Positions 1 through 64,000 of a DNA stretch of 64,000 nt are shown here, piece by piece. The notes below the pieces were generated by a model. That model was not told where the DNA came from and ran no database searches. It saw nothing but the letters and a program-made list of their open reading frames with translations. Each line of letters begins with the position of its first letter. Position 1 is the first letter of the stretch. Both the position numbers and the translations under genes were made by a program. Source of the stretch: Candidatus Atabeyarchaeum deiterrae (lineage in GTDB: Archaea > Asgardarchaeota > Atabeyarchaeia > Atabeyarchaeales > Atabeyarchaeaceae); the NCBI GenBank assembly GCA_037310415.1, contig CP147780.1, forward strand, positions 1,728,001-1,792,000, in the 5' to 3' direction.

Positions 1-153
1 AAATGCGTTGAGCGCTGCCAATTCCACGCCAGGCAACTTGAGGAAGGAAAGTTGAAATTCGACCCAACCAAGTGCTTTGGATGTGGGGTTTGTCTCTCAA
101 CATGTCCAACACATTCGATAACGCTCATCAAGAGAAATCACCCATCTCCGTAG
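1..153 (+). CDS. C-terminal end of a 4Fe-4S dicluster protein (5' truncated by window)
   Basis: Frame 1 reads KCVERCQFHA...KCFGCGVCLSTCPTHSITL...TAG; CxxCxxCxxxCP motif. Confidence 0.85.
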   Translation, partial: KCVERCQFHARQLEEGKLKFDPTKCFGCGVCLSTCPTHSITLIKRNHPSP

Positions 154-191
154 AGACTTTTCAGGTGGACCAGAATCTGGGGACGACTTCG

Positions 192-440
192 CTACTCTTT
201 CTTGCTCTTTGTCTTATGCTTCTTCTTGTTGTTTTCTGCCTTACCGGGGAGTGTCTCGCCGTAACGCTCCGAATAGATCTCAGCTATGTCGTTGCAGGGG
301 AAACACTTCCATCCATCTCGCTCATAGCAGTGACCGCAGAAGCGAGAAGTGAATCCTCCTCTTCTCATGACATCATCGTGATGTTCTTCACAGAGCTTTT
401 TTTGCCTTAGTATATGAGTCTCTTGTAAACCTCGACTCAT
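192..440 (-). CDS. Small putative Zn-binding protein
   Basis: 82 aa ORF with LCEEH, CGHC and CFPC pairs and a Lys-rich tail; purine-rich GAGGTGA/GGAG upstream. Confidence 0.5.
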   Translation of the reverse strand: MSRGLQETHILRQKKLCEEHHDDVMRRGGFTSRFCGHCYERDGWKCFPCNDIAEIYSERYGETLPGKAENNKKKHKTKSKKE

Positions 441-688
441 ACTCGCTCCACTTCACTCAGCCTCACCTCAGACTTGCCTCAATAAGAAATGGAAGACTTA
501 AATCACCTATCATAAGCGCCACTGCCGAACCTCAGACATTCGATTTGTTATTCCGAACTAAAGCAGGGTTCACATAGTATTTTTGCGGCGAACCCCACCT
601 GTTAGACAAATATATAACAGGCACGATAATTAGTGATTGCGCGTCCTGAAAGCAAATTGATGGGCAATATGAGAAGGGGTTGTAGAGT

Positions 689-2362
689 TTGGCGAAAACC
701 GTGAAAGTCGGCGGATCCTTAGGGAAAAGTGGTCCAGAAGAAAAAACTGCCTCAGAAGTAATTGTCGATGAGTTGATAGAAGCCGGAGCTAAGTATGTTT
801 TCGGGATTCCAGGACATACGAGTCTGGGTATCTCCGAGGCGATACGAACGCGTCCTGGAATTAAGTTCATCACTGTTCGTCATGAAGAGACCGCCGCGTT
901 AATGGCGTCGGCATACGCCAAACTTACTGATCAACTTGGTGTTGTTCTCACGATTGCCGGTCCTGGTGCAACCAATCTTATGACTGGATTATATGATGCG
1001 AAAATGGATCATGCCCCAGTATTGGCGATAACTGGACAAGTGGAATTACAGTTCATCGGTCGTGACGTGATACAGGAGATTGATCAGAATGCTCTTTTTG
1101 AGTCCGTGTCTCTTTTCAACAAGGTCATCACGACCCCCGAGGAGACTGGTGAGATCACTTTGCTGGCGATCAAGAATGCAGTTGTCAGTCGAGGAGTGTC
1201 TCATCTTGGAGTCCCGACGAATATTCAACGGGCAAAAACCACGCAGCTAGCAAAGCCAATAAAGGGTCGCGTTCCGCCACTGCGCATACGTCCCGCAGAA
1301 GATCTTTGCAGGAAAGCGGCTGACTTGATCAATTCTGCTACGCACCCAGTAGTAATTGTGGGGTGGGGCGCAAGGTTCGCGGCTGCACACGTTGTTGAGT
1401 TTGCTCAGAGAATTGGTGCACCGATTGCATCGACCTTCAAAGCTAAAGGTCTCATCTCGGAATTTCACAGGCAGGTTGTAGGTGTTCATGGTAGCGTCGG
1501 ATCAGATCCAGCCAAAGAACTAGCCCATAACGCAGATCTTCTTATAGTACTCGGCAGTTCTTTCTCAGCGCAGACAAACATACCGCAAGATAAGCCGATT
1601 ATCCAGATAGACTACGATCCGATGGTGCTTGGCAAACGATTTCCAGTCGAATTGTCACTTTGGGGAAGCGTTGAAGACACGATACCTCTACTTAGTAGCC
1701 TCGCTGAAGAGCGCGACAATAAACCAACGCTTAACAAGATCGAACAACTGATGCAGCAATGGAACCGCAAGGTCGAATCCGTAACATCCCAAGGCGATGT
1801 TCCAATTCACCCTGCACGGGTTCTAAAGGCGCTTCAGAAAGTGTTGCCAGAAAAGTCAGTGATAGCGATTGATGTAGGTGACAACTCGTGGTGGTTTGGT
1901 AAGTATTTCCGGATCAACGGGCAGAGATTCGTTCTTTCAGGTTACTTGGCTACGATGGGATTTGGGTTCGCTGGCGCCCTTGGAGCCGCGTTTGCCTATC
2001 CAGATCTGAAGTCAGTAGCACTTACAGGCGACGGGGCCTTCTCCATGGTCATGGCTGATTTTACCACGGCGGTGAAACACAACCTTCCGGTCACGGCTAT
2101 CGTGTACAATAACAGTGAACTGTCAATGATAACTCATGAAGAGAGGATGGAAGAATATCCAAAGTTCGCGACAGAGCTTGTGAACCCGAACTTTGCACAG
2201 TTCGCGAAATCCTGTGGAGGATTGGGCTACGAAGTAAAAGAACCAAGCGAACTTGAACCAGCGCTTGAACACGCCATCAACTCAAATAAAGCGTGCATCG
2301 TGGATGTCGTCACAAACCCTGCCAAGTTCTGGATGACTGAACACGGCGAGAAATGGCACTAG
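689..2362 (+). CDS. Thiamine-diphosphate enzyme, pyruvate oxidase (PoxB)-like
   Basis: FGIPG, RHEETAALMA, GPGATN, GDGAF...NN ThDP-binding motif; 557 aa. Confidence 0.9.
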   Translation: MAKTVKVGGSLGKSGPEEKTASEVIVDELIEAGAKYVFGIPGHTSLGISEAIRTRPGIKFITVRHEETAALMASAYAKLTDQLGVVLTIAGPGATNLMTGLYDAKMDHAPVLAITGQVELQFIGRDVIQEIDQNALFESVSLFNKVITTPEETGEITLLAIKNAVVSRGVSHLGVPTNIQRAKTTQLAKPIKGRVPPLRIRPAEDLCRKAADLINSATHPVVIVGWGARFAAAHVVEFAQRIGAPIASTFKAKGLISEFHRQVVGVHGSVGSDPAKELAHNADLLIVLGSSFSAQTNIPQDKPIIQIDYDPMVLGKRFPVELSLWGSVEDTIPLLSSLAEERDNKPTLNKIEQLMQQWNRKVESVTSQGDVPIHPARVLKALQKVLPEKSVIAIDVGDNSWWFGKYFRINGQRFVLSGYLATMGFGFAGALGAAFAYPDLKSVALTGDGAFSMVMADFTTAVKHNLPVTAIVYNNSELSMITHEERMEEYPKFATELVNPNFAQFAKSCGGLGYEVKEPSELEPALEHAINSNKACIVDVVTNPAKFWMTEHGEKWH

Positions 2363-2704
2363 CCAAGTGGTAAACAGAGAAAAACCGGAGCTAGATTACC
2401 CATGACTCACTGAACTTCTCCGGAATCGATTTGAGGTTCCTATTGCCGGCAGCCCTCAGACTGATAGGGCGATCTGGAACCGAATTCTTACACCTTTGAT
2501 GATCTGGTAAACGAGCATTGTCGCGTGTTGCCGTTACACGTAAGCAATTAGCTTTTGAAATCCTTGGATTAGATCGCTTAGAGGCTTACTTAGCTTCAAC
2601 CCGAGAATTGCACACAATCGGAAAACCGTTAAGTCGAGGAAGTTTGAGTGACAAGAGTTATTATGAGATCTCCTCCCTTCTAGCATAACTCATGGAGGGA
2701 TCAA

Positions 2705-3529
2705 TTGAAGTTGCCCAGAGAGAGGCATGACCTCAAGTTACTTGGAAGGGCAGGGATCTCGGCCTCAATAATGGGCTACTGGCTTGTCATCTCGTCTTTG
2801 TACTTGGCGATTGCGGCGTTGCCTGCAATCTTTAGCCTCTTGCAGTTCGTAATCACCCCAGGAGCACCACAATTCCTATTGGTGCCTGACGCTGTGCAGC
2901 CAGTTTATACGAGGGTCCTGATAATGGCGGTCTTGGCAGTTCCGTTTTCAGTTACCTTCAGTTACTATTCTCATAAGCTTGCCGTTTTTTACGAAGTGCG
3001 CTGGTTTACGCTAGCGGGAGCCTTGCTGGTCTTGCAGAGCATTGTCGCAGTTGCTTTCTACCCACTGGCATACGAATTCTCATCTTACCTGCAGCAGGTG
3101 ATGGCTAATAGCAGCATTCCGCCTTTCCCGCCAGTCGACACCTACTCGCGTGTCATCAGCTATATCGGTTCATTCATACCTGCGACTTTCGTGGCTACAG
3201 TGCTCAATCTATTGTTCTCACTTTCGCTTGCAAGGGGCCTTTCAATTGCCAAGGAATCACTTGGCAGAGGAGAGTTGAAGGCGGGTACATGGCTGACGAT
3301 ATTGGGCGCCATAGCCAGTGTAGTGGTCGGTGCAGGAGTCATGTTGGCGTACAGCGCCCAGTTACCCGGCGACATAAGCACTGGAATGTGGGTTGCGATG
3401 ATAGGTTCGCTTAACGTAGTCTGCAGTGGCGTGGGCATATCCTTCTTTGGCGCCGGACTGGTCAACTTTGCGAGGCAAGGAAAGGGAAAACCAACGGACA
3501 CCCGCTCGAGTTCTCTCCCTCGTCCATAG
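2705..3529 (+). CDS. Hypothetical multi-pass membrane protein
   Basis: 274 aa, about 6 hydrophobic segments; GGAGGG upstream of TTG. Confidence 0.75.
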   Translation: MKLPRERHDLKLLGRAGISASIMGYWLVISSLYLAIAALPAIFSLLQFVITPGAPQFLLVPDAVQPVYTRVLIMAVLAVPFSVTFSYYSHKLAVFYEVRWFTLAGALLVLQSIVAVAFYPLAYEFSSYLQQVMANSSIPPFPPVDTYSRVISYIGSFIPATFVATVLNLLFSLSLARGLSIAKESLGRGELKAGTWLTILGAIASVVVGAGVMLAYSAQLPGDISTGMWVAMIGSLNVVCSGVGISFFGAGLVNFARQGKGKPTDTRSSSLPRP

Positions 3530-3688
3530 GTGCCTCCCCGAGCTCCTCGTGCAGGATTTGCATCTCTCGTGAACTCTGCGAAGGATTTAGATCCACGGCA
3601 TAGACCAGATCAGGAGACGGATCTGGAGACGAGACACATCATCCTTTCTGGATTGAGCTGACAGATATCATCGGAACCAAGTCGGAAG

Positions 3689-4705
3689 TCAACATGCTTC
3701 ATGGAAGGAACGCGTTCGATCAATAATCGCCTTTTTCTGCTCACCAAGTATCCTTAGCACATTCCCAATCGTGACTGCTTTAGTCGTTCCCGCATCAGTC
3801 ACGCATGCGGCTCCACATGCTTCCCCCTCCAATAGGAGATCTAGGAACTCCCTCCTCGTCAAGTCAATAGTGTTACTTCCATGTCTGCCTCTCATGCTCT
3901 TAGTCAGATAACGTATCGCTCCAGCACAAAAAGCGTCTCCCGCTCCTGTAGGATCAACTACTGGGACTGTGAAGGCCGGCATAGCCATCGTCTCGTGGCC
4001 ATATTTCGCAGCTAACCCGTCCTTACCAGCTGTAATTACGGCAAGTTTCACGCCGTGCCTATTGAGCACGCGCAATGCTTCCGCGACATCACTTTTTCCA
4101 GTGATTCCTTCAGCCTCGCGGTTGTTGCAGTGCAACACATCAACCCATTCAAGTGAATCATTGAGAAACTCCCACCCGTGCCCATACGGCTCTATGGGAT
4201 CGACGAAAGTCAGGCACCCTATCTCCTTTGCATTCTTGAGAGTCGCGGGAAGTTGTTCATCGAAATCGCCAAGGAATCCTGTGGCCCCAACGTAGAAGAC
4301 AAGCGGTCTTTCTTTTCTCAATATGTCTCTCACTCTATGCGGATCAAGAAGTGAATTAGCACCAATGTCTATGTGGAATCTCCGGTCCTCCCCTTGAACA
4401 ACCAAGATCAGGTTCAACGAAGTTCCCGTCTTTTCAACCTTCTGGATGTGTGTCTCAACACCGGACTTCTTGATCTCCCTAATTATGAACTCGCCAAAGG
4501 AGTCCGCGCCCACAGTGCCGACTGCGCTAACCTCTCCCTTCTTCAACCCCAACTGAACTAGGTCGATTGACACGTTTGCAGCATGTCCGCCAACGCAAAG
4601 CCTTACCCCCGACGGCGTGAAAGTAACTTCCCCAGGGTTGGATACTCTGGGCAATCCACTTGCGATGATGTCAGAAACCAGTATTCCGACGCAGGTCACA
4701 AGCAA
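3689..4705 (-). CDS. PfkB-family carbohydrate kinase
   Basis: GGHAAN, GTVGADSFG, DPTGAGDAF motifs. Confidence 0.92.
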   Translation of the reverse strand: MLVTCVGILVSDIIASGLPRVSNPGEVTFTPSGVRLCVGGHAANVSIDLVQLGLKKGEVSAVGTVGADSFGEFIIREIKKSGVETHIQKVEKTGTSLNLILVVQGEDRRFHIDIGANSLLDPHRVRDILRKERPLVFYVGATGFLGDFDEQLPATLKNAKEIGCLTFVDPIEPYGHGWEFLNDSLEWVDVLHCNNREAEGITGKSDVAEALRVLNRHGVKLAVITAGKDGLAAKYGHETMAMPAFTVPVVDPTGAGDAFCAGAIRYLTKSMRGRHGSNTIDLTRREFLDLLLEGEACGAACVTDAGTTKAVTIGNVLRILGEQKKAIIDRTRSFHEAC

Positions 4706-4807
4706 CTGAAATCACACCGAAAAATCTCGTTCATTTCAAGAGCCTTGTCTTTGAGCTGGCATATAAGGAAGCGTTCTCACTGCAAAAGGTCGTCTTGGCA
4801 TGTCATC

Positions 4808-4858
4808 TCCGTTATAACGGAAGGGTTAAATATACGAGTAGTCGTAATTAATATTACG
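4808..4858 (+). promoter_or_regulatory. Promoter of dtxR-feoAB with two palindromes flanking a TATA-like box
   Basis: Perfect 14-bp palindrome TCCGTTATAACGGA (4808-4821), TTAAATAT (4826-4833), CGTAAT-N4-ATTACG (4843-4858). Confidence 0.55.
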
Positions 4859-4897
4859 TGTTATCGTTCTTCTCTCTCCTATTTGTGGTGTGTAGCA

Positions 4898-5668
4898 TTG
4901 GTCGAACAGTGCACAGACGTTGTGGAAGAATATCTGGAGACAATTTATAGGCTTCAAGAGAAACAAGGTGCCGGAGCCAAGACAAATGACATTGTTAGAA
5001 CACTGAAAGTTGTCCCAGGAACTGTCACTAACACGATTGAGCGATTGGAGAGAGAAGGATACGTTAGTCATGAACCATACAAGGGTGTCAGACTCACTGA
5101 AAAGGGTCGCAGAATCGCAGCTCAAGTTGTAAGAAGGCATCGTCTGTCAGAGAGGCTTTTGACTGATATTCTTCATGTCGGCTGGGGGAAGGCCCACGAG
5201 GTAGCATGTAAGATTGAGCATGACATAGCTGATGAGGAGGTAATGGGCAGTATTGAGAAAGCTCTGGGCAACCCAAAGACATGTCCTCACGGTAACCCCA
5301 TTCCTGGGAAGGACGGGGAGTCAATAAACGAAGGTGAGAAACCTGGGTTTTCTCTCCTTTCGGATCTCAGTGCCACCGAAGGGGGGACAATTGTTAGAGT
5401 AGTAAATGAGGATGTCGAGGTTCTACAGTATCTATCAAGATTGGGTCTTGTTCCCGGGGCATTTGTTGAAATCCTTAGAAAAGAGCCAATCGGTGAGCTT
5501 GTCACACTTAGATTGCGGAATTCAGCAACTCATATCATTAGCCAGAGGGCAGCCTCCGTCATCGAGGTCAAAGTGGAACGTGTCGCGATGGAAGAAGAAC
5601 GAACTGCTAGATCGAAAGCAGAAGGCAAGGTGAAACACGTAAGCAAGTTCGGCGAGTACGAACACTGA
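4898..5668 (+). CDS. DtxR/IdeR-family metal-dependent transcriptional regulator with C-terminal FeoA domain
   Basis: EEYLETIY, RRHRLSERLL, EVACKIEH, CPHGNPIP; start placed at TTG 4898, not the ORF-track 4583. Confidence 0.93.
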   Translation: MVEQCTDVVEEYLETIYRLQEKQGAGAKTNDIVRTLKVVPGTVTNTIERLEREGYVSHEPYKGVRLTEKGRRIAAQVVRRHRLSERLLTDILHVGWGKAHEVACKIEHDIADEEVMGSIEKALGNPKTCPHGNPIPGKDGESINEGEKPGFSLLSDLSATEGGTIVRVVNEDVEVLQYLSRLGLVPGAFVEILRKEPIGELVTLRLRNSATHIISQRAASVIEVKVERVAMEEERTARSKAEGKVKHVSKFGEYEH

Positions 5669-5689
5669 GCAAGTCAGGATGCATGAATC

Positions 5690-6052
5690 ATGATCGAACG
5701 AAACGTGCAGTCACTAACGGATCTTACAAGCGGGCAGAGCGGAATCGTAGTTGATGTAGACGGATCAGGGGAAACAAGTAGTGTGAAACAAGGATCGCGT
5801 CATGGTTGGCGCAAACGAGTTCGCAATCGGGGAGGTGCTTGCGTAGGACAAGAAGACCCTTTGAGGAACTGCTCCGAAAAGAGATGCGGGTTCGTCCAAA
5901 GGTTGATGGATCTGGGCTTAACTCCTGGTGCTAAGGTTGCGGTGGTCAAGTTGGCTCCTTTCAATGGACCAGTGGAAATCTTGGTCAGAGGCTCTAGAAT
6001 AGCGCTGGGAAGATGCGTCGCTTCGAGGATCAAGGTGGAGGTGACGGGATGA
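5690..6052 (+). CDS. feoA: Ferrous iron transport protein A
   Basis: RLMDLGLTPG, APFNGPV, VRGSRIALG; stop overlaps feoB start (ATGA). Confidence 0.92.
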   Translation: MIERNVQSLTDLTSGQSGIVVDVDGSGETSSVKQGSRHGWRKRVRNRGGACVGQEDPLRNCSEKRCGFVQRLMDLGLTPGAKVAVVKLAPFNGPVEILVRGSRIALGRCVASRIKVEVTG

Positions 6053-8139
6053 ATGTTAGCTGGGATTCAGGTGACCACCTCCAAGTAAAAGCCTGTCCCT
6101 GCGACAGAGCGCCAAAAGCATGCTCGGATGACTCAGAAGCTGAGCAAAAAGGAAAACTAAAGATCGCACTAGCCGGAAACGCGAATGTTGGGAAATCCGT
6201 TGTATTCAATCAGCTAACAGGACTGCATCAGCACATTGGCAATTGGCCTGGCAAAACGGTTGAGCGCGCCGAAGGAACGCTCCACTTTAAAGGGTACACG
6301 ATTGATGTTATTGACCTGCCTGGGATTTATTCCCTTTCAACTTATTCAATCGAGGAGTTGGTTTCAAGGGAGTACATCGTCACCGAGAGACCAGACATAG
6401 TGATTAACGTGGTTGATGCCACTCTCTTGGAAAGGAACTTGTTTTTCACACTGCAGCTGATGGAACTTGAGATTCCCCTAATTATCGCGTTGAACCAGAT
6501 CGACTTAGCGAAGAGAAAGGGAATAAAGATCGACCTAAAGAAACTCGAACAGGTTCTTGGGGTTTCTCTGGTTCCCACGGTTGCAGTGAAGGGAATAGGC
6601 ATCTACGAATTGTTAGACAAGGCGATAGAAATCATTGAAAACAAGAGAAAACAATGCCAGCAATGCATGACCCGGGAAGGAGTGTCAGAAGATGCTGCGC
6701 AAGAAAAGAACTGTTGTTACTATGACCAGCTCAGATACGGAAATGAGATAGAAGCAAGAATCAACAAACTAAGTGACTTGCTCAAAGCACACGAATTCAA
6801 GTACCCAGCCAGATACCTAGCAATCAAACTCCTCGAAGGCGATGAGGAGATCTCAGGTGAAGTTGAAAGAGTAGCTCCCAGCGCTGTCTCGAAGGCGAGA
6901 GAGCTGTCTGTGGAGCTTGAGAAGATCCACGGTCACTCTTGCTCTACTCTGATAACGTCTGAAAGGTACGAAGTGGCTGGATGCATAGCCAGGGATGTTC
7001 AAGAGGTCAAGTCCCCGTTGAAACCGCTAATGGAAGAGCGGCTCCACGATATTACAACTCACAGGATACTCGGGTATCCCATAATGATCACCATAGTTCT
7101 CTCCATATTTGCCCTTGTTTTCACTTTTGGAGGGTGGCTCTCGAATCTGCTGACGAACGTCTTCTACGTTTGGCAACCACTCTTCATAAGCATATTTGGA
7201 AGTGGGGTCACATCAGCTTTAGCTTGGAGCATCATAGAAGGAATTATAGCTGGCATTACTATAGCATTGCCCTACATAATTCCGTTCTACATAATTCTGC
7301 AGATCCTAGAGAACTCTGGTTATCTCAGCAGAGTCGCATACCTGATGGATAACCTCATGCACAAAATAGGGTTGCATGGGAAAGCATTTATTCCAATGAT
7401 GCTCGGATACGGCTGCAATGTGCCAGCATGTCTGGGCTGCAGAATAATGGAAACAGACCGGGAGCGGCTTCTCGCAGCCTTCGTAACAACTTTGGTGCCA
7501 TGCGCCGCGAGAACAGTGGTAATTCTTGGAGTAGTGGGAGCATTCTTGGGATTACAGTGGGCTCTAGCTATCTATGCTCTCGACATAATAGTGATTTTTC
7601 TTCTGGGAAGGATCGCGTTTAGGGTTCTGCCAGGTGAACCTACGGCACTTATAATGGAGATGTCCGATTACAAGCTGCCAAACATGAAAACGGTCTTTAG
7701 TGAGACTTGGGTTAGAATTCTCGATTTTATCAAGATGGCCTTCCCCATTATAATCGTGGGAAGTTTCGTTCTCAAACTACTGGATGTTATTGGGCTTATG
7801 GGACCAATAGCAGCAGCTCTCAGCCCCGTTATGGTTGGATGGCTGGGATTGCCGGCAGTCGTGGGAATCGTGTTGATCTTTGGTGTTCTCAGAAAGGAAT
7901 TAACATTGATCATGCTCGCTGCGCTGCTGGGCACAACAAACTTTGCACTCGTGCTAACCCCTATTCAAATGATTGTTTTCGCTATAGTCGTTATGTTTTA
8001 TATTCCATGTGTCGCAACAATCGGCGCGTTGGTCAAGGAATTTGGGTGGAAGAAAGCATTATTTATAACGGTTTTTGAGATTCTCTTTGCCTTCGCGCTT
8101 GGGGGCATAGTACTGAGAGTCTTGATGTTGCTTGTGTAG
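6049..8139 (+). CDS. feoB: Ferrous iron transport protein B
   Basis: [30 protein letters not shown]-motifs; GYGCNVPA and YIPCVAT gate motifs; GAGGTGA before ATG 6049. Confidence 0.96.
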
Positions 8140-8208
8140 AGAAAGACTTCAAGACTCGCGGTATTTGGATCCAATTCTCCACAAATCCCCTTTCATAGAA
8201 TTTCCTAA

Positions 8209-8337
8209 TCACTGACGCGACACGTTCTTGGGCAACTTGCCGAGTCTTACCAAGTACCCTTCAGGCTCGCCAAGGAGCAAGATACTGTAGTTCTCTTTTA
8301 TGAACAGTTTACTAGCTATGGGTTTTTCTAAAGACAA
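8209..8337 (-). pseudogene. 5' fragment of a DUF3052-like gene
   Basis: Manual translation MSLEKPIASKLFIKENYSILLLGEPEGYLVRLGKLPKNVSRQ*, resembling the K-L-x-I-K...P-x-G-Y...LG-x-LP N-terminus of that family; stops after 42 codons. Confidence 0.5.
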
Positions 8338-8474
8338 GTCCGACTCAGCCAATACGTCTAAGTGTGCTGCGCTAGATATCACCCTCTCGAGTTTCCACGC
8401 TTTAGTAAACTAGTTGCTGATTGCTGCCGAGGAGCTCGGAAAAAAAAGAGGTTGATGAAGAGAGTTACATACTC

Positions 8475-9827
8475 TCATCTTTTTTTCGTTGTTCCTTTCG
8501 CGCCCTTTGAAAAGTCGAAGTCGACCTTAACCTTTTGCAGCACCAGTACACCTAGAACTAGGAAAATCGCGAGAATGGGACCGAAGTATCTGTACCCCAT
8601 GTAACCTGGAACGTCTACTAAGATGCCTGATATCATAAGACCTACTGCTTGGAAGATGTTCAATGGGATCGAGTTGAACCCCATGTAAATACCTGCACGT
8701 GCTTCTCCTGTTCTTAGCTCATCCTCGTGTGCGATGTCTGCCATTATTATGTAGGGGATAAGCATGTACCCGGCCAAAGTAAACGCGACTAGACCGACAT
8801 AGATACCACCCTGCAAAAATAGCGATAATGGGATACCAATTCCAATTATCATGGAAAACGGCAGGATTATGGCGAGGAAGATCATTGCAAATGTGAGACT
8901 TCGTTTCTTGCTGAATCTTCTGTAGAGAGCCATCCAGATGAGAAAACTGAAGATGGCTACGAAGATGAATATAACGCCGAAGATAATGTAGTCCATCTGG
9001 CTCGTGAACTGCAAGATGTATTTCATGAAATCTAGAACGAGGCTCTGGATGGAGATGATTGATACTGACAGTGTTCCCTGAGTCAGGATCCATTTCATGT
9101 AGTTCCTGTTCCTAGTTATGGTGCCAAGCTCTCGCATGATGGACGGCGTCTTTATGTGTTTGTCGGCAGATTCCCGCAGTTTGATTACAGCTGGGACATA
9201 GAATAGGATTTGTATCAAGGAAGCAATGATCATTATCTCAATAATCATGCCCCAGTTCTGCGTGGCGATCAGCGTTGGGAAGAACATGAGTGAAATCGCG
9301 ATGCCTATTGCTGTTCCGATCATATTTGTCGTGTTCAAGATAGTCGATAACTTCGTTCTCTCTTGTGGCTCGGTCAACTCAGGCATCCAAGCCTGATAGG
9401 GCGTGCTGATCCATCCGTACCAGAAGTTGACCATGCAGACCGCGAAAGTCATGTATAAGAATAGTGGTATCTGGTATGAATCGGCATGATAGTCTGGGAC
9501 CATGGTCATCGTAGGCAAGAAGTACATGGGAGCGAATAGTAGGATCATAGAGAGCGCTAGAAATGGTGCTCCAGTGATTGCGAAGGGTTTTCTTCTTCCC
9601 CATCGCTTGCCTTTAATTCTGTCACTTAGAGCGCCAGCTGCAAACTGCGCCACCATGATAACCAATTTGCTGAGAGCCAGTGCGATTCCAGCGAACAAGC
9701 CTAGAAGTCCAAGTGGTGCTTCCGTGTAGAAATAGAGAGGTGCGAATTCGACCAATCGTAGACCGATTTGAGCGCCAAGTGGTCCAATACCGTACCAAAG
9801 CTTCTCACTTGCTTTCATGAAGAGCAT
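8475..9827 (-). CDS. MFS transporter, glycoside-pentoside-hexuronide (MelB-like) type
   Basis: GALSDR...WGRRKPF, PYQAWMPEL, ADIAHEDELRTGEARAGIY; about 12 TM. Confidence 0.92.
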   Translation of the reverse strand: MLFMKASEKLWYGIGPLGAQIGLRLVEFAPLYFYTEAPLGLLGLFAGIALALSKLVIMVAQFAAGALSDRIKGKRWGRRKPFAITGAPFLALSMILLFAPMYFLPTMTMVPDYHADSYQIPLFLYMTFAVCMVNFWYGWISTPYQAWMPELTEPQERTKLSTILNTTNMIGTAIGIAISLMFFPTLIATQNWGMIIEIMIIASLIQILFYVPAVIKLRESADKHIKTPSIMRELGTITRNRNYMKWILTQGTLSVSIISIQSLVLDFMKYILQFTSQMDYIIFGVIFIFVAIFSFLIWMALYRRFSKKRSLTFAMIFLAIILPFSMIIGIGIPLSLFLQGGIYVGLVAFTLAGYMLIPYIIMADIAHEDELRTGEARAGIYMGFNSIPLNIFQAVGLMISGILVDVPGYMGYRYFGPILAIFLVLGVLVLQKVKVDFDFSKGAKGTTKKR

Positions 9828-10046
9828 TTATCTGTTGAGTTCATATTTAAATAAGTTCGCTTGGAGACAAGGTGAACCAAGCCCTACCCATGGTCGAGCA
9901 ACTTCTAAGCTCAGTCGAGTATTGTTCTTCCATAGGCCTTAACATCTATTCGTCAGAATACCCGGATAAACTGCGACTATCGCATCAAACCAGCAGCAAG
10001 AATAAGGTTCTACCAACATCACTTATTCAGACGGTACGAATCAAAG

Positions 10047-10456
10047 ATGTTCGGAGACGGTTTTGAAGTATGCGTCATACACACCTCCGTAGGAAACAAG
10101 ATGTCTATGACAGGACTGAAGAAGGAAGCTGGAAAACTGGACGCATACACAGGAGCCAAAAGGTTGATAGATCTAATAACGGGAACCGTGATGTACTTCG
10201 ACCGCAACGATCTCTCCCCATCAAAGGATGATGACAGTAATCTGACATTTTGTGTGAATCGTTGTCCGGGGCAGAAGTCTGCAACACACTGAGAACCGAC
10301 GACATAAAAAGCGTTGTGGGCGAAGAATGCCAAACGACTTCAATGATAAGCCTAGCCGTGGAGTTTCTGCTCGGCAAAACAGTGGACTGCAAGGTTGTGA
10401 ACAGGGGCTTGAGTGCATCGAGCTGCAAGATGAAAGTCAGACTAATGGTGATTTAA
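10047..10456 (+). pseudogene. Frameshifted V4R/methanogen-output-like Cys domain gene
   Basis: One extra G in the run at 10268-10271 joins ORFs 10047 and 10250 into ...LTFCVNRCPGAEVCNTL...EECQTTSMISLAVEFLLGKTV...SCKMKVRL. Confidence 0.45.
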
Positions 10457-10521
10457 CAGGTGGAGGCACCACGAGCACTCATGCGATAGTCTGTGAATGT
10501 GCTACACATAAATACCTTATG

Positions 10522-10597
10522 TGTCAAATTGTAATGACAAGTCGTTAATAGGGCGGGTTACGACTATTTCAGCAAAAATAGAACAATTCATTTGACA
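10522..10597 (+). promoter_or_regulatory. Candidate operator upstream of hdrA
   Basis: TGTCA-N8-TGACA (10522-10539), AGTCGT...ACGACT (10540-10565), extra TGACA at 10593. Confidence 0.35.
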
Positions 10598-10673
10598 TAA
10601 TGTAAGATGCGTGGCCATTGTCGTTTCGCTTCAGATGGACAGAATCCTAGCTCAGACATGGGAGGAGAAAGGG

Positions 10674-13079
10674 TTGTCTGCAAATGTCGATCCCAGTACA
10701 AATGGTGAGGACACTACTATTGGCGTGTTCATTTGTCATTGTGGAGGAAACATTAGTGATACTGTTGACGTGCAAAAGGTCAAGGATGCAATAAAGGGCA
10801 TGAATGGTGTCGCCCTAGTAGAAACCTACGAATACATGTGCAGCAAGCCTGGGCTTCAACTTATCAAAGATGCAATCACCAAGCATGTCATAAACCGCGT
10901 CGTTGAGGCTTCTTGTTCGCCTCTGATGCACCTCAATACGTTTAGGAGCGCTGTACAGGAAGCGGGGCTAAATCCGTACTTGCTTGAGATGGTTAACATC
11001 CGCGAGCACTGCAGTTGGGTCCACAAAGACAAGAATGCCGCCACTGCGAAAGCAATTGATATTATTCGCGGGGCTGTCGAGAGGGCACGCTATCTGCAAC
11101 CTTTGGAGCCTAAGAAAGAAGCTGTCGATCAGAATATTATGGTAATCGGTGGTGGGGTCGCGGGAATCTTCGCTTCGCTCGAGTTGGCGAACAAGGGGTA
11201 CAAGGTTTTCCTTGTCGATAGAGCTCCGAGTATAGGCGGACACATGATGCAGCTCAGCAAAACGTTTCCAACCCTTGACTGTTCTACATGTATCCTGGCT
11301 CCTAGAATGGTCGATGTCGGCCAGCACCCGAACATTTCCATAATAACACTCGCTGAACCTCTTTCCCTGAAAGGCTCACCAGGCAACTATGAGGTTACTT
11401 TGAGAAGGAAACCACGATACGTAGATGAAAAGAACTGCGCTTCCTGTGGAGAATGTTCGAAAGTCTGCCCAGGGAAAGCGCCTAACGAGTTTGAAGCTGG
11501 AATGTATGAGCGCAAGGCAATCTACATTCCTTTTGCTCAGGCTATTCCAAGCTCATATGTGATAGATGCCGAGCACTGTCTTCGCTTGCAGAAGGGAATA
11601 TGTGGCGTTTGCGCGAAGAAATGCAAGAGGGGCGCAATTGACTTTGACGACAAGGAAAGAACGGAGGCACTAAAAGTCGGGGCAATAGTTGTCGCCACAG
11701 GCTACGACTTGATGGACCCATCAAAGTTCGGTGAGTTGGGTTACGGAACCCACCCAGACATTGTGACAAGCCTACAGTTCGAGCGATTGTTCCTAAAGGG
11801 GTTGGTGAAACCTTCGAACAACAAGGTTCCAAAGAAAGTTGCATTCGTGCTCTGCGTTGGTAGCAGAAGTCCTGAGCGAGGAGTGCCCTACTGTAGCAAG
11901 ATCTGTTGCATGACTGGAATCAAACAAGCTTTCCTGTTCAAGGAGATGGTTCCAGGAGCCGAACCTTGGATATTCTACACAGACATGAGAGCGGCAGGCA
12001 AATGGTATGAAGAGTTTTATGCGCGGGCAAGAGAGGAAGGTGTAAGATTCGTTAGAGGCAGGGTAGCAGAGGTCGTCCCGCTAACGGATAACAGTAACAG
12101 GTTGATTGTCCGCGCTGAGGACACCCTGCTTGGGGCGCAGCTTGAGGACAACTTCGACATGGTGGTAATAAGTCCTGCAATACTTCCAAGTTCAGGTACC
12201 CCCGAAGTGGCCAACCTGCTGGGCATCCAGAGAGGACCTGACGGTTTTCTGCTCGAGAAACACTACAAGTTGGAGCCAGTTGATAGCACGCAAGGAGGAA
12301 TCTTCATCTGCGGCTCTTCGCTGGGACCAAAAGACGTTAGGGAGAGCACCTTGGAAGCTATGGCCGCGGCATCTCGAGTCACAACGTTCATTGGCAAAGG
12401 TGAGACAACGATAAGCCCTGAGAAGGTTTTCTTGGATTCCGAGAAGTGCGATGGATGTGGCCTCTGCATAGAGGCTTGCCCCGTAAGAGCAATAGTGAAA
12501 GCAGAGGGCAATGGAACCAGTGTCGTACTAAACTCAGTTTCTTGCGTTGGATGCGGGATATGCGTCCCTGTATGCACGAAAGAAGCGCTTGATTTGAACA
12601 ACTGCACTGAACAACAACTCATGGCTCGCATAGCTGGCATATCCTCGGGAAGCGTTTCGCCAAAGTTGATTGCCTTCACTGATAGAAAAACTGGCTACAA
12701 AGCTACTGACATGTACGGTATGGATAGAAGAAGCTACCCACACAATGTTCTGATCGTTGACATTCCATCTGCAGGACGCGTGGGACTGAGGCATCTTGTT
12801 CAAGCTTTCGCGTCTGGCGCCGATGGAGTGCTCTTTGTAGAAGGAGAAGATAGCATCATGGGAATGAGCAAATTCAGGGAACATGTTAACAACCTGCGCC
12901 GGCAAGCCGCCGACCTAATCGGAGTGAAAGCGGGTCGGATCTCAACCGTATCAGTCACGCTTCCTCAATACTACAAGCTAGAGGCATTTAATACTCTTGG
13001 TGAAAGGATCATCAAGATGGGACCCCTAGAACCCGAAGTCAGGTCAAAAGCCAAGGAGGTACTTAAACAGATTGCCTAA
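10674..13079 (+). CDS. hdrA: Heterodisulfide reductase subunit A with fused degenerate MvhD-like domain
   Basis: GVFICHCGGNI, NIREHCSWVH, IGGGVAG, KTFPTLDCSTC, CSKICC, several CxxCxxCxxxC; C-terminal MvhD-like AF.SGADGV; start set at TTG after GGAGG. Confidence 0.95.
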   Translation: MSANVDPSTNGEDTTIGVFICHCGGNISDTVDVQKVKDAIKGMNGVALVETYEYMCSKPGLQLIKDAITKHVINRVVEASCSPLMHLNTFRSAVQEAGLNPYLLEMVNIREHCSWVHKDKNAATAKAIDIIRGAVERARYLQPLEPKKEAVDQNIMVIGGGVAGIFASLELANKGYKVFLVDRAPSIGGHMMQLSKTFPTLDCSTCILAPRMVDVGQHPNISIITLAEPLSLKGSPGNYEVTLRRKPRYVDEKNCASCGECSKVCPGKAPNEFEAGMYERKAIYIPFAQAIPSSYVIDAEHCLRLQKGICGVCAKKCKRGAIDFDDKERTEALKVGAIVVATGYDLMDPSKFGELGYGTHPDIVTSLQFERLFLKGLVKPSNNKVPKKVAFVLCVGSRSPERGVPYCSKICCMTGIKQAFLFKEMVPGAEPWIFYTDMRAAGKWYEEFYARAREEGVRFVRGRVAEVVPLTDNSNRLIVRAEDTLLGAQLEDNFDMVVISPAILPSSGTPEVANLLGIQRGPDGFLLEKHYKLEPVDSTQGGIFICGSSLGPKDVRESTLEAMAAASRVTTFIGKGETTISPEKVFLDSEKCDGCGLCIEACPVRAIVKAEGNGTSVVLNSVSCVGCGICVPVCTKEALDLNNCTEQQLMARIAGISSGSVSPKLIAFTDRKTGYKATDMYGMDRRSYPHNVLIVDIPSAGRVGLRHLVQAFASGADGVLFVEGEDSIMGMSKFREHVNNLRRQAADLIGVKAGRISTVSVTLPQYYKLEAFNTLGERIIKMGPLEPEVRSKAKEVLKQIA

Positions 13080-13674
13080 CGACCGCAACGAAGGAGCAGC
13101 ATCAACAACTGATAGAGATGCGAGGAGAGACGTCACCACGCGCACACTGAAGAGGATCACGCCTGACCAGATTGACTCCAACTTCATGGAAGAAGTATCA
13201 AAGATGCCCGATGGGGACAAAATACATTCATGCTTCCAGTGCGGCGTATGCAGCGGCTCATGCCCTGTAGCCTTCGCAATGGACTACACTCCGAGGCAGA
13301 TCTCGGAAATGATACACATAGGACTGAAAGAGGAGGTTCTCTCAAGCGCAACAATATGGCTTTGCAGCACATGCTACATGTGCTATGAGAGATGCCCGCA
13401 GGGAGTCAAGCTAACCGACGTATTCAATGCCATCAAAAACAGGGCCGTAGAAGACAGCTACCCTGTTCCACAGGTTTACGCCAGAATGACAAGACAGCTC
13501 CTGAAGAATGGGTTCGTTTACGATATGGAGTCCATGAATGACGAAAGAGAGGCACTCGGCTTGCCAAAAGTAGAGGTAGTGAGACCTGAGATTCTGGCAG
13601 CTGAACTCAAAGGAACACTGATTCACAAACTACTGGAGGAGAAGAAAGAAGAGAATAAGGAGGAGGTCGCATGA
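13072..13674 (+). CDS. hdrC: Heterodisulfide reductase subunit C
   Basis: CFQCGVCSGSCP and WLCSTCYMCYERCP. Confidence 0.95.
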   Translation: MPNDRNEGAASTTDRDARRDVTTRTLKRITPDQIDSNFMEEVSKMPDGDKIHSCFQCGVCSGSCPVAFAMDYTPRQISEMIHIGLKEEVLSSATIWLCSTCYMCYERCPQGVKLTDVFNAIKNRAVEDSYPVPQVYARMTRQLLKNGFVYDMESMNDEREALGLPKVEVVRPEILAAELKGTLIHKLLEEKKEENKEEVA

Positions 13675-13678
13675 AAAC

Positions 13679-14587
13679 ATGAAGAGCGAGACAATTGTTC
13701 CAGGGCTCAAAGATCAGGACCACCGATACTCGCTATTCATAGGTTGCACAATCCCAGTCAGAGAAAACAACTATGAGATCTCAACTCGTGCAGTTGCATC
13801 CTCTCTCGGCATTGAAATAGTTGAGATCCCAGGTCAGTCTTGTTGTGGTTTACCATACCGTTCAATTGACTACAATGCTTGGCTGACGCTGGCAGCTAGG
13901 AACCTTGCGATAGTCACTAAGTTAGATCTTCCTCCAATAATGGTCCTATGCAATGGTTGCTTCAAATCCCTTCTGACTGCATCAAAAGAACTTAAAGAGA
14001 ACGCATCTCTGAGGGAGGATGTTACGAAGAGGCTCTCAATTGAAGACCTGAAGCCTAACGGAGCAGAAAAAGTCAAACATGTTGCCCAAATTCTCCACGA
14101 CGAATATGGTGTCGAAAATGTCAAAAAACATGTGAAGAAACCCCTTGCGAACCTTAAGGTAGCGATCCACCCTGGTTGTCACATAGCGATGCCATCAAAG
14201 ATAATTAACTTCGACAACCCTGCGTTCCTAAGAAAGCTCGACGGACTTGTCAAAGTGACTGGAGCGCAAGTAGTCGAATACGAGGAAAAGAGGCTTTGCT
14301 GCGGAGCCACAATAGTAGGCATAAAAGAAGATGTGTCAAAGGCTCTCGTTAGGAGGAAAATTGAGAACATTACAGGAAGAGTCGACGCATTGATCACGTT
14401 CTGCCCGATCTGCCACTCAACTTATGACGTTCAGCAACTTGACGTCTTCACTTCTGAAAGACAGAAGCAGGTTCCGGTGCTACACTTTACGCAATTGCTT
14501 GGACTAGCAATGGGGTTGCCCTCTGAGAAGCTTGGTTTTGACTTGAATCGTGTCGATGTCTCGGAAACACTCAGAAAGGTGAGCTAG
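13679..14587 (+). CDS. hdrB: Heterodisulfide reductase subunit B
   Basis: Two CCG domains: GC..SCCG..CNGC and HPGCH..LCCG..CPIC. Confidence 0.95.
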   Translation: MKSETIVPGLKDQDHRYSLFIGCTIPVRENNYEISTRAVASSLGIEIVEIPGQSCCGLPYRSIDYNAWLTLAARNLAIVTKLDLPPIMVLCNGCFKSLLTASKELKENASLREDVTKRLSIEDLKPNGAEKVKHVAQILHDEYGVENVKKHVKKPLANLKVAIHPGCHIAMPSKIINFDNPAFLRKLDGLVKVTGAQVVEYEEKRLCCGATIVGIKEDVSKALVRRKIENITGRVDALITFCPICHSTYDVQQLDVFTSERQKQVPVLHFTQLLGLAMGLPSEKLGFDLNRVDVSETLRKVS

Positions 14588-14629
14588 TTGCTTTCTCTAC
14601 TCTTTTGATGAGATCTGATTGGAAGCAGT

Positions 14630-14875
14630 TTTCTTGGTCAGCACCAACGTGAAAATCGAAGACATCAGACCACGAGAAGAAAACGGGGTCGGCCTAGTTG
14701 ACGTCCCAAGAGGGACGCGGATCCACAACTACAGAACAAAAGAAGAATGCATCCTCAACAATGCAAGTCATATTAACCCCCACGACCAACAAAGTCGGAT
14801 CAATAAACAAATCTCTGAAGGCGACTTCATGAGATCATTGCCGCTTAAGATCCTCTGCCTGCTTACCTATGGATA
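14630..14875 (+). pseudogene. Decayed 3' remnant of a group-3 [NiFe]-hydrogenase large subunit (MvhA-like)
   Basis: GVGLVDVPRGTRIHNY in one frame, PTTNKVGSINKSLKA in the next, then EIIAA*DP followed by TGC CTG; matches EAPRG.L.H.Y...PT..N...IN...AYDPCL with frameshifts and a stop. Confidence 0.8.
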
Positions 14876-14903
14876 TCATGCAGGGTTCTCAGGAAGAGTT
14901 GGG

Positions 14904-15854
14904 TTAGCCGACTTTGCCGATTAGGCGCTCACCATTCTTGTAGAATAACTTCTCCTTGGTTTCAGTGTCGTCTCCGACAGCTTTGTTAATTATGTTTATT
15001 TGTGGCTCCTGAAGCGCGAAGGGAAAGTCAGAACCGTAGAGCATGCGGTCTGATCCGATTTTTTTCAATGCTTCCTGAATTCCTTCAACTGGCTGTAGAG
15101 TGCAGTCAACATGGGCATTCTTATACTTCTCCGCTAGCGCTAGCGCTTCATCCCTCTGTGTTGCTTGTCCCATGTGTCCCAATATGAAGTCTATCTCTGG
15201 AAACTTTGAGATGATCTCCTCGAAATTCTCCACACGGGCGAGACGTCTCCGCTCTTCACTCTGATACACGTAGTAGGTACTTTCCCCAGTGTGGAACAGA
15301 ACGGGGCGATGGTATTTCTTGTACTCCTCCATGAGTTCTTGGACTGATGGGTCAAATGGATGGACGCCCTGAATGATTGGGTGAAGCTTCAAACCACGGC
15401 AGCCACCCTTCATATACCGCTGAAGTTTCTCCACAGCTCTGGGGTCCTTTGGGTGCACCGAAGCGAAGGTTAGAATATTCTTGTGTTTCTTGCAGATCTC
15501 AAGGCTTGTCTCAGTCTGTACCAACGGCTCGATTGGGAGGAGAACGCTGTAGTCAATATGATTCTTCCTCATCGCACTCAAGAGATTCTCTAATGTTCCT
15601 GCATTGTTTTTTTCTTGGTTGAAAACTGCTTCAAGGATCCTCATTCCGCGCTCACCCAGAGCCATCATTCCATCAATATACTTGGTCATCTCTGGGGTAA
15701 TCGTTTCCTGCATTCTTCCCAAGTCAAATTCTGACTTCTCATAGAAGTAAGCCCAGTCTGGGATTTGGTTGTAGGGTTCGTAAGACTCGTATGGAAAGAC
15801 TGGTCTTCCAAAGATAACGTCCCCAACGTGGGTGTGAATGTCGATTATCTTCAT
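14904..15854 (-). CDS. Amidohydrolase_2-family metallohydrolase
   Basis: DIHTH, GLKLHP, FHTG, LGHMG, YGSDFP. Confidence 0.92.
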   Translation of the reverse strand: MKIIDIHTHVGDVIFGRPVFPYESYEPYNQIPDWAYFYEKSEFDLGRMQETITPEMTKYIDGMMALGERGMRILEAVFNQEKNNAGTLENLLSAMRKNHIDYSVLLPIEPLVQTETSLEICKKHKNILTFASVHPKDPRAVEKLQRYMKGGCRGLKLHPIIQGVHPFDPSVQELMEEYKKYHRPVLFHTGESTYYVYQSEERRRLARVENFEEIISKFPEIDFILGHMGQATQRDEALALAEKYKNAHVDCTLQPVEGIQEALKKIGSDRMLYGSDFPFALQEPQINIINKAVGDDTETKEKLFYKNGERLIGKVG

Positions 15855-15866
15855 TTCAGATTTCCC

Positions 15867-17174
15867 CTAGCTTAGATGATCGCGGCTTTGGAATGATATC
15901 AATCTCTTAGCTCTTTTAAGAGAATGGGTTTGTCGGCTTTTCTTCGCCACCCGGCCCTTTTTCCTGCTCCTTATACCGTATATGGTGACAGGACAAACCA
16001 CAATCCCAACTCTTGTGATCGCTGCAGCTATAATCGTTAGGGTATACATTGAGACTGCGGCTTCTGTCGAGACTACTCCTGAAGCTGTCAAAAGAAATGA
16101 CTGCATAAAGCCTTCTCTGTCAACTATGTCGCTAGCCATTATCCCCGTGTGAAAGACTGTTCCATTGACATACCTGTGCTGGTAGGCCGCGATTGGTTGC
16201 CCAGGGAACTCACTAGGATCCACAAGATGCCAATAACCTATCACTTCGGTATTTGTGAAATTCTGCAACATGTTTTCCTCATGGGAACTGTAGCTGGTAG
16301 AAATGCTCTCTCCAAACTTGTCCCTAAGATAAATGCTAATCGGGTGTGAAGTGCAGGTCACGAAAAAGTCATAATGTGTACCAGTCCAGTATTTCCAAAA
16401 GTTGCTACCAACCCAGTTAGCATTCTCTTCGGGCCACCTCGCATAGACGGATTTCCAAGCATGCGTACCATTGAACTCCCACCCATGACCCTTAACTAAG
16501 CTCAGATAACCTGGCTGACTGGGTGACGCCGGCGGATAGTATCTCACTTCCGCCAAGAAGTTGCATGCATCCATGATTACTAGTCTCCCACCTGTCGCAA
16601 CGAACTCCTTGTAAGCGAAATACTCTTCGCTCGTGACGTATTCGGTGAATCCTAGTATCAAAACATCATAGATTCTTCTGCCATTTCTGAAAAGTCCACC
16701 CGCTGCAACATTGATCTCATCTATTATGGTGAACGTTTTGTCAATGATCAAACCTTGTTCGCTTGCCTTGCTACTGAATAGGAAATCTGATAGTGCACTG
16801 CTATAACCCCATCCGAACTTGACCGTGACATTAAGATAATTGAGGTCTGTTGTGATGTACTCCTGGCCAGAAGAACCATATTTAGCGTAGAAAACGTAGA
16901 AAGCATTGGAGTAAGCTGTATCTGAGAAAATCGGTTGAACAACCGCAATCTTCGGAGGCCCGTCGTTTATCTCCGGTCCGAGTCCCTCGAAACCCAAAGC
17001 AGATCCAAGCGAAAGAATGGGTTTGGCTTCCCCGGCAATTGAGTTCGCAGCAGTTGGTACCACAGGAACAGATGTGAAAATGATGTATACTATGAGCAGA
17101 GCTGTCGCGAACCCCCTCCCAGTTACCCACATGATCTTCACATCTCGTGAAGGATTCTCGCGTCTTGCCAACAA
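15867..17174 (-). CDS. Exported, C-terminally anchored protein with N,N-dimethylformamidase beta-like domain
   Basis: Signal-like N-terminus, TAYSN, EYVTSEEY...GGRLV...NFLAEVRY, C-terminal TM plus basic tail. Confidence 0.65.
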   Translation of the reverse strand: MLARRENPSRDVKIMWVTGRGFATALLIVYIIFTSVPVVPTAANSIAGEAKPILSLGSALGFEGLGPEINDGPPKIAVVQPIFSDTAYSNAFYVFYAKYGSSGQEYITTDLNYLNVTVKFGWGYSSALSDFLFSSKASEQGLIIDKTFTIIDEINVAAGGLFRNGRRIYDVLILGFTEYVTSEEYFAYKEFVATGGRLVIMDACNFLAEVRYYPPASPSQPGYLSLVKGHGWEFNGTHAWKSVYARWPEENANWVGSNFWKYWTGTHYDFFVTCTSHPISIYLRDKFGESISTSYSSHEENMLQNFTNTEVIGYWHLVDPSEFPGQPIAAYQHRYVNGTVFHTGIMASDIVDREGFMQSFLLTASGVVSTEAAVSMYTLTIIAAAITRVGIVVCPVTIYGIRSRKKGRVAKKSRQTHSLKRAKRLISFQSRDHLS

Positions 17175-17202
17175 CTGATTACCTTCGAATCATATTCTCT
17201 TA

Positions 17203-17805
17203 TTACTTTCTAGGCTTGCTGACAAGGAGGCACACTGCTCCCATGATTCCAGCCGCAATTGCCACTGCATATGCAAGAACAGTCATGAGCAGAAACAGTA
17301 TCCCTCCGACTATGTAGACGGTCCCAGTCGCAGGCCAGAATGAATCAAGCAGGAGCGCGCTGCGCCCGTCTACAAGAAACAGACCTATCGATACCATCGT
17401 GCAACCCAATAGGAAATCGATCGCCATTATGAGAAATTGCCCAGTTGGATTAGGCACGTAGAGGTACTCAGAGAAGTAGAAATAAGTAGTCCACAAGACA
17501 CCGTTAACTGCAGAATAGGCAACGACACACAGAAACAAACCCGCTAGCGCCGTGAATGTTCCAAATATGGTTCCCAACGTGCCCATCGGGTCACGTTTCA
17601 AACTGAGAGAGGCTCTTCTCGTGTAAAACATGAATAGTACCGCAGAAACTAGAAGAATTGCATAGAGCCCTACACCTAGCGATATAAATACAGTGAAGGA
17701 AAGGCCAAGTAAATTCTGCACGATGGCCAAGAAGGCGAAGACCCCAAGAAGCAATTGGCTTACGGCGCCTGAAATGTTCCCCTTTTCAGCCATTCTATTG
17801 GACAT
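17203..17805 (-). CDS. Hypothetical membrane protein (paralogue of 19054-19701)
   Basis: About 6 TM; shares EY.Y.PN..G, W..TG..Y and AGI.GA..LL..KPRK with its paralogue. Confidence 0.75.
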   Translation of the reverse strand: MSNRMAEKGNISGAVSQLLLGVFAFLAIVQNLLGLSFTVFISLGVGLYAILLVSAVLFMFYTRRASLSLKRDPMGTLGTIFGTFTALAGLFLCVVAYSAVNGVLWTTYFYFSEYLYVPNPTGQFLIMAIDFLLGCTMVSIGLFLVDGRSALLLDSFWPATGTVYIVGGILFLLMTVLAYAVAIAAGIMGAVCLLVSKPRK

Positions 17806-18352
17806 GGTTATGCAACACGCCCTGCAAAGTTGCCTAAGAGTCCCCCGTAGTAGTAGACATATTTGGAGGAAGATGGATATTAACATGGTTCCAGGATAAG
17901 AATAAGAGAAATCGCCTATGGAGCTGGAAATAAGCCAGAGATCATGTCAGTAACTTTAGCATTCGCTGTGCGTTCATCAATATATTCGTAGCGATAGCGG
18001 AAAGCTTCCCGAAACGATAAATGGACTATATTTATCGAGAAAAAGCAATTTGGACGTATATGAACGCGGATAGAAGAAAAAGACGAGATCTCATTTGTTG
18101 GCTATTCGAGAATAGACCACAGAAAGGCTCTGCACCTAATCAGTCTAAATAGAAAAGAGGAAACAGCGATTTTCTTGGAAGGGTACAACTTAGAAACGAA
18201 CACAAGATAGCGAAAGCAAGGTTGTTACGGGAGTCGTTGGGCTTGGTCCGATGGGACGATATCAAAGGCAAACTGAAAAACCCAAGATCACAACTGGCTT
18301 CCGAAATGAACAATCCATGCAAGAGGCAAAGGCAGAACTTCTCAAAAGGAGT

Positions 18353-19042
18353 TCAACCACGGAGGATCTCTAGCATTCTAACCGCATTCTTTCTCATATT
18401 TGAGTCGTTGTTGAAGTAGACGTAAGCCTTCTTAGGCTTCATTGCCAGAATTTTCTGCTTTATTTCTGCCAACTCTTTGTCGGTGTAGTTGTGTGAGTAC
18501 CATGAGTTCCTTCCGTGTATTCTTTCATACACGATTCCACTCGTATTGAACACGTCGAGGGGGAAATCTGGACTATCAATGCTTACCCAAGTAATGCCCA
18601 GTCTCTTCGCCCACTCGATCCATTTTTCGCTGAACCAATCCGTGTTCCTCACCTCCAGGGCGAACTTGTTACCTAGTTCGGACCTCTTCGCGAATGTTTC
18701 GAGCTTTGGTGCCATGGATGCTTTCATTGCTGGTGGAAGCTGAAACAAGTAGAAATCAATACTCGCTTCCAGAGGTCTGAAGAGTTCGACGAATTTCTGC
18801 CATATCGAGAAGCTGCGCTCACTGAATTTGAATTGATGTGTGATCAAGCGGTTCACCTTTATTGTCCATCTCAACCTCGCTCCCTTCGTTGCCCAAGACT
18901 TCACCTGATTTGGAAAGGGGAACCTATAGAAACTCGCGTTCAACTCCACCGAATTGAGACCAGAGTTCTCCAGAAACCAGTCAAGACTACCTCCTTTATT
19001 CCAAGAATACATCCATCCGGAGGTGCCAACAAAAACCTGCAT
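18353..19042 (-). CDS. DUF72 (YecE-like) protein
   Basis: VGTSGW.Y, SVELNASFYR.P, LFQLPP, ALEVRN, RIHGR, YFNND. Confidence 0.95.
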   Translation of the reverse strand: MQVFVGTSGWMYSWNKGGSLDWFLENSGLNSVELNASFYRFPFPNQVKSWATKGARLRWTIKVNRLITHQFKFSERSFSIWQKFVELFRPLEASIDFYLFQLPPAMKASMAPKLETFAKRSELGNKFALEVRNTDWFSEKWIEWAKRLGITWVSIDSPDFPLDVFNTSGIVYERIHGRNSWYSHNYTDKELAEIKQKILAMKPKKAYVYFNNDSNMRKNAVRMLEILRG

Positions 19043-19053
19043 AGCTTAAGCTA

Positions 19054-19701
19054 TCATTCCTCATTGCTTTTCAGATAAGCGGATGGAGGTAAAGGATGCT
19101 CCCATTGTTTCCTGGGTTTGCCCAGGAGAAGACTCAGTGCTCCCAGTATTCCTGCAGGAATCAAAGCATAATAAGATACGGTGTTCAGAAGCAGACTCAA
19201 CGAGAACACTGCAGCAAACATGTAGGCTAATCCAGTGAAAGTCCAAAGCGGTCTGGGAAACAGATATTCGCCATAGTTAATGAAGAACGCTCCTATGAAT
19301 GCCAATGCAAAACCCATGACAAAATAACTCATGTATGTCAAAAGCAGACCAAACATGTTAGGGAAATAGAAGTATTCATCAATATAGTGGAACGTTGTCC
19401 CCCAGTAATACCATGTGCCAGATGGCGCGATACCGTATATGTACAGACCGATCAATGCGGCGAGAATCGCGCAAACCCCTCCAATGGTACCTGCGGCATT
19501 ATACTTGTATTCCCTAGATATTTTCTTTGATGCCAGCATTGTCAATACTCCGAAGCCCAGAAACAGCAAGTTGACGGCTATCCCCCACATGATGAATAGC
19601 GAGAAGGGTATTACCATTAATGGTGTCCAGAGGCTCGAGACGCAAAAGGCAACGAGGAGTACTTGGGCAATTATGCCTGCGACAATCTCTTTCTCAAGCA
19701 T
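19054..19701 (-). CDS. Hypothetical membrane protein (paralogue of 17203-17805)
   Basis: About 6 TM, shared motifs with its paralogue. Confidence 0.8.
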   Translation of the reverse strand: MLEKEIVAGIIAQVLLVAFCVSSLWTPLMVIPFSLFIMWGIAVNLLFLGFGVLTMLASKKISREYKYNAAGTIGGVCAILAALIGLYIYGIAPSGTWYYWGTTFHYIDEYFYFPNMFGLLLTYMSYFVMGFALAFIGAFFINYGEYLFPRPLWTFTGLAYMFAAVFSLSLLLNTVSYYALIPAGILGALSLLLGKPRKQWEHPLPPSAYLKSNEE

Positions 19702-20227
19702 GGCATCGCTTCGCCTTCCACGATCAACCCGTCGCTGTAAAATTCAATTAAGCGCAGGAGAAACTACATAACATATTTGCCATGCTGCTTAAATCTTGTT
19801 GTCTGTTTCTGATCACGTTATAAATGGTTGTGCAGAAATGATGACTTAGTAGGATATTGTCCGACCCTGAACTCAAAATCCGCTCGGCTGAAGAAAAATC
19901 AAGGATCAGCGGGCTATCCAGACCTAGTGTTTCGGACGAGGGATCAAGATCTTATTGCTCTGCTTTCCGACCCAAGTTCATAGATGAAGCGTGGCTCCTA
20001 CAAAGATTTAAGGTTAGTATACTGCTAACACCTGTCATTTGGCAGCTGCCAACAATGAAGAAGAGATAAGTCAGTCTGAGTGCAATTACGGGTCCCTTTC
20101 CGAACAATTGGGTGAGCTTGTATAACAATTCGTTCAATGTTTGCCAGATGCGTATGAAACATTGCTACGGGAGATGGCGTGACTAACGCGAAGACCACTT
20201 GCAATCACGGCGCTTTCAAGCCTTGCA

Positions 20228-21304
20228 ATGAGTGCTGCATTTCTATTCATTCCCGACCTAGCAGAAGACCTTGGTGCAGACAACACCATGGTCGGGATTA
20301 TCGGCGCTGTCTATGCTCTGGCACTCTTCATCTCTTCATATATCTTCGGGAGAGCATCGGACATCCATGATAGAAGACTCATCATCAAAATAGGGCTTGC
20401 ACTCTCGGTGTTGACCTTTCTAATGCAAGCGCTCGCCGATCCATATTTCTTCGCTCCGCTTCTAAGCAACCCCACACTGCTCACACTTGTCCGATTCCTT
20501 GCAGGCTTCACAGCTGGAATCAGCCCGGCCGCACTTACGGCGTACGTTCATGACGCGAAGGGTAGAATGGGGAAGTTCTCTGCATATGGGTCACTCGGCT
20601 CAGGAATCGGAACACTGATAGCTGGCTTCATCGCAATATATTGGGGCATATTTATCGTAAGCTCTCTGTGTTTCCTCATGGCATTCCTAGTCTCATTATC
20701 AATGCCCTACCGTAAGTGCACACCGCTCAAGATCTCTTTCTTCCCAAAAACTCTAATGAAAAGGAATTGGTACGTTTACATATCGTTCTTTCTCAGGAAT
20801 CTTGGGGCTAACGCTATATGGGTTGTTTTTCCGCTTTTCATCATAAGCATCGGAGGCGACAAGTTCTGGATTGGAATCATCTACACAATCAACTGGTTTG
20901 GTCAATTCATCATCATGTCATTCCTTGACCGATTCAGGGGTAGAAGGCTGCTGGGCGCTGGTCTTCTTCTATCCACTGTTGCATTCATAGCATTCACCTT
21001 TGCTCAGCAATACTATGAGTTGATTCCCATGCAACTGCTGATTGCATCTGCCTGGTCATGCCTGTACGTCGGCGCGCTCGTCTATCTAATGGAGAATAAC
21101 ATCGAAAAAGCCACGTCAACGGGAGTCCTCAACTCAGCATCCAATCTATCAGTAGTTTTCGGAAGTCTGTTAGGAGGTATCGTCTCAGAGCTCTTTGGCT
21201 ACCCCGCAATAATGTATGTCGCAGCGATACTAACACTGCTTGGCTACGTCATCTTCAAGATTGGAGTTAGGAAAGTACTCACGCCTGGATCTCTCGCGAA
21301 GTAG
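20228..21304 (+). CDS. MFS transporter (true start probably upstream)
   Basis: GRASDIHDRR motif A, RFLAGF; about 12 TM. Confidence 0.9.
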   Translation: MSAAFLFIPDLAEDLGADNTMVGIIGAVYALALFISSYIFGRASDIHDRRLIIKIGLALSVLTFLMQALADPYFFAPLLSNPTLLTLVRFLAGFTAGISPAALTAYVHDAKGRMGKFSAYGSLGSGIGTLIAGFIAIYWGIFIVSSLCFLMAFLVSLSMPYRKCTPLKISFFPKTLMKRNWYVYISFFLRNLGANAIWVVFPLFIISIGGDKFWIGIIYTINWFGQFIIMSFLDRFRGRRLLGAGLLLSTVAFIAFTFAQQYYELIPMQLLIASAWSCLYVGALVYLMENNIEKATSTGVLNSASNLSVVFGSLLGGIVSELFGYPAIMYVAAILTLLGYVIFKIGVRKVLTPGSLAK

Positions 21305-21373
21305 GTTCTCGTTAGTAATATTAAGAGGGAACTCGAATAGTCAATTGGGCGCTAATGCGTCTCGGTGAGAATC

Positions 21374-21589
21374 ATGGGGTCAGCCACCAAACTGGGTAAA
21401 GAAATCTTACACTGCAAGGACTGTCCCAGATGGTACGGCGCTGAGGACGATGAGTCTGGTCCGTGCAGCATAAAACATGCCAGAGGAGACAAGAAGTACC
21501 TTACGCATGGACACCACGAGTGTGATGAACCTGAACAAATAGCATGGTTTGAGAAGAAAAAGAAGACAAGCAAGAGGAATACTCTTTAA
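21374..21589 (+). CDS. Small Cys/His Zn-binding protein
   Basis: CKDCPRW...GPC...HHECDE; GGTGA upstream of ATG. Confidence 0.65.
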   Translation: MGSATKLGKEILHCKDCPRWYGAEDDESGPCSIKHARGDKKYLTHGHHECDEPEQIAWFEKKKKTSKRNTL

Positions 21590-21720
21590 GCTTCGCCGCT
21601 ATATGTTAGTACGCAGTTCGACTGGGCTTCTCTTCTTGAAGTCATCCCGTCCAAGCCAAAGAGTCTTGTTGGAAGATCGATGTCTGCTTGTTTGCGATAA
21701 TGATCAAAGGAGCTACCTAG

Positions 21721-22620
21721 ATGTTGGAGTTCTCCATACGCCCGTTTACCCTCAACGACGTGGATTTCGCGGTTCGAGTGACGGGCAAAGAGCACTGGGG
21801 CTACACAAAAGAAGACTTCACGCTAGTGTTTCTAGCGGAGCTCGGAGAACAATTCATAGCCGAGGAGGACATAACAAAGCAAAAAATGGGAATGCTGTCA
21901 ACCTTCAAGTATGGAGGGAAACTCGCTTGGATCGGGAATGTAATAGTCCAGGAAGACTTTAGGGGAAAAGGAATAGGGACAGCTCTCTTGAAGCACGCTA
22001 TCAGACACCTCAAGAAAGAAGGAGTAAAGACGATAAGGCTGTACAGCTACCAAGAATCCGCGTCACTATACCAAAAACTCAGCTTCACTCGTGAAGGAGT
22101 CACCGGTCTATTCACAAAGAGAGGCTCGACGCAGTTCTCAAATGATGATGATGAAATAAATGAAGTCAAAGCTAGACTTTCGACCGCAGACAAAGTCGAC
22201 TTGGAACGACTAATAGATTTCGACGGAAAATGCTTTGGCGCCGATCGTCGAAGACTCCTGACATCAACAATTCACAGCGAGAATGCAAAGTGTTTCGTCA
22301 AAGTGAACGACAAAAGCAAGAAAAACATAGTCGGCTACATCATAGCTACCGAAGGAAAACGCGAGTTTAGCGTGGGTCCATGGGTCTGCGACCCGGGCCG
22401 CGTGGATGTTGCTGAAGCGCTCATCAGAGCAGTTATGGACCAAGCTGAGGGAAAGAAGATCACTGCAGCGACACCGTTGGAGAACGCTGAAAGCGTAGGA
22501 ATCTTGGAGAAACTCAAGTTTACGAGGACCATAGAGGTCCTCAGGTTGCGCAAAGAAAGGGACCTTTACAACGGAAAACCAGAGTGGATATTCGCTGCAG
22601 GAGGAGTGGAAAAGGGATAA
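21721..22620 (+). CDS. GNAT acetyltransferase, two-domain (YitH-like)
   Basis: V...FRGKGIG..LL, LYQKLSF, FGADR..LL, VGPW. Confidence 0.9.
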   Translation: MLEFSIRPFTLNDVDFAVRVTGKEHWGYTKEDFTLVFLAELGEQFIAEEDITKQKMGMLSTFKYGGKLAWIGNVIVQEDFRGKGIGTALLKHAIRHLKKEGVKTIRLYSYQESASLYQKLSFTREGVTGLFTKRGSTQFSNDDDEINEVKARLSTADKVDLERLIDFDGKCFGADRRRLLTSTIHSENAKCFVKVNDKSKKNIVGYIIATEGKREFSVGPWVCDPGRVDVAEALIRAVMDQAEGKKITAATPLENAESVGILEKLKFTRTIEVLRLRKERDLYNGKPEWIFAAGGVEKG

Positions 22621-22744
22621 ACGGACAAGGTAGACCTAGGGGGCCGGACACGGTTCAGAGTGGGGCCGTTTCTTGGATCGGAAATAAAAGCAAATTCATG
22701 TGGCGTGGATAGACGAGCACGGAACCAAGCTTGAGGGATATCGA

Positions 22745-23695
22745 ATGGACATCGTCTCACTTGGCGAAGCCATGGTTGAGTTCTTTTGTGATGGGCTGAT
22801 TTCCAAAGCAAAGGTCTTTCAGAAATCGATAGGTGGTGACACATCTAACACGATTATTGCAGCCGCCAGGCTCGGAAGCAAATGCGGCTATATCACAAAG
22901 GTAGGAGAAGACCCATTCACGGAGTACCTGATGAGAAAATGGAAATCAGAAATGATTGATGTATCAAGCATCATACGTATGGCAAATGGATTCAACGGGA
23001 TCTACTTCATTTCCCTCCTACCAGAGGGGCAGAGAGAATTCACATACTACCGGACAGGAAGCGCCGCATCTACCATCACACCACAGGACTTGAAACAGGA
23101 TTATATAGGTTCGGCAAGAATCCTTCATACCAGCGGAATCAGCCAAGCCATATCCAAAACGTCATTGGACACTGTTCAGGAAGCCATCCACATCGCCAAG
23201 AAGAATGGCGTCAAGGTGTCATTCGACCCCAACTACAGAGCCAAACTCTGGACCAAGGAGAGAGCACTGAAGACATACGAGGAGATCCTACCTTATGTGG
23301 ACATTGCTCTTCCAGATGAATCCTACGGTGACCTCATCCATCAAACCAACCCAAGGGAGATCATCAAGTACTTCTCAAGGTTTAAGATCCCAGTTATCGC
23401 ACTGAAACTGGGATCGAAGGGTATGTTGTTGAAGACACTGAACGAAGAAGTCAGATCCTTTGGAATACTTGAAGTTAATGTGAACGACACGACCGGTGCT
23501 GGAGACGCCTTCAATGGAGGATTTCTGCATGGCGTATGCGAAGGCTATTCAACAGATGACTCCGCGCTCCTTGGGACGATAACTGCGGGTTTGAAAGCGA
23601 AAGGGCGGGGTGCAGTCGAGTCACTTCCACCGAGGAAGGACGTATACGAACTTCTAAAGGCAATAAAAAAAGGAGAGAAACATTTAACGCCTTAG
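22745..23695 (+). CDS. PfkB sugar kinase (KDG kinase-like)
   Basis: LGEAMV, GGDTSN, SFDPNYR..LW, DTTGAGDAF. Confidence 0.92.
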   Translation: MDIVSLGEAMVEFFCDGLISKAKVFQKSIGGDTSNTIIAAARLGSKCGYITKVGEDPFTEYLMRKWKSEMIDVSSIIRMANGFNGIYFISLLPEGQREFTYYRTGSAASTITPQDLKQDYIGSARILHTSGISQAISKTSLDTVQEAIHIAKKNGVKVSFDPNYRAKLWTKERALKTYEEILPYVDIALPDESYGDLIHQTNPREIIKYFSRFKIPVIALKLGSKGMLLKTLNEEVRSFGILEVNVNDTTGAGDAFNGGFLHGVCEGYSTDDSALLGTITAGLKAKGRGAVESLPPRKDVYELLKAIKKGEKHLTP

Positions 23696-23824
23696 AAGTA
23701 GAGACTCGGGAAGTTCTGAAATCATCGATATCAGTGATTAGAATCGATTACACCATCTGTAAACATTTATAAGCTAGTATTTTAATACTAATAGACAACA
23801 TAACTCAATTAAGGTGAAAATGAG

Positions 23825-24517
23825 TTGAGTCTTGCAATTCCACAAGTGAATATGAGTCCGAAAGGCGAACTAATACCAAATCCTGGCGAAAACGTAGTGC
23901 AGAATTATCACGACGTCCACTACGAGAAAAATGAAGGAGAAATCTACGTTACCGACGTTCGCCTTGTGTGGATTGGATTGAAACACAAGGGCGGCATGCT
24001 CGGAAAACTAGCCCGAGCTGCAGTAGTAGTAGGAGCAATCGCTGCAGGCGCAGCTGTCGGCTCTAGAGCTGGTAGGGCGATCGGAGCACCCGGCGTAGGA
24101 GGATTAGCAGGAGGAATTGGAGGTCTAACGCTAGCGACAATGATGACAAAGCATCCAGATGGCACTCCAACAACAATATCTGTACCCTACGAAGTTGTTA
24201 CAGACATCCAGGTTGCAAAGAACAAACAGGACCTGACAATGTCGACACAAGTAGGATCATTCCTATTCAGATTTGACAAAGGTGGAGCAGAAACAGTTGC
24301 TACCGTAGCTAAAGCACAGAAACTGGCAGCGCAGAAAAGACCAGCACCGCCGCCACCAATGCCTCAGTATCAACAACCGCAATATCAGCAGCCGCAATAC
24401 GCCCCTCAGCCACCACCGCGAGCTGGCGGAGCCTTCTACTGTCCTCACTGCGGAACGCCACAAGAACCTGGCGCAAGATTCTGCCACAACTGTGGGGCAA
24501 GGGTTGACGCCTACTAG
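23825..24517 (+). CDS. GRAM/PH-like domain protein with glycine-zipper insert, Pro/Gln/Tyr-rich linker and C-terminal Zn ribbon
   Basis: GE..V...GEIYVTDVRLVW...ISVPY...F.FDKGGA; PQYQQ repeats; CPHCG...ARFCHNCG; AGGTGA upstream. Confidence 0.75.
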   Translation: MSLAIPQVNMSPKGELIPNPGENVVQNYHDVHYEKNEGEIYVTDVRLVWIGLKHKGGMLGKLARAAVVVGAIAAGAAVGSRAGRAIGAPGVGGLAGGIGGLTLATMMTKHPDGTPTTISVPYEVVTDIQVAKNKQDLTMSTQVGSFLFRFDKGGAETVATVAKAQKLAAQKRPAPPPPMPQYQQPQYQQPQYAPQPPPRAGGAFYCPHCGTPQEPGARFCHNCGARVDAY

Positions 24518-24573
24518 AAAAGCGCGCAGACCGCAACTCTCACGCTGCAGGATGCGCCCTTGAATCCAATCCC

Positions 24574-24605
24574 TATTTCTTTCTTTCTTGTCTTGTTTCT
24601 TCTCT
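24574..24605 (+). terminator. Pyrimidine/T-rich tract, likely archaeal terminator
   Basis: TATTTCTTTCTTTCTTGTCTTGTTTCTTCTCT about 60 nt after the stop at 24517. Confidence 0.45.
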
Positions 24606-24766
24606 GTTAGCTGGTTTCCGCGAAGCTGTTCGTGGATTTCCCTGAACCTCTTTCTCCTAGGATAGCATCCTCAATAGTCTGTCAGTTTGGCAGCATTGAT
24701 GGCTTTCTCAATCTCTGGGAAGATCTGCCTTTTGCGCATCACATTCTTTCGCGACATGTCGGCGAC

Positions 24767-24973
24767 TCAGTCACAACAAAAACCACCGTTGAAGCACCGC
24801 CCTCTACAAGGCGGAAAATGTATTGTGAACTCGTCTAGAGCGCATTTCGAGTAGAGCGACTCATTGTAAAAAGGGCAGTCCTCGGAGGCTGAGGAATACT
24901 CCGAAAGGAGGGCCTTAACACGTTCTTCTATTAGAAGAGGATTTCGGAAATGGTTCAGTGTTTCGTCAACCAT
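24767..24973 (-). CDS. Possible small Cys-rich protein
   Basis: 68 aa, CPFY...C...CRGRC...CC; GGAGG 11 nt before ATG. Confidence 0.35.
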   Translation of the reverse strand: MVDETLNHFRNPLLIEERVKALLSEYSSASEDCPFYNESLYSKCALDEFTIHFPPCRGRCFNGGFCCD

Positions 24974-25245
24974 TAGGGTGGGTGCCTCCAGCCTCCGAAG
25001 AGAGCCATAGAGATCTATTGGATAGAGTGGTAAGAAGGGCTAGGGGGACATCCGTAAAAGTGAATGATGGAAGAGGTCACGAAGGTTTCAACTGGAAGAA
25101 TCAAGGATATGTTTTGCAGGGTCTTAACTTGAGGGCCAGTTGTATTTGCCCCCCAATGTTGGAAGAGGCGTGGCAATGCCGTACTCCAGCAGGAAAGAGA
25201 GCAAAAAGGAGAACTGGCAAGTGCGGTTTCAGGTTGACCCTATCC

Positions 25246-26286
25246 TTAGCCTGAGCCCATTGCCTCGCTGAGCTTAACCTTCCAGCCCATCACTTTCTCA
25301 ATCAGGCTCTGTTTCTCGTTTCTGTCGAGAGATCTGCCTGGATATCTATTCAAGTCCCGAGCTACTTGCGCAAGGTCGTATATTGCGCCGAATTTGCGGG
25401 TCATGCCCATGATCCTGTCGCGAACATCTAAGATGGCCTTCGCTGCTGTTCCAGCATTCATATTCATCGCTTCTTCGATCGGACCGAATATCTCGTCCAC
25501 TGAACTGGAGACCGCTCGCGGAGCGCCATACATCGGTGGTGGTCTACTAGGCGCCTGAGATAGTGAGGGTGTCATGGATGGTGGCGGACCGCCTGAAGTC
25601 GGAATAGCCCTTCGATCCGCAGAAAGTGACGGTGGTGTTGCTGCAGGAACAGCTGGCTGCTCTGGTGCTGTTTCTCTGGCAGCAGAAACTTTTGTTCCTT
25701 GGAGAGTTTGAAGTGCAGTTCTTGAGGCTTTTTCGAGACCCCTCACTGCTTCCAATGCTTGTAAGCCTGTTTCCTTCAGAGTGATCATCTGAGCGTTAAC
25801 CTCTCCAAGGTTTAGGCTCTCCACTATTCTCCTTGAGACTTCGCTGGCCTCAGCTGGCTGCAGAGAAGGCGTCTTGGCTGCCTGTAAGCTCTCGTTAATG
25901 GTTCTGACTGCCCCGAGTGCCTTTTCACTTTCGGTTCTGATCGCAACTACCTGCTTAGTGGCTTCTCCTATGTCCGGAGCCTTGAAGGATTGCAGTCCCT
26001 CCAAGGTTTGCTTCGATGATTCCTCAAGGAGCTTCAAAGCTTCAAGGGATCTCTGTGTACTCTCTCTGAACAGAGTCAGATGTTCAGCTACCTCTTCTAG
26101 TTTGATAACAGTATTGGTCAGCGGTGCGACCATGTTGTCGACCTGTGCTAGCAACTTGTTGACACGCAAGCCGACGTCGTCGGTCAACGCCTTGAGAAAA
26201 GTGATAATCTGATCAACTTCCTTGATCAAATCATTTGTCTTCATGCCAACTTTCTTCTCAATCTCTGTTTCTTCAGTTTCTCCCAA
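25246..26286 (-). CDS. Coiled-coil protein with Pro-rich linker and C-terminal helical bundle
   Basis: Long heptad-rich N-terminus, PPP-rich linker, about 80 aa amphipathic helical C-domain ending ..GWKVKL; TTG start after GAGGTG. Confidence 0.8.
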   Translation of the reverse strand: MGETEETEIEKKVGMKTNDLIKEVDQIITFLKALTDDVGLRVNKLLAQVDNMVAPLTNTVIKLEEVAEHLTLFRESTQRSLEALKLLEESSKQTLEGLQSFKAPDIGEATKQVVAIRTESEKALGAVRTINESLQAAKTPSLQPAEASEVSRRIVESLNLGEVNAQMITLKETGLQALEAVRGLEKASRTALQTLQGTKVSAARETAPEQPAVPAATPPSLSADRRAIPTSGGPPPSMTPSLSQAPSRPPPMYGAPRAVSSSVDEIFGPIEEAMNMNAGTAAKAILDVRDRIMGMTRKFGAIYDLAQVARDLNRYPGRSLDRNEKQSLIEKVMGWKVKLSEAMGSG

Positions 26287-26522
26287 TTCTAGAAAGCACC
26301 TCTCTAGCTTGACCCCTTCCTCAAACATCCTCAGGGAACTCTGAGAATGCCAGGTGGTCTCTGTTTCGAGACATTTCACACAGATGTAATTAGCTTCTCT
26401 GTATTATAATACCTTTGCGATTGAGTGCCGACATCAGAGACTAATGCCAACAGAATCTCAACGCTGATCTAAAAGAGCGTCGAAGCAAATCCGTGTTGGC
26501 AAATACAGTTTCGGTGCGCTGC

Positions 26523-26798
26523 TTATAGTTCAGCTTCCATTGTTCTCTTTAACAGCCTCATGACATCGAGGGAACCAGTCTTTTCATAGAACTCCTTCAT
26601 GCGTGCAATGCAGAACTCGACTCCATGTGACCTATTGCCGAAGGTTACCTTCTGAACCATGGAGTCGACCCAATCAAGTAAGTTCTTGTCGATAGACAGA
26701 GTAGTAGCAGCTTTGCTTCCTGTTGCTTTTCCGTTTGGTTTCCCGCTCAACGTGACGGTAACTTCAGGAACCTTCGGAAGCTTGGGTCTTCGTCCCAT
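26523..26798 (-). CDS. Ribbon-helix-helix (CopG/Arc-like) DNA-binding protein
   Basis: TTLSIDKNLLDWVDSMV...NRSHGVEFCI fits the beta-alpha-alpha RHH pattern. Confidence 0.75.
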   Translation of the reverse strand: MGRRPKLPKVPEVTVTLSGKPNGKATGSKAATTLSIDKNLLDWVDSMVQKVTFGNRSHGVEFCIARMKEFYEKTGSLDVMRLLKRTMEAEL

Positions 26799-27175
26799 AA
26801 CCAATCACACACCCCACACATCAAACACGCATTACTATACTGTTTTCTGTTGGGCAATTCATTGGACAGGTACCTACATCGAGGTCAGTTACACCTATTC
26901 CCCATGGGCCCCACGGATTCGGTCAAAATGAAATAATGAAACCCGCCATATATAAGATTTCGGCTATGCAGCAGAAGCTTCGACGAGAGGCTAGTGCCAG
27001 AAGGAGAATCCCAGCAGACCTCAGATGGGCGTGTCTTCATGGCAAGTTTTTTTCAAGAGGCAGATATCCTGTCTGCAACGCTGAAAAACACTTAAATACA
27101 TAGTGCTCGATAAATCAAACTTCATACTCATTTACGGCTCAAAATCCCTCGAGAGTTTTGGGCAGGTGAGTTTGT

Positions 27176-29158
27176 TTGAATAGTCAAAAACATGGGAAAA
27201 TGAGGGGAACTAATAAGACGCCAACAAAAGTGAATCTATTGGCAGTAGCACTAATCACCACGTGCATCATTGTGTCGACCTCCCTAATAGGTCTGACGAC
27301 CACCAGAGCAACCGTAGGCGGAGTCGACAACGAGGATCTCCCTATTGGAAACATGAGACAAGTTCCGTTGGACATCAAAATCGTTTTCATCGGAATAAAA
27401 CAGCAATATATCAACATCACAGACGGGTACTTCAATTGGACACTGCCGCCTTACCACATCCAGAGAGAAACATGGTATGGAACCAACTGGGGGGTAAACT
27501 ACACTTTCAACTACAGCTACAGTCTTAACCAGACATTCGACGATGACTTCTTCAACTACATTCACTTCGGGGCAGGAGTCAGGAAAGATGTCCTTGGCCT
27601 AACCAACCCCTATAACGGACTAGGCGGGACGTACCGCTTCTACAACGCGAACAAGGTGGACGACTGGCTTTACAGCAACCCTCAGGGCTACGGCGGGATC
27701 CCCACAAAGGGATACGCACTTTTCCTAATCAACGTGACATACAGGGACTCATACATCCCTTCAGTCAGACAACACTACTACAATCTGACTTACAGCGACA
27801 TAGACTCAACTGGGATCGTAACGGGAGACTGGTATGGTCAGTGGATGACAGGATGGGGAGGACATCATCGGCTTTACTATATTGACTTATCAGCAGGTGT
27901 AAGCGCGGCATCGGTGGCGGCATTCGGCCCCGCTCAACGGTGGTGGAACCGCTACTTCCCGCCTCTATGGAATCTCAATATCAACTTGGGAACGGAGAAC
28001 GGCATCAATTTCTTCAACAAGTACTTATCCGACTTCGTCTTCGGGGCAGTCTACGATTGCTTCACACCAGACTTCCTCTATGCGCCAAGGATAGCGCCGA
28101 CGCCGAACATGCACTACAACATAACGATAGTCATCTTTGACAACTGCACAGACTATGCGAATAAGACACTTGAAGGAGCACTCCCACCCTATGGTCCGGA
28201 TTTTGCCATAAACCAGTCAGCGATTTTGAAGGCTTTCAGAAGTTTGGTGCCTTATGCGACATGGACACTGAACCTCACTCACGTTCACCAAGTAGGACCT
28301 GGACCTGGTCCCTATGGCACTCTGTGGCAAGTAATCAGGAGCGCTGAGAGGACAACTGATGCATTTGGGAACCCAGTGCAATATGTCGACAGAGATATAC
28401 TCTACCATCACTTACAGGCACATCTCGCAGACTTCGGTCTCAGGCAATCGGCAGGGCAGCTTCTAATACCCGTCTTCGTGTTCGCCTTCAAAGGCACATT
28501 CAACTTGGGGTACCAATATGAGGGATACGAGTACGATAACTACTGGGGATTTGGATACCCAGACGTTGTTCTTGTAAGCCACTCACTCTATGACCTAACA
28601 GGTATACCTCCACCGCCGCCTCCAGTGCTATTCCCGGCGGTTCCTCAAGGCTTCACACAGACGATAATACACGAGACTGGTCACGCTGTTGGTTTGATTC
28701 ACCCATTCTGGTGGGACTACGACGAGGACTATGTATCATCAGCTATGGCTTACTACCCGTACGAGTACGGGTTTAGCCAGTTCGACAAAGACGCCATACA
28801 AAGGGGGCACGCAGACTACTACATAATCCGGGCTCTATCCATGATGGAGAACGCGACAGTGCTCAAAACCACAAGACAAATGACCGCAGCACTCCTCAAG
28901 CTATACAACCAAGCAACTGGAAACCTGACCACGGCCAACACGGATTATGCAAGCATGAACTACTATCCTGCGATGACCAATGGAAGTACGGCTCTCAGCC
29001 TATTCGCGCAGTTTGTACTTGGAGCAAGTGGGCAACCTCTGCTCACCACCTCAGCAGCACCCCCTGATATTATGGTTCCGGTAATTGCTTCAGTTATAGT
29101 GGGGATCGTAGTAGGTGTAGCTATAGGGCAATTCATGGGAAGAAAACGAAAGAAATAG
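27176..29158 (+). CDS. Secreted, C-terminally membrane-anchored metzincin zinc metalloprotease
   Basis: Signal peptide, HETGHAVGLIH (HExxHxxGxxH), Met-turn SAMAY, many NxT/S sequons, C-terminal TM plus RKRKK. Confidence 0.85.
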   Translation: MNSQKHGKMRGTNKTPTKVNLLAVALITTCIIVSTSLIGLTTTRATVGGVDNEDLPIGNMRQVPLDIKIVFIGIKQQYINITDGYFNWTLPPYHIQRETWYGTNWGVNYTFNYSYSLNQTFDDDFFNYIHFGAGVRKDVLGLTNPYNGLGGTYRFYNANKVDDWLYSNPQGYGGIPTKGYALFLINVTYRDSYIPSVRQHYYNLTYSDIDSTGIVTGDWYGQWMTGWGGHHRLYYIDLSAGVSAASVAAFGPAQRWWNRYFPPLWNLNINLGTENGINFFNKYLSDFVFGAVYDCFTPDFLYAPRIAPTPNMHYNITIVIFDNCTDYANKTLEGALPPYGPDFAINQSAILKAFRSLVPYATWTLNLTHVHQVGPGPGPYGTLWQVIRSAERTTDAFGNPVQYVDRDILYHHLQAHLADFGLRQSAGQLLIPVFVFAFKGTFNLGYQYEGYEYDNYWGFGYPDVVLVSHSLYDLTGIPPPPPPVLFPAVPQGFTQTIIHETGHAVGLIHPFWWDYDEDYVSSAMAYYPYEYGFSQFDKDAIQRGHADYYIIRALSMMENATVLKTTRQMTAALLKLYNQATGNLTTANTDYASMNYYPAMTNGSTALSLFAQFVLGASGQPLLTTSAAPPDIMVPVIASVIVGIVVGVAIGQFMGRKRKK

Positions 29159-29371
29159 AAAACCCCTTGAAAAGAAAGGCATAGCACACAAGTAACCCTC
29201 ATGAAGAATACTGAAAGCGAATCCGCAACCTTTCACCTCTTTTTTTATTGTTACACTTCTTCTCGTAGAGTTGGTCTCCAGCATCTGCGAAATCTTAAAT
29301 AGAAAGACCATATATCCATGTCAAAGAGGTTTGGCTTAGCCTCTCTCAGAATAGGTATGATATTCTGAAGG

Positions 29372-31807
29372 TTGAGCAACTTGGAAAAAGCGAAATCCGG
29401 TCTCTCACAGGCTGAGGCTAAGAAGAGACTTGAGAAATTCGGCTTAAACCAAGTCGTGAAGCCGTGGAAAGTAAGTTTTCTTGGCATTGCTAAAGAAGAA
29501 ATCGTTGAGCCTATGATTCTCCTCTTGCTAGTTGTCGGTGTGATCTACTCCCTTTCAGGCAGTTTGGATGATGCTCTCACAATCTTCGCGATCATTTTCA
29601 TCTTGGTGTTTGTTGAAGTATGGAATGAATTCCGGGCAAAGAAGACAATTTCCTCGCTCTCGAAAATAGCTTCACCGACCACCAAGGTTATCCGCGCAGG
29701 TAAAGTCGTAGAAGTCGAGACTGAAAATATAGTGCCCGGAGACCTGCTTGTTCTAACGCCTGGCACCCGCATTGCGTCAGACAGCAGGGTTTTGCTGTCT
29801 TTCAGTCTTCAGGTTGACGAGTCCTCCCTAACTGGCGAGTCCTTTTCTCAGGAAAAGAAGATTGGTGACGAGATTTATGCAGGAACACTTGTCGTCAGTG
29901 GGGAGGGAAAAGCTGAGTCCTATGCAACAGGCAGGGACACGAAAATAGGCAAGATATCGACACTTGCACAAGCGGTCAAACCACCGAAGACTCCTTTGCA
30001 ACTGGCCATGAAGTCACTGGCAAAGACTCTTGTCTGGTTTGCGATCATCTTCAGTGTCATACCTCCTCTGGTTGGATATCTGCGCGGTCTAATACTCGAC
30101 CCTCGACAGGCCCTCTTGACCGCGCTTGCTCTCGCCTTTGCCGTGATCCCGGAGGAAATCCCAATAATCATAACGATGATCCTCGGTTTAGGAGCATACA
30201 GACTTTCCCAGAAGAAATTCCTGGTGAAGAAACTTAGGGCAGCTGAAGTCATGGGAGACGTCACAGTTATATTGACCGACAAGACGGGCACAATAACTGA
30301 GAACAAGATGAGGGTTGTCTCTGTCTTCCCAAAGGATCAGGAAAGGAAAATCATCCAATCGGCTCTCGCCTCCCTAACAGAGATATCGATTTCACCCACC
30401 GACAAAGCGATTATTGAGAGAGCCGGAGAACTCAGAATCCGAGCAGCTTCGAGCCAAGTTTTGCGTGAACGCAGTTTTGGTGACAGCAGGAAGACAAAGA
30501 CGATTATTCGCGATATCGAAGGCAACATCGAACTATTCCTAATCGGGGCGCCAGAGGAAACGCTGAGCCTCGCAAAAGGAGACAAAGGTCGAATCGAACA
30601 AGAACTAAGAACTGAGGCAGAGAAAGGAAGAAGAGTCGTGGCAGTCGCCCAGAAAACCATCTCACCAAATGAGAGAAACCTGCCTTTCTCCGACTTGGAG
30701 TACGGGCTGAATCTCACTGGGCTCATATCTCTCGAGGATCCACCACGAAAAGGAGTAAAAGAAACTGTAGACATTGCAAAGCAAGCTGGGATAAGAACAA
30801 TGGTCGTTACTGGCGATCACCCTCTGACAGCAGCATCCATCGCCAAGACAGTCGGAATCCCGTCTGAAAAGGTTCTGACTGGCGATGACCTCAACAAAAT
30901 GTCTGATTCGCAACTTAGGAAAGCTGTCAGAGAAGTCTCGGTTTTTGCAAGAACAACACCTGAACACAAGTACCGACTAGTAAGGGCATTACACAAGAAC
31001 AAGGAAGTCGTAGCCGTCACAGGTGACGGTGTCAACGATGCAATAGCGCTCAAAGGCGCCGATATTGGCATCGCCATGGGAGTCAAGGGAACTGATGCTG
31101 CGAGAGAAGCAGCTGATGCAGTTCTGGCAGACGATAATTTCAACACAATTGGTGAAGGAATCTTCGAGGGGCGGAAGTTCCATGATAATCTAAGAAAGGG
31201 TGTGAAGTACTACCTCTCCGTGAAGGTTGCTTTGATTCTGGTATTCCTATTTCCAGTGATCCTCAACATTGAATTCCCATTTGCCCCCATTCAGATCATT
31301 CTCCTCGAATTGTTCATGGATCTAGCAGCTTCTGCAGGCTTTATATCGGAGCCCGCTGAAAAGACGATTTACAAGCGACCCCCAAGAGATCCAAAAGAGA
31401 AATTCATAGACTCCAAAATGCTAAAAGGGATAGCTGTTTCTGGAGCAAGCCTGTTCATTGCTGTTACGATAGCCTACCTATACGCGCGCTGGCTGGGATT
31501 ATCCCTCATCCAAGCACAAACGTTCGCGTTCTCAGCATGGATCATAGGGCACATAATTCTTGCGATTGTGTCCAGATCAGAAAAGGAACCGCTCTACAAG
31601 CTAGGATTCTTCTCGAACAGAGCAATGGTTGTTTGGGCAGTTGCTGCCCTTAGCTTCCTAATCATCCTAGTTGGAGTACCTGGTGTGGGCGGCTACTTCA
31701 AACTAGAAACACTTACGGTCTACCAGTTTGGATTGATCTTTGCGATATCCTTCTTGATCATTTTCTTACAGGAAATAAAGAAGCTCATTTCATTCAAAGC
31801 GCAGTGA
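29372..31807 (+). CDS. P-type cation-transporting ATPase (type II-like)
   Basis: LTGES, PEEIP, DKTGT, TGDH, GDGVND. Confidence 0.96.
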   Translation: MSNLEKAKSGLSQAEAKKRLEKFGLNQVVKPWKVSFLGIAKEEIVEPMILLLLVVGVIYSLSGSLDDALTIFAIIFILVFVEVWNEFRAKKTISSLSKIASPTTKVIRAGKVVEVETENIVPGDLLVLTPGTRIASDSRVLLSFSLQVDESSLTGESFSQEKKIGDEIYAGTLVVSGEGKAESYATGRDTKIGKISTLAQAVKPPKTPLQLAMKSLAKTLVWFAIIFSVIPPLVGYLRGLILDPRQALLTALALAFAVIPEEIPIIITMILGLGAYRLSQKKFLVKKLRAAEVMGDVTVILTDKTGTITENKMRVVSVFPKDQERKIIQSALASLTEISISPTDKAIIERAGELRIRAASSQVLRERSFGDSRKTKTIIRDIEGNIELFLIGAPEETLSLAKGDKGRIEQELRTEAEKGRRVVAVAQKTISPNERNLPFSDLEYGLNLTGLISLEDPPRKGVKETVDIAKQAGIRTMVVTGDHPLTAASIAKTVGIPSEKVLTGDDLNKMSDSQLRKAVREVSVFARTTPEHKYRLVRALHKNKEVVAVTGDGVNDAIALKGADIGIAMGVKGTDAAREAADAVLADDNFNTIGEGIFEGRKFHDNLRKGVKYYLSVKVALILVFLFPVILNIEFPFAPIQIILLELFMDLAASAGFISEPAEKTIYKRPPRDPKEKFIDSKMLKGIAVSGASLFIAVTIAYLYARWLGLSLIQAQTFAFSAWIIGHIILAIVSRSEKEPLYKLGFFSNRAMVVWAVAALSFLIILVGVPGVGGYFKLETLTVYQFGLIFAISFLIIFLQEIKKLISFKAQ

Positions 31808-31875
31808 TACAATGCTTACCCCCCTTGAGGCGAGGATCGAAGAGCTTTAACCTCAGCCCTTTTCCTACCTTTCCC

Positions 31876-32610
31876 CTAAAAGAGCACAAAGAGCAGGTAC
31901 CACAACACAAATGCAGATAGTAAAGGAATCACTACGTTATCAGTCCATGACAAGCAGAGGACCTCAACGACCGCCACCACCAATGATACTGTTGCGGCGG
32001 CTAGCAGCAAAGATTGCACTGAAGCAGGAATTGGGAACAGAAAGAATGCCACCATTACCGCGACAAACGTCATTGCCATTACCGCCAGCGAGCCTTCAAC
32101 ACTTTTGGTCTTGCCACCCCATACACTGAACCTGTTCCTCCCTAGGGGTCGACCCACAACCTCTCCAGCACCATCTCCCCATGATACCGCCAGAATTGAC
32201 GAAACGAAGATGAATGGAATATCTACGAATATCAGGAAGACGGTGGCGAAAACAACAAGAGAGAAAAATGCTACAAGAAAAGTCCCCAGCTTGCTCTCCC
32301 CTTTTCTGGTGCCTGCTGACAGAACCAGCCCTTTGAGATCGAGACCGAGAAAAGAACATCCAAAAAGAACAACAAGAAACACTCCGAGAGCTATCGCAGG
32401 GGCCGTTAGACTGCTGAAGAAAGGAAGCGACAACGCAATTAGGGAACTCACCGCTATGTGAGTGAATTTTCGCGGAATCCACTTCTTGTAACCGCGTCTC
32501 GCAAGCGTTAAAGAAATCGCTATCGACAAAAAACCAATGGCGTCTATGATGATGATTAGGACTACGTCCAAGGATGTCAACGGTAGGAACCATAGCTGCA
32601 CCATACTCAA
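31876..32610 (-). CDS. Dolichol/phytol kinase-like polyprenol kinase family membrane protein
   Basis: RKFTHI, GDGAGEVVG, KSVEGS, DNVVIP. Confidence 0.88.
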   Translation of the reverse strand: MSMVQLWFLPLTSLDVVLIIIIDAIGFLSIAISLTLARRGYKKWIPRKFTHIAVSSLIALSLPFFSSLTAPAIALGVFLVVLFGCSFLGLDLKGLVLSAGTRKGESKLGTFLVAFFSLVVFATVFLIFVDIPFIFVSSILAVSWGDGAGEVVGRPLGRNRFSVWGGKTKSVEGSLAVMAMTFVAVMVAFFLFPIPASVQSLLLAAATVSLVVAVVEVLCLSWTDNVVIPLLSAFVLWYLLFVLF

Positions 32611-32785
32611 ATTCGCCTCGATTTTATTGTCCCCGGCAGTTGGCTTCTCGAAGAGCGTTCATTCTCCGAAGGATCACTTTCATCTATTATCCCGCAACAG
32701 ATATTTCCGCTTTTCTAATCGTAAATTCAGCATTGAATCCGTTTTGCGAGAATGTTCGGTGGAAATGCGGATTTCGATCCATATA

Positions 32786-33559
32786 TCAGGCAAACCACTG
32801 ATCAATGAATTTCAATATGGCGTCATTAAACTCATCTGGTTTCTCCATCATAGCCATGTGTCCTGCATCGGGAATCGTCACAAGCTTTGACCCTTTGATC
32901 TGTTCGTGGAGATATTTTGCCATGTCTTGAGGGGTCATCCTATCATCGAGTCCAACAATAATCAGTGTCGGAACTGCAATCTGCTTGATTTTCTTGCTAA
33001 GATCTAACTTGCCAATGGCCGAAAAGTCATCGGCTATAACCCTAAAATCGAAATTCGCGCCCTGCAGTGAAACAAGCTCCTGAAGAAGCGCTGGATTGTT
33101 CAAGATCGTCTTCTCTGAAAACGCCATATACAATAAATCCCTCGGATCAAACCCCTCACTAAGGACAAACTTCGGATATTCACTTGGAACACTGAATCTA
33201 GCGCCACTCTCAGCTATGATTATCTTGTCGCATAACTCAGGGTGCTTCAAAGCCAGTTGCTGAACTACAAGGCCTCCCATCGAGTGACCCACTATTACGG
33301 CCTTATCGAGTTTCATTTGTTTCATGAATGCCGCAACGTGGTCGACGTATCCTTCAATTGAAACTTTTTCTTTTAGGCGCTCCGACTTCCCGTGTCCAGG
33401 CAGATCGATCGCTATGACTCTGCGGTTCTTTGACAGTCCAGAGAACTGTCTGACCCAGTAACCTCCGAAGCCTCCGGCCCCGTGTATCAGAATCAAGGCT
33501 TTTCCTTTCCCTTTTTCCTCATAGAATGTCTTCAAACCATTAACAAGAATGAAAGGCAT
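32786..33559 (-). CDS. Alpha/beta hydrolase
   Basis: IHGAGG, DLPGHG, GHSMGG nucleophile elbow, DDRMTP, AGH. Confidence 0.93.
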   Translation of the reverse strand: MPFILVNGLKTFYEEKGKGKALILIHGAGGFGGYWVRQFSGLSKNRRVIAIDLPGHGKSERLKEKVSIEGYVDHVAAFMKQMKLDKAVIVGHSMGGLVVQQLALKHPELCDKIIIAESGARFSVPSEYPKFVLSEGFDPRDLLYMAFSEKTILNNPALLQELVSLQGANFDFRVIADDFSAIGKLDLSKKIKQIAVPTLIIVGLDDRMTPQDMAKYLHEQIKGSKLVTIPDAGHMAMMEKPDEFNDAILKFIDQWFA

Positions 33560-33726
33560 AACGGACACACATCCCACTACTTGGCTTTTAGCACAGTTCA
33601 TCAACTTTTCGTTTATGTTTTATCTCACAATCGCAGTGCCCATAGAATATCGTGATAAGAGTTCTCATCGTAGTAATCATGCTCCTTCTCTGGGTGATTC
33701 GGGTACCATACTTGTACGAAGAACGA

Positions 33727-33869
33727 ACTGCGCCCAGCGACTTCATCGCGGTTCCAAGGCGGCGCAGTGAATGGAGCTTGGGAACACCAGGAAGTTGCCC
33801 CGTAAAGGAGACACGGGGACGCAACGAAATGACAATGAGAACTCATCGCGCTCTTCCTCAGTCTCATTG
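33727..33869. other. Three consecutive GC-rich inverted repeats (possible structured RNA)
   Basis: ACTGCGCC/GGCGCAGT, GTTGC-CCCGT/ACGGGG-GCAAC, CAATGAGA/TCTCATTG. Confidence 0.4.
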
Positions 33870-33893
33870 AGAATTGGGTCTCCTCTAGCTCTT

Positions 33894-35039
33894 TCAAGGG
33901 TTGATTATTGGATACTTTCCGAACTTCTGTCCCTCCCTGAACAACGCCATTATGTTGTCTGGTGGAACGTCGGGTTGGAGGTTATGGGCTGCTGCAAGAA
34001 TGTAACCGCCCCCAGGCGCCAAGTCAACTATCCTCCTTCTTACCTCTTCCTCTACATCCTTTGTCGAACCCTTGGGTAGAACGTATTGAATGTCAACTCC
34101 TCCGTGATAACAGACCCTCTTATCATACTTCTCGACCAGATGACGAGAGTCCATGTCTTTCGCTTTGGGCTGAATAGGGTTAAGAATGTCCACTCCCACT
34201 TCAGCCAAGTCTCCTATTATTGGTTCGACTGAGCCGCAGCTGTGAAGTTGAACCTTGGCGTTCTTTGCCTCCTTCTTTACGAGCGCTATAAGTTCCCGCA
34301 ACTTTGGTTTCACAAACCTTTTCCATAGGGTTGGAGATATGAGCAATCCATTTTGGTAGCCATAATCATCTGCGCAAAGAACCACTGTTGCGTGATCTCC
34401 CACCTCATTTAGATAAGGTTGCCAGAATCGCTTATTGATCTCTAAGGTCTTGTCCAACACCGCTTCAGCTAACTCTGGATTGGCGGCGAGATCGTAGTAG
34501 AACTTCGTGAATCCTCTTAGCCAAACGGCGAATTCCATTATCCCTCCAAGGAAGACGTCTGCAGTCACCGCATAGCCTTTCTCAAGCAAGCTTTTCGCTT
34601 GTTTGCGCAAACCATTAAAGCGTGCCTCATGCGGCTGAGGTCCCTCGTAAGCCTCCACGTCCTTATTGGTCTTAGCTCTGTAGAGTGGCGATTTGTCTTC
34701 TACAAATTCATAGTAGTAACCATGATACTGTTTCTTCAGCATGAGTCCGAACTCATTGACTATCCAGCCTTCTCCGCGTTTCACTTCGTCCTCTCTTGGT
34801 GGGTTGGGTCTTATGTGCCTGAAATCGACCCCCAACTGCTCGAGAACTCGCTCATCTATTCCAACCAATCCCTGCATTACGTCCCAGATCTTCGACTCCA
34901 CTCCGCTGAGCTTCAGGTACTTCAGCAAGTTGTCATAGGCGGTCTTGGTTATTCCGCTTATCGGTCCTCCAAGGTCTATTGGAACCCTGTCAGGCTCCTT
35001 CTTGTTTATCGTTTTCAGCACTCTTTCCAAGTGCTCCAA
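33894..35039 (-). CDS. Uroporphyrinogen decarboxylase/MtaA-fold protein (putative methyltransferase)
   Basis: EPDRVPIDLGG, DDYG, LHSCG, NPIQ, GGYIL..HN. Confidence 0.9.
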   Translation of the reverse strand: MEHLERVLKTINKKEPDRVPIDLGGPISGITKTAYDNLLKYLKLSGVESKIWDVMQGLVGIDERVLEQLGVDFRHIRPNPPREDEVKRGEGWIVNEFGLMLKKQYHGYYYEFVEDKSPLYRAKTNKDVEAYEGPQPHEARFNGLRKQAKSLLEKGYAVTADVFLGGIMEFAVWLRGFTKFYYDLAANPELAEAVLDKTLEINKRFWQPYLNEVGDHATVVLCADDYGYQNGLLISPTLWKRFVKPKLRELIALVKKEAKNAKVQLHSCGSVEPIIGDLAEVGVDILNPIQPKAKDMDSRHLVEKYDKRVCYHGGVDIQYVLPKGSTKDVEEEVRRRIVDLAPGGGYILAAAHNLQPDVPPDNIMALFREGQKFGKYPIINP

Positions 35040-35043
35040 GGTC

Positions 35044-35697
35044 TCAACTCTCCAAGAATTTATTGCAGAGCCTTATAGCTTCCATGGGATCTTTCCCATA
35101 GGCGTCGGCTCCGATCTCCTTTGCGAAAGATTCGTTAACAGCCCCGCCACCGATTACTACTTTGACTTTGCTTCTCAATCCATGCTTCTTCAGCTCTTCG
35201 ATGACTACCGTCATTTCACCCCTGGTTGTGGACAGTAGCGCTGACATTCCAAGCACCTTGGCATTTTCCTTGCGAATAGTTTCGACAAATGTCTCAGGTG
35301 GTACATCATTACCTAGGTCAATCACGTTGAAGCCGGCTGGTCGGAGCATTAATGCTAGGATGTTCTTGCCGAGATCGTGTAGATCTCCTCTTACTGTTCC
35401 CAGGACTATCTTACCACCAGTCTTCGACGATGCACGGGGCTTCAGGACAGGACTAAGTAGATCTAGGACCTTCTGAGCCATCGTTCCTGCAAAGACCAAT
35501 TCAGGGAGGTAGTAGAGTCCTTTCTCATATTTCTCTCCGATTACTCTGAAAGATTCTGAAATGCTCTTGACAAGATTTTCGGAATCTACTTTAGCTTTGA
35601 CGCATTTCTTGGCAACATCTAGCGCTTCTGACTCGTTCGCCTTATCGACTCCTCTTATTAGCGCTTCTTTGAGTCTGGTGGCTAGATCGTCACTCAT
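35044..35697 (-). CDS. Corrinoid (B12-binding) protein
   Basis: GDLHDLGKN, SALLSTT, GGG; N-terminal cap domain. Confidence 0.95.
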   Translation of the reverse strand: MSDDLATRLKEALIRGVDKANESEALDVAKKCVKAKVDSENLVKSISESFRVIGEKYEKGLYYLPELVFAGTMAQKVLDLLSPVLKPRASSKTGGKIVLGTVRGDLHDLGKNILALMLRPAGFNVIDLGNDVPPETFVETIRKENAKVLGMSALLSTTRGEMTVVIEELKKHGLRSKVKVVIGGGAVNESFAKEIGADAYGKDPMEAIRLCNKFLES

Positions 35698-35747
35698 CGT
35701 TCTTACACTCCGAGTTGCTTGAGTAAGAAGGGTTAACGCGGCCCCTC

Positions 35748-36395
35748 TTAGGTCACTTGAAACTCCTCGTTCTCTCCGAGCACCAGCACCTTGATTTTCG
35801 ACTTGGACTCGACTGCCTTCTTGAACTCATTGGGGTCTGTTTTCCAACGGTGCATCGGCACCGCAATCTTAGGCTTCAGAGCAAGCGCGGCTTCTGCGGC
35901 TTCCGCGTTGTCCATTGTGTACGTGTCTCCGCTTGGGAGCAGTGCGACATCGACTTTGCCAAGCTGGTTCATCTCAGGAATGAAGTCAGTGTCTCCTGCC
36001 TGGTAGATCACTTTTCCTTCGGCTACAATGAGGTAGCCAACTCCCAACCCCTTTTTGTGGAAAGGATTTCCAGGCGATCTGAATCGCTTATAGTTGTAGG
36101 CCTCAACGGCTTTGATCTTCACGTCCCCGACGATTAACTCCTCGTCTGGCTTCATACTCGTGACTTTTCCTCCGATCTTCAATGCGCAATCGGCAGGAGC
36201 GATCACCACGGTGTCTGCCTTGCGAACTTGTTTGATTTTCGCAGGGTCGCAGTGATCTGTGTGCGAGTGACTTATCAGTATGATGTCCGCTTTCTCAGAC
36301 GGGTTGCCATATTCCTCCAGATCAGTGTAGATTACTTTTCCCGCAGCTTTGATCTGGAAGCTGGCATGAGCCAACCATTTGATTGAGATTGTCAC
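35748..36395 (-). CDS. Metallo-beta-lactamase-fold hydrolase (UPF0173-like)
   Basis: SHSHTDH, AGDTD, PMH. Confidence 0.9.
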   Translation of the reverse strand: MTISIKWLAHASFQIKAAGKVIYTDLEEYGNPSEKADIILISHSHTDHCDPAKIKQVRKADTVVIAPADCALKIGGKVTSMKPDEELIVGDVKIKAVEAYNYKRFRSPGNPFHKKGLGVGYLIVAEGKVIYQAGDTDFIPEMNQLGKVDVALLPSGDTYTMDNAEAAEAALALKPKIAVPMHRWKTDPNEFKKAVESKSKIKVLVLGENEEFQVT

Positions 36396-36542
36396 GATAG
36401 GACTCCTCCTCTCAGCTAATGGAGATCTACACCTCTATCCCTAAAAGGCTGACCATCGCGACTGGTTGAAAATAGGTTTATTAAGTCGGAATGAAAGACA
36501 CTGGTATTCATTCGGGATCAGGTGACTCGAGAGTGTTATGAA

Positions 36543-37352
36543 ATGCCAATTCTGGGTATTGACTATGATAATTGTGTCAACTGTGGCGCTTGTCTATCAA
36601 TTTGTCCAGCGAGGCTTTTCAGCAGGGACGAGAAGAAGGATCGAGTAGTATTCCAAGACCCGCAAAGACGGTGCATCTTGTGCGGTCATTGCATTGCGGG
36701 ATGCGCAGAAAACGCGATACTTCACAAAGGCATAGGTGAATCGTTCACCTTCGACGGAGTTGAGAGACCCGAGACCATACTTTCTTATGACTCCCTCTGC
36801 AACCTATTAGAGGCGCACCGCTCTGTCCGCAAATACAAGAAAGACAAGGTCCCCCCCAATATCCTAGGAAAGGTTTTTCATGCTATGCAATATGCTCCCA
36901 CAGCCATGAATCTCAGATCAGAGAACATCTCAGTTCTTTCAAATGAAGAGAAAATAAGAGCATTGTCAGATGCAGTTCAAAAAGAATTGCTTAGTAATCC
37001 CCAAGTCAAGGCGATCTACGGTGAAGTATTCACACGTCTTGCAAAAGAATTCAGGAGTCCCATCTATTACGATGCTCCTCACGTGATCTTTGTGTCTTCG
37101 AGCATGGGAGTAGCAGGTGAGAGCAACACCATTGGAATCATTATCACTTATGGAAGACTAGCCGCACAGACACTAGGTCTGGGCACATGCTGGAATGGCT
37201 GGACTCAAGCTGCGATTGACCTCAATCCCAAGATTAAGGAGATGGCAGGCGTCCAAGGAAGAAAGATTGGGGTGTTCACTCTGGGCTATCCCGATGTGAC
37301 CTATTATCGCGTTCCCCCTCGTTTGCTCAAGCCAATCAAAGACCTGCAATGA
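36543..37352 (+). CDS. Nitroreductase family protein with N-terminal 2x[4Fe-4S] domain
   Basis: CVNCGACLSICP, CILCGHCIAGC, RSVRKY, APTAMN, LGLGTCW. Confidence 0.93.
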   Translation: MPILGIDYDNCVNCGACLSICPARLFSRDEKKDRVVFQDPQRRCILCGHCIAGCAENAILHKGIGESFTFDGVERPETILSYDSLCNLLEAHRSVRKYKKDKVPPNILGKVFHAMQYAPTAMNLRSENISVLSNEEKIRALSDAVQKELLSNPQVKAIYGEVFTRLAKEFRSPIYYDAPHVIFVSSSMGVAGESNTIGIIITYGRLAAQTLGLGTCWNGWTQAAIDLNPKIKEMAGVQGRKIGVFTLGYPDVTYYRVPPRLLKPIKDLQ

Positions 37353-37395
37353 TAAGGATCAGAGTCCGCGTGCGCTGTAGTTCGCTTGACTGGCG

Positions 37396-38283
37396 TCATT
37401 TAAGGTGGTTTCTCTGTTCTAGAAGCCCTATTCTTTCTGTCGCCCTTTCCGTATACCCTCGGTTGATATCGATGCCTATGAAGTGTCTGCCTGTCTTCAT
37501 GGCCGCCACACATGTGGCCCCTACACCGCAGAACGGATCCAACACTATTTCTCCCTCAAATGTGTAAAGCTGTATGCACCTGTAGGGCAGTTCTACTGGG
37601 AATGGGGCAGGATGGCCTACCTTTTCAGCTGATTCAGGTTGGAAGACCCATACACTTTTCGTGAATTCAAGGAATTCGTCCTTCGATATTGTTGCTTTCT
37701 TTTCTTTGCGGTCTCTCGAGAATCTCCCCTTCGAAAAAACCAGAATATACTCGTGTGTGTCTCTGAGAGTTGGGTTGGTGGCCGAAAGCCAGCTTCCCCA
37801 TGCAGTGGAGGCGCCAGCGCTTGCGCCTTTGTTCCATATTATCTCTCCTCTCATCAAGAAGCCAATGTCGTGCATCACGTCAATGATAAACTTGTGGTGT
37901 GGAATGTAAGGCTTCCTTCCAACGTTGGCGATGTTGACGCAAGTCCTTCCTCCATTAACCAACACTCTGTGCGTCTCGGAGAAAACGTCCTTAAGCAGCG
38001 ATAGGTACTCGGTCAAGTTCAGATCTTTGTCATATTCTTTGCCTACATTATAGGGCGGAGAAGTAACCATTAGATGAACACAGCTGTCGGGGATGCTATT
38101 CATTCTTCTTGAGTCTTGGCATAGAATCTTGTCAAGAACATCAGCTGGAGCGGGATTCTCGACCTCTTCTCCAGTTTCATCAATTTCGAGACCAGCGTAT
38201 AGTTTGCTGCTGTAGAAAGGGGTGGAATCGTGACCTTCGCGTTTTGACACACCAAACTTGCTTGTCCTAGTTCTCCCGCCCAT
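37396..38283 (-). CDS. Site-specific DNA methyltransferase, beta class (N4-C/N6-A)
   Basis: TSPPY precedes DPFCGVG; HPAPFP. Confidence 0.93.
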   Translation of the reverse strand: MGGRTRTSKFGVSKREGHDSTPFYSSKLYAGLEIDETGEEVENPAPADVLDKILCQDSRRMNSIPDSCVHLMVTSPPYNVGKEYDKDLNLTEYLSLLKDVFSETHRVLVNGGRTCVNIANVGRKPYIPHHKFIIDVMHDIGFLMRGEIIWNKGASAGASTAWGSWLSATNPTLRDTHEYILVFSKGRFSRDRKEKKATISKDEFLEFTKSVWVFQPESAEKVGHPAPFPVELPYRCIQLYTFEGEIVLDPFCGVGATCVAAMKTGRHFIGIDINRGYTERATERIGLLEQRNHLK

Positions 38284-38347
38284 TGAGAAATGAGCACTCC
38301 TATTTGTACATGTATTGTTCTCCCTGTGTCGGTATTACGGCTAATGC

Positions 38348-39250
38348 CTATGCTTGCGCTCTGAGCTTCTGTTTTGTGAGTTCATTATCATCTATGCGCT
38401 GGCTGCACACTGGGCAGCGATCCTTCACGTGCAACCATTCAAGCAGGTGAACTTTATGTGCGATATTCCCGCAGTGAGGGCATCTCAGAATCGGATCTCC
38501 CAGTTTGAAATTCAAGTTGCAAACAATGCATTTCCTGTCAGTCACACTTATCTTCTCTTCTTTAGCAGGAACTGCCGCGCGTGCACGCTTCCCTGCCTTT
38601 CTCTCCCTGATTACTATGACGGGTTGTTCAACTCGCGCAGGCTGGCGGCCTGCGGTAGAGCGCTGTGCTCCCTTTGGAAACTGTTCTCTTGGCTGACTTA
38701 ACTCGAGTTGCTCTTCCTGCAAGCTTGCTCCACAATTCATGCAGAAGAGAGCGCCAGGGAATTGCACCTCTGTGCCGCAGTAGGGACAAGCCGCGAGTCT
38801 TTCCGGACGCATACGGGAAGCGATATTTCGAGCTGTATCAGAAGCGGCTCGTGTCTCACTGACAGAGACTTCAGGAATATTCTCGTTCTCTATCATTGAG
38901 GCAAGCTGAGGGTTGAGTCTGACCGCTTCATCATAGCACTTGGCAGCGTCCTCATGCCTGCCAAGCTTGCTCAATGCAATGCCTTTCTGGAACCATGCTT
39001 TCTCATACCTCGGATCTATTCCGAGCGCTTGGTCAAACACTTTCAACGCTGCTTCAAACCTGTTAAGACTGATTAGAGAGACACCTTTGTTGTAGTAGGC
39101 AACGGTGTACTGGGGGTCCTCTTCTATCGCCCTGTTGTAGCTTTCTACTGCTTCATTATAGGCGCCGATGTTGTCAAAGTTGATGCCTTCATAGAACCAC
39201 TTCACAGCATTAGATCTAGGCACCGAGTCGGTCCTCCTCACCAGCATCAT
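38348..39250 (-). CDS. TPR-repeat / Zn-ribbon / RING-variant protein (putative E3 ligase)
   Basis: Three TPRs (AYYNKG, AWFQKG), CPYCG...FCMNCG, C-terminal CIVC-x12-CPHC-x4-HKVH-LLEW..-CPVC. Confidence 0.85.
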   Translation of the reverse strand: MMLVRRTDSVPRSNAVKWFYEGINFDNIGAYNEAVESYNRAIEEDPQYTVAYYNKGVSLISLNRFEAALKVFDQALGIDPRYEKAWFQKGIALSKLGRHEDAAKCYDEAVRLNPQLASMIENENIPEVSVSETRAASDTARNIASRMRPERLAACPYCGTEVQFPGALFCMNCGASLQEEQLELSQPREQFPKGAQRSTAGRQPARVEQPVIVIRERKAGKRARAAVPAKEEKISVTDRKCIVCNLNFKLGDPILRCPHCGNIAHKVHLLEWLHVKDRCPVCSQRIDDNELTKQKLRAQA

Positions 39251-39297
39251 TTCTGAGAAGCTGATTAGCTTGGTCTGCTCTTAATTCCCTCTATCTC

Positions 39298-39981
39298 TCA
39301 CGTTGAGAACTCTCTGATATATCCTTCTATGTACTTTCTCACTTTATCCTTTCCTCTGTAAACCCCGAAATGCCCTTCGCATAATGCGTCTGCATTTAGG
39401 TCTCTCTCCTTCTTCAGTGACTCCACGAACTGTCTTCTATCAGAACCAAGTTCCTCGAAAATGGGACCGTGAACATCTTGAGCGAAGATGACTCTCTCTC
39501 CTAGGATATCTATGTAGAGGCATATTCCGCCGGGAGTGTGTCCAGGTACATGGAGGACGTTCATATGATGCTTGCCAATTGCCAAGGTTTCGTTAGGTTT
39601 GGAGAGTTTCACGTCAACTTCCACTGGTTCGTACGTCACATTGTATAAGTCTGCTCCCGTTTCAACGCCTCCCTTTTCAATCGACTCGGAGTCAGGCGTG
39701 TGAGCATAAACCCTGAATTGTAGTAGTTTCTTTAGTCTCGCAGAGTTGCCAATATGATCTATGTGACAATGTGTGATGATGTGGTGAGTTACATCCATTG
39801 GATCAAAACCTGCGCTCTCGATGTTCTCCAAGATTCTCTCAGGGTCCGCGAGACCAGAATCTATTAACATGAGTTCGTCATTCCCACAGTCAATTAAGTA
39901 AACCATACAGTCGCCGCTACTCGAAATACCTTCTCCGCCAACACAATAAACATCGTTGGTCACTTTGAAGGGGCGAGCCAT
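39298..39981 (-). CDS. MBL-fold metallo-hydrolase
   Basis: THCHIDH, PGHTPG, CEGH; ATG after GGAGG. Confidence 0.92.
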   Translation of the reverse strand: MARPFKVTNDVYCVGGEGISSSGDCMVYLIDCGNDELMLIDSGLADPERILENIESAGFDPMDVTHHIITHCHIDHIGNSARLKKLLQFRVYAHTPDSESIEKGGVETGADLYNVTYEPVEVDVKLSKPNETLAIGKHHMNVLHVPGHTPGGICLYIDILGERVIFAQDVHGPIFEELGSDRRQFVESLKKERDLNADALCEGHFGVYRGKDKVRKYIEGYIREFST

Positions 39982-40073
39982 ATGCCTCCACACCTCACCA
40001 CCATTACATGTGCAAGGCGGTCTCCTCTCCACCTTTTTCGCATTTACTATTCTTAACTATTCTCTGCGCACGG

Positions 40074-40868
40074 CTAGCCTACAAGTAACTGTGTCAAGTA
40101 CATTGCAACTAGACCCATCGTTAAACCCACCAAGGGCAAGTGCCTGTGCTCCTTTGTGTACACTATCGGCGCGAGTTCGAAGACGACATATATTATGGCT
40201 CCAGCCGCGAGCGCAAAGAAGAACGCTGCCAACGCCACAGAGTAAAACGCCGCACCAATAACTGACCCCAGCACTGCAGGCGCTCCCGCTAGGGACCCCA
40301 TAAGGATCGGATCCCTCAATCTCAAGACCCCCTTTGGAAGGGGCGCAACTATGCCGAATCCCTCAGTTCCATTATGGAGGGCGAACCCCACGATGAGTAG
40401 ATAGCTCAAAGTGATTTGTCCTGCCGCGTATGCTGAGCCTATTGCCAGTCCTTCTCCCAGGTTATGCAGACCTATTCCTAGGGAAATCATGTACGCAAGG
40501 GAGATCCTGTTCTTCATCGTCGCCTTTTCTTCGTTTCTCTCAACTACTTCTACATGGTAGCCCTTATGAGGTCTTCGACCTCTCGCTCGGATCGCTTCAT
40601 ATAGCGTTAGGCCAAGCAACCCAACTATCAACCCTGACAACACGAGTATTGTCCCAAACGCCATGTCCAGTGATCCGGCCAGAGAGCCCGCCTCATGGAA
40701 GACATCGGCAAACAAGAAGATAAGAATGCCAAGAGCGAAGCTTATTAGAATTATTCTCGTAGAAGCTCCGGATTTCCTAATAGCTCCTAATGGAATTATG
40801 CCGAGGTAAACTGGAATGAGCGAAGCAATTACTCCTAGCAGAGCAGCATAGACCAAGTCAACACTCAT
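40074..40868 (-). CDS. ZIP-family (ZupT-like) metal transporter
   Basis: GLHNLGEGLAIG and ALHNGTEG. Confidence 0.93.
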   Translation of the reverse strand: MSVDLVYAALLGVIASLIPVYLGIIPLGAIRKSGASTRIILISFALGILIFLFADVFHEAGSLAGSLDMAFGTILVLSGLIVGLLGLTLYEAIRARGRRPHKGYHVEVVERNEEKATMKNRISLAYMISLGIGLHNLGEGLAIGSAYAAGQITLSYLLIVGFALHNGTEGFGIVAPLPKGVLRLRDPILMGSLAGAPAVLGSVIGAAFYSVALAAFFFALAAGAIIYVVFELAPIVYTKEHRHLPLVGLTMGLVAMYLTQLLVG

Positions 40869-41137
40869 AATCGATTAACGCCTCCAATTGACTTCCGTTG
40901 AATTCCTCTAGCGACAAGACCAATTCTCCCTTTGTTTCGTATACGCCATTGCTCTAGATAAAGTAGAGCATCAATGCTATTTATACGATAGAAGGAGACA
41001 GATCTTAGAAATCGCCCCAGCGTGCACGTGGATAAGGCTGACCACAGAGCACACTGACATTTAAATAGCTATATCACTGTTTTTGGTTCAACAATAACTC
41101 CTGGTGGGATAGATGGAATTAAGAGGGGAAACAAACC

Positions 41138-42322
41138 ATGAGTCTCCACGACGTGTTAGAACTAGTTGACAAGGTGTATTGGGTTGGTGTCAGAGACTGG
41201 AACAGAAGAATGTTCGACGCCCTAATTCCTCTGCCATATGGAACCACCTATAACGCTTACTTGGTGAAGGGCGGTACAAGATCGGCTTTAATCGACACTG
41301 TGAATCCCGGTTTCGAAAAGGAACTGGAAGCCAAGCTGCGTCAAGTCATGGATCCAGATGACTTGGATTTCCTTATTATGAACCACGCTGAACCAGATCA
41401 TGCTGGCGCAATACCCCATGTGCTTTCGCTAAGTGAGAAGACGCAGCTTGTAACAAGTGAAAAAGGAGCACAAATGGCCAAGATATACTACAAAACACCC
41501 GAGAGAAGAATACATGTCGTCAAGGACGGGGACACTTTAGATCTTGGCGGCAGGACACTGAGGTTCATCGAAGCTCCTTTTCTTCATTGGCCAGAAACGA
41601 TATTCACGTACTTGGTGGAAGACAGAATTCTGTTTCCATGCGACTTTTTCGGCGCGCATTCAGCTCACGGTGTATATGATGAGGATGTAGAAGACTTGGC
41701 GCTAATCGCCAAACGCTACTTCGGTGAAATAATGATGCCGTACAGAGGCATGGGAAAAAGAGGAGTGGACAAAGTGAAGAACCTCAACATCAAGATGATT
41801 GCACCGAGCCATGGCCCGATCTACAAGAATCCGAAGCGAATAATCGACCTCTACACCAAATGGACTAACGGTGAAACAAGTGAGAAGGTTGTAGTTCTTT
41901 ACGTTACAATGTGGAATGACGTCGAGAAAATGATACTACCCTTAGTAGAGAAGCTGCGCTCTGAAGGTGTTGAAGTCGTTGTTCACAACCTAGTTGTAGC
42001 AGACATTGCACGAATTGCTGAAGACTTAGTTGATTCCCGAGCCATCGTGCTTGGATCGCCGACGGTGCTTGGAGGAGCACACCCTCTTGCAGTATACGCG
42101 GCTTTCCTTGCCAAGGCTTTGAAGCCAGCGGCGAAATATGGAGCCCTCCTAACATCCTACGGCTGGGGAGGCGGAGCCCTTAAACAACTAGCAGAACTCC
42201 TGACTCCACTCAAACTCGAGGTGCTAGGAGCAATGGAAGTAAACGGTCCGCCATCAGAAGACGACCTGTCCAAAGTCATCGAACTGGGCAAAACTATTGC
42301 AAGCAAAGTCAAAGGAAACTAA
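41138..42322 (+). CDS. fprA: Flavodiiron protein (A-type flavoprotein)
   Basis: GTTYNAYL, NHAEPDH, HWPE, DFFG, PSHG, SYGWGG flavodoxin domain. Confidence 0.95.
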   Translation: MSLHDVLELVDKVYWVGVRDWNRRMFDALIPLPYGTTYNAYLVKGGTRSALIDTVNPGFEKELEAKLRQVMDPDDLDFLIMNHAEPDHAGAIPHVLSLSEKTQLVTSEKGAQMAKIYYKTPERRIHVVKDGDTLDLGGRTLRFIEAPFLHWPETIFTYLVEDRILFPCDFFGAHSAHGVYDEDVEDLALIAKRYFGEIMMPYRGMGKRGVDKVKNLNIKMIAPSHGPIYKNPKRIIDLYTKWTNGETSEKVVVLYVTMWNDVEKMILPLVEKLRSEGVEVVVHNLVVADIARIAEDLVDSRAIVLGSPTVLGGAHPLAVYAAFLAKALKPAAKYGALLTSYGWGGGALKQLAELLTPLKLEVLGAMEVNGPPSEDDLSKVIELGKTIASKVKGN

Positions 42323-42504
42323 TAATCGTCTTAAAAGAAGAGACCAGTCAAAACAGGACTAGGTACCTCTTCTTTTTCATTGACCACGGTATTATCAGCT
42401 TCTTAGGGATCTACCTAAATTGGATATTACTGCCAAAGCGATCGCCATATTGCTTAAGGTAAAGAGAGGGAAGACGAGAGGGTACCAAGTTGAGAGAGGA
42501 CAAC

Positions 42505-43443
42505 GTGAAGATCCATAACTACACGCCAGAACTGATCGAAAACTACTGCCGGTTTCTGAACATAGCTAGATCAGATCGCCCAGATCGTGAAGAAATACGT
42601 GTCGAAGATCTGCGCTCCTACTTCGCTCCTCCGCACTACGACTCAAAGGGACATTTCCTTGCCCTAATGGCAGAAGAGATCGTTGCAGACATCCTAGGCA
42701 CTAGGAACTTAGGATACGCAGTTCTACCACCTGATAGGATAAATCTCACCCTCAATGTGCTACCTCAGTACCGGAAAAAAGGCATTGGCGGAAGACTGGT
42801 CGATATTGCCATGAACTACTTTGGACCCAGAGGGGCGAAGATAGCAGTTGTCGATGACATTCATGCGAAATGCAGCGGAAGCATAAGCTTCTACAAGAAG
42901 AAGGGATTTAGAGAATCGACTAGGAGTTACTGGATGGAATGCAAACTCGTAGATAACAACAAGCTGCCATATTCGCTGCTGATACCGAACGGGTACAAAA
43001 TTAGGTCTCTTGATAGCCGGGAAGAACTGGAGCCTTTCATGAACGCCATTAACGAAGCCTTCTCAGACACTCCAGATTTTGTGCCACTGAGCAAGGAACG
43101 ATTCGAAGAGCGATACGTAAATACCCCATTCTTTAACTTGGAGGGTTTCGTTGTCGCCGTGGAAGAAGGGACAAGCAACATCATAGGGACATCCGCTAAT
43201 CTAATCGATATTGACAGGACAAGAGGTGACACCTTCGGCCACATAAAGGGAGTTGGAGTTAAGAAGGCACATCGAGAGAGGGGACTTGGCAAGTTGTTAA
43301 TGATACAAAGCCTGAATTGGCTTTCTTCACGCAAGATAGGCTTTGCGAGACTTGGAACCCAGAGTCCAAAGGCAATCAAAATGTACCGTTCGCTTGGTTT
43401 TGAGATCGTCCACGAATATATCCGTTTCGAGAAGGCTCTGTGA
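42505..43443 (+). CDS. Tandem GNAT acetyltransferase (MshD-like architecture)
   Basis: Two motif-A copies: YRKKGIG and HRERGLG. Confidence 0.9.
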   Translation: MKIHNYTPELIENYCRFLNIARSDRPDREEIRVEDLRSYFAPPHYDSKGHFLALMAEEIVADILGTRNLGYAVLPPDRINLTLNVLPQYRKKGIGGRLVDIAMNYFGPRGAKIAVVDDIHAKCSGSISFYKKKGFRESTRSYWMECKLVDNNKLPYSLLIPNGYKIRSLDSREELEPFMNAINEAFSDTPDFVPLSKERFEERYVNTPFFNLEGFVVAVEEGTSNIIGTSANLIDIDRTRGDTFGHIKGVGVKKAHRERGLGKLLMIQSLNWLSSRKIGFARLGTQSPKAIKMYRSLGFEIVHEYIRFEKAL

Positions 43444-43536
43444 GCGAGGACATAGAAGACTTTCCCGCTGAGCTGGTTTATCACCTCTCTTCTAATGTCG
43501 ATTACTCACATTCCACAATCGAGAGAAAAAGGGGGG

Positions 43537-44310
43537 CTAGATATTCTCCTTAACCGATTGTACCATACTTAGAAAGAGTTTTTCTCCCAACTCGGGGTCG
43601 CCTTGGATCATCCTCTTTGATTTGAAATGTTCCAGGCATTCACCGTTTAGCGTTCTCAGAATGCTAAACTTCTCTCCACCGAACTCTATGAATCCCCCTA
43701 ATCCAGCTACAGCTGGCCACCTTCTCAGAGCTTCCATGGGATCTTGGCTGGCCACTTCATTAAGCTCATTGAGCCTTTTCCTGTCCATTACCCCTAAGTA
43801 CGCAGCGACTGAGTGCTCAGCAATGTACGCGTGCTCCCCAGAGTAGCCAAGAGGAATCCTCGTTTCTGCCGAGATGAAGACATCTACCTGTACTCCAAGT
43901 TTCGCGGTGTAACTGTCAATCATGGCTAATAGCCTTGTATTTCCGCCATGACCGTTTAGGATAACGATCTTCTTTGGTTTTCGAGGAAGCTGTTTCAGGT
44001 AGAACTGAATGAACTTCAGAGTCTTGTCAGTGAACTCCTCGAATGGTATGTAATAAGGAGACCAGTACTTTGCTATATCCCCAGTCATGTCGGTTGAGAA
44101 TGGGATATGCGAGCAGTAACTAGCGCCCGTAGCGTTAGCCACTTTTATTGCGAGCTCCTTTGCCACTCTACTGTCAATATCCTTTGGCAGGGCAGGTCCA
44201 TGTGCTTCATAGTCATTTCCAATGCTAAACACAAGCGTCTCGGCCTCAGCTTCCTTGAAGGGACCATAGCCATTGATGTCCCTTAGAGTGACGCGAGAAG
44301 GTTCAGACAT
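43537..44310 (-). CDS. Creatininase-family protein, ArfB-like FAPy-nucleotide deformylase
   Basis: EAHGPALP.DID, NGHGGN, EHA..EHS, WP...LGG. Confidence 0.75.
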   Translation of the reverse strand: MSEPSRVTLRDINGYGPFKEAEAETLVFSIGNDYEAHGPALPKDIDSRVAKELAIKVANATGASYCSHIPFSTDMTGDIAKYWSPYYIPFEEFTDKTLKFIQFYLKQLPRKPKKIVILNGHGGNTRLLAMIDSYTAKLGVQVDVFISAETRIPLGYSGEHAYIAEHSVAAYLGVMDRKRLNELNEVASQDPMEALRRWPAVAGLGGFIEFGGEKFSILRTLNGECLEHFKSKRMIQGDPELGEKLFLSMVQSVKENI

Positions 44311-44510
44311 AACTAATTATCTCCCAAATCGCTTTACTTCCAAGTTAATTCTTGCTTTCGAGGATAATAAGGCAAGTGGAAATGGTCGCGCACGGATTGC
44401 TCAACGGATGATCTTTCTAGTGCCAGACCACGTAACAACAGGATATTGAGCCAGGAAGGTTGCAGTAGTGTTATCACCAGTTCGACTCGAAGTGGTTGAT
44501 ATACACTTTG

Positions 44511-44939
44511 CTACGGGTAGGTCAAGAAGCAAAGTAGGAATAGGACCGCTCCTACAGCCATCATGACTAACATGCTGCTAAGGTCGTGCTCTCGTTGTTC
44601 TATTCTGTTTTGGGCAAGCATGCGTCCGGTTTCGGGCGATGCGGCAGGGTTCATTCTTCCTACCATTCCACTGTCTGCGAATCCTCCCCCGATCAGCGCT
44701 CCTAATCCTATCCAGAGAGCTCCGGCCAAGAAGAGTGGAAAGCGCCAAGAATCCTTGTCAGTTGAGAATCCCAAGATGAAATATATGGTCGCTAAGCTCA
44801 TAAGAACGAGCGCTATTATCACTGCCAAGTACTTTCCGACTAGCTTTCCTTTGCTCCTACGTACAGCAACACTCGAACTGTATTCCTCACTTGCGGGCTC
44901 CTCTTTTGCCAGATCGACACTCCTTCGATTTGTCTCCAT
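44511..44939 (-). CDS. Small 3-TM membrane protein
   Basis: Three hydrophobic segments; GGTGA upstream of ATG. Confidence 0.7.
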   Translation of the reverse strand: METNRRSVDLAKEEPASEEYSSSVAVRRSKGKLVGKYLAVIIALVLMSLATIYFILGFSTDKDSWRFPLFLAGALWIGLGALIGGGFADSGMVGRMNPAASPETGRMLAQNRIEQREHDLSSMLVMMAVGAVLFLLCFLTYP

Positions 44940-45186
44940 CTAAGATCACCGGCTCCCCGTAACTGAAACTTCTTTATTTATGAATACTGCCGGGGATATA
45001 AAGTTACGCGTTCTCGGCAACAGTCAGTCTCCTAGCGTAGAAGAAAAAGAACAGGACCCGGTGAGATCGTGTAACATCGACCACGGAACTAAGAGATTTT
45101 ATTAGATAGTTTCGTGGGCAGAAAGTACGAGAAGGTTGCACCAGACGACCGAGAGAAGGGAAGGCGTTCTCTCAGAAATCCATGAG

Positions 45187-45384
45187 GTGAGTGTCATAAC
45201 GTTTGTCATTGTGCAAGAGGCTTGTCATGGATGCGGGTTATGCGAGAGCACGTGCCCTGAGATCTTTGAAGTCAGACAAGATGGGAAGTGCCACGTAAGA
45301 GAGTCATCCAGGGTTAACGCGGCTACATGCGCAGAAGAGGCAGCGATAATATGCCCAGCTTCTGCCATAATCAGAATAGAGTAG
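45187..45384 (+). CDS. Single-cluster ferredoxin (start uncertain)
   Basis: CHGCGLCESTCPEIF...CAEEAA..CPASAI. Confidence 0.85.
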   Translation: MSVITFVIVQEACHGCGLCESTCPEIFEVRQDGKCHVRESSRVNAATCAEEAAIICPASAIIRIE

Positions 45385-45553
45385 TGGATCTCAATCTGAC
45401 TTGTCACTCTTCACATCTAGTGCAAACAGATGGTTCTCCAACCTATTGTGGCTCCGCCAAAGAAAAACCGTGGTCGAAGTGCTTTGTCTGAAAAATGGTC
45501 TGTTCTTGCGGAGATGAATAGCTATTAATCCCTCCTGAGACACAGCTCTTCTC

Positions 45554-46714
45554 GTGGTCTCGGAGGTTCCTCTGGTATTGCACAAGGAACAGTATGATGT
45601 TATCGTAGTTGGCGCTGGTCCCGCTGGGAGTGCCGCATCATTTTCCTGCGCCAAGGCCAATCTTAGAACGCTTCTTATCGAGTCACAGCCTCTGCCACAA
45701 GAGAAGTTGTGCGCAGGTGGCGTGAATCCCTGGGTCATACAGGAACTGGGCATTCCTGAGAGATTGATCGAAAGAACCATTCAACAAGTCCAGGTCGTGG
45801 CAGGTTCGAAGAAGATCCCAACAATCCCCTGGCCAAGCGAAATGGCCTATCGCATGGCAATGAGAAAGGATCTAAGCCATTTCCTTGCGGACAGAGCCAG
45901 CAAGATGGGAGTGACAGTCATAGACAGTAGGCGAGTACTCTCCGTTCTGAAGCTTCGTGACGGAACTATTTGCGGTGTCAAAACTTCTGGCGGAGATATC
46001 AACGCAAAGATTGTAATCGGATGCGACGGTGCTTCTAGTACTGTCGCTAGAACGTCAGGTCTGTGGGAGAAGTGGTGGGGTCCCAAAGTATTGAGCGGTT
46101 GGCTTAGACATCAAGCATTCTGCTTGGAAACCCAAATGCACATGGATCCCAAGATCATAGAAAAAAGAGTGGGCAACACAATGACACTCTTCTTTGAGAA
46201 GGAATTCCCTGGTTACTGCTGGATCTTTCCGAAACGCAGGGTCCTGACGGTTGGTGTGCTGTCATTATCGAGCTCCGTGAACAAAGAAGAGCTAAGGGGA
46301 CAGTTAGAGAAGCTCGTTCATATCCACACTTTGGCATCAGAGTTGCTCAAAGGGGGGCAGATGGAACCAATAAGGGGAGCATACTTGCCAATTCGCGGAC
46401 CACTTACTCCTTCTTATGATGATGGATTGATGCTTGCAGGTGACAGTGCTGCCCATGTCGGCGCAATATGGGGTGAAGGAATCTACTTTGCTGTAAAGGC
46501 TGGAATCGCTGCAGGAGAGACAGCAGTGCAGGCAATACACAATGGCGATGTGTCCAGAGAATCACTCAAGATTTATGAGGAGCGCTGGAAAATGGAAATA
46601 GGAGAGAACCTTGAAACCCAATCCAAGATCCTCAATGACGCTCCAACGCCTCTTCAGGCAACAATAGCGTTCGCAGAATACATTGTTAAGAACAAAAGCA
46701 AGCTATACCTATGA
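45554..46714 (+). CDS. Geranylgeranyl reductase family flavoprotein
   Basis: GAGPAG, KLCAGG, GCDG, PGYCWIFP, AGDSA, GEGI. Confidence 0.92.
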   Translation: MVSEVPLVLHKEQYDVIVVGAGPAGSAASFSCAKANLRTLLIESQPLPQEKLCAGGVNPWVIQELGIPERLIERTIQQVQVVAGSKKIPTIPWPSEMAYRMAMRKDLSHFLADRASKMGVTVIDSRRVLSVLKLRDGTICGVKTSGGDINAKIVIGCDGASSTVARTSGLWEKWWGPKVLSGWLRHQAFCLETQMHMDPKIIEKRVGNTMTLFFEKEFPGYCWIFPKRRVLTVGVLSLSSSVNKEELRGQLEKLVHIHTLASELLKGGQMEPIRGAYLPIRGPLTPSYDDGLMLAGDSAAHVGAIWGEGIYFAVKAGIAAGETAVQAIHNGDVSRESLKIYEERWKMEIGENLETQSKILNDAPTPLQATIAFAEYIVKNKSKLYL

Positions 46715-46786
46715 CAGATCACCAAATTCGTGACTCGAGGGAACTTCCTGCGAGATAGTATTATTAGAAAACCAGGAGTTGTTTGC

Positions 46787-47314
46787 ATGAGATCACTCAA
46801 TCAAATTGGGAAAGACGAAATAAAAGACTATTTGGGTAAAGGCTGGCTTACTCACGACGGAATGTGGTTCTACAGTACCTACAAAGAACTCGGCATAGAT
46901 CTCGCAAATAAGTTGAACAAAGAAGCAGTCAAATCAATGTCCAGTATCGAAGCAGAAAGAACAAGGAGAATATTTGGCGTCAGCAATGGGATCGAATCAT
47001 TTGAAGAAATGGCTGAGTTCCTGCAGAAGGCACTAGAAATAGTATTGCCCAGTTCGGTTTTTGGCAGAATTCATCTCAGTGTACCTTCCAAGAACACGGT
47101 TCATTGGGAATGGGAGGACAAAGAATGTTTCGCATACAAGGGCATGGATAGACTCGGGGTAGCAGACCAATACAAGTGTGCAGTCATTTGCAGAATTGAA
47201 TGCTGGCTCGACGCGCTCGGAATAAGACACACCGTAGATCCGAAGATTGAGGGGTGTTTGATGGCTGAAAAAGGTCATTGTTCTGGTGATCTAGTTTTCT
47301 GCTTCAAGACATGA
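46787..47314 (+). CDS. DUF6125-like protein (V4R/H-NOX-related fold, inferred)
   Basis: WLTHDGMWF...G.D.A.KLN; four spaced Cys. Confidence 0.75.
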   Translation: MRSLNQIGKDEIKDYLGKGWLTHDGMWFYSTYKELGIDLANKLNKEAVKSMSSIEAERTRRIFGVSNGIESFEEMAEFLQKALEIVLPSSVFGRIHLSVPSKNTVHWEWEDKECFAYKGMDRLGVADQYKCAVICRIECWLDALGIRHTVDPKIEGCLMAEKGHCSGDLVFCFKT

Positions 47315-47351
47315 ACTCAACTCACATCAAAGACAGATAGAAGGAAACTGA

Positions 47352-48104
47352 TCACTGCTTGGATAGCGTCCACACTGTGTCAAATATCTCTTCAAGCATT
47401 CTAGCTATCTGAGGCGAGTTCATGTACACTTTACCAACATGAACCCTCGGAGTGATCTTGTGCGGCGCTTCGTGCGGTTCAAGGTACAACCAGCTTTGGG
47501 TATCAGTAATGGCGACATGCGAGAAATCCTTCAATATAGGCGGTAGAATCAATGGAGGCTTCTCAAGCAGAGCCCGTTCAACTAGCTCAATATGGCCGAT
47601 CTCCGAGAAAAACTCGACTATGTTTTTGGACATGAATCCTCGTGCAGCCAAGACCGTTACATCTACGTCGCGCTGAGACGCCCGCACCAATACGTCTTCG
47701 AATTGTTTTCCCCAAACTGGGTCTTCTAAGCTAGAGTACCCTATCGTGGTGATTTTCAGCGTCTTCTTGGAAGCGTCTATGAATTGAATCAGTGCCTTCG
47801 CCCATGAGTTCTCGTCAGCGTAGTCATCGATCTCGATTCTCTCTCCATGAACCGTCTTCGAGGCTTCTTTGAGCCATTTGTTGAGTTCATCAATCTTCCA
47901 AAGCACAATCACGCCATGCTCCGAAATTGCTCCGTTCGAGGACAATCCCGCCTCCTCAAGTTGTCCAACGGTTCTCCTAAACTCTGGCGAATCAACCTTT
48001 CTGTTAGAGGAGAGTTTCCTCAAACAACTGATCACTCTTGGATCAAAGAGGCTTGTTAAGCGCTGAGAAGTTGATTTCGTTTTACGAACCACTACAATCG
48101 CCAC
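47352..48104 (-). CDS. Putative TrmB-like regulator (wHTH plus PLD-like effector domain)
   Basis: LEEAGL...ISEHG N-terminal wHTH-like; RASQRDVDVTVL, HVAITD, FDTVW. Confidence 0.6.
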   Translation of the reverse strand: MAIVVVRKTKSTSQRLTSLFDPRVISCLRKLSSNRKVDSPEFRRTVGQLEEAGLSSNGAISEHGVIVLWKIDELNKWLKEASKTVHGERIEIDDYADENSWAKALIQFIDASKKTLKITTIGYSSLEDPVWGKQFEDVLVRASQRDVDVTVLAARGFMSKNIVEFFSEIGHIELVERALLEKPPLILPPILKDFSHVAITDTQSWLYLEPHEAPHKITPRVHVGKVYMNSPQIARMLEEIFDTVWTLSKQ

Positions 48105-48323
48105 CCCGAATACTTTGCGACATGACCCTCTTATATGATATGATGAGAGAGTGCAAGGCTAATCTCTAATTGGTCTTCGGAAATAAAGTTAACGCAATCT
48201 CCGCCGCGGCATTTGATAATAAGAGGCAACTGCTCATCCCAAAATGAGGCAAGAATATAAATATGTCAGGGACTTTCCCCTAATGAATAATATGCGAGGC
48301 TGAGCTGGAGGGTAAACCGGAAA

Positions 48324-48866
48324 ATGGTTAGAGAGATGACTGAAACAAACCTTCGAAGCGCATATGGGGGCGAGAGCCAAGCGCACATGAGATACAACAC
48401 CTTTGCCGAAAGAGCGAAAGACAAGTTTCCCAATGTGTCAAGGCTGTTCACGGCAGTAGCCGTTGCCGAGAAGATTCACGCTAACAACCATTACAGAAAC
48501 ATAAAGAGCAAAGGCGCAGCAACAGTCGTGTCTGGAGCACTCTTTGGAGCTACCAATACATCTGAGGATCTGCAAGCGGGAATAGACGGCGAGACTTTTG
48601 AGATCAACGAAATGTATCCAGCCTATAGAGCAGTGGCTCAATTCCAAGGAGAGAAAGGCGCCGACCTTACCTTCAGATATTCTGAAGAAGCTGAGAAGAT
48701 GCATCTCACCTTATATCAGAAGGCAAAACAAGCTGTCGACAAAGGCAAAGACGTCGTTCTTGGAAAGATACAAGTGTGCCTGGTGTGTGGGTACACAGCT
48801 GAAGGCGAGGCCCCTGACAAGTGCCCCGTGTGTGGAGCGACGAAAGACAAGTTCAAAGCTTTCTAG
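48324..48866 (+). CDS. rbr: Rubrerythrin
   Basis: GESQA, AEKIH, GETFE..EMY, AEKMH, CLVCG...CPVCG. Confidence 0.96.
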   Translation: MVREMTETNLRSAYGGESQAHMRYNTFAERAKDKFPNVSRLFTAVAVAEKIHANNHYRNIKSKGAATVVSGALFGATNTSEDLQAGIDGETFEINEMYPAYRAVAQFQGEKGADLTFRYSEEAEKMHLTLYQKAKQAVDKGKDVVLGKIQVCLVCGYTAEGEAPDKCPVCGATKDKFKAF

Positions 48867-48903
48867 AACCGAGAGCTGAGGAATCTGCAACCCATGTGCA
48901 TGT

Positions 48904-48932
48904 AGGAGTTCAGGCGTAACCCGTGAACTCCT
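48904..48932 (+). terminator. 9-bp hairpin followed by T-rich tract after rubrerythrin
   Basis: AGGAGTTCA-N11-TGAACTCCT then CATTCTTTTGTTT. Confidence 0.45.
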
Positions 48933-49065
48933 CATCATTCTTTTGTTTGGATCCTGATGATGGAGCATTCCTATTTGTAACGTTACTTCATCCAGAAATG
49001 TTTAACTGTGATCATGAGTCATTGAGCTTGAGTTCTTTCTCTCAGCTCAAAGAGGGGTGACTGGA

Positions 49066-49845
49066 ATGACGTTGATCGGTAAGGAAACCACAGAGAACAT
49101 TGGTATAATAACTTTCAATAATCCTAGGAAAAGAAACGCGCTTAGTGCACAACTTATGGAAGAAATGGTGCAAGCATTCCAAGAGTTCCAAAGCCAGAAA
49201 GTGCGGGTAGTCATATTGAGAGCAACAGAGGAAGACAAAGTATGGTCTTCTGGATACGACGTCACAGAGCTGCCAAGATCTCGCCGAGATCCTCTGGGTT
49301 ATTTCGATCCGATTGAGAGAACGCTGCGCGCGATTCAAGAATATCCTGGTCCGGTCATCGCAATGGTTCATGGTAGCGTCTGGGGAGGCGCATGCGACCT
49401 TGTAATGACGTGCGACATCGTAGTAGGAGATGAAACTTGCTCTTTTGCGATCACTCCCGCGAGAATCGGACTACCCTACAATGTGACCGGCATTCTGCAC
49501 TTTATGAACAGACTGAGATTGAATGCTGCAAAAGAGATGTTCTTCACCGCGGATCCAGTCATGGCTGAAAGAGCCGACCAGCTAGGAATAATAAACCACC
49601 TCGTTCCTTCAAACAAGTTGGCGGACTTCACGATTCAATTGGCAAAACGTATCGCGTCGCATTCTGCTCTGGCGATATCAGTTATCAAAGAGCAATTCAG
49701 AATACTGTCTGGAGCTTATCCCATTCCCCCTGAGGCGTTTGAGCGCATCCAAGGTCTAAGGAGACAAGTGTACGACAGTCATGACTATGAGGAGGGCATT
49801 CGCGCTTTTCTGGAGAAGAGAGCCCCGTACTTTACGGGAGAATAG
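49066..49845 (+). CDS. scpB: Methylmalonyl-CoA decarboxylase (crotonase fold)
   Basis: RDPL.Y.DP, GSVWGGA, LPYN, FERIQG.RR.VYDS.DY.EG..AFLEKR closely follow E. coli ScpB/YgfG as recalled. Confidence 0.88.
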   Translation: MTLIGKETTENIGIITFNNPRKRNALSAQLMEEMVQAFQEFQSQKVRVVILRATEEDKVWSSGYDVTELPRSRRDPLGYFDPIERTLRAIQEYPGPVIAMVHGSVWGGACDLVMTCDIVVGDETCSFAITPARIGLPYNVTGILHFMNRLRLNAAKEMFFTADPVMAERADQLGIINHLVPSNKLADFTIQLAKRIASHSALAISVIKEQFRILSGAYPIPPEAFERIQGLRRQVYDSHDYEEGIRAFLEKRAPYFTGE

Positions 49846-49864
49846 GCTGTACCAAACAAGCATC

Positions 49865-50110
49865 CATTTCACAATGATCGTAGTCGGAGCACCATACTAA
49901 GAAGCAGTCCTTTGGAGAGAGGACTATGGGGGTGGAAGTCCGTAAGGCGCGTCTTCAACCTCAGGTGGGAACAGCGATCACACTCCAAACAAAGCCAACT
50001 TAGCTGCTGCCAAGGCGCTTGGAAAAAGAGTTGCAGAAATCGCCAAGAGAGTATCACGGAGATGGGATGAAATCAAACTGCCAGAACATCTGAGCATTGT
50101 GCATCGTTGA
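49865..50110 (+). pseudogene. 3' fragment of a WrbA-type flavodoxin-like NAD(P)H:quinone oxidoreductase
   Basis: HFTMIVVGAPY*EAVL...GGGSP*GASS...PNKANLAAAKALGKRVAEIAK; in-frame TAA at 49898 and 49943; no 5' half. Confidence 0.85.
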
Positions 50111-50131
50111 TACGAATCTCGTTCGCGGAAG

Positions 50132-50902
50132 CTACGTCTCTTCTCTGCCATTTTTCCTGCCTCTTGACTGCTTCGTTGCTCTCGACAGTTGTTCGCTGAG
50201 CTCCTTCTCATCTAGGTGCTTGCTGCAGGCTGGACATTGGTTGTGCACATGCAGATACTCGAGTAAGTGGTCTCTGTGAGCTGGACTTCCACAATGCGAA
50301 CACCACGCCACGGCATCACTCAGTCTCAAGTCCTGATTGCATACCATGCAGATGCCTGTGCTCTCGGCAACTCGAGGCAGTCGCGCCTCCTGTGAAGTTT
50401 GAACGTTTGTAGCGCGAGGGGAGACGTCTGCGGCTGCAGTCGCTAGGTTTGCCTCACAACGTGGGCAGAACTTGGCACCATCTATGATTATAGTTGAACC
50501 ACAGTTGCCGCATACCGGCCTTAGCCGAATGACTTCCAGCTTGATCCGATAAATGCCAATGGAGACGAGAAGCATAGCGACAATAAATCCAAATATCATG
50601 GCTAGCGCGGGAATCAGCGGGAGTTCGCTACCTTTCATTACCCATATCTTGTCGGGAGGAACTCCAGCAAATTCAGCAACAACATAGATCACGGGAATGT
50701 CGACAAGTATACTGAGGATTCCGAGTATGATGACTATTCTATTTCGTCTATGGACCTTAAGTGTGGCACCGCAACCAGAGCACAGAAACTCCCTCCCTCG
50801 CAACCGTGAGAAGAATATCCTATTATCTGTTTGACAATTCGGGTACCTAACCCCAAGCGGTCTCGTAGTGGCTGGCATGCCTTCCTTTCTCCCAAATGTC
50901 AT
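50132..50902 (-). CDS. Zn-ribbon / 2TM / Zn-ribbon / RING-variant membrane protein, copy 3
   Basis: YPNC..CSGC, two TMs, CGNC..FCPRC, CMVC-x12-CSHC-x4-HRDH-x10-CPAC. Confidence 0.85.
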   Translation of the reverse strand: MTFGRKEGMPATTRPLGVRYPNCQTDNRIFFSRLRGREFLCSGCGATLKVHRRNRIVIILGILSILVDIPVIYVVAEFAGVPPDKIWVMKGSELPLIPALAMIFGFIVAMLLVSIGIYRIKLEVIRLRPVCGNCGSTIIIDGAKFCPRCEANLATAAADVSPRATNVQTSQEARLPRVAESTGICMVCNQDLRLSDAVAWCSHCGSPAHRDHLLEYLHVHNQCPACSKHLDEKELSEQLSRATKQSRGRKNGREET

Positions 50903-50998
50903 TCCAGCAGATTACTCAACCGATTCTATCTCCGTTAATTCTATTCGAGGCTATTGCCCGTCGGATACTTGAACAGGCGAGCCTTGCGGTTAAGCGCT

Positions 50999-51718
50999 TC
51001 ATAGTGTGCTTACGCGCTTCCATTTCTTTTTAGTTGTTTGTCGCTTATTCGAGTGTAACGGTGGGTCCTTGATTTCGGGCTCCTCAAGGTGTTTGCCGCA
51101 TGCAGGACAGCTCTTTCTCAGGTGAACCCATTCAATCAAGTGGACCTTGTGAAAGGTGTTTCCGCAGTGTGGACAGCATGCGAGAACCTCGCTCTCATTC
51201 ATTTCCAAGTCGCAGACAAGGCACGTTCCAACTGGTTTGGGTTTCGGAAGATGATGTGTCGGTCTCTGGGTCTCAATCTGCTGCTCGGTAATTGTGATTC
51301 TTTCCCAGGCTGGGTGTTCCATGCTCGCTCCACAGTTTGGACAGAACTCAGCGTCCTCCAGGACCATGACTGCGCTACAGTATTTGCAGGTGGGTCGCAG
51401 CCGAACGACCTCTATCTTCTTGACACGGATAATAATAGATACTACAATGAGGAAATAGGGGAGGATTCCCAGGCCGATCAGAAACATGAGTTCCCCACTG
51501 TCAGCTTTTCCTCCATAAGTGCCCAAGTACATGATGACAAGCAACACGACAACAATTGTGATGATTGGGAATCCAGCGATTCCGAGACCCATTGATGCTC
51601 TGAAACGAGCAGTTGTCTTGAGTACAGCCGGACAGTTGGGGCAATGAACCTCCCCAGATGCTTGACGTTTCTCGTTAGTCCAGAAATTGACTTCGTTCCT
51701 GCAGTTTGGGCACTTCAT
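50999..51718 (-). CDS. Zn-ribbon / 2TM / Zn-ribbon / RING-variant membrane protein, copy 2
   Basis: CPNC..CPNC, two TMs, CKYC..FCPNC, CLVC-x12-CPHC-x4-HKVH-LIEW..-CPAC. Confidence 0.88.
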   Translation of the reverse strand: MKCPNCRNEVNFWTNEKRQASGEVHCPNCPAVLKTTARFRASMGLGIAGFPIITIVVVLLVIMYLGTYGGKADSGELMFLIGLGILPYFLIVVSIIIRVKKIEVVRLRPTCKYCSAVMVLEDAEFCPNCGASMEHPAWERITITEQQIETQRPTHHLPKPKPVGTCLVCDLEMNESEVLACCPHCGNTFHKVHLIEWVHLRKSCPACGKHLEEPEIKDPPLHSNKRQTTKKKWKRVSTL

Positions 51719-51829
51719 TCTCTGCTTCCCCTCTACCCTGCATCTCTTCTGATGCTCAAACTAGGATTCATCTGCTCAAGTATCAGTCTCATACATTGAT
51801 TCATGATGTAGCTGACTTACAGCCTTCAT

Positions 51830-52549
51830 CTATTTTATTCTTCTTTGCATGCGCTTTTCAGATAACTGTTCCGTTAACTCCTTCTCGTCCAACTCCTTGC
51901 CACAAGATGGACACTCCTCGTGCACGTGCAAATACTCGAGTAAATGAGTTTTGTGGGCAGAACTCCCACAGTGCGGACACCATGCAGCAATTTCATTCGC
52001 CATCAGTTCCTCCTTACATACAGCGCAGATCCCGATGGTTTTGGTTCTAGGTGCCTTACTTTGTACTGCCACAGTTCCAGCTTGTCGAGAGCTAGCACGC
52101 TTTTTCCCAGATATATCGTCCAATTCTGCTCCACACTTCGGGCAGAAGTGTGCGCTCTCCATCTTGATTGTTGAACCACATCTAGCACAGATCGATGCAA
52201 GTCGAACCACCTGCAACTTCGCAGTGAACTGGGCAAATACTCCTAGAGAAATGCCGAGGATTACTCCACTCCAAAAGACTACGCCTGGGATCGGGTTTCC
52301 TTGCAACAGAAATATGGATGCAGTAGAATCAGTAAGATGTCCTCCAAGTGCGAGACCGACCAGAGCCGAAGCAACGGCTCCCAACACAATGGTGAGAATT
52401 GAGAACAGGAATAGTAGTCCCTTACTTCTTGGAAATCTGAGCACAGCAGCACACTTCGGACACCTTAGTTCTTGTCCCAGATCTTCGCGCCCTTTGAGCG
52501 TGATCCTTTCATCGCAATTTGGGCATTTCAGCGCCAATTCATATCTCAT
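51830..52549 (-). CDS. Zn-ribbon / 2TM / Zn-ribbon / RING-variant membrane protein, copy 1
   Basis: CPNC..CPKC, two TMs, CARC..FCPKC, CAVC-x12-CPHC-x4-HKTH-x10-CPSC. Confidence 0.88.
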   Translation of the reverse strand: MRYELALKCPNCDERITLKGREDLGQELRCPKCAAVLRFPRSKGLLFLFSILTIVLGAVASALVGLALGGHLTDSTASIFLLQGNPIPGVVFWSGVILGISLGVFAQFTAKLQVVRLASICARCGSTIKMESAHFCPKCGAELDDISGKKRASSRQAGTVAVQSKAPRTKTIGICAVCKEELMANEIAAWCPHCGSSAHKTHLLEYLHVHEECPSCGKELDEKELTEQLSEKRMQRRIK

Positions 52550-53146
52550 TTCACTCTCTTCCACGAGCGATTGTGATCCTCACTTTGGAGTTTCGGCACC
52601 TTGCTTCTTCTGATTTTCATGCCTTGGATTCCCGGTACCTTCTGATCCCCCATCATTTTTCCTTCCATTCCCTTTTTCCACTCATAACATGAGAAGCCAT
52701 CATGACAAGGATCGTCGGGCAGAAGAACCAGAATTATGTAGAGCCTTGTGCAATATTGTCAACTTTCTGCATCTTTTCTCTTTCTACTTGCAACGGCCCC
52801 ATCACCCTGACTCAAAGGTCCCACTTCCTTCGATTCGCTCTCAACTGTAAGAACAGTGGATCAGTGACCTCTCACCCATAGTCCAATATATAAGGTAATC
52901 GCTTACAGTCAGTGAAACCAACTTTCTTGAGTGGAGTTGCATTAAACGGGACTTCCATCGGTTGAGGCCTGATCGAGAATCTCAGCAAATTCTACCTGCC
53001 AATTATTCTCAAATTGCTCGGATTAGTTTGTAATGGATAGGCAGCATCGGATGCCATTTGTTGAGAATTACGCAACGCCACCCGCAGAAAGCCCAACTGT
53101 TCGCACATCTTCTTAAGTATCTTGTCAAGAATCTCCCTAGTATAAG

Positions 53147-53881
53147 GTGTGTGATGCTATGCTTGCCACGGAGATTTCTCTCATCAGTTCCTTTACAATA
53201 AACGAGACAATTAAGCATATTTGCAGTGGAAAATTCCTTCTTCCCACAGTGCAGGAAGGGAACATCTGGTCTCCTAATGACGTGGTTAGACTATTCGATT
53301 CCCTAGTGCGGAGACACTCTTTAGGTTCATTCGTATTCTGGAGCGTCGGTAGAGAAAAGATGAAAGATTACAAATTCTACCCGCTTTGGCGAGATCAGCA
53401 TGAATCCTGCAACCAAAATGAGCTCAATGTAAGTCTTGGTGGCGCCGAAAATGTGTTAGTTGTCCTAGATGGGAAACGACGACTCGCTTCGCTCTACGTA
53501 GCGCTCAAAGGAATAAATGGGAGTGGAATGCCTGGAGAGTCATGCGATAATGACATTCATCTTCACGAAAGAAAACTGCACTTCAACCTTCTCTCCAAAC
53601 CAGCTGAGGATGAGCCATATCGGGGCTTCAAATTCCTAACGTCTCTGGAGGCTTCTGGTCAGCGGGATGAGAACACACACTGGTTCGAAATTGGCAAGGT
53701 ACTCGAGTTCAGGACCGTGGGCGATGCAAACAATTATCTGAGAGATAGCAATCTTATAGGAATTCAGTGTTCATCGCATTGGATGCTGAAGTTCTTCAAG
53801 GTCTTCAATGAAAAAGGGATAATAACCGGTCATCTGGAAACCTGCGAAGAAGTCGGAAGAGCTTTCATGGTTCTCTTGTGA
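53147..53881 (+). pseudogene. Truncated, degenerate DUF262 (GmrSD N-terminal) gene
   Basis: LP.VQ...W...LFDSL...GSF.FW...LDGKRRLASL (canonical QR and DGQQR altered); stops before the F.R.N motif; no nuclease half. Confidence 0.7.
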
Positions 53882-53903
53882 GAACAAAAAGCTGCCGCTC
53901 ATG

Positions 53904-54563
53904 TTAGCCGAACTTGAAGGCGCACGGGCAGAGTTTGTTGAGTAAGCATTGAGCGCATTTTGGTTTCTTGGCCATGCAGATCGCTCTACCATGTGATATC
54001 AGCAGATCGGTCACCTTTGCCCACTTTTCTCTGGGCACCAATTCCATAAGATCTCTCTCAATCTTGTTGGCATCTTTCTTCTGTGTGAATCCAAGCCTCT
54101 GGGCAAGTCTGAAAACGTGGGTGTCAACGGCTATTCCTTCGATCACGCCATATGCGTTCTGGAGGACAATGTTCGCGGTCTTTCTCGCAACACCAGGTAA
54201 CTCAACCATTTCTTCCATTGTTCTTGGAATGATAGAGTTGAACTTCTCGACCAACATTTGGGAACTTTTCTTTATGTTCTTAGCCTTGTTGTGATAGAAA
54301 CCCGTTGGTTTGATCTCTTTTTCCAGTTTTCTCAGATCGGATTTCGCGTAGTCTTCGGCTGTCCTGTATTTCTGAAACAACGTCTTGGTGACGATGTTTA
54401 CTATTTTGTCAGTGCATTGAGCCGAAAGTATGGTCGCAACGAGTATCTCCAAGGGACTTGAGTAGTTCAATGCTGTTCTCGCGTTAGGATACTCGCTTTC
54501 CAGTAGCTCAATTACTCTAAGCATTCGTGTCTTCTCGTCGGCAGTCATTGTCAAGACTCCCAT
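53904..54563 (-). CDS. nth: Endonuclease III
   Basis: LSAQCTD, LPGVARKTA, VDTHV, C-x6-C-x2-C-x5-C. Confidence 0.97.
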   Translation of the reverse strand: MGVLTMTADEKTRMLRVIELLESEYPNARTALNYSSPLEILVATILSAQCTDKIVNIVTKTLFQKYRTAEDYAKSDLRKLEKEIKPTGFYHNKAKNIKKSSQMLVEKFNSIIPRTMEEMVELPGVARKTANIVLQNAYGVIEGIAVDTHVFRLAQRLGFTQKKDANKIERDLMELVPREKWAKVTDLLISHGRAICMAKKPKCAQCLLNKLCPCAFKFG

Positions 54564-54659
54564 CTTGCGTTGTTTCGTTCAACTGCAGTATGCTCTTTCC
54601 GTCCGACCTACATAAAGTTTTTACGTTTTCACCGGACACTGTGTACGAAGGTGATGCTA

Positions 54660-54809
54660 ATGGAAGTCAAGCTTCTTGTTGACGGCAAGGAAATAGAGCT
54701 AAATGAGTTTGTAATGAAGGTCCTAGGCAGAACCATAACTGGTATGGTCACTTCTCTACGTGATATAAGCAAAGGTTGGAAAGAGATCAAAATAACAGTG
54801 AGCAAGTAG
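54660..54809 (+). CDS. Small conserved-type protein resembling a MobB C-terminal domain
   Basis: L.VDGKEI.LNEFV.K.L...I.GMV.SL; AAGGTGA upstream. Confidence 0.7.
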   Translation: MEVKLLVDGKEIELNEFVMKVLGRTITGMVTSLRDISKGWKEIKITVSK

Positions 54810-54910
54810 CTGGCTCTTAGCTGGGCACGAAAAATAATCGGCTAGCATGGATCACAAATTCGCCATGTTGCTGGCACTAAGAACACAGGTCCATCGCCAG
54901 CGCGATTCCA

Positions 54911-55456
54911 TCATGTGCCTACTCTAGTTGGCAACTCCGAAAACATCTCTCTCTTGGCCTTGCAAATAGGGCAAATGTACGGAGGCTCATCTCTATAGCA
55001 AACGTAGCCACATTGCTCGCAGTACCACAACTTCATCTTTCCGGCAGCTTGTTGCTTGGTTGTTGCAGGCGTTTTCTTCTCAGTCCTCTTCGTTGCTGAA
55101 GGTTCTTTGGACGTTTCAAAAGCTCTAGCTTGTTTTTCTGGGGGTCTGCGTTCCGGGATCGGATTGAAGGCGGCTCTTCCACTGAATACATCCTCGTTGA
55201 CGTAGAGTCCGCAGTAGCAGGTTCCATACTCCTTGACATCTGGATCTCGGTACCAGCACGGGCAGATTATGTCTCTGTCAAAGTCAAGTTTTCCAGCTGC
55301 GAGCCTGCAAGGGCACGAAGGGTAGCCGTACCGCTCTTCATTCTTCTTGAGTCCTTCTAAAAGGTCGCTCACAAAAGCCTTGTCTGGATTCAGGTAGCAG
55401 CCATTGGTTTTTGCATCGCTTTCTGCTCTCTGTCGAACCTTCTCTAAGGTTATCAT
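54911..55456 (-). CDS. Ferredoxin:thioredoxin reductase catalytic subunit fused to a rubredoxin-like domain
   Basis: CPCR, CPC, CYCGLY, then CEQCG...CPIC. Confidence 0.93.
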   Translation of the reverse strand: MITLEKVRQRAESDAKTNGCYLNPDKAFVSDLLEGLKKNEERYGYPSCPCRLAAGKLDFDRDIICPCWYRDPDVKEYGTCYCGLYVNEDVFSGRAAFNPIPERRPPEKQARAFETSKEPSATKRTEKKTPATTKQQAAGKMKLWYCEQCGYVCYRDEPPYICPICKAKREMFSELPTRVGT

Positions 55457-55737
55457 AGTCCCAAAGCCTCCTTGAATCTGTCTTCCCTGTAACCATTTAT
55501 CGCTTTCTTGTCGTCGATGATTATGGTTGGGAACACGATATTTCCTCCGTGCTTAGCTATGTCTTTTCTAATCTCCTCTTGGTCTGAGGGGTTGTATAAG
55601 TCGATGTCAGCATACTCGAATTCGATACCGTTTTCTTTCATAAACTGCTTGGTTTTCTTACACCAAACACATGTGCTCAGCGCGTAAATCAAGACTTTGT
55701 GTGCCTTGTTTTTTCCGGGGACTTTGTTGGTCTTCAT
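55453..55737 (-). CDS. Glutaredoxin/NrdH-like protein
   Basis: YALSTCVWCKKT, FPTI; overlaps FTR start. Confidence 0.92.
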   Translation of the reverse strand: MKTNKVPGKNKAHKVLIYALSTCVWCKKTKQFMKENGIEFEYADIDLYNPSDQEEIRKDIAKHGGNIVFPTIIIDDKKAINGYREDRFKEALGL

Positions 55738-55943
55738 CGTTTTCTCCTCTGTGCCCTTTAGTATCAAAGTTCATTATAAAAGCATTTGTGGAAATAGCTG
55801 GAAGAGGCACTATTTGCCTGCCCTCGAAAAAGTTGGGTGTCTAGCTTTGGTCTCGAACAGAAAGTTAAAAGAACAACTTCCTTGCACTAATCGTTTTGAA
55901 CTGATTCAGTACGCTCACTTGTGTTGAATTGGAGTCGACAGCG

Positions 55944-57029
55944 ATGGCAAAGAAGACATACGAAATCTGTGAGATCGTTGGTGATGGCATAGGTCCTGAG
56001 ATTATGTCTGCAGCCAAAGAAGTCCTCAAAACTGTGCAAGATTCCCTTGGGTTCAAGCTCAGGTATCATTTGGCGCCATGCGGGGACAAGGTGAAAGAGG
56101 AAACTGGCACAACAATTCCAGAGGAATCAGTAGAGATCTTTAAGAGATGTGATGCTGCGCTTAAGGGACCGATAGGCGACAATGTTCGAGATTTCGTTGT
56201 GGGCTTCAGGCAAAGGTACGACCTTTATGCAAATGTGAGACCAGCCATATCATATCCATCGATAAGTCCCCCAGCTTTGAGACCGGACATAAACTTGGTG
56301 GTAATAAGAGAGAACTCAGAGGGACTGTACAAGTCAATTGAGAATGAGGTGACTGATGGAGTATGGACAGCAACGGGTGTCTACACCATCAAAGCGTGTG
56401 AAAGGTTTGCAAAGTTCTCCTTCGAATATGCAAAGAAGAGATTGGAGAAAGGCGTGGGAAAAGGATACGTGGTTGTCGCAACAAAGAAGAACATATTCAG
56501 GAGGACTCACGGAATGTTCTACGAAGCATTCAGAAAAGTCTCTGAGAACTACCCGGATATCAGATTCGACCATTATTATGCTGACGCTATGTGCGCGTAT
56601 TTTGTCAGACGCCCTCAGGATTTTGATGTTGTTGCCTCTGAGAACCTCCTCGCAGATCTTCTCAGTGATTTGGCAGGGGAAGTGGCTGGTGGCCTGGGTA
56701 TGACTGCAGGCACAAACACCAACCCGGAAACAAAAATGGGTCTATTTGAACCCACCCATGGGAGTGCTCCAGACATAGTAGGCACAGGAAAAGCAAACCC
56801 AATTGGGCAAATACGATCCGCCGCCCTCATGCTTGAATTCCTGGGCACAGTTCATGGCGATAACAAATGTCTCGCGGGATCAATGCTGATCGAGAAGGCA
56901 ATAGAGAGACTGCTGACTGGGGAGAAGAAAGAGAACCTTCCTATCGAGCTGGGTGGGAAATCTAAGACGGATGATGTAGCACACAGAACTGCGGGATACG
57001 CGGGAGGTCAAAGTGCTGGTCAGAAGTGA
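55944..57029 (+). CDS. Isocitrate/isopropylmalate dehydrogenase family protein
   Basis: GDGIGPEI, LYANVRP, RENSEGLY, EPTHGSAPDI.G. Confidence 0.93.
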   Translation: MAKKTYEICEIVGDGIGPEIMSAAKEVLKTVQDSLGFKLRYHLAPCGDKVKEETGTTIPEESVEIFKRCDAALKGPIGDNVRDFVVGFRQRYDLYANVRPAISYPSISPPALRPDINLVVIRENSEGLYKSIENEVTDGVWTATGVYTIKACERFAKFSFEYAKKRLEKGVGKGYVVVATKKNIFRRTHGMFYEAFRKVSENYPDIRFDHYYADAMCAYFVRRPQDFDVVASENLLADLLSDLAGEVAGGLGMTAGTNTNPETKMGLFEPTHGSAPDIVGTGKANPIGQIRSAALMLEFLGTVHGDNKCLAGSMLIEKAIERLLTGEKKENLPIELGGKSKTDDVAHRTAGYAGGQSAGQK

Positions 57030-57086
57030 CAATCTTGTCAAAATAGAAGACTTAATCCTCAACATATTCTGCTTTTCACCTTCGCC

Positions 57087-57115
57087 AAAAGGGTAATATG
57101 TCAAGAGAAACATAA
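57087..57115 (+). promoter_or_regulatory. Upstream motif shared with 58267-58294
   Basis: AAAAGGGTAATATGTCAAGAGAAACATAA. Confidence 0.55.
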
Positions 57116-57199
57116 TCCGCCACCACAATTCATGGAACCCAGAGAAGCGTCGGTACCGATTCTGAATCCTTTTATATTCAGAGGAGAGGAATTAAAAAC

Positions 57200-58102
57200 A
57201 TGGCGGATGGAGCAGTGTATTGGATTTGGGTGCTGCTGGCTGTAACAGGAGGCATAATATCGAACATAGGAGTCATTCTCCAAAAGAAAGTGGTTAACGA
57301 AATCCCTCTGAAAGCTAAACAGCAGAGATTTTTTCGTTCGCTTGTGAGGAGACCAGTGTGGTTGCTTGGACTGGTTCTCAGCATGTTCGCTCCAGCAGCG
57401 TTTGTCATCGGGGCTAACCTGTACATTGGTCCCGCCCTCGTGCCAGGACTCATGAACGCAGGACTGATCGTACTGGCAATCGGGTCAGTCCGGATGAACA
57501 AGGAAAAGCTTCAAAAATCTGAGTATGCTGGAATTCTGCTAATGATGGCTGCTGTCTTCTTCCTCGGCTTCAGTATGCTTTCTATTGACATGTCAAAATA
57601 CGATCTGAACACTCAATGGATATTCCTTAATTCGATCGAGTTTACTGCCATCATAGTTGTACTCTGGGCCATCTTTTTCATTTTTCAAAGAAAAAGCGCG
57701 AACCATCGTGCTGTTCTACTTATTTTCGCTTCTGGCTTCATGTATGTGCTAACGAATTTCTGGGTTGCCCCTCTGTCGGCAACGATATTCACCGTTCTTC
57801 AAGGCATCGCGACAGTGAATGAGTGGATATTCTTCATCTTATCCTGCGTTATTCTGCCTACAGCTAATCTGATGACAATTGCGAATCAACAAACCGCGTA
57901 CAGGTATGGTCAAGCAAGCAACCTCAACACTATCCAACAATTCCCTACTCAACTTGTTCCAGTATTCGTATATCTCTTCGTCTTCCAGATGACTCCGCCA
58001 TCGATCTACTCTCTTCCATTGCTTGTTATGGGAACCGCTTTGGTTCTGATCAGTTCTTTTCTCTTGGCGAGGCGCAAGGAAGAGATCAGCAAGATCAAAT
58101 GA
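57200..58102 (+). CDS. DMT-superfamily transporter, NIPA (Mg2+)-like, copy 1
   Basis: GVILQKK, RPVWLLG, about 9 TM. Confidence 0.8.
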   Translation: MADGAVYWIWVLLAVTGGIISNIGVILQKKVVNEIPLKAKQQRFFRSLVRRPVWLLGLVLSMFAPAAFVIGANLYIGPALVPGLMNAGLIVLAIGSVRMNKEKLQKSEYAGILLMMAAVFFLGFSMLSIDMSKYDLNTQWIFLNSIEFTAIIVVLWAIFFIFQRKSANHRAVLLIFASGFMYVLTNFWVAPLSATIFTVLQGIATVNEWIFFILSCVILPTANLMTIANQQTAYRYGQASNLNTIQQFPTQLVPVFVYLFVFQMTPPSIYSLPLLVMGTALVLISSFLLARRKEEISKIK

Positions 58103-58266
58103 GCCTCTTTCCTGAACCATCTTCTTACGCCATAAGTGCCTAAGGATGTATTGGGAACTCTGGACAAATCACCAGGACCTAGGAGGGGGAGGGTATCGAA
58201 CCACGAGGCTTGCTTTGCATACAGTATGAAATCCTTGCTACCGAGGAATTCTCCTTTCCTTATTGG

Positions 58267-58294
58267 AAAAGGTAATATCTGAAGAGAAACATAA
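58267..58294 (+). promoter_or_regulatory. Upstream motif shared with 57087-57115
   Basis: AAAAGGTAATATCTGAAGAGAAACATAA. Confidence 0.55.
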
Positions 58295-58362
58295 CCACCC
58301 GCAAATGGTCTAAGAGATTCGAGTAGCAAACTGGTGTGTAATAAAGGAGTGAGATTCACAAT

Positions 58363-59256
58363 TTGGATGAATACTTGATAGGCGTTCTGGCAGCGATTCT
58401 TGGAGGATCAATATCAAGTCTTGGGGTGATCTGTCAGAAGAAGGTAGTCAATGACATCCCTCCCAAAGCCAAGGAGCAGCGATTCTTTCGTTCATTAGTA
58501 AAAAGACCCTTGTGGCTTCTCGGTCTGATTCTCGGCACATTCGCTCCTGCAGTATTTGTCGTTATGGCCAATTTGTATGTTGGTCCAGCTCTTACACCAG
58601 GGCTGATGAGTGCTGGTCTTATTGTGCTAGCAATCGGCTCCGTGAAGATCAACAAAGAGCATCTCGGTCGATCCGATTATGCAGGCATCTTTCTGATGAT
58701 AGTGGCGATTTTCTTCTTGGGCTTCAGCCAGCTTTCGTTAGGGATGGCGAATTATGATTTCAATGTGCAGTGGATCCTCATTAATTCGATCTTGTTCCAG
58801 GTAATCCTTTTCGTCCTCTATGCGTTCTTCGCCATCATCCAGAGAGGCAGCAAGAACTACCGTGCAGTTCTGCTCATCTTTGCAGCAGGATTCATGTTTG
58901 CCACACAGAATTTCTGGATGGCGCCGCTGTCAAAGACGATTTTCGGCGTGTTCCTTGGCACTGCAACTCCGGGTGAATGGACATTCTTCGTCTTGTCCGC
59001 CGTTATTCTCTCGCTATCCGCGATCATCGCCATCGTGACTCAGCAGACCGCATATAAATATGGACAAGCAAGTACTCTTAACACTCTTCAGCAGTTCCCA
59101 ACGCAAATGGTTCCACCTTTCCTCTACCTGTTCGTTTTCATGGCGACCCCCCCATTCTTCTATTCCTTGCCGCTGCTCGTTGTTGGGACCAGCTTGGTTC
59201 TTGTTAGTTCCTTCCTATTGGCAAAACGGAAGGTAGAAATCAGTAAAATCAAATGA
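58363..59256 (+). CDS. DMT-superfamily transporter, NIPA-like, copy 2 (tandem paralogue)
   Basis: Collinear with copy 1 over the full length, same EISKIK end. Confidence 0.8.
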   Translation: MDEYLIGVLAAILGGSISSLGVICQKKVVNDIPPKAKEQRFFRSLVKRPLWLLGLILGTFAPAVFVVMANLYVGPALTPGLMSAGLIVLAIGSVKINKEHLGRSDYAGIFLMIVAIFFLGFSQLSLGMANYDFNVQWILINSILFQVILFVLYAFFAIIQRGSKNYRAVLLIFAAGFMFATQNFWMAPLSKTIFGVFLGTATPGEWTFFVLSAVILSLSAIIAIVTQQTAYKYGQASTLNTLQQFPTQMVPPFLYLFVFMATPPFFYSLPLLVVGTSLVLVSSFLLAKRKVEISKIK

Positions 59257-59409
59257 GCACATTCTCCCCCTTCTTTTTTTGTGGCATGAGGACACTTCTA
59301 TTTGTCTTCTCGCCTACGTGAGAGCATGCCTTGTTAAGAAGAACAAGAAAGGTTAAGAGTGATTGGAAATGGATATCTAGGCATCAGGCGAAAGAGGCGA
59401 ACATTTTTT

Positions 59410-60564
59410 TTGAGAAAGGAACTTTTGATGATTCCTGGTCCCACATCAGTTTCGCCTAGAGTCTTACGGGCAATGGGAAACCAGATTGTCAGTCATACAA
59501 GCGACGAATTCATCGAGGCACTTGATGATGCTGTCAGAATGACAGCCAACCTATTTCAGACGAAAGGTCAACCGCTCATTCTCGCGGGCTCGGGCACTCT
59601 CGGCATGGAAACCGCACTCTGCAATGTTGTTGAGCGAGGCGAGAAGATCCTCTGCGTAAACAATGGCTTCTTTGGCACACGCTTTGCCGAAATAGCGAAA
59701 ACGCATGGAATTAGTGCTGACCTAATTGAATTCGAATGGGGTCACCATGTCGACCCTTCAATCATCAGGGAAAAACTCGAAAGAGAACGATATAAGGCAG
59801 TGACAGTTGTCCACGTGGATACAGCGACTGGCATCGTGAACCCGATAAAAGAGATCGGGGAGATAGCGAAGAACTTCGAGACGATGTACATCGTCGATAC
59901 TGTATGCTCGATGGGCGGGATTGAGGTTCAAGTCGATAACTGGAATATAGATGTATGCCTAACTGGTTCACAGAAAGCAATCGCTGCACCACCAGGTCTA
60001 GCATTGCTCAGCTTCAACGAAAATGCTCAGCGGGCGATAGAGAAGCGGAAAACGCAAGTAGAATCATACTACATGGATTTCGCCAGATGGAAACCCGTAA
60101 TGCAAGATCCTAAGAGCAGAAGCTACTTCGCCACACCATCAGTCCCACTGGTTCTTGCATTAAGAGAAGCACTCCGAATCTTATTCAAAGAAGGCCTTGC
60201 AAAACGCTGGCGTCGCCACCAGATGATTGCAGAGGCGACTCGAAAGGGTATACAAGCAATGGATCTGAACCTGTTTCCAGAGGAGAACTATAGAGCCAAC
60301 ACGCTCTCGGTCTTCGATGTGCCCAAAGAAGTGAGCGATGCAAGTCTGCGTGAAACAATGAATAAGACTCACGGTGTTGTCGTCGCTGGAGGACTAGGCA
60401 AACTGAAGGGAAAGACTATCCGCATCGGACACATGGGGACGGTGACTTCCAATAACATAGTCACGACTCTGAACTCAATCGGAGTCTCATTAAACAAACT
60501 CGGACACAAGGTCGACACCAAGAAAGCGATTTTGTCAGCCAGAGCGAAACTCAAGCACGCCTAG
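59410..60564 (+). CDS. Class V PLP aminotransferase (serine-pyruvate/alanine-glyoxylate type)
   Basis: LMIPGPT, GSGT..ME, SQKA...PPG, RIGHMG. Confidence 0.94.
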   Translation: MRKELLMIPGPTSVSPRVLRAMGNQIVSHTSDEFIEALDDAVRMTANLFQTKGQPLILAGSGTLGMETALCNVVERGEKILCVNNGFFGTRFAEIAKTHGISADLIEFEWGHHVDPSIIREKLERERYKAVTVVHVDTATGIVNPIKEIGEIAKNFETMYIVDTVCSMGGIEVQVDNWNIDVCLTGSQKAIAAPPGLALLSFNENAQRAIEKRKTQVESYYMDFARWKPVMQDPKSRSYFATPSVPLVLALREALRILFKEGLAKRWRRHQMIAEATRKGIQAMDLNLFPEENYRANTLSVFDVPKEVSDASLRETMNKTHGVVVAGGLGKLKGKTIRIGHMGTVTSNNIVTTLNSIGVSLNKLGHKVDTKKAILSARAKLKHA

Positions 60565-60672
60565 TACAGGAGCTATTCTCTTCACTCAAGGCAATCAACA
60601 AAAGAATGTACGACCTCTTACATCCAAATCAGCTATGGAATTGCATACAGAAAGGGCGCATGGAGAGAAATC

Positions 60673-62049
60673 ATGCCTAAAGAGAAGACTACACCCAAAG
60701 TTCGGATGCCAGCCCGATCTGTTCCCGTTATAGCCGAAGCTGATGTGATCGTAGTCGGAGGAGGAACAGCAGGGCTAGCGGCAGCCATCGCAGCAGCCAG
60801 AACAGGCGCCCAGACAATACTTGCCGAGCGCTACGGATACTTGGGAGGATCATTGACGGGAACTTACTGCACGGGACCTGGCTTCTTCGGCGACTCGGAG
60901 GGACACCAGATCATCAAAGGCATAGGGTGGGAACTAATGGAACGCCTGGAGAAACTAGGTTCCGCCATCCTCGACCGCGACCACTGGAACGCACAGATCT
61001 TCCCAGAAACAGTAAAAAACGCTGCCCTTGACTTGGTAGCTGAAGCTGGAGTCGGTCTATATCTTCACGCTTTTGTGAGCGATCTTGTAATCAGGAACGG
61101 AGTAATAAGAAGCATCATCATGCAAAGCAAGTCTGGTCCAATGGCAGTGAATGGAAAGGTGTTTGTGGATGCGACGGGAGATGCAGATATAGTCTTCAAG
61201 GCAGGCGGTCCGACGGAGATGCTTGAGCCAAGCAGGCTCTGGCAAACATCAGTCGATCTGACAGTGTGCAACGTCGATTCTACAAAAGTCATCAAATGGG
61301 CAAAAGATAATCCAGACCGAACCGTGATCGAAGGTGCCACCGAGAACTTGTCGAAAACCTTTGGAATTCATCCAATGTTCAATGTCATCGTACTTAAAGA
61401 GGGAACCGAAGGTAAGAGTCAAGAAAGTGGCATTAAGCATGTTGGACCCATGCCAACTATCAAGCTCCTAGTTAGAAGAAACATCAGCAGAGTACAAGGA
61501 TCAGTTGAGATCGACGGAACTGATGTCCGAGGATTGACATATGCTGAGGTTGAGGCCCGTCGCCGAGCAATGGAGCACCTCGTCTATCTAAAGAAGACTG
61601 TGCCCGGGTATGAAGATGCTTTTGTGATTGGTGAATCACAACTGGGTGTACGTGAGACAAGACGCATCGTGGGAGACTACGTGCTAACAGTTGATGACTT
61701 GATTAGGAAAGCCCGCTTCCCTGATGTGGTAGCCCTGAACTGTCGCGCTTTAGATCGTCACACGAAGGGCGAGGTGTTTGAGATAACCTTTTTGAGTGGT
61801 AACCACGACATTCCGCTCAGAGCCCTGATACCCAAGAAAGTCAAGAACCTCTTGGTGGCCGGTCGCTGCATATCCAGCGATCATGATGCGAACGCGTCTT
61901 TGAGGGGAGCTGGGGCCTGTATGGCTACGGGTCACGCTGCAGGCACGGCGGCAGCACTTTCAGCTAGAGATAGCGGAAACGTTAGAGACATTAACATCCC
62001 GACTCTTCAGAAGATCTTGAAAGAGCAGAATGCCATTCTGAAAGCATGA
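60673..62049 (+). CDS. FAD-dependent oxidoreductase
   Basis: GGGTAG, DATGDAD, GVRETRRI.G.Y, IP.RAL, AGRCIS. Confidence 0.9.
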   Translation: MPKEKTTPKVRMPARSVPVIAEADVIVVGGGTAGLAAAIAAARTGAQTILAERYGYLGGSLTGTYCTGPGFFGDSEGHQIIKGIGWELMERLEKLGSAILDRDHWNAQIFPETVKNAALDLVAEAGVGLYLHAFVSDLVIRNGVIRSIIMQSKSGPMAVNGKVFVDATGDADIVFKAGGPTEMLEPSRLWQTSVDLTVCNVDSTKVIKWAKDNPDRTVIEGATENLSKTFGIHPMFNVIVLKEGTEGKSQESGIKHVGPMPTIKLLVRRNISRVQGSVEIDGTDVRGLTYAEVEARRRAMEHLVYLKKTVPGYEDAFVIGESQLGVRETRRIVGDYVLTVDDLIRKARFPDVVALNCRALDRHTKGEVFEITFLSGNHDIPLRALIPKKVKNLLVAGRCISSDHDANASLRGAGACMATGHAAGTAAALSARDSGNVRDINIPTLQKILKEQNAILKA

Positions 62050-62158
62050 AAAAGTGGAAGGTTCTTTACGCTCCCGCTCAACGAGTTGTTTCAAAAGAAG
62101 AAATGCTAAGTTCTAGACAGAACTGATCTCGCCTGCGCATGGATTCTCGTGTTTCCTG

Positions 62159-63016
62159 CTACTCCATTTCCTCGAGCAGTGCGCCAATATCGTTGCCTTT
62201 CGTGGGCGTCTTTGCAAGGTTCATACCTCTTACTTGAGGGATGTTGTCGTAGTACGAAGGTCGATCTTCTTTGTAGAATAGTCCGATCGGTATGTGGTCG
62301 CCCCATTCCTGACACTTTTCGAGTGCTTTCTGCCTGTTGGTAGTGTCGTGTCCCGTTTCATCAAGCTTGTACACTCTCTTTTTGTACCAGTCGTAAGTGT
62401 TTAGGTAGTTGAAAGATACACATACCTGCAAGACGTCGATGTAACTGAAGCCTCGATGCTTGATTGCCTGTACTATAAGGTTTTGCAGATGCCTTATTTC
62501 ACCTACATATCCGCGGGCTACGAACGTTGCATTGCTAATAAGTGCATGAGCTAACGGATTTAATGGTGGGGTGATCGATCCGTACGGAGTGGATTTGCTT
62601 TTGAATCCCTGCGAAGTTGTTGCTGTTGTCTGCCCAGTTGTTAAACCGAAGACCATGTTATCATGAACAATCAAAGTCATGTTTACGTTTCTCCGAATCG
62701 CATGGACGAAGTGATCCCATCCTTCATCATAACAGTCGCCGTCACCTGAAAACCCTATTACCTTGATATCTGGGTTAGCTAGAGTTACCCCTGTAGCGAC
62801 AGGCAGCACTCTGCCGTGGATGCTGTGGAACCCGTTAATGTTGACATAATCGATCATCTTTCCATGGCAGCCTATGCCAGAAACCAAGACTATCTCCTCC
62901 CTGGCTAAGCCTGAGTCAACCAAGGCGCTCTTAACTGCAGTTAGAATTCCAAAGTTGCCGCAACCAGGGCACCAGGTGCTTTTCTTGGGGGTTTCGAGAT
63001 CCTTCAATGTTACCAT
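62159..63016 (-). CDS. 2-oxoacid:ferredoxin oxidoreductase beta subunit
   Basis: WCPGCGNFG, SGIGC, HGR, GDGD, GLTTGQ. Confidence 0.95.
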   Translation of the reverse strand: MVTLKDLETPKKSTWCPGCGNFGILTAVKSALVDSGLAREEIVLVSGIGCHGKMIDYVNINGFHSIHGRVLPVATGVTLANPDIKVIGFSGDGDCYDEGWDHFVHAIRRNVNMTLIVHDNMVFGLTTGQTTATTSQGFKSKSTPYGSITPPLNPLAHALISNATFVARGYVGEIRHLQNLIVQAIKHRGFSYIDVLQVCVSFNYLNTYDWYKKRVYKLDETGHDTTNRQKALEKCQEWGDHIPIGLFYKEDRPSYYDNIPQVRGMNLAKTPTKGNDIGALLEEME

Positions 63017-63019
63017 TTC

Positions 63020-64000
63020 TTAGAGCACCTCCTTTACCTTTTGGGCTAGGCTGCCCGGATTCCAGGGCCTCCCATCATACTTCAAAAACTTATGATCCAC
63101 ATCCTTCAAAGTCAGTTGCCGGACCAAGCCAGAGATCTGGCAGTTCTTACTATTCTCAATGGCGACAGTCTTTTTCGCGTTATTCAGCACATCTTCAATT
63201 CTGCTTGTTGGGAAGGGCTGCAAGTACACGATCTGGCAGTAGTTCACTGAGATTCCTTCGTTGTGGAGGAGCTTCATCGCCTCACGTATTGGGCCCTTGG
63301 TGGAACCCCAAGCGATTATTGTTGCCTTGGCATCTTCCGGTCCGAAGAGCCTAGTCGTTTCTATCCGCTTCTGTTGAATCTCCTTCTCCAAGTATTCGAG
63401 TTTCCTCATCCTCTTGTCCATCATCTGCACTGTCATGTCAGGTTTCTCAGTCGTGTAACCAGATTCGTCGTGTTCATCAGAATTTGTGCGAACGATAGCC
63501 CCAATTGTTGACGGGATGGCCCTCGGTGACACTCCTGTCGCAGTGATCTTATGCCTCTTGTACTCGTCCTTACTTTCCCATCGACCTGTATTCACTAAGT
63601 CTCCTCTTTCAATCTTGATGCGACTAACGTCAAATCGATTAACTGATGTATGGCTCTCTGCAACGTACTTGTCAACCAGAAGGATGACTGGGAGTTGATA
63701 CTTGTCTGCCCAGTTGAATGCTTGCATGGTCTCGTAGAAGCACTCTTCAACATCGCCAGGGGCAATCACAACTCTAGGGAATTCTCCCTGGCCAGCATGA
63801 AGAGCGAATCTTAAGTCTGCCTGTGACGTATATGTGGGAAGCCCAGTGCTGGGACCATTTCTTATTCCCAGGGCAATAACAACACCCGTCTCAGTCATTC
63901 CAGTCATTCCCAAAGCCTCTGTCATCAGGCAGAAGCCTCCACCTGAAGTTGCAGTCATCGATCTGACTCCAGCGAAAGATGCACCTGCAGCCATAAGTAT
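63020..64000 (-). CDS. 2-oxoacid:ferredoxin oxidoreductase alpha subunit (5' part outside window)
   Basis: TATSGGGF.LM.E, GPSTGLPT, EHDE.G, WGST, KYDGRP. Confidence 0.95.
   Translation of the reverse strand: MLMAAGASFAGVRSMTATSGGGFCLMTEALGMTGMTETGVVIALGIRNGPSTGLPTYTSQADLRFALHAGQGEFPRVVIAPGDVEECFYETMQAFNWADKYQLPVILLVDKYVAESHTSVNRFDVSRIKIERGDLVNTGRWESKDEYKRHKITATGVSPRAIPSTIGAIVRTNSDEHDESGYTTEKPDMTVQMMDKRMRKLEYLEKEIQQKRIETTRLFGPEDAKATIIAWGSTKGPIREAMKLLHNEGISVNYCQIVYLQPFPTSRIEDVLNNAKKTVAIENSKNCQISGLVRQLTLKDVDHKFLKYDGRPWNPGSLAQKVKEVL

Follow-up and report, generated by a model that had tools for sequence, protein, structure and literature searches.

The archaeon Candidatus Atabeyarchaeum deiterrae couples a classical peptide-binding module to a RING finger of the kind found in archaeal ubiquitin operons, and does so within one soluble chain of 300 residues. 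The gene lies on the minus strand of a 64,000-nucleotide stretch of the genome (contig CP147780.1, positions 1,728,001 to 1,792,000; the whole of this stretch is hereafter the window). Its product, here called the TPR-RING protein, is read as a soluble E3 ubiquitin ligase of RING type, a member of the archaeal srfp / Prok-RING_1 family with the TPR as a recognition or docking module, and to this reading we give a probability of roughly 0.55. If it holds, ubiquitin-charged E2 would be recruited by the C-terminal RING, the E2 in question being the only canonical one in the genome and having its gene, like those of ubiquitin and E1, in a ubiquitin-ESCRT cluster. The three-repeat TPR, tethered by some 60 flexible residues, would capture a substrate or a partner protein through a groove other than an EEVD carboxylate clamp. 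The gene, its domains and three related genes are arranged in the window as follows.

38348..39250, minus strand: whole gene, 300 aa plus stop, with three TPR repeats, Zn ribbon, linker, RING and acidic helix (open frame)
38903..39208, minus strand: three TPR repeats, residues 15-48, 49-82 and 83-116, then a capping helix (Pfam TPR_1, AlphaFold)
38720..38788, minus strand: Zn ribbon, residues 155-177, with C155, C158, C170 and C173 (Zn_Ribbon_1)
38537..38719, minus strand: disordered, mildly basic linker, residues 178-238, with 13 K+R against 9 D+E (pLDDT, composition)
38405..38530, minus strand: RING finger, residues 241-282 (Prok-RING_1, PDB matches by sequence and fold)
38351..38404, minus strand: C-terminal acidic helix, residues 283-300, motif (I/L)-D-(D/E)-x-E-L (family alignment, helix in both models)
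50132..52564, minus strand: three tandem paralogues of 256, 239 and 244 aa, ribbon-linker-RING behind hydrophobic segments (BLASTP, RING spacing)

The initial annotation of this gene, made from the letters alone, had described three TPRs, a CxxC..FCxxC ribbon and a RING of the type carried by the tandem trio, all without transmembrane segments. That anatomy is borne out by Pfam, ligand spacing and BLASTP for the domains, and by both a crude hydrophobicity window and the AlphaFold model for the lack of any TM segment in the 300 residues. TPR_1 (PF00515) matches in three stretches over residues about 15-116 (E 8.5e-25, 85.9 bits against a cut-off of 27.8), and Zn_Ribbon_1 recognises residues 155-177 with 26.2 bits (cut-off 25), the pattern of the ribbon being C-x2-C-x11-(F)C-x2-C. 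The identity of this ribbon as an NZF/RanBP2-type ubiquitin-binding finger was considered and dropped on account of its spacing (C-x2-C-x11-C-x2-C) and its lack of a T-F signature; zf-RanBP does not appear among the protein's 25 best Pfam matches. At the C-terminus the RING passes Prok-RING_1 (PF14446) marginally, with 29.4 bits against a cut-off of 29.1, and scores 22.7 bits with zf-RING_2 (PF13639), under the cut-off of 27.3.

An AlphaFold2 model of the whole protein, built with 150 relatives, resembles beads on a string: the TPR is modelled at pLDDT >90, the ribbon at about 85, and the RING with its C-terminal helix at about 95, and the roughly 55-60 residues of linker between ribbon and RING fall to 40-48. 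A relative (P0155) that is 88% identical across all 300 residues has a RING 100% identical to that of the window protein, mostly conservative changes in the TPR, and its greatest variability in the linker. It shares the N-terminal MMLVRRTD as well, about nine residues in all, a point in favour of starting the gene at the ATG at 39250. A promoter and terminator scan gave results at shuffle level, the model used being that of sigma-70, which does not apply to archaea.

The predicted zinc ligands of the RING (C241, C244, C257, C260, H265, H268, C279 and C282) have cross-brace spacing, C-x2-C-x12-C-x2-C-x4-H-x2-H-x10-C-x2-C over residues 241-282, and in 150 relatives five of the cysteines are invariant, with the sixth and both histidines nearly so. 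Counted with the ribbon, these ligands would bring each chain to a predicted three Zn, two of them in the RING. Searched against the PDB by sequence with phmmer, the domain finds RNF165/ARK2C first (E 2.6e-6), then Arkadia, RNF126 and RNF24 down to 2.6e-4. Folded alone it has a core pLDDT of about 90, and every one of the best 50 PDB matches of this RING-only model in Foldseek is an E3 domain of the RING or U-box kind, with RNF126, RNF165, EL5, RNF24, RNF38 and RNF13 among the nearest; the last five of these superpose on the model with an rmsd of 1.1-2.4 A over 45-51 columns. To judge by these comparisons, the domain is homologous to eukaryotic RING-H2 E3s but a distinct variant. Common to both are the cross-brace ligand order, an Ile/Val after the first cysteine, the Trp and the C-P-x-C; setting them apart are a C-P-H-C knuckle (C-x2-C) at ligands 3/4 where RING-H2 has C-x-H, and a His rather than a Cys as ligand 6, so that the pattern reads C4H2C2 instead of C3H2C3. 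The TPR-RING protein further differs in having no Arg/Lys directly after the last Cys, and its family carries an acidic C-terminal helix of its own.

Archaeal RINGs of this kind include enzymes of established activity. For the operon RING (srfp) of Caldiarchaeum subterraneum, E3 activity has been demonstrated and shown to depend on I30, W58 and R69, and the study also notes the extra 'C3B' cysteine at ligand 3/4 that is seen here (PMC5654768). A Helarchaeial operon RING ubiquitylates UEV-Vps23 (bioRxiv 10.1101/2023.07.25.550441). Srfp and the TPR-RING protein are alike in the Cys pair at ligands 3/4, the His pair at 5/6, and the E2-contact Ile/Val and Trp, and differ in that srfp, at about 80-100 aa and encoded within an operon, is bare, whereas the 300-aa protein adds a TPR, a Zn ribbon and a long linker. 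Candidates for E2 contact in the latter are I242/V243, W272 and P280, the first two of which align with the corresponding residues of RNF165 and are equivalent to I30 and W58 of Cs-srfp. It is because the RING type and these first two contact residues are shared with a proven ligase that the TPR-RING protein is read as an E3.

The third residue is a different matter, for where Cs-srfp has its linchpin R69, directly after the last Cys, the TPR-RING protein has Ser283, with Arg285 at +3. An Arg/Lys in that position is absent from all 12 paralogues in the genome, the operon RING included. Either the linchpin may be shifted (to Arg285 here, and to a Lys at +2 in the tandem trio), or the activation of these RINGs may differ from the canonical one. 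The acidic helix that follows the RING, with its motif (I/L)-D-(D/E)-x-E-L, is present in all of the paralogues, and in the alignment its Glu is nearly invariant.

The rest of a ubiquitylation pathway is encoded elsewhere in the genome. A cluster near 347 kb holds Vps4, EAP30/ESCRT-II, Vps28, UEV-Vps23, JAB, an 86-aa RING, ubiquitin, E2 and E1. The 86-aa operon RING (L009:8656-8916) matches an HMM of the window's RINGs at E 4e-25 and aligns at 54% identity with the TPR-RING protein, whose gene lies 1.4 Mb from the operon. Besides a UEV protein there is one canonical E2 in the genome (L009:9422-9895), in which both the HPN motif and the catalytic Cys are intact; mature ubiquitin, ending at Gly-Gly, is encoded at L009:9098-9334. 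Prediction of a complex between this E2 and the RING (stretch 222-291 of the alignment) gave 0.42, 0.09 and 0.01 in its runs, values that straddle the mark of 0.32 and tip the balance on binding in neither direction. The E1 (L009:9900-10949:+; ThiF, E 1.9e-70) has in addition a weak ubiquitin-like match at residues 276-333 (PF00240, 21.5 bits, below the cut-off).

Around the TPR-RING gene itself lie MBL-fold hydrolases, a nitroreductase, an N4/N6 DNA methylase, a ZIP transporter and a flavodiiron protein, and these immediate neighbours yield no functional link, with no ESCRT or proteasome genes nearby. On the same strand, separated from the TPR-RING gene by 64 bp on its downstream side, is the methylase gene (37396-38283, minus strand; PF01555, E 8.3e-49), for which no restriction enzyme partner was noticed among the ORFs listed nearby; on the upstream side an MBL-fold gene follows at a distance of 47 bp.

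The ribbon, linker and RING form a cassette that recurs both within the window and beyond it. When the whole protein is compared by BLASTP, the region from ribbon through RING aligns with the members of the trio at 50132-52564 with E values of 6e-22, 7e-20 and 4e-20, the RING spacing is identical in all three genes, and each product has one or two hydrophobic segments by the crude hydrophobicity scan. The common cassette proposed in the initial annotation is confirmed by these alignments (BLASTP E 4e-20 to 6e-22), and a phylogeny, from which the RING of the TPR-RING protein might have emerged as unrelated to the trio's, places all of them in one family. With an HMM built from the four RINGs of the window, 12 ORFs of the 2.76-Mb genome score better than E 1e-7, four in the window and eight elsewhere, the operon RING among the eight, and their N-terminal partners differ. 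In some, a TM segment comes after a CarboxypepD_reg domain or after an FG-GAP propeller; several more have one or two TM segments, and there are also a ribbon protein of 242 aa that is soluble and a HEAT/ARM protein of 669 aa. A Zn ribbon lies upstream of the RING in nine of the 12, and on the evidence of these sequences its association with RINGs of this family is conserved.

The suggestion that one cassette sits on varied N-terminal modules therefore extends from the two kinds first noticed to 2TM hairpins, an FG-GAP propeller with TM, CarboxypepD_reg with TM, HEAT/ARM repeats and the bare srfp form, and it holds in public data as well. A modular repertoire of E3s is supported to that extent, but the further claim that the cassette 'is being shuffled' overstates how recent the process is: in the RING tree the paralogues of this genome are interspersed with sequences from other organisms, and they must accordingly be old rather than recently shuffled.

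The family is expanded relative to the single E2, with 12 ORFs here and 28 recovered from a complete genome of the sister genus (G003), where dense RING arrays occur at 2,154-2,160 kb, 2,169-2,181 kb and 2,025-2,032 kb. The same genome encodes a 364-aa ORF (L121:544-1638:+, in G003:C1:1326300-1328200) with two tandem RINGs, at residues 224-277 and 316-364, and two RING patterns are also present in several database relatives. On a metagenome contig (Ga0315309_1000459, L102:3428-5503:+) two family RING ORFs, one of 246 and one of 149 aa, are found less than 2 kb apart, another tandem arrangement like that of the window's trio.

Fusion of the cassette to a TPR is a far narrower phenomenon than the cassette itself. 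An exhaustive phmmer search with residues 140-300 over 1.84 billion cluster representatives returned 1,041 relatives at E <= 1e-3 and 178 at <= 1e-10, ranging from 79 to 1,317 aa and with the RING nearly always C-terminal. Among the best 150, DZR was found in 96, Prok-RING_1 in 95 (E <= 1e-4), FG-GAP_3 in eight, CarboxypepD_reg in six and TPR in four. These four, which make up three clusters at 50% identity, are the window protein, its near-twin P0003, P0011 (240 aa, with three TPRs, ribbon and RING, 38% identical to the window protein) and P0136 (367 aa, with four TPRs, a middle domain and a RING, and no ribbon); the TPR carriers are metagenome-derived and labelled simply 'TPR repeat protein'. 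In the RING tree, which rests on 55 columns and in which most forks are open, the window protein and P0003 pair at 99, and P0011 joins them in the thinned tree with an SH-aLRT of 86. P0136 falls near the operon-type RINGs, and the AU test does not reject a single clade of all four (p 0.44).

Other searches turned up no further example. TPR is absent from all 36 RING ORFs recovered from two sister-genus genomes, which indicates that the TPR-RING gene does not serve a core function; a phylum-wide search with the whole protein, taking the best five candidates per genome, gave no TPR+RING match, and four TPR(+ribbon) frames that were followed up carry no RING. A profile search of genome contigs was dominated by generic TPR proteins, with no match past residue 208, and a metagenome scan with the RING found four weak RING-only loci. 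From these sequences the TPR-ribbon-RING fusion appears rare but conserved where present. In the literature, a 2026 preprint mentions RING-type E3 ligases among alpha-solenoid clusters that Asgard archaea have in common with eukaryotes (PMC13734099), and RING finger domains are listed, without detail, among the ESPs of Atabeyarchaeia; no description of a TPR-ribbon-RING protein was found in the literature searched. Known already are both this family of RINGs and E3s of the RING type in archaea.

The ligase reading is favoured by the persistence of the layout of three TPRs, ribbon and RING in P0011 at only 38% identity, and is weakened by the marginal Prok-RING_1 score, the Ser at the linchpin, the uninformative neighbours and the absence from the sister genus. 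The protein might, in another reading, be a zinc-finger scaffold or regulator that is no ligase at all, whose RING-like treble clef and ribbon bind another protein, nucleic acid or ubiquitin and whose TPR acts as an assembly platform. In its favour, the canonical linchpin is missing from every paralogue, twelve RING proteins face a single E2, Pfam scores are marginal, and Zn ribbons are generic binding modules. Against such a role stands the operon RING, which is of the same type and likewise without the linchpin, and whose Caldiarchaeum and Helarchaeial relatives are active E3s; for that reason the missing linchpin is no argument against activity. Moreover, the E2-contact Ile/Val, Trp and Pro are all kept, and the best 50 structural neighbours are E3 domains without exception. 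A role outside ubiquitin ligation we regard, on this balance, as unlikely.

The protein might instead be an active E3 whose TPR, in place of choosing substrates, docks onto a machine (ESCRT/Vps4, the proteasome or Cdc48) or mediates self-association or auto-inhibition. TPR modules are often scaffolds, the family of the operon RING is associated with ESCRT genes, and the first repeat (residues 14-43, window 39122-39211, minus strand) has an MIT-like match (E 6.3e-5). MIT domains bind ESCRT-III. The match, however, reaches 23.4 bits against a cut-off of 30, and probably reflects no more specific a similarity than that of helical hairpins in general, and the gene neighbourhood lacks any link to ESCRT or the proteasome. 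We hold a docking or self-regulating TPR to be rather improbable, and return to the reading of a soluble ligase whose TPR would serve recognition.

What the TPR would recognise bears on a further element of the initial annotation, namely a CHIP-like architecture. CHIP/STUB1 consists of a 3-TPR module, a coiled coil and a U-box. A quality-control ligase after this model would grip the acidic tail of Hsp70 or the thermosome with its TPR and ubiquitylate chaperone-bound clients through its RING. The order of domains, a three-repeat TPR at the N-terminus and then a C-terminal domain that recruits E2 (a prediction in the present case), does match that of CHIP, an analogy of layout only. Potential partners also exist: one Hsp70 and two thermosome subunits are encoded in the genome, the latter by adjacent genes (G000:C1:961511-964899, minus strand) whose products end in Gly/Met-rich tails, ...GGEYD and ...GGEED, with the acidic termini -EYD and -EED.

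The specifics of CHIP are nonetheless missing. Its ligase domain is a U-box preceded by a dimerising helical hairpin, whereas in the TPR-RING protein a Zn ribbon and then a disordered linker lead up to a zinc RING. Its 25 best Pfam matches include no U-box family, and its AlphaFold model contains no coiled-coil or helical-hairpin dimeriser between TPR and RING. The best 50 PDB matches of the whole-protein model do not include CHIP, and the model resembles nothing more specific than generic TPR modules of three repeats (designed consensus TPRs, OGT, SGT and MamA). The two-carboxylate clamp of chaperone-binding TPRs, K-N-N-K-R on helices A1, A2 and A3 (Hop K8, N12, N43, K73 and R77; PP5 K32, N36, N67, K97 and R101), is represented at two of its five positions. 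In the phmmer registers to Hop (7kw7_E) and PP5 (1a17_A), and given an alignment free of gaps up to residue 88, these positions are F19, I23, N54, K84 and Q88, so that F, I and Q replace K, N and R; P0011, compared by eye, keeps none of the five. Nor does any six-frame ORF of 50 aa or more in the genome have an EEVD-like C-terminus, the single Hsp70 ending in ...GDEDKNK. With a zinc RING, no dimeriser, a clamp reduced to two residues of five and no EEVD tails, the resemblance to CHIP is one of layout only, and a chaperone-directed role is very improbable. Among eukaryotic proteins, TTC3 and rapsyn join a TPR to a C-terminal RING-H2 in one chain, with many more repeats and with other domains. 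Since their ligase domain is a true zinc RING they are closer analogues in layout than CHIP, a likeness that does not imply common descent of the fusion.

The comparison corrects the attractive but unsupported idea of a CHIP-like link between chaperones and ubiquitylation in archaea. In its place we offer, tentatively and as a view that falls somewhat short of an even chance, the TPR-RING protein as the soluble and readily purified member of a modular E3 network that predates eukaryotes, in which one ubiquitin, one E1 and one E2 serve a dozen RINGs with different recognition modules; these modules would be TPR, HEAT/ARM, membrane hairpins and receptor-like ectodomains. To our knowledge, every reconstitution of archaeal ubiquitylation has used bare operon RINGs, which are uninformative on substrate choice. 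A soluble TPR-RING protein of 300 aa together with a single E2 makes up a minimal testable system for adaptor-type E3 specificity as it may have existed before eukaryotes, and if the TPR does dictate the choice of substrate, then the diversification of substrate-specific E3s by domain fusion arose in archaea before eukaryotes.

Follow-up and report, generated by a model that had tools for sequence, protein, structure and literature searches.

The window analyzed here, the whole stretch of 64,000 nt at positions 1728001-1792000 of the contig, contains a tandem array of three genes whose products combine cysteine-rich zinc motifs with two transmembrane (TM) helices. Do these genes encode ubiquitin ligases anchored in the membrane of an Asgard archaeon, and what would such proteins be doing there? 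We addressed this question by examining the array proteins (named A, B and C), their relatives and the ubiquitin system of the genome.

Gene calls and shared architecture

The genes and their domains are located as follows, together with an additional family member found in the window.

50132..50902, minus strand: paralogue A (P0001), 256 aa from Met1 (ORF list and alignment)
50753..50851, minus strand: A, N-terminal ribbon, Y-x2-C...C-x2-C (residues 18-50)
50549..50740, minus strand: A, TM1, 16-aa loop and TM2 (residues 55-118)
50444..50548, minus strand: A, juxtamembrane KLEVIRL strand and second zinc ribbon (residues 119-153)
50207..50356, minus strand: A, RING domain (residues 183-232)
50999..51718, minus strand: paralogue B (P0002), 239 aa
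51611..51718, minus strand: B, N-terminal ribbon (residues 1-36)
51425..51598, minus strand: B, TM1, 9-aa loop and TM2 (residues 41-98)
51320..51424, minus strand: B, KIEVVRL strand and second ribbon (residues 99-133)
51080..51229, minus strand: B, RING domain (residues 164-213), 47% identity to the ubiquitin-operon RING
51830..52564, minus strand: paralogue C (P0003), 244 aa from the GTG at 52564
52430..52534, minus strand: C, N-terminal ribbon (residues 11-45)
52226..52423, minus strand: C, TM1, 18-aa loop (short helix at residues 81-86) and TM2 (residues 48-113)
52121..52225, minus strand: C, KLQVVRL strand and second ribbon (residues 114-148)
51884..52033, minus strand: C, RING domain (residues 178-227)
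38348..39250, minus strand: additional family member, a soluble TPR, zinc ribbon and RING protein of 300 aa

Translation of A probably starts at Met9 (50878), which follows a Shine-Dalgarno-like GGAAGG run and is also the gene call of the public cluster, and the probable start of C is the ATG at 52549 (239 aa). Judging by their homologues, the three ORFs are real genes and not chance ORFs, because 28 representatives match a profile built from the three array proteins (profile A1) at E ≤ 1e-30 and 212 match it at E ≤ 1e-10. The array is flanked by rubrerythrin and enoyl-CoA hydratase genes on one side and by endonuclease III, ferredoxin:thioredoxin reductase and glutaredoxin genes on the other; the flanking genes on both sides are divergently oriented and thus do not form one operon with it. 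The TPR protein encoded elsewhere in the window carries the same ribbon-RING module as the array proteins.

Every part of the architecture announced in a preliminary description of this DNA was recovered from the ORFs, the alignment and the AF2 models. In each of the three proteins, a zinc ribbon precedes two TM helices and a K-L/I-E/Q-V-V/I-R-L strand; behind these come a second ribbon, a linker that is disordered (AF2 pLDDT <50) and a C-terminal RING. Their pairwise identity is 30-41%, and the alignment presents 48 invariant columns, which cover the reported Cys and His residues with the exception of the first ribbon Cys of A. The N-terminal ribbon follows the pattern C-x2-C-x17/19-C-x2-C; it had been described for all three proteins, which is correct for B and C but not for A, where Tyr replaces the first Cys (R-Y-P-N-C) and three Cys are left. 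The two hydrophobic helices reach Kyte-Doolittle peaks of 2.0-2.9, are modeled by AF2 at residues 47-72 and 91-113 and enclose a loop of 9-18 aa. The strand stands straight after TM2 (KLEVIRL in A, KIEVVRL in B and KLQVVRL in C) and the second ribbon follows the pattern C-x2-C...FCPxC. As proposed previously, the metal ligands and the RING are conserved whereas the remainder diverges: between orthologue pairs, identity is 54-77% for the zinc modules and 11-52% for the TM helices, loop and linker.

Searches with the whole proteins were less informative. With the full-length model, Foldseek returned nothing beyond domain-level matches (rmsd of about 20 Å or more). The ESM Atlas feature search gave scores ≤0.80, with structure rows at TM ≤0.32 that include some "putative RING-type" clusters of Promethearchaeota. 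NCBIfam matched the ribbons only and always below threshold (e.g., the N-terminus of B matched TIGR04104 cxxc_20_cxxc at 27.6 bits, against a threshold of 45). Across Pfam, NCBIfam, PDB and the Atlas, the whole proteins were assigned to no eukaryotic family outside the RING.

The C-terminal zinc finger

On the evidence of alignments and structural models, the C-terminal domain is a true RING, neither a PHD finger nor a plain ribbon. Its fixed-spacing pattern, C-x2-C-x12-C-x2-C-x4-H-x2-H-x10-C-x2-C, was matched by 156 of the 160 proteins collected, mostly family members (regex search). Seven of the eight ligand columns are invariant and the sixth (His207) is conserved in 20 of 22 rows, with Asp or Glu in the other two. 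A profile of 71 RING segments matched solved RING-H2 E3 ligases (RNF24, 3.3e-10; EL5, 2e-8; RNF126, 3e-8) and, more weakly, Arkadia, RNF165, ZNRF1, listerin, HRD1 and AMFR. The ligands align one-for-one with those of RNF24, EL5 and RNF126; the one difference is that the canonical His4 gives way to a Cys located three residues upstream.

The structural models agree with this assignment. The AF2 model of the RING has a pLDDT of 87.7 (92-96 for the RING of C) and a RING/U-box fold; in the sequence, the eight ligands stand at cross-brace spacing. Nearly all of the Foldseek and VIA matches listed are RING, U-box or RING-like zinc modules (TM 0.6-0.75; Z 6-7.9). The preliminary description had left the choice between RING and PHD to a structural search, and this search points to the RING: the model superposes on the RING-H2 domains of EL5, RNF126, HRD1 and RNF165 with an rmsd of 1.2-1.6 Å over 48 residues.

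The positions that contact the E2 in RING ligases are strongly conserved across the 71 family RINGs: V, I or L before Cys2 (71/71), W, Y or F four residues after ligand 6 (70/71) and Pro after Cys7 (71/71). The array proteins present Val at the first position, Tyr, Trp and Tyr at the second (in A, B and C, respectively) and Pro at the third. Several features depart from canonical ligases. A, B and C lack the linchpin Arg/Lys that directly follows the last Cys and have Gly, Ser and Gly there, respectively; this residue activates E2~Ub in numerous RINGs, though not all active ones possess it. Each of the three has a Lys one position further (+2), and across the family the linchpin position is Gly in 44/71 segments and K/R in 7/71. 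Zinc site 2 is also non-canonical, with Cys instead of His as ligand 4, which counts against ligase activity. Finally, the Pfam scores of the three proteins are below the gathering cut-offs for both Prok-RING_1 (21.6, 17.5 and 25.2 vs 29.1 bits) and zf-RING_2 (≤20.7 vs 27.3 bits). Prok-RING_1 (PF14446), which reportedly comes from Burroughs, Iyer and Aravind in 2011, is nevertheless the commonest Pfam family of the family RINGs (70/71 segments at E ≤ 0.01; best 3.6e-13), and the alignment of the array RINGs covers only the first half of its model (about positions 4-33 of 54). A complex predicted without controls between the genome's own E2 (9-row alignment) and the RING of C (71-row alignment) reached a median score of 0.30, vs a mark of 0.32, which weighs neither in favor of binding nor against it.

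Membrane topology

The ribbon segments flanking the TM pair contain 5-7 K/R residues, against 0-2 in the loop. In addition, the genome encodes receptor-like paralogues in which the same ribbon-RING tail comes after a signal peptide, an ectodomain, a single TM helix and an Arg-rich stop-transfer sequence. Judged by the positive-inside bias and by these paralogues, the ribbons and the RING are cytoplasmic, and the predicted topology of the array proteins is N-in/C-in. At the sequence level, the cytoplasmic location previously proposed for the RING is thus borne out.

The ubiquitin system of the genome

All the components that the preliminary description suggested looking for (ubiquitin, E1, E2, JAB and further paralogues) were found in the genome. 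The ubiquitin genes form a cluster in the order Vps4-Vps25-Vps22/36-Vps28-UEV/Vps23-JAB-x-RING-ubiquitin-E2-E1, with the domain scores expected to identify them given here (UQ_con, 107.6; ubiquitin, 43.5; ThiF, 238; JAB, 68 bits). This cluster lies at 0.345-0.350 Mb and the array at 1.778-1.781 Mb, 1.43 Mb apart. In the coordinates of locus L044, the operon RING occupies 7655-7912, the E2 8421-8891 and the E1 8899-9948, and the product of the ubiquitin gene terminates in GGR. As was noted initially, ubiquitin, E1 and E2 genes are absent from the window: all matches of the own-genome search lie outside 1728001-1792000. The RING ORF of the operon (86 aa; Prok-RING_1, 32.4 bits) matches the A1 profile at 1.1e-19, and the array RINGs are 47% identical to it over 53-57 ungapped residues (E of 1e-19 to 2e-21). 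Overall, the genome holds 12 RING ORFs for a single ubiquitin, a single operon E1 and, the UEV domain apart, a single E2.

Distribution and evolution of the family

This RING type is present in 110 of the 151 sampled genomes of the phylum, with 1-33 copies. In relatives, the syntenic position holds arrays of 2-4 copies whose proteins are 34-47% identical, compared with 67-86% for the flanking genes. Together with the 12 RING genes of the genome, this supports the earlier proposal of an expanded family, and one that evolves fast. The nearest orthologues are P0008 for A (46%), P0016 for B (55%) and P0017 and gene 1 of locus L045 for C (47%). Because these proteins are only 46-55% identical, synonymous sites are saturated. 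In the sister genome G012, a single full-length-like match was found; its position is not syntenic and it contains an in-frame TGA. B falls outside the clade of A and C and carries the Trp at the E2-contact position. Recurrent arrays mix the two clades, and overlapping stop and start codons, indicative of translational coupling, are frequent in relatives. These patterns suggest that the genes of an array are co-expressed and that their products possibly form hetero-oligomers.

Comparison with known ligases

The preliminary description likened the array proteins to MARCH and MUL1. MARCH proteins carry a C4HC3 RING-CH that is N-terminal to the TM pair, and MUL1/MAPL presents a large folded domain between its helices followed by a C3HC4 RING. 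The likeness holds for the topology, with two TM helices and with termini and RING in the cytoplasm, and extends by functional analogy to the tagging of membrane proteins. It does not hold for the family: the array proteins have a RING-H2 variant that is C-terminal to both helices, with His at ligand 6 (unlike MARCH), and a loop of merely 9-18 aa with the ligand pattern C4H2C2 (unlike MUL1). They are analogues, not homologues, of MARCH/MUL1. The best solved matches of the array RING in sequence and fold are eukaryotic TM RING-H2 proteins (RNF24/RNF122, ATL/EL5, the PA-TM-RING proteins RNF13/ZNRF3, Hrd1 and gp78/AMFR), which are likewise anchored in the membrane and carry a C-terminal RING-H2 in the cytoplasm. 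However, ligand 4 is Cys and not His in the array proteins, and no solved eukaryotic match presents zinc ribbons flanking the hairpin.

Archaeal RING E3s of ubiquitin operons are also close. In Caldiarchaeum subterraneum, srfp is a characterized RING E3 of the ubiquitin operon whose residues I30 and W58, equivalent to the E2-contact positions of the family, are needed for activity, as is its linchpin R69; it shows the same ligand quirk, with an upstream Cys and a non-canonical zinc site 2 (PMC5654768). A Helarchaeia RING from an operon of this kind ubiquitinates UEV-Vps23 in vitro with its E1 and E2 (bioRxiv 10.1101/2023.07.25.550441). The array RINGs are the same RING-H2-like variant as srfp, with the extra upstream Cys in site 2 and an E2 surface of Ile/Val, Trp and Pro. 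In contrast, srfp is soluble, about 60-100 aa long and the product of an operon gene, whereas the array proteins also carry a two-helix membrane hairpin with a zinc ribbon on either side, plus a linker; their tandem genes lie 1.43 Mb away from the operon, and the linchpin Arg is absent.

Proposed function and alternative explanations

We consider it fairly probable that A, B and C serve the Asgard ubiquitin system as RING-type E3 ligases anchored in the membrane. This candidate function follows from the architecture, the homology and fold of the RING, the E2-contact residues, the homology to the operon RING, the presence of a complete ubiquitin/E1/E2/JAB set beside ESCRT-I/II/Vps4 and the orientation indicated by the charge bias; the hub layout of 12 RING ORFs per single E2 and the wide occurrence of the RING type in the phylum also count in its favor. 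Against it stand the linchpin loss, the non-canonical site 2, the sub-threshold Pfam scores and the distance from the ubiquitin genes. The array proteins would be small two-pass N-in/C-in proteins whose cytoplasmic C-terminal RING would recruit the genome's single ubiquitin-charged E2 and pass ubiquitin to proteins kept near the membrane. The substrates would most likely be membrane proteins, or partners close to the membrane that the two conserved zinc ribbons bind, and the tagged proteins might be sorted by ESCRT via the ubiquitin-binding UEV-Vps23 or degraded. The earlier suggestion that substrates are chosen through the TM/loop region is purely conjectural: low conservation is usual for membrane anchors and short loops, and the conserved N-terminal and middle ribbons would be no worse candidates for binding partners.

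Some RING folds are purely structural, and it is conceivable, though rather unlikely, that the RING of the array proteins is a zinc-stabilized interaction or scaffold module. The proteins would then be membrane adaptors or assembly factors devoid of ligase activity, perhaps as hetero-oligomers of the array products. The missing linchpin residue would fit such a role, as would the structural RING/zinc modules of GATOR2/SEA and IFT-A among the fold matches, the match of Pfam Zf_2nd_IFT121 to 21/71 family RINGs, and the two-clade arrays with overlapping codons in relatives, as expected of obligate complexes. But the strong conservation of the E2-contact positions in 71 diverse members is hard to explain without E2 binding, and the ubiquitin operon encodes the same type of domain, for which activity is reported in two archaeal systems (PMC5654768; bioRxiv 10.1101/2023.07.25.550441). 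The same conserved surface would be left unexplained if the four Cys-rich zinc sites were thiol switches of redox- or metal-sensing membrane proteins tied to oxidative-stress neighbors, which we regard as very improbable. The rubrerythrin, ferredoxin:thioredoxin reductase and glutaredoxin genes near the array evoke this role, and two related contigs, syntenic with this region, additionally carry genes for peroxiredoxin, thioredoxin, thioredoxin reductase or DJ-1. Yet these contigs are close relatives, as the identity of the flanking genes indicates, and their neighborhood is therefore inherited and not independent evidence; we set it aside as a functional link. More distant arrays (L047, L049 and L048) lack redox neighbors, and the divergent flanking genes share no operon with the array.

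There is only a very slight chance that these are nucleic-acid-binding or metallochaperone-type zinc-ribbon proteins, as the JGI names of homologues imply (DUF1610 "RNA-binding Zn-ribbon", HypA/HybF and phage Mu Com annotations). Sub-threshold matches to HypA, Zn_ribbon and TFIIB ribbons point the same way, but such matches reflect the C-x2-C spacing alone and mostly fall under curated cut-offs, with only the generic DZR and Zn_ribbon families, and marginally HypA for C, exceeding them. This explanation also leaves the TM helix pair and the RING out of account, although the RING profile matches E3 ligases far more strongly.

Within the ligase interpretation, a more specific scenario, which we view as quite unlikely, is that the products of an array assemble into hetero-oligomeric E3s in the membrane, with one member per clade, and that the ubiquitin they attach to membrane proteins is recognized by UEV-Vps23 of the adjacent-type ESCRT machinery. 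Rapid copy turnover would then be an adaptation to changing targets, such as surface or viral membrane proteins. If so, ubiquitin-dependent sorting or quality control of membrane proteins would have a prokaryotic forerunner in such complexes.

Significance

Ubiquitin tagging by membrane-embedded RING ligases (ERAD, MARCH, receptor down-regulation and MVB sorting) is regarded as a eukaryotic trait, and ubiquitin, E1, E2, a small soluble RING E3 and ESCRT are already known from Asgard archaea. To our knowledge, the link that brings ubiquitin to the membrane has so far been missing from the known Asgard set. Membrane-anchored proteins with an operon-type RING are concrete candidates for this link, a eukaryote-like feature, and this genome offers a tandem triplet and receptor-like forms among its 12 RING genes for one E2. 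The claim that such a system is not described in prokaryotes was too strong: archaeal RING E3s have been characterized (PMC5654768; bioRxiv 10.1101/2023.07.25.550441) and RING fingers are counted among Asgard signature proteins (PMC11291895). In the searchable literature, whose partial coverage makes this no proof of novelty, we found no description of membrane-anchored Asgard RING proteins. The membrane-anchored architecture would be what is new, while the Asgard RING E3 type was known; the conceptual step is modest, since this RING type and its activity were already established and comparable membrane forms recur among Asgard genomes. The practical gain is a testable system, with proteins of about 240 aa, a soluble cytoplasmic fragment and the cognate E1 and E2. 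PADLOC assigned A, B and C to no defense family. The source DNA, with no RNA run among the runs listed, was found in wetland and freshwater-sediment metagenomes from three studies.

Architecture and membrane orientation of the array proteins

The array consists of three paralogous genes (hereafter A, B and C, in order of increasing coordinate):

50132-52564, minus strand: three ORFs in the same orientation, encoding 256, 239 and 244 aa

Public gene calls start paralogue A at Met9 (P0015), and the Atlas record starts paralogue C at the ATG at 52549, which matches the end coordinate of the preliminary description. The three proteins are 30-41% identical in pairs and share 48 invariant alignment columns. 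Each presents an N-terminal ribbon (C-x2-C-x17/19-C-x2-C), two strongly hydrophobic helices spaced by a loop of 9-18 aa, a K-L/I-E/Q-V-V/I-R-L strand immediately C-terminal to helix 2, a second ribbon (C-x2-C...F-C-P-x-C), a linker disordered in the AF2 model (pLDDT 41-46) and a C-terminal finger with eight ligands. Every element of the preliminary description was thus found in the alignment, except that the first ribbon of paralogue A (R-Y-P-N-C) retains only three Cys. As that description also held, the TM helices, loop and linker diverge (11-52% identity between orthologue pairs) whereas the zinc modules are conserved (54-77%); anchors and disordered linkers commonly show such low conservation.

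The ribbon segments on either side of the helix pair contain 5-7 Lys/Arg, against 0-2 in the loop, and receptor-like paralogues of the same genome carry the ribbon-RING after an Arg-rich stop-transfer sequence. Both patterns predict that the ribbons and the RING are cytoplasmic, consistent with the topology first proposed.

The C-terminal finger is a RING domain

In an alignment of 22 full-length members, the finger follows the pattern C-x2-C-x12-C-x2-C-x4-H-x2-H-x10-C-x2-C. Seven of the eight ligand columns are invariant; in the sixth (the second His), two rows have Asp/Glu and the other 20 have His. A fixed-spacing regular expression matched 156 of the 160 collected proteins, which are mostly family matches. 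When a profile built from 71 non-identical RING segments was compared with solved structures, the matches included the RING-H2 ubiquitin ligases RNF24 (3.3e-10), EL5 (2e-8) and RNF126 (3e-8), followed by Arkadia, RNF165, ZNRF1, listerin, HRD1 and AMFR. The AF2 model of the domain (pLDDT 87.7) retrieved RING domains as its top Foldseek matches (TM 0.6-0.75; rmsd 1.5 Å across 48 residues relative to EL5, RNF126 and HRD1), and nearly all of the 50 rows of a VIA structure comparison were RING or U-box (Z 6.0-7.9). The finger is therefore a RING and not a PHD, the alternative raised initially. Asn or Ser replaces the canonical His at ligand 4 in the family alignment, and the replacement ligand is predicted to be the Cys three residues upstream, within the C-P-x-C motif. 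The same oddity has been described in srfp, a small RING E3 of Caldiarchaeum (PMC5654768).

The best multi-domain fold matches of a ribbon-plus-RING model (me51d37b0775e) were C-terminal zinc modules of GATOR2/SEA and IFT-A proteins (E 4e-4, but with an rmsd of about 22 Å), and Pfam Zf_2nd_IFT121 matches 21 of the 71 family RINGs. These matches hint, though weakly, at a tie to protocoatomer-type RING tails.

The classical E2-contact positions are conserved across the 71 family RINGs: Val/Ile/Leu before Cys2 (71/71), Trp/Tyr/Phe four residues after ligand 6 (70/71) and Pro after Cys7 (71/71). Activity of srfp requires I30 and W58, which are equivalents of conserved E2-contact positions (PMC5654768). 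Conservation does not extend to the linchpin Arg/Lys that would follow the last Cys (Gly in 44 of the 71); paralogues A, B and C have Gly, Ser and Gly, with Lys one position further on. At the sequence level, the missing linchpin is the main reservation against a ligase.

A cognate ubiquitin system

The window spans 1,728,001-1,792,000 of one contig of 2.76 Mb. Searching the genome for ubiquitin, E1, E2 and JAB, a check proposed at the outset, recovered all four in one cluster:

341-350 kb of the genome: Vps4, Vps25, Vps22/36, Vps28, UEV-Vps23, JAB, unknown gene, RING, ubiquitin, E2, E1

This layout is the ubiquitin-ESCRT arrangement already known in Asgard archaea; a scan of ten of its ORFs turned up no ESCRT-III gene. 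Its ubiquitin is encoded as a pro-form with GGR at the end. The RING protein (86 aa) is 47% identical, ungapped, to the RINGs of B and C, and matches the profile of the three array proteins at 1.1e-19. One Helarchaeia RING encoded in such a cluster ubiquitinates UEV-Vps23 in vitro with its own E1 and E2 (bioRxiv 10.1101/2023.07.25.550441). UQ_con matches nothing in the genome beyond the E2 and the UEV domain, yet the profile search for further paralogues yielded 12 RING ORFs, which indicates a one-E2, many-E3 layout. The closest named relative of the E2 is that of Candidatus Njordarchaeum guaymaensis (80% identical). The unknown gene between JAB and RING (286 aa) has a weak SKA2 match. The source DNA occurs in wetland metagenomes.

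Evolution of the tandem arrays

In four related contigs (L045, L046, L047 and L049), 2-4 genes with this architecture stand in tandem, frequently overlapping by 4 nt (stop/start). One of these arrays is:

L049, 773-3988: four-gene array, translationally coupled

In one member (339 aa) the TM-hairpin module is duplicated, a second (310 aa) contains two middle ribbons, and the last (157 aa) retains ribbon and TM part but lacks the RING.

The order glutaredoxin, ferredoxin:thioredoxin reductase, endonuclease III and array is common to the window, L045 and L046; in the window and L046 it continues with enoyl-CoA hydratase and rubrerythrin, and the L045 contig stops inside the array. Flanking proteins of L045 and L046 are 67-86% identical to those of the window, whereas the best array pairs reach only 34-47% and copy number varies. 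Evolution at this locus is therefore much faster than in the genes around it. Our tree recovered orthologues for each paralogue (A with P0008, B with P0016, C with P0017 and L045; support 98-99) and placed A and C in one clade and B in the other, and the L046 and L049 arrays also mix both clades. This argues for old, maintained and probably co-expressed paralogues, whose products may form hetero-oligomers, and is in itself no demonstration of positive selection.

Two further features adjoin the array:

53147-53881, plus strand: probably truncated GmrSD_N/DUF262-type ORF, 244 aa
48324-48866 and 54911-55767: redox genes (rubrerythrin, glutaredoxin, ferredoxin:thioredoxin reductase)

The former is inserted in the interval that separates the array from endonuclease III and that contains DJ-1 or peroxiredoxin/thioredoxin genes in relatives. 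Its match to PADLOC HEC-05 (8.9e-48) covers only the N-terminal 40% (positions 22-249 of the 600 in the profile), and it is probably a truncated defence gene. The catalytic subunit of the ferredoxin:thioredoxin reductase is fused to a rubredoxin-like domain. This redox neighbourhood is conserved in L045 and L046, and in relatives it also includes genes for peroxiredoxin, thioredoxin and thioredoxin reductase.

Candidate function

Paralogues A-C are probably membrane-anchored RING E3 ligases of the Asgard ubiquitin system, given their architecture, RING homology and fold, E2-contact surface, predicted orientation and cognate ubiquitin machinery. As such they would bind the E2, catalyze ubiquitin transfer and act on substrates whose downstream fate would depend on it, bringing ubiquitin to the archaeal membrane. 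Alternatively, the RING might be a non-catalytic scaffold, a less probable reading, which the missing linchpin favours and the conserved E2-contact positions oppose. It is improbable that the proteins form a redox or metal switch tied to the adjacent oxidative-stress genes, because the contigs that share the synteny belong to close relatives, and distant arrays lack it. Taking the automatic labels (RNA-binding ribbon/HypA) as the function is less plausible still, the finger being a RING by both profile and fold.

As membrane-anchored ligases, A-C would differ from those to which they were initially likened: MARCH and MUL1 share only the two-TM, both-ends-in topology, with no kinship, and the finger belongs by homology to the archaeal srfp-type RINGs. 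The nearest solved structures are eukaryotic RING-H2 ligases, several of which are membrane proteins (RNF24, EL5/ATL, ZNRF3, HRD1, AMFR). The initial claim of novelty among prokaryotes goes too far: the Asgard signature proteins already include RING fingers (PMC11291895), and reconstitution has been achieved for two archaeal RING E3s, but we found no description of membrane-anchored Asgard forms in the part of the literature that was searchable. The array offers a compact, testable candidate for carrying ubiquitin to the archaeal membrane.

The wider RING family

Other paralogues in the genome carry the same ribbon-RING module on very different N-terminal parts:

38348-39250, minus strand: TPR paralogue, 300 aa, soluble, with about 3 TPR repeats, Zn ribbon and RING
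Receptor-like paralogues: signal peptide, beta-sandwich or propeller ectodomain, one TM helix, then ribbon-RING
OB-like domain with TM helices and ribbon-RING
ARM/HEAT repeats and ribbon-RING

The TPR protein, 11 kb from the array, is a candidate eukaryote-style repeat-scaffold E3.

A search of 1.84 billion library representatives with the three-protein profile gave 212 matches at E ≤ 1e-10. Of 151 genomes sampled from the phylum, 110 encode the RING type (1-33 copies each), whereas none of the 26 genomes of one family does, and the full-length architecture (E ≤ 1e-25) was restricted to the genome's own family (three genomes). The sister genome G012 (2.81 Mb, one contig) has 29 matches of the RING type versus 12 in the present genome, many of them crowded into 2.016-2.030 Mb and 2.154-2.178 Mb, so that RING gene islands and large copy-number differences occur inside one family. 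Of the 156 RING-bearing proteins collected, 104 have at least one TM helix N-terminal to the RING by a crude hydrophobicity count, and about 25 present the complete order ribbon, TM, ribbon, RING. Several proteins (P0019, P0030, P0098, P0114, P0147 and P0152) contain two or three RING domains per chain, with three within the 452 aa of P0019.
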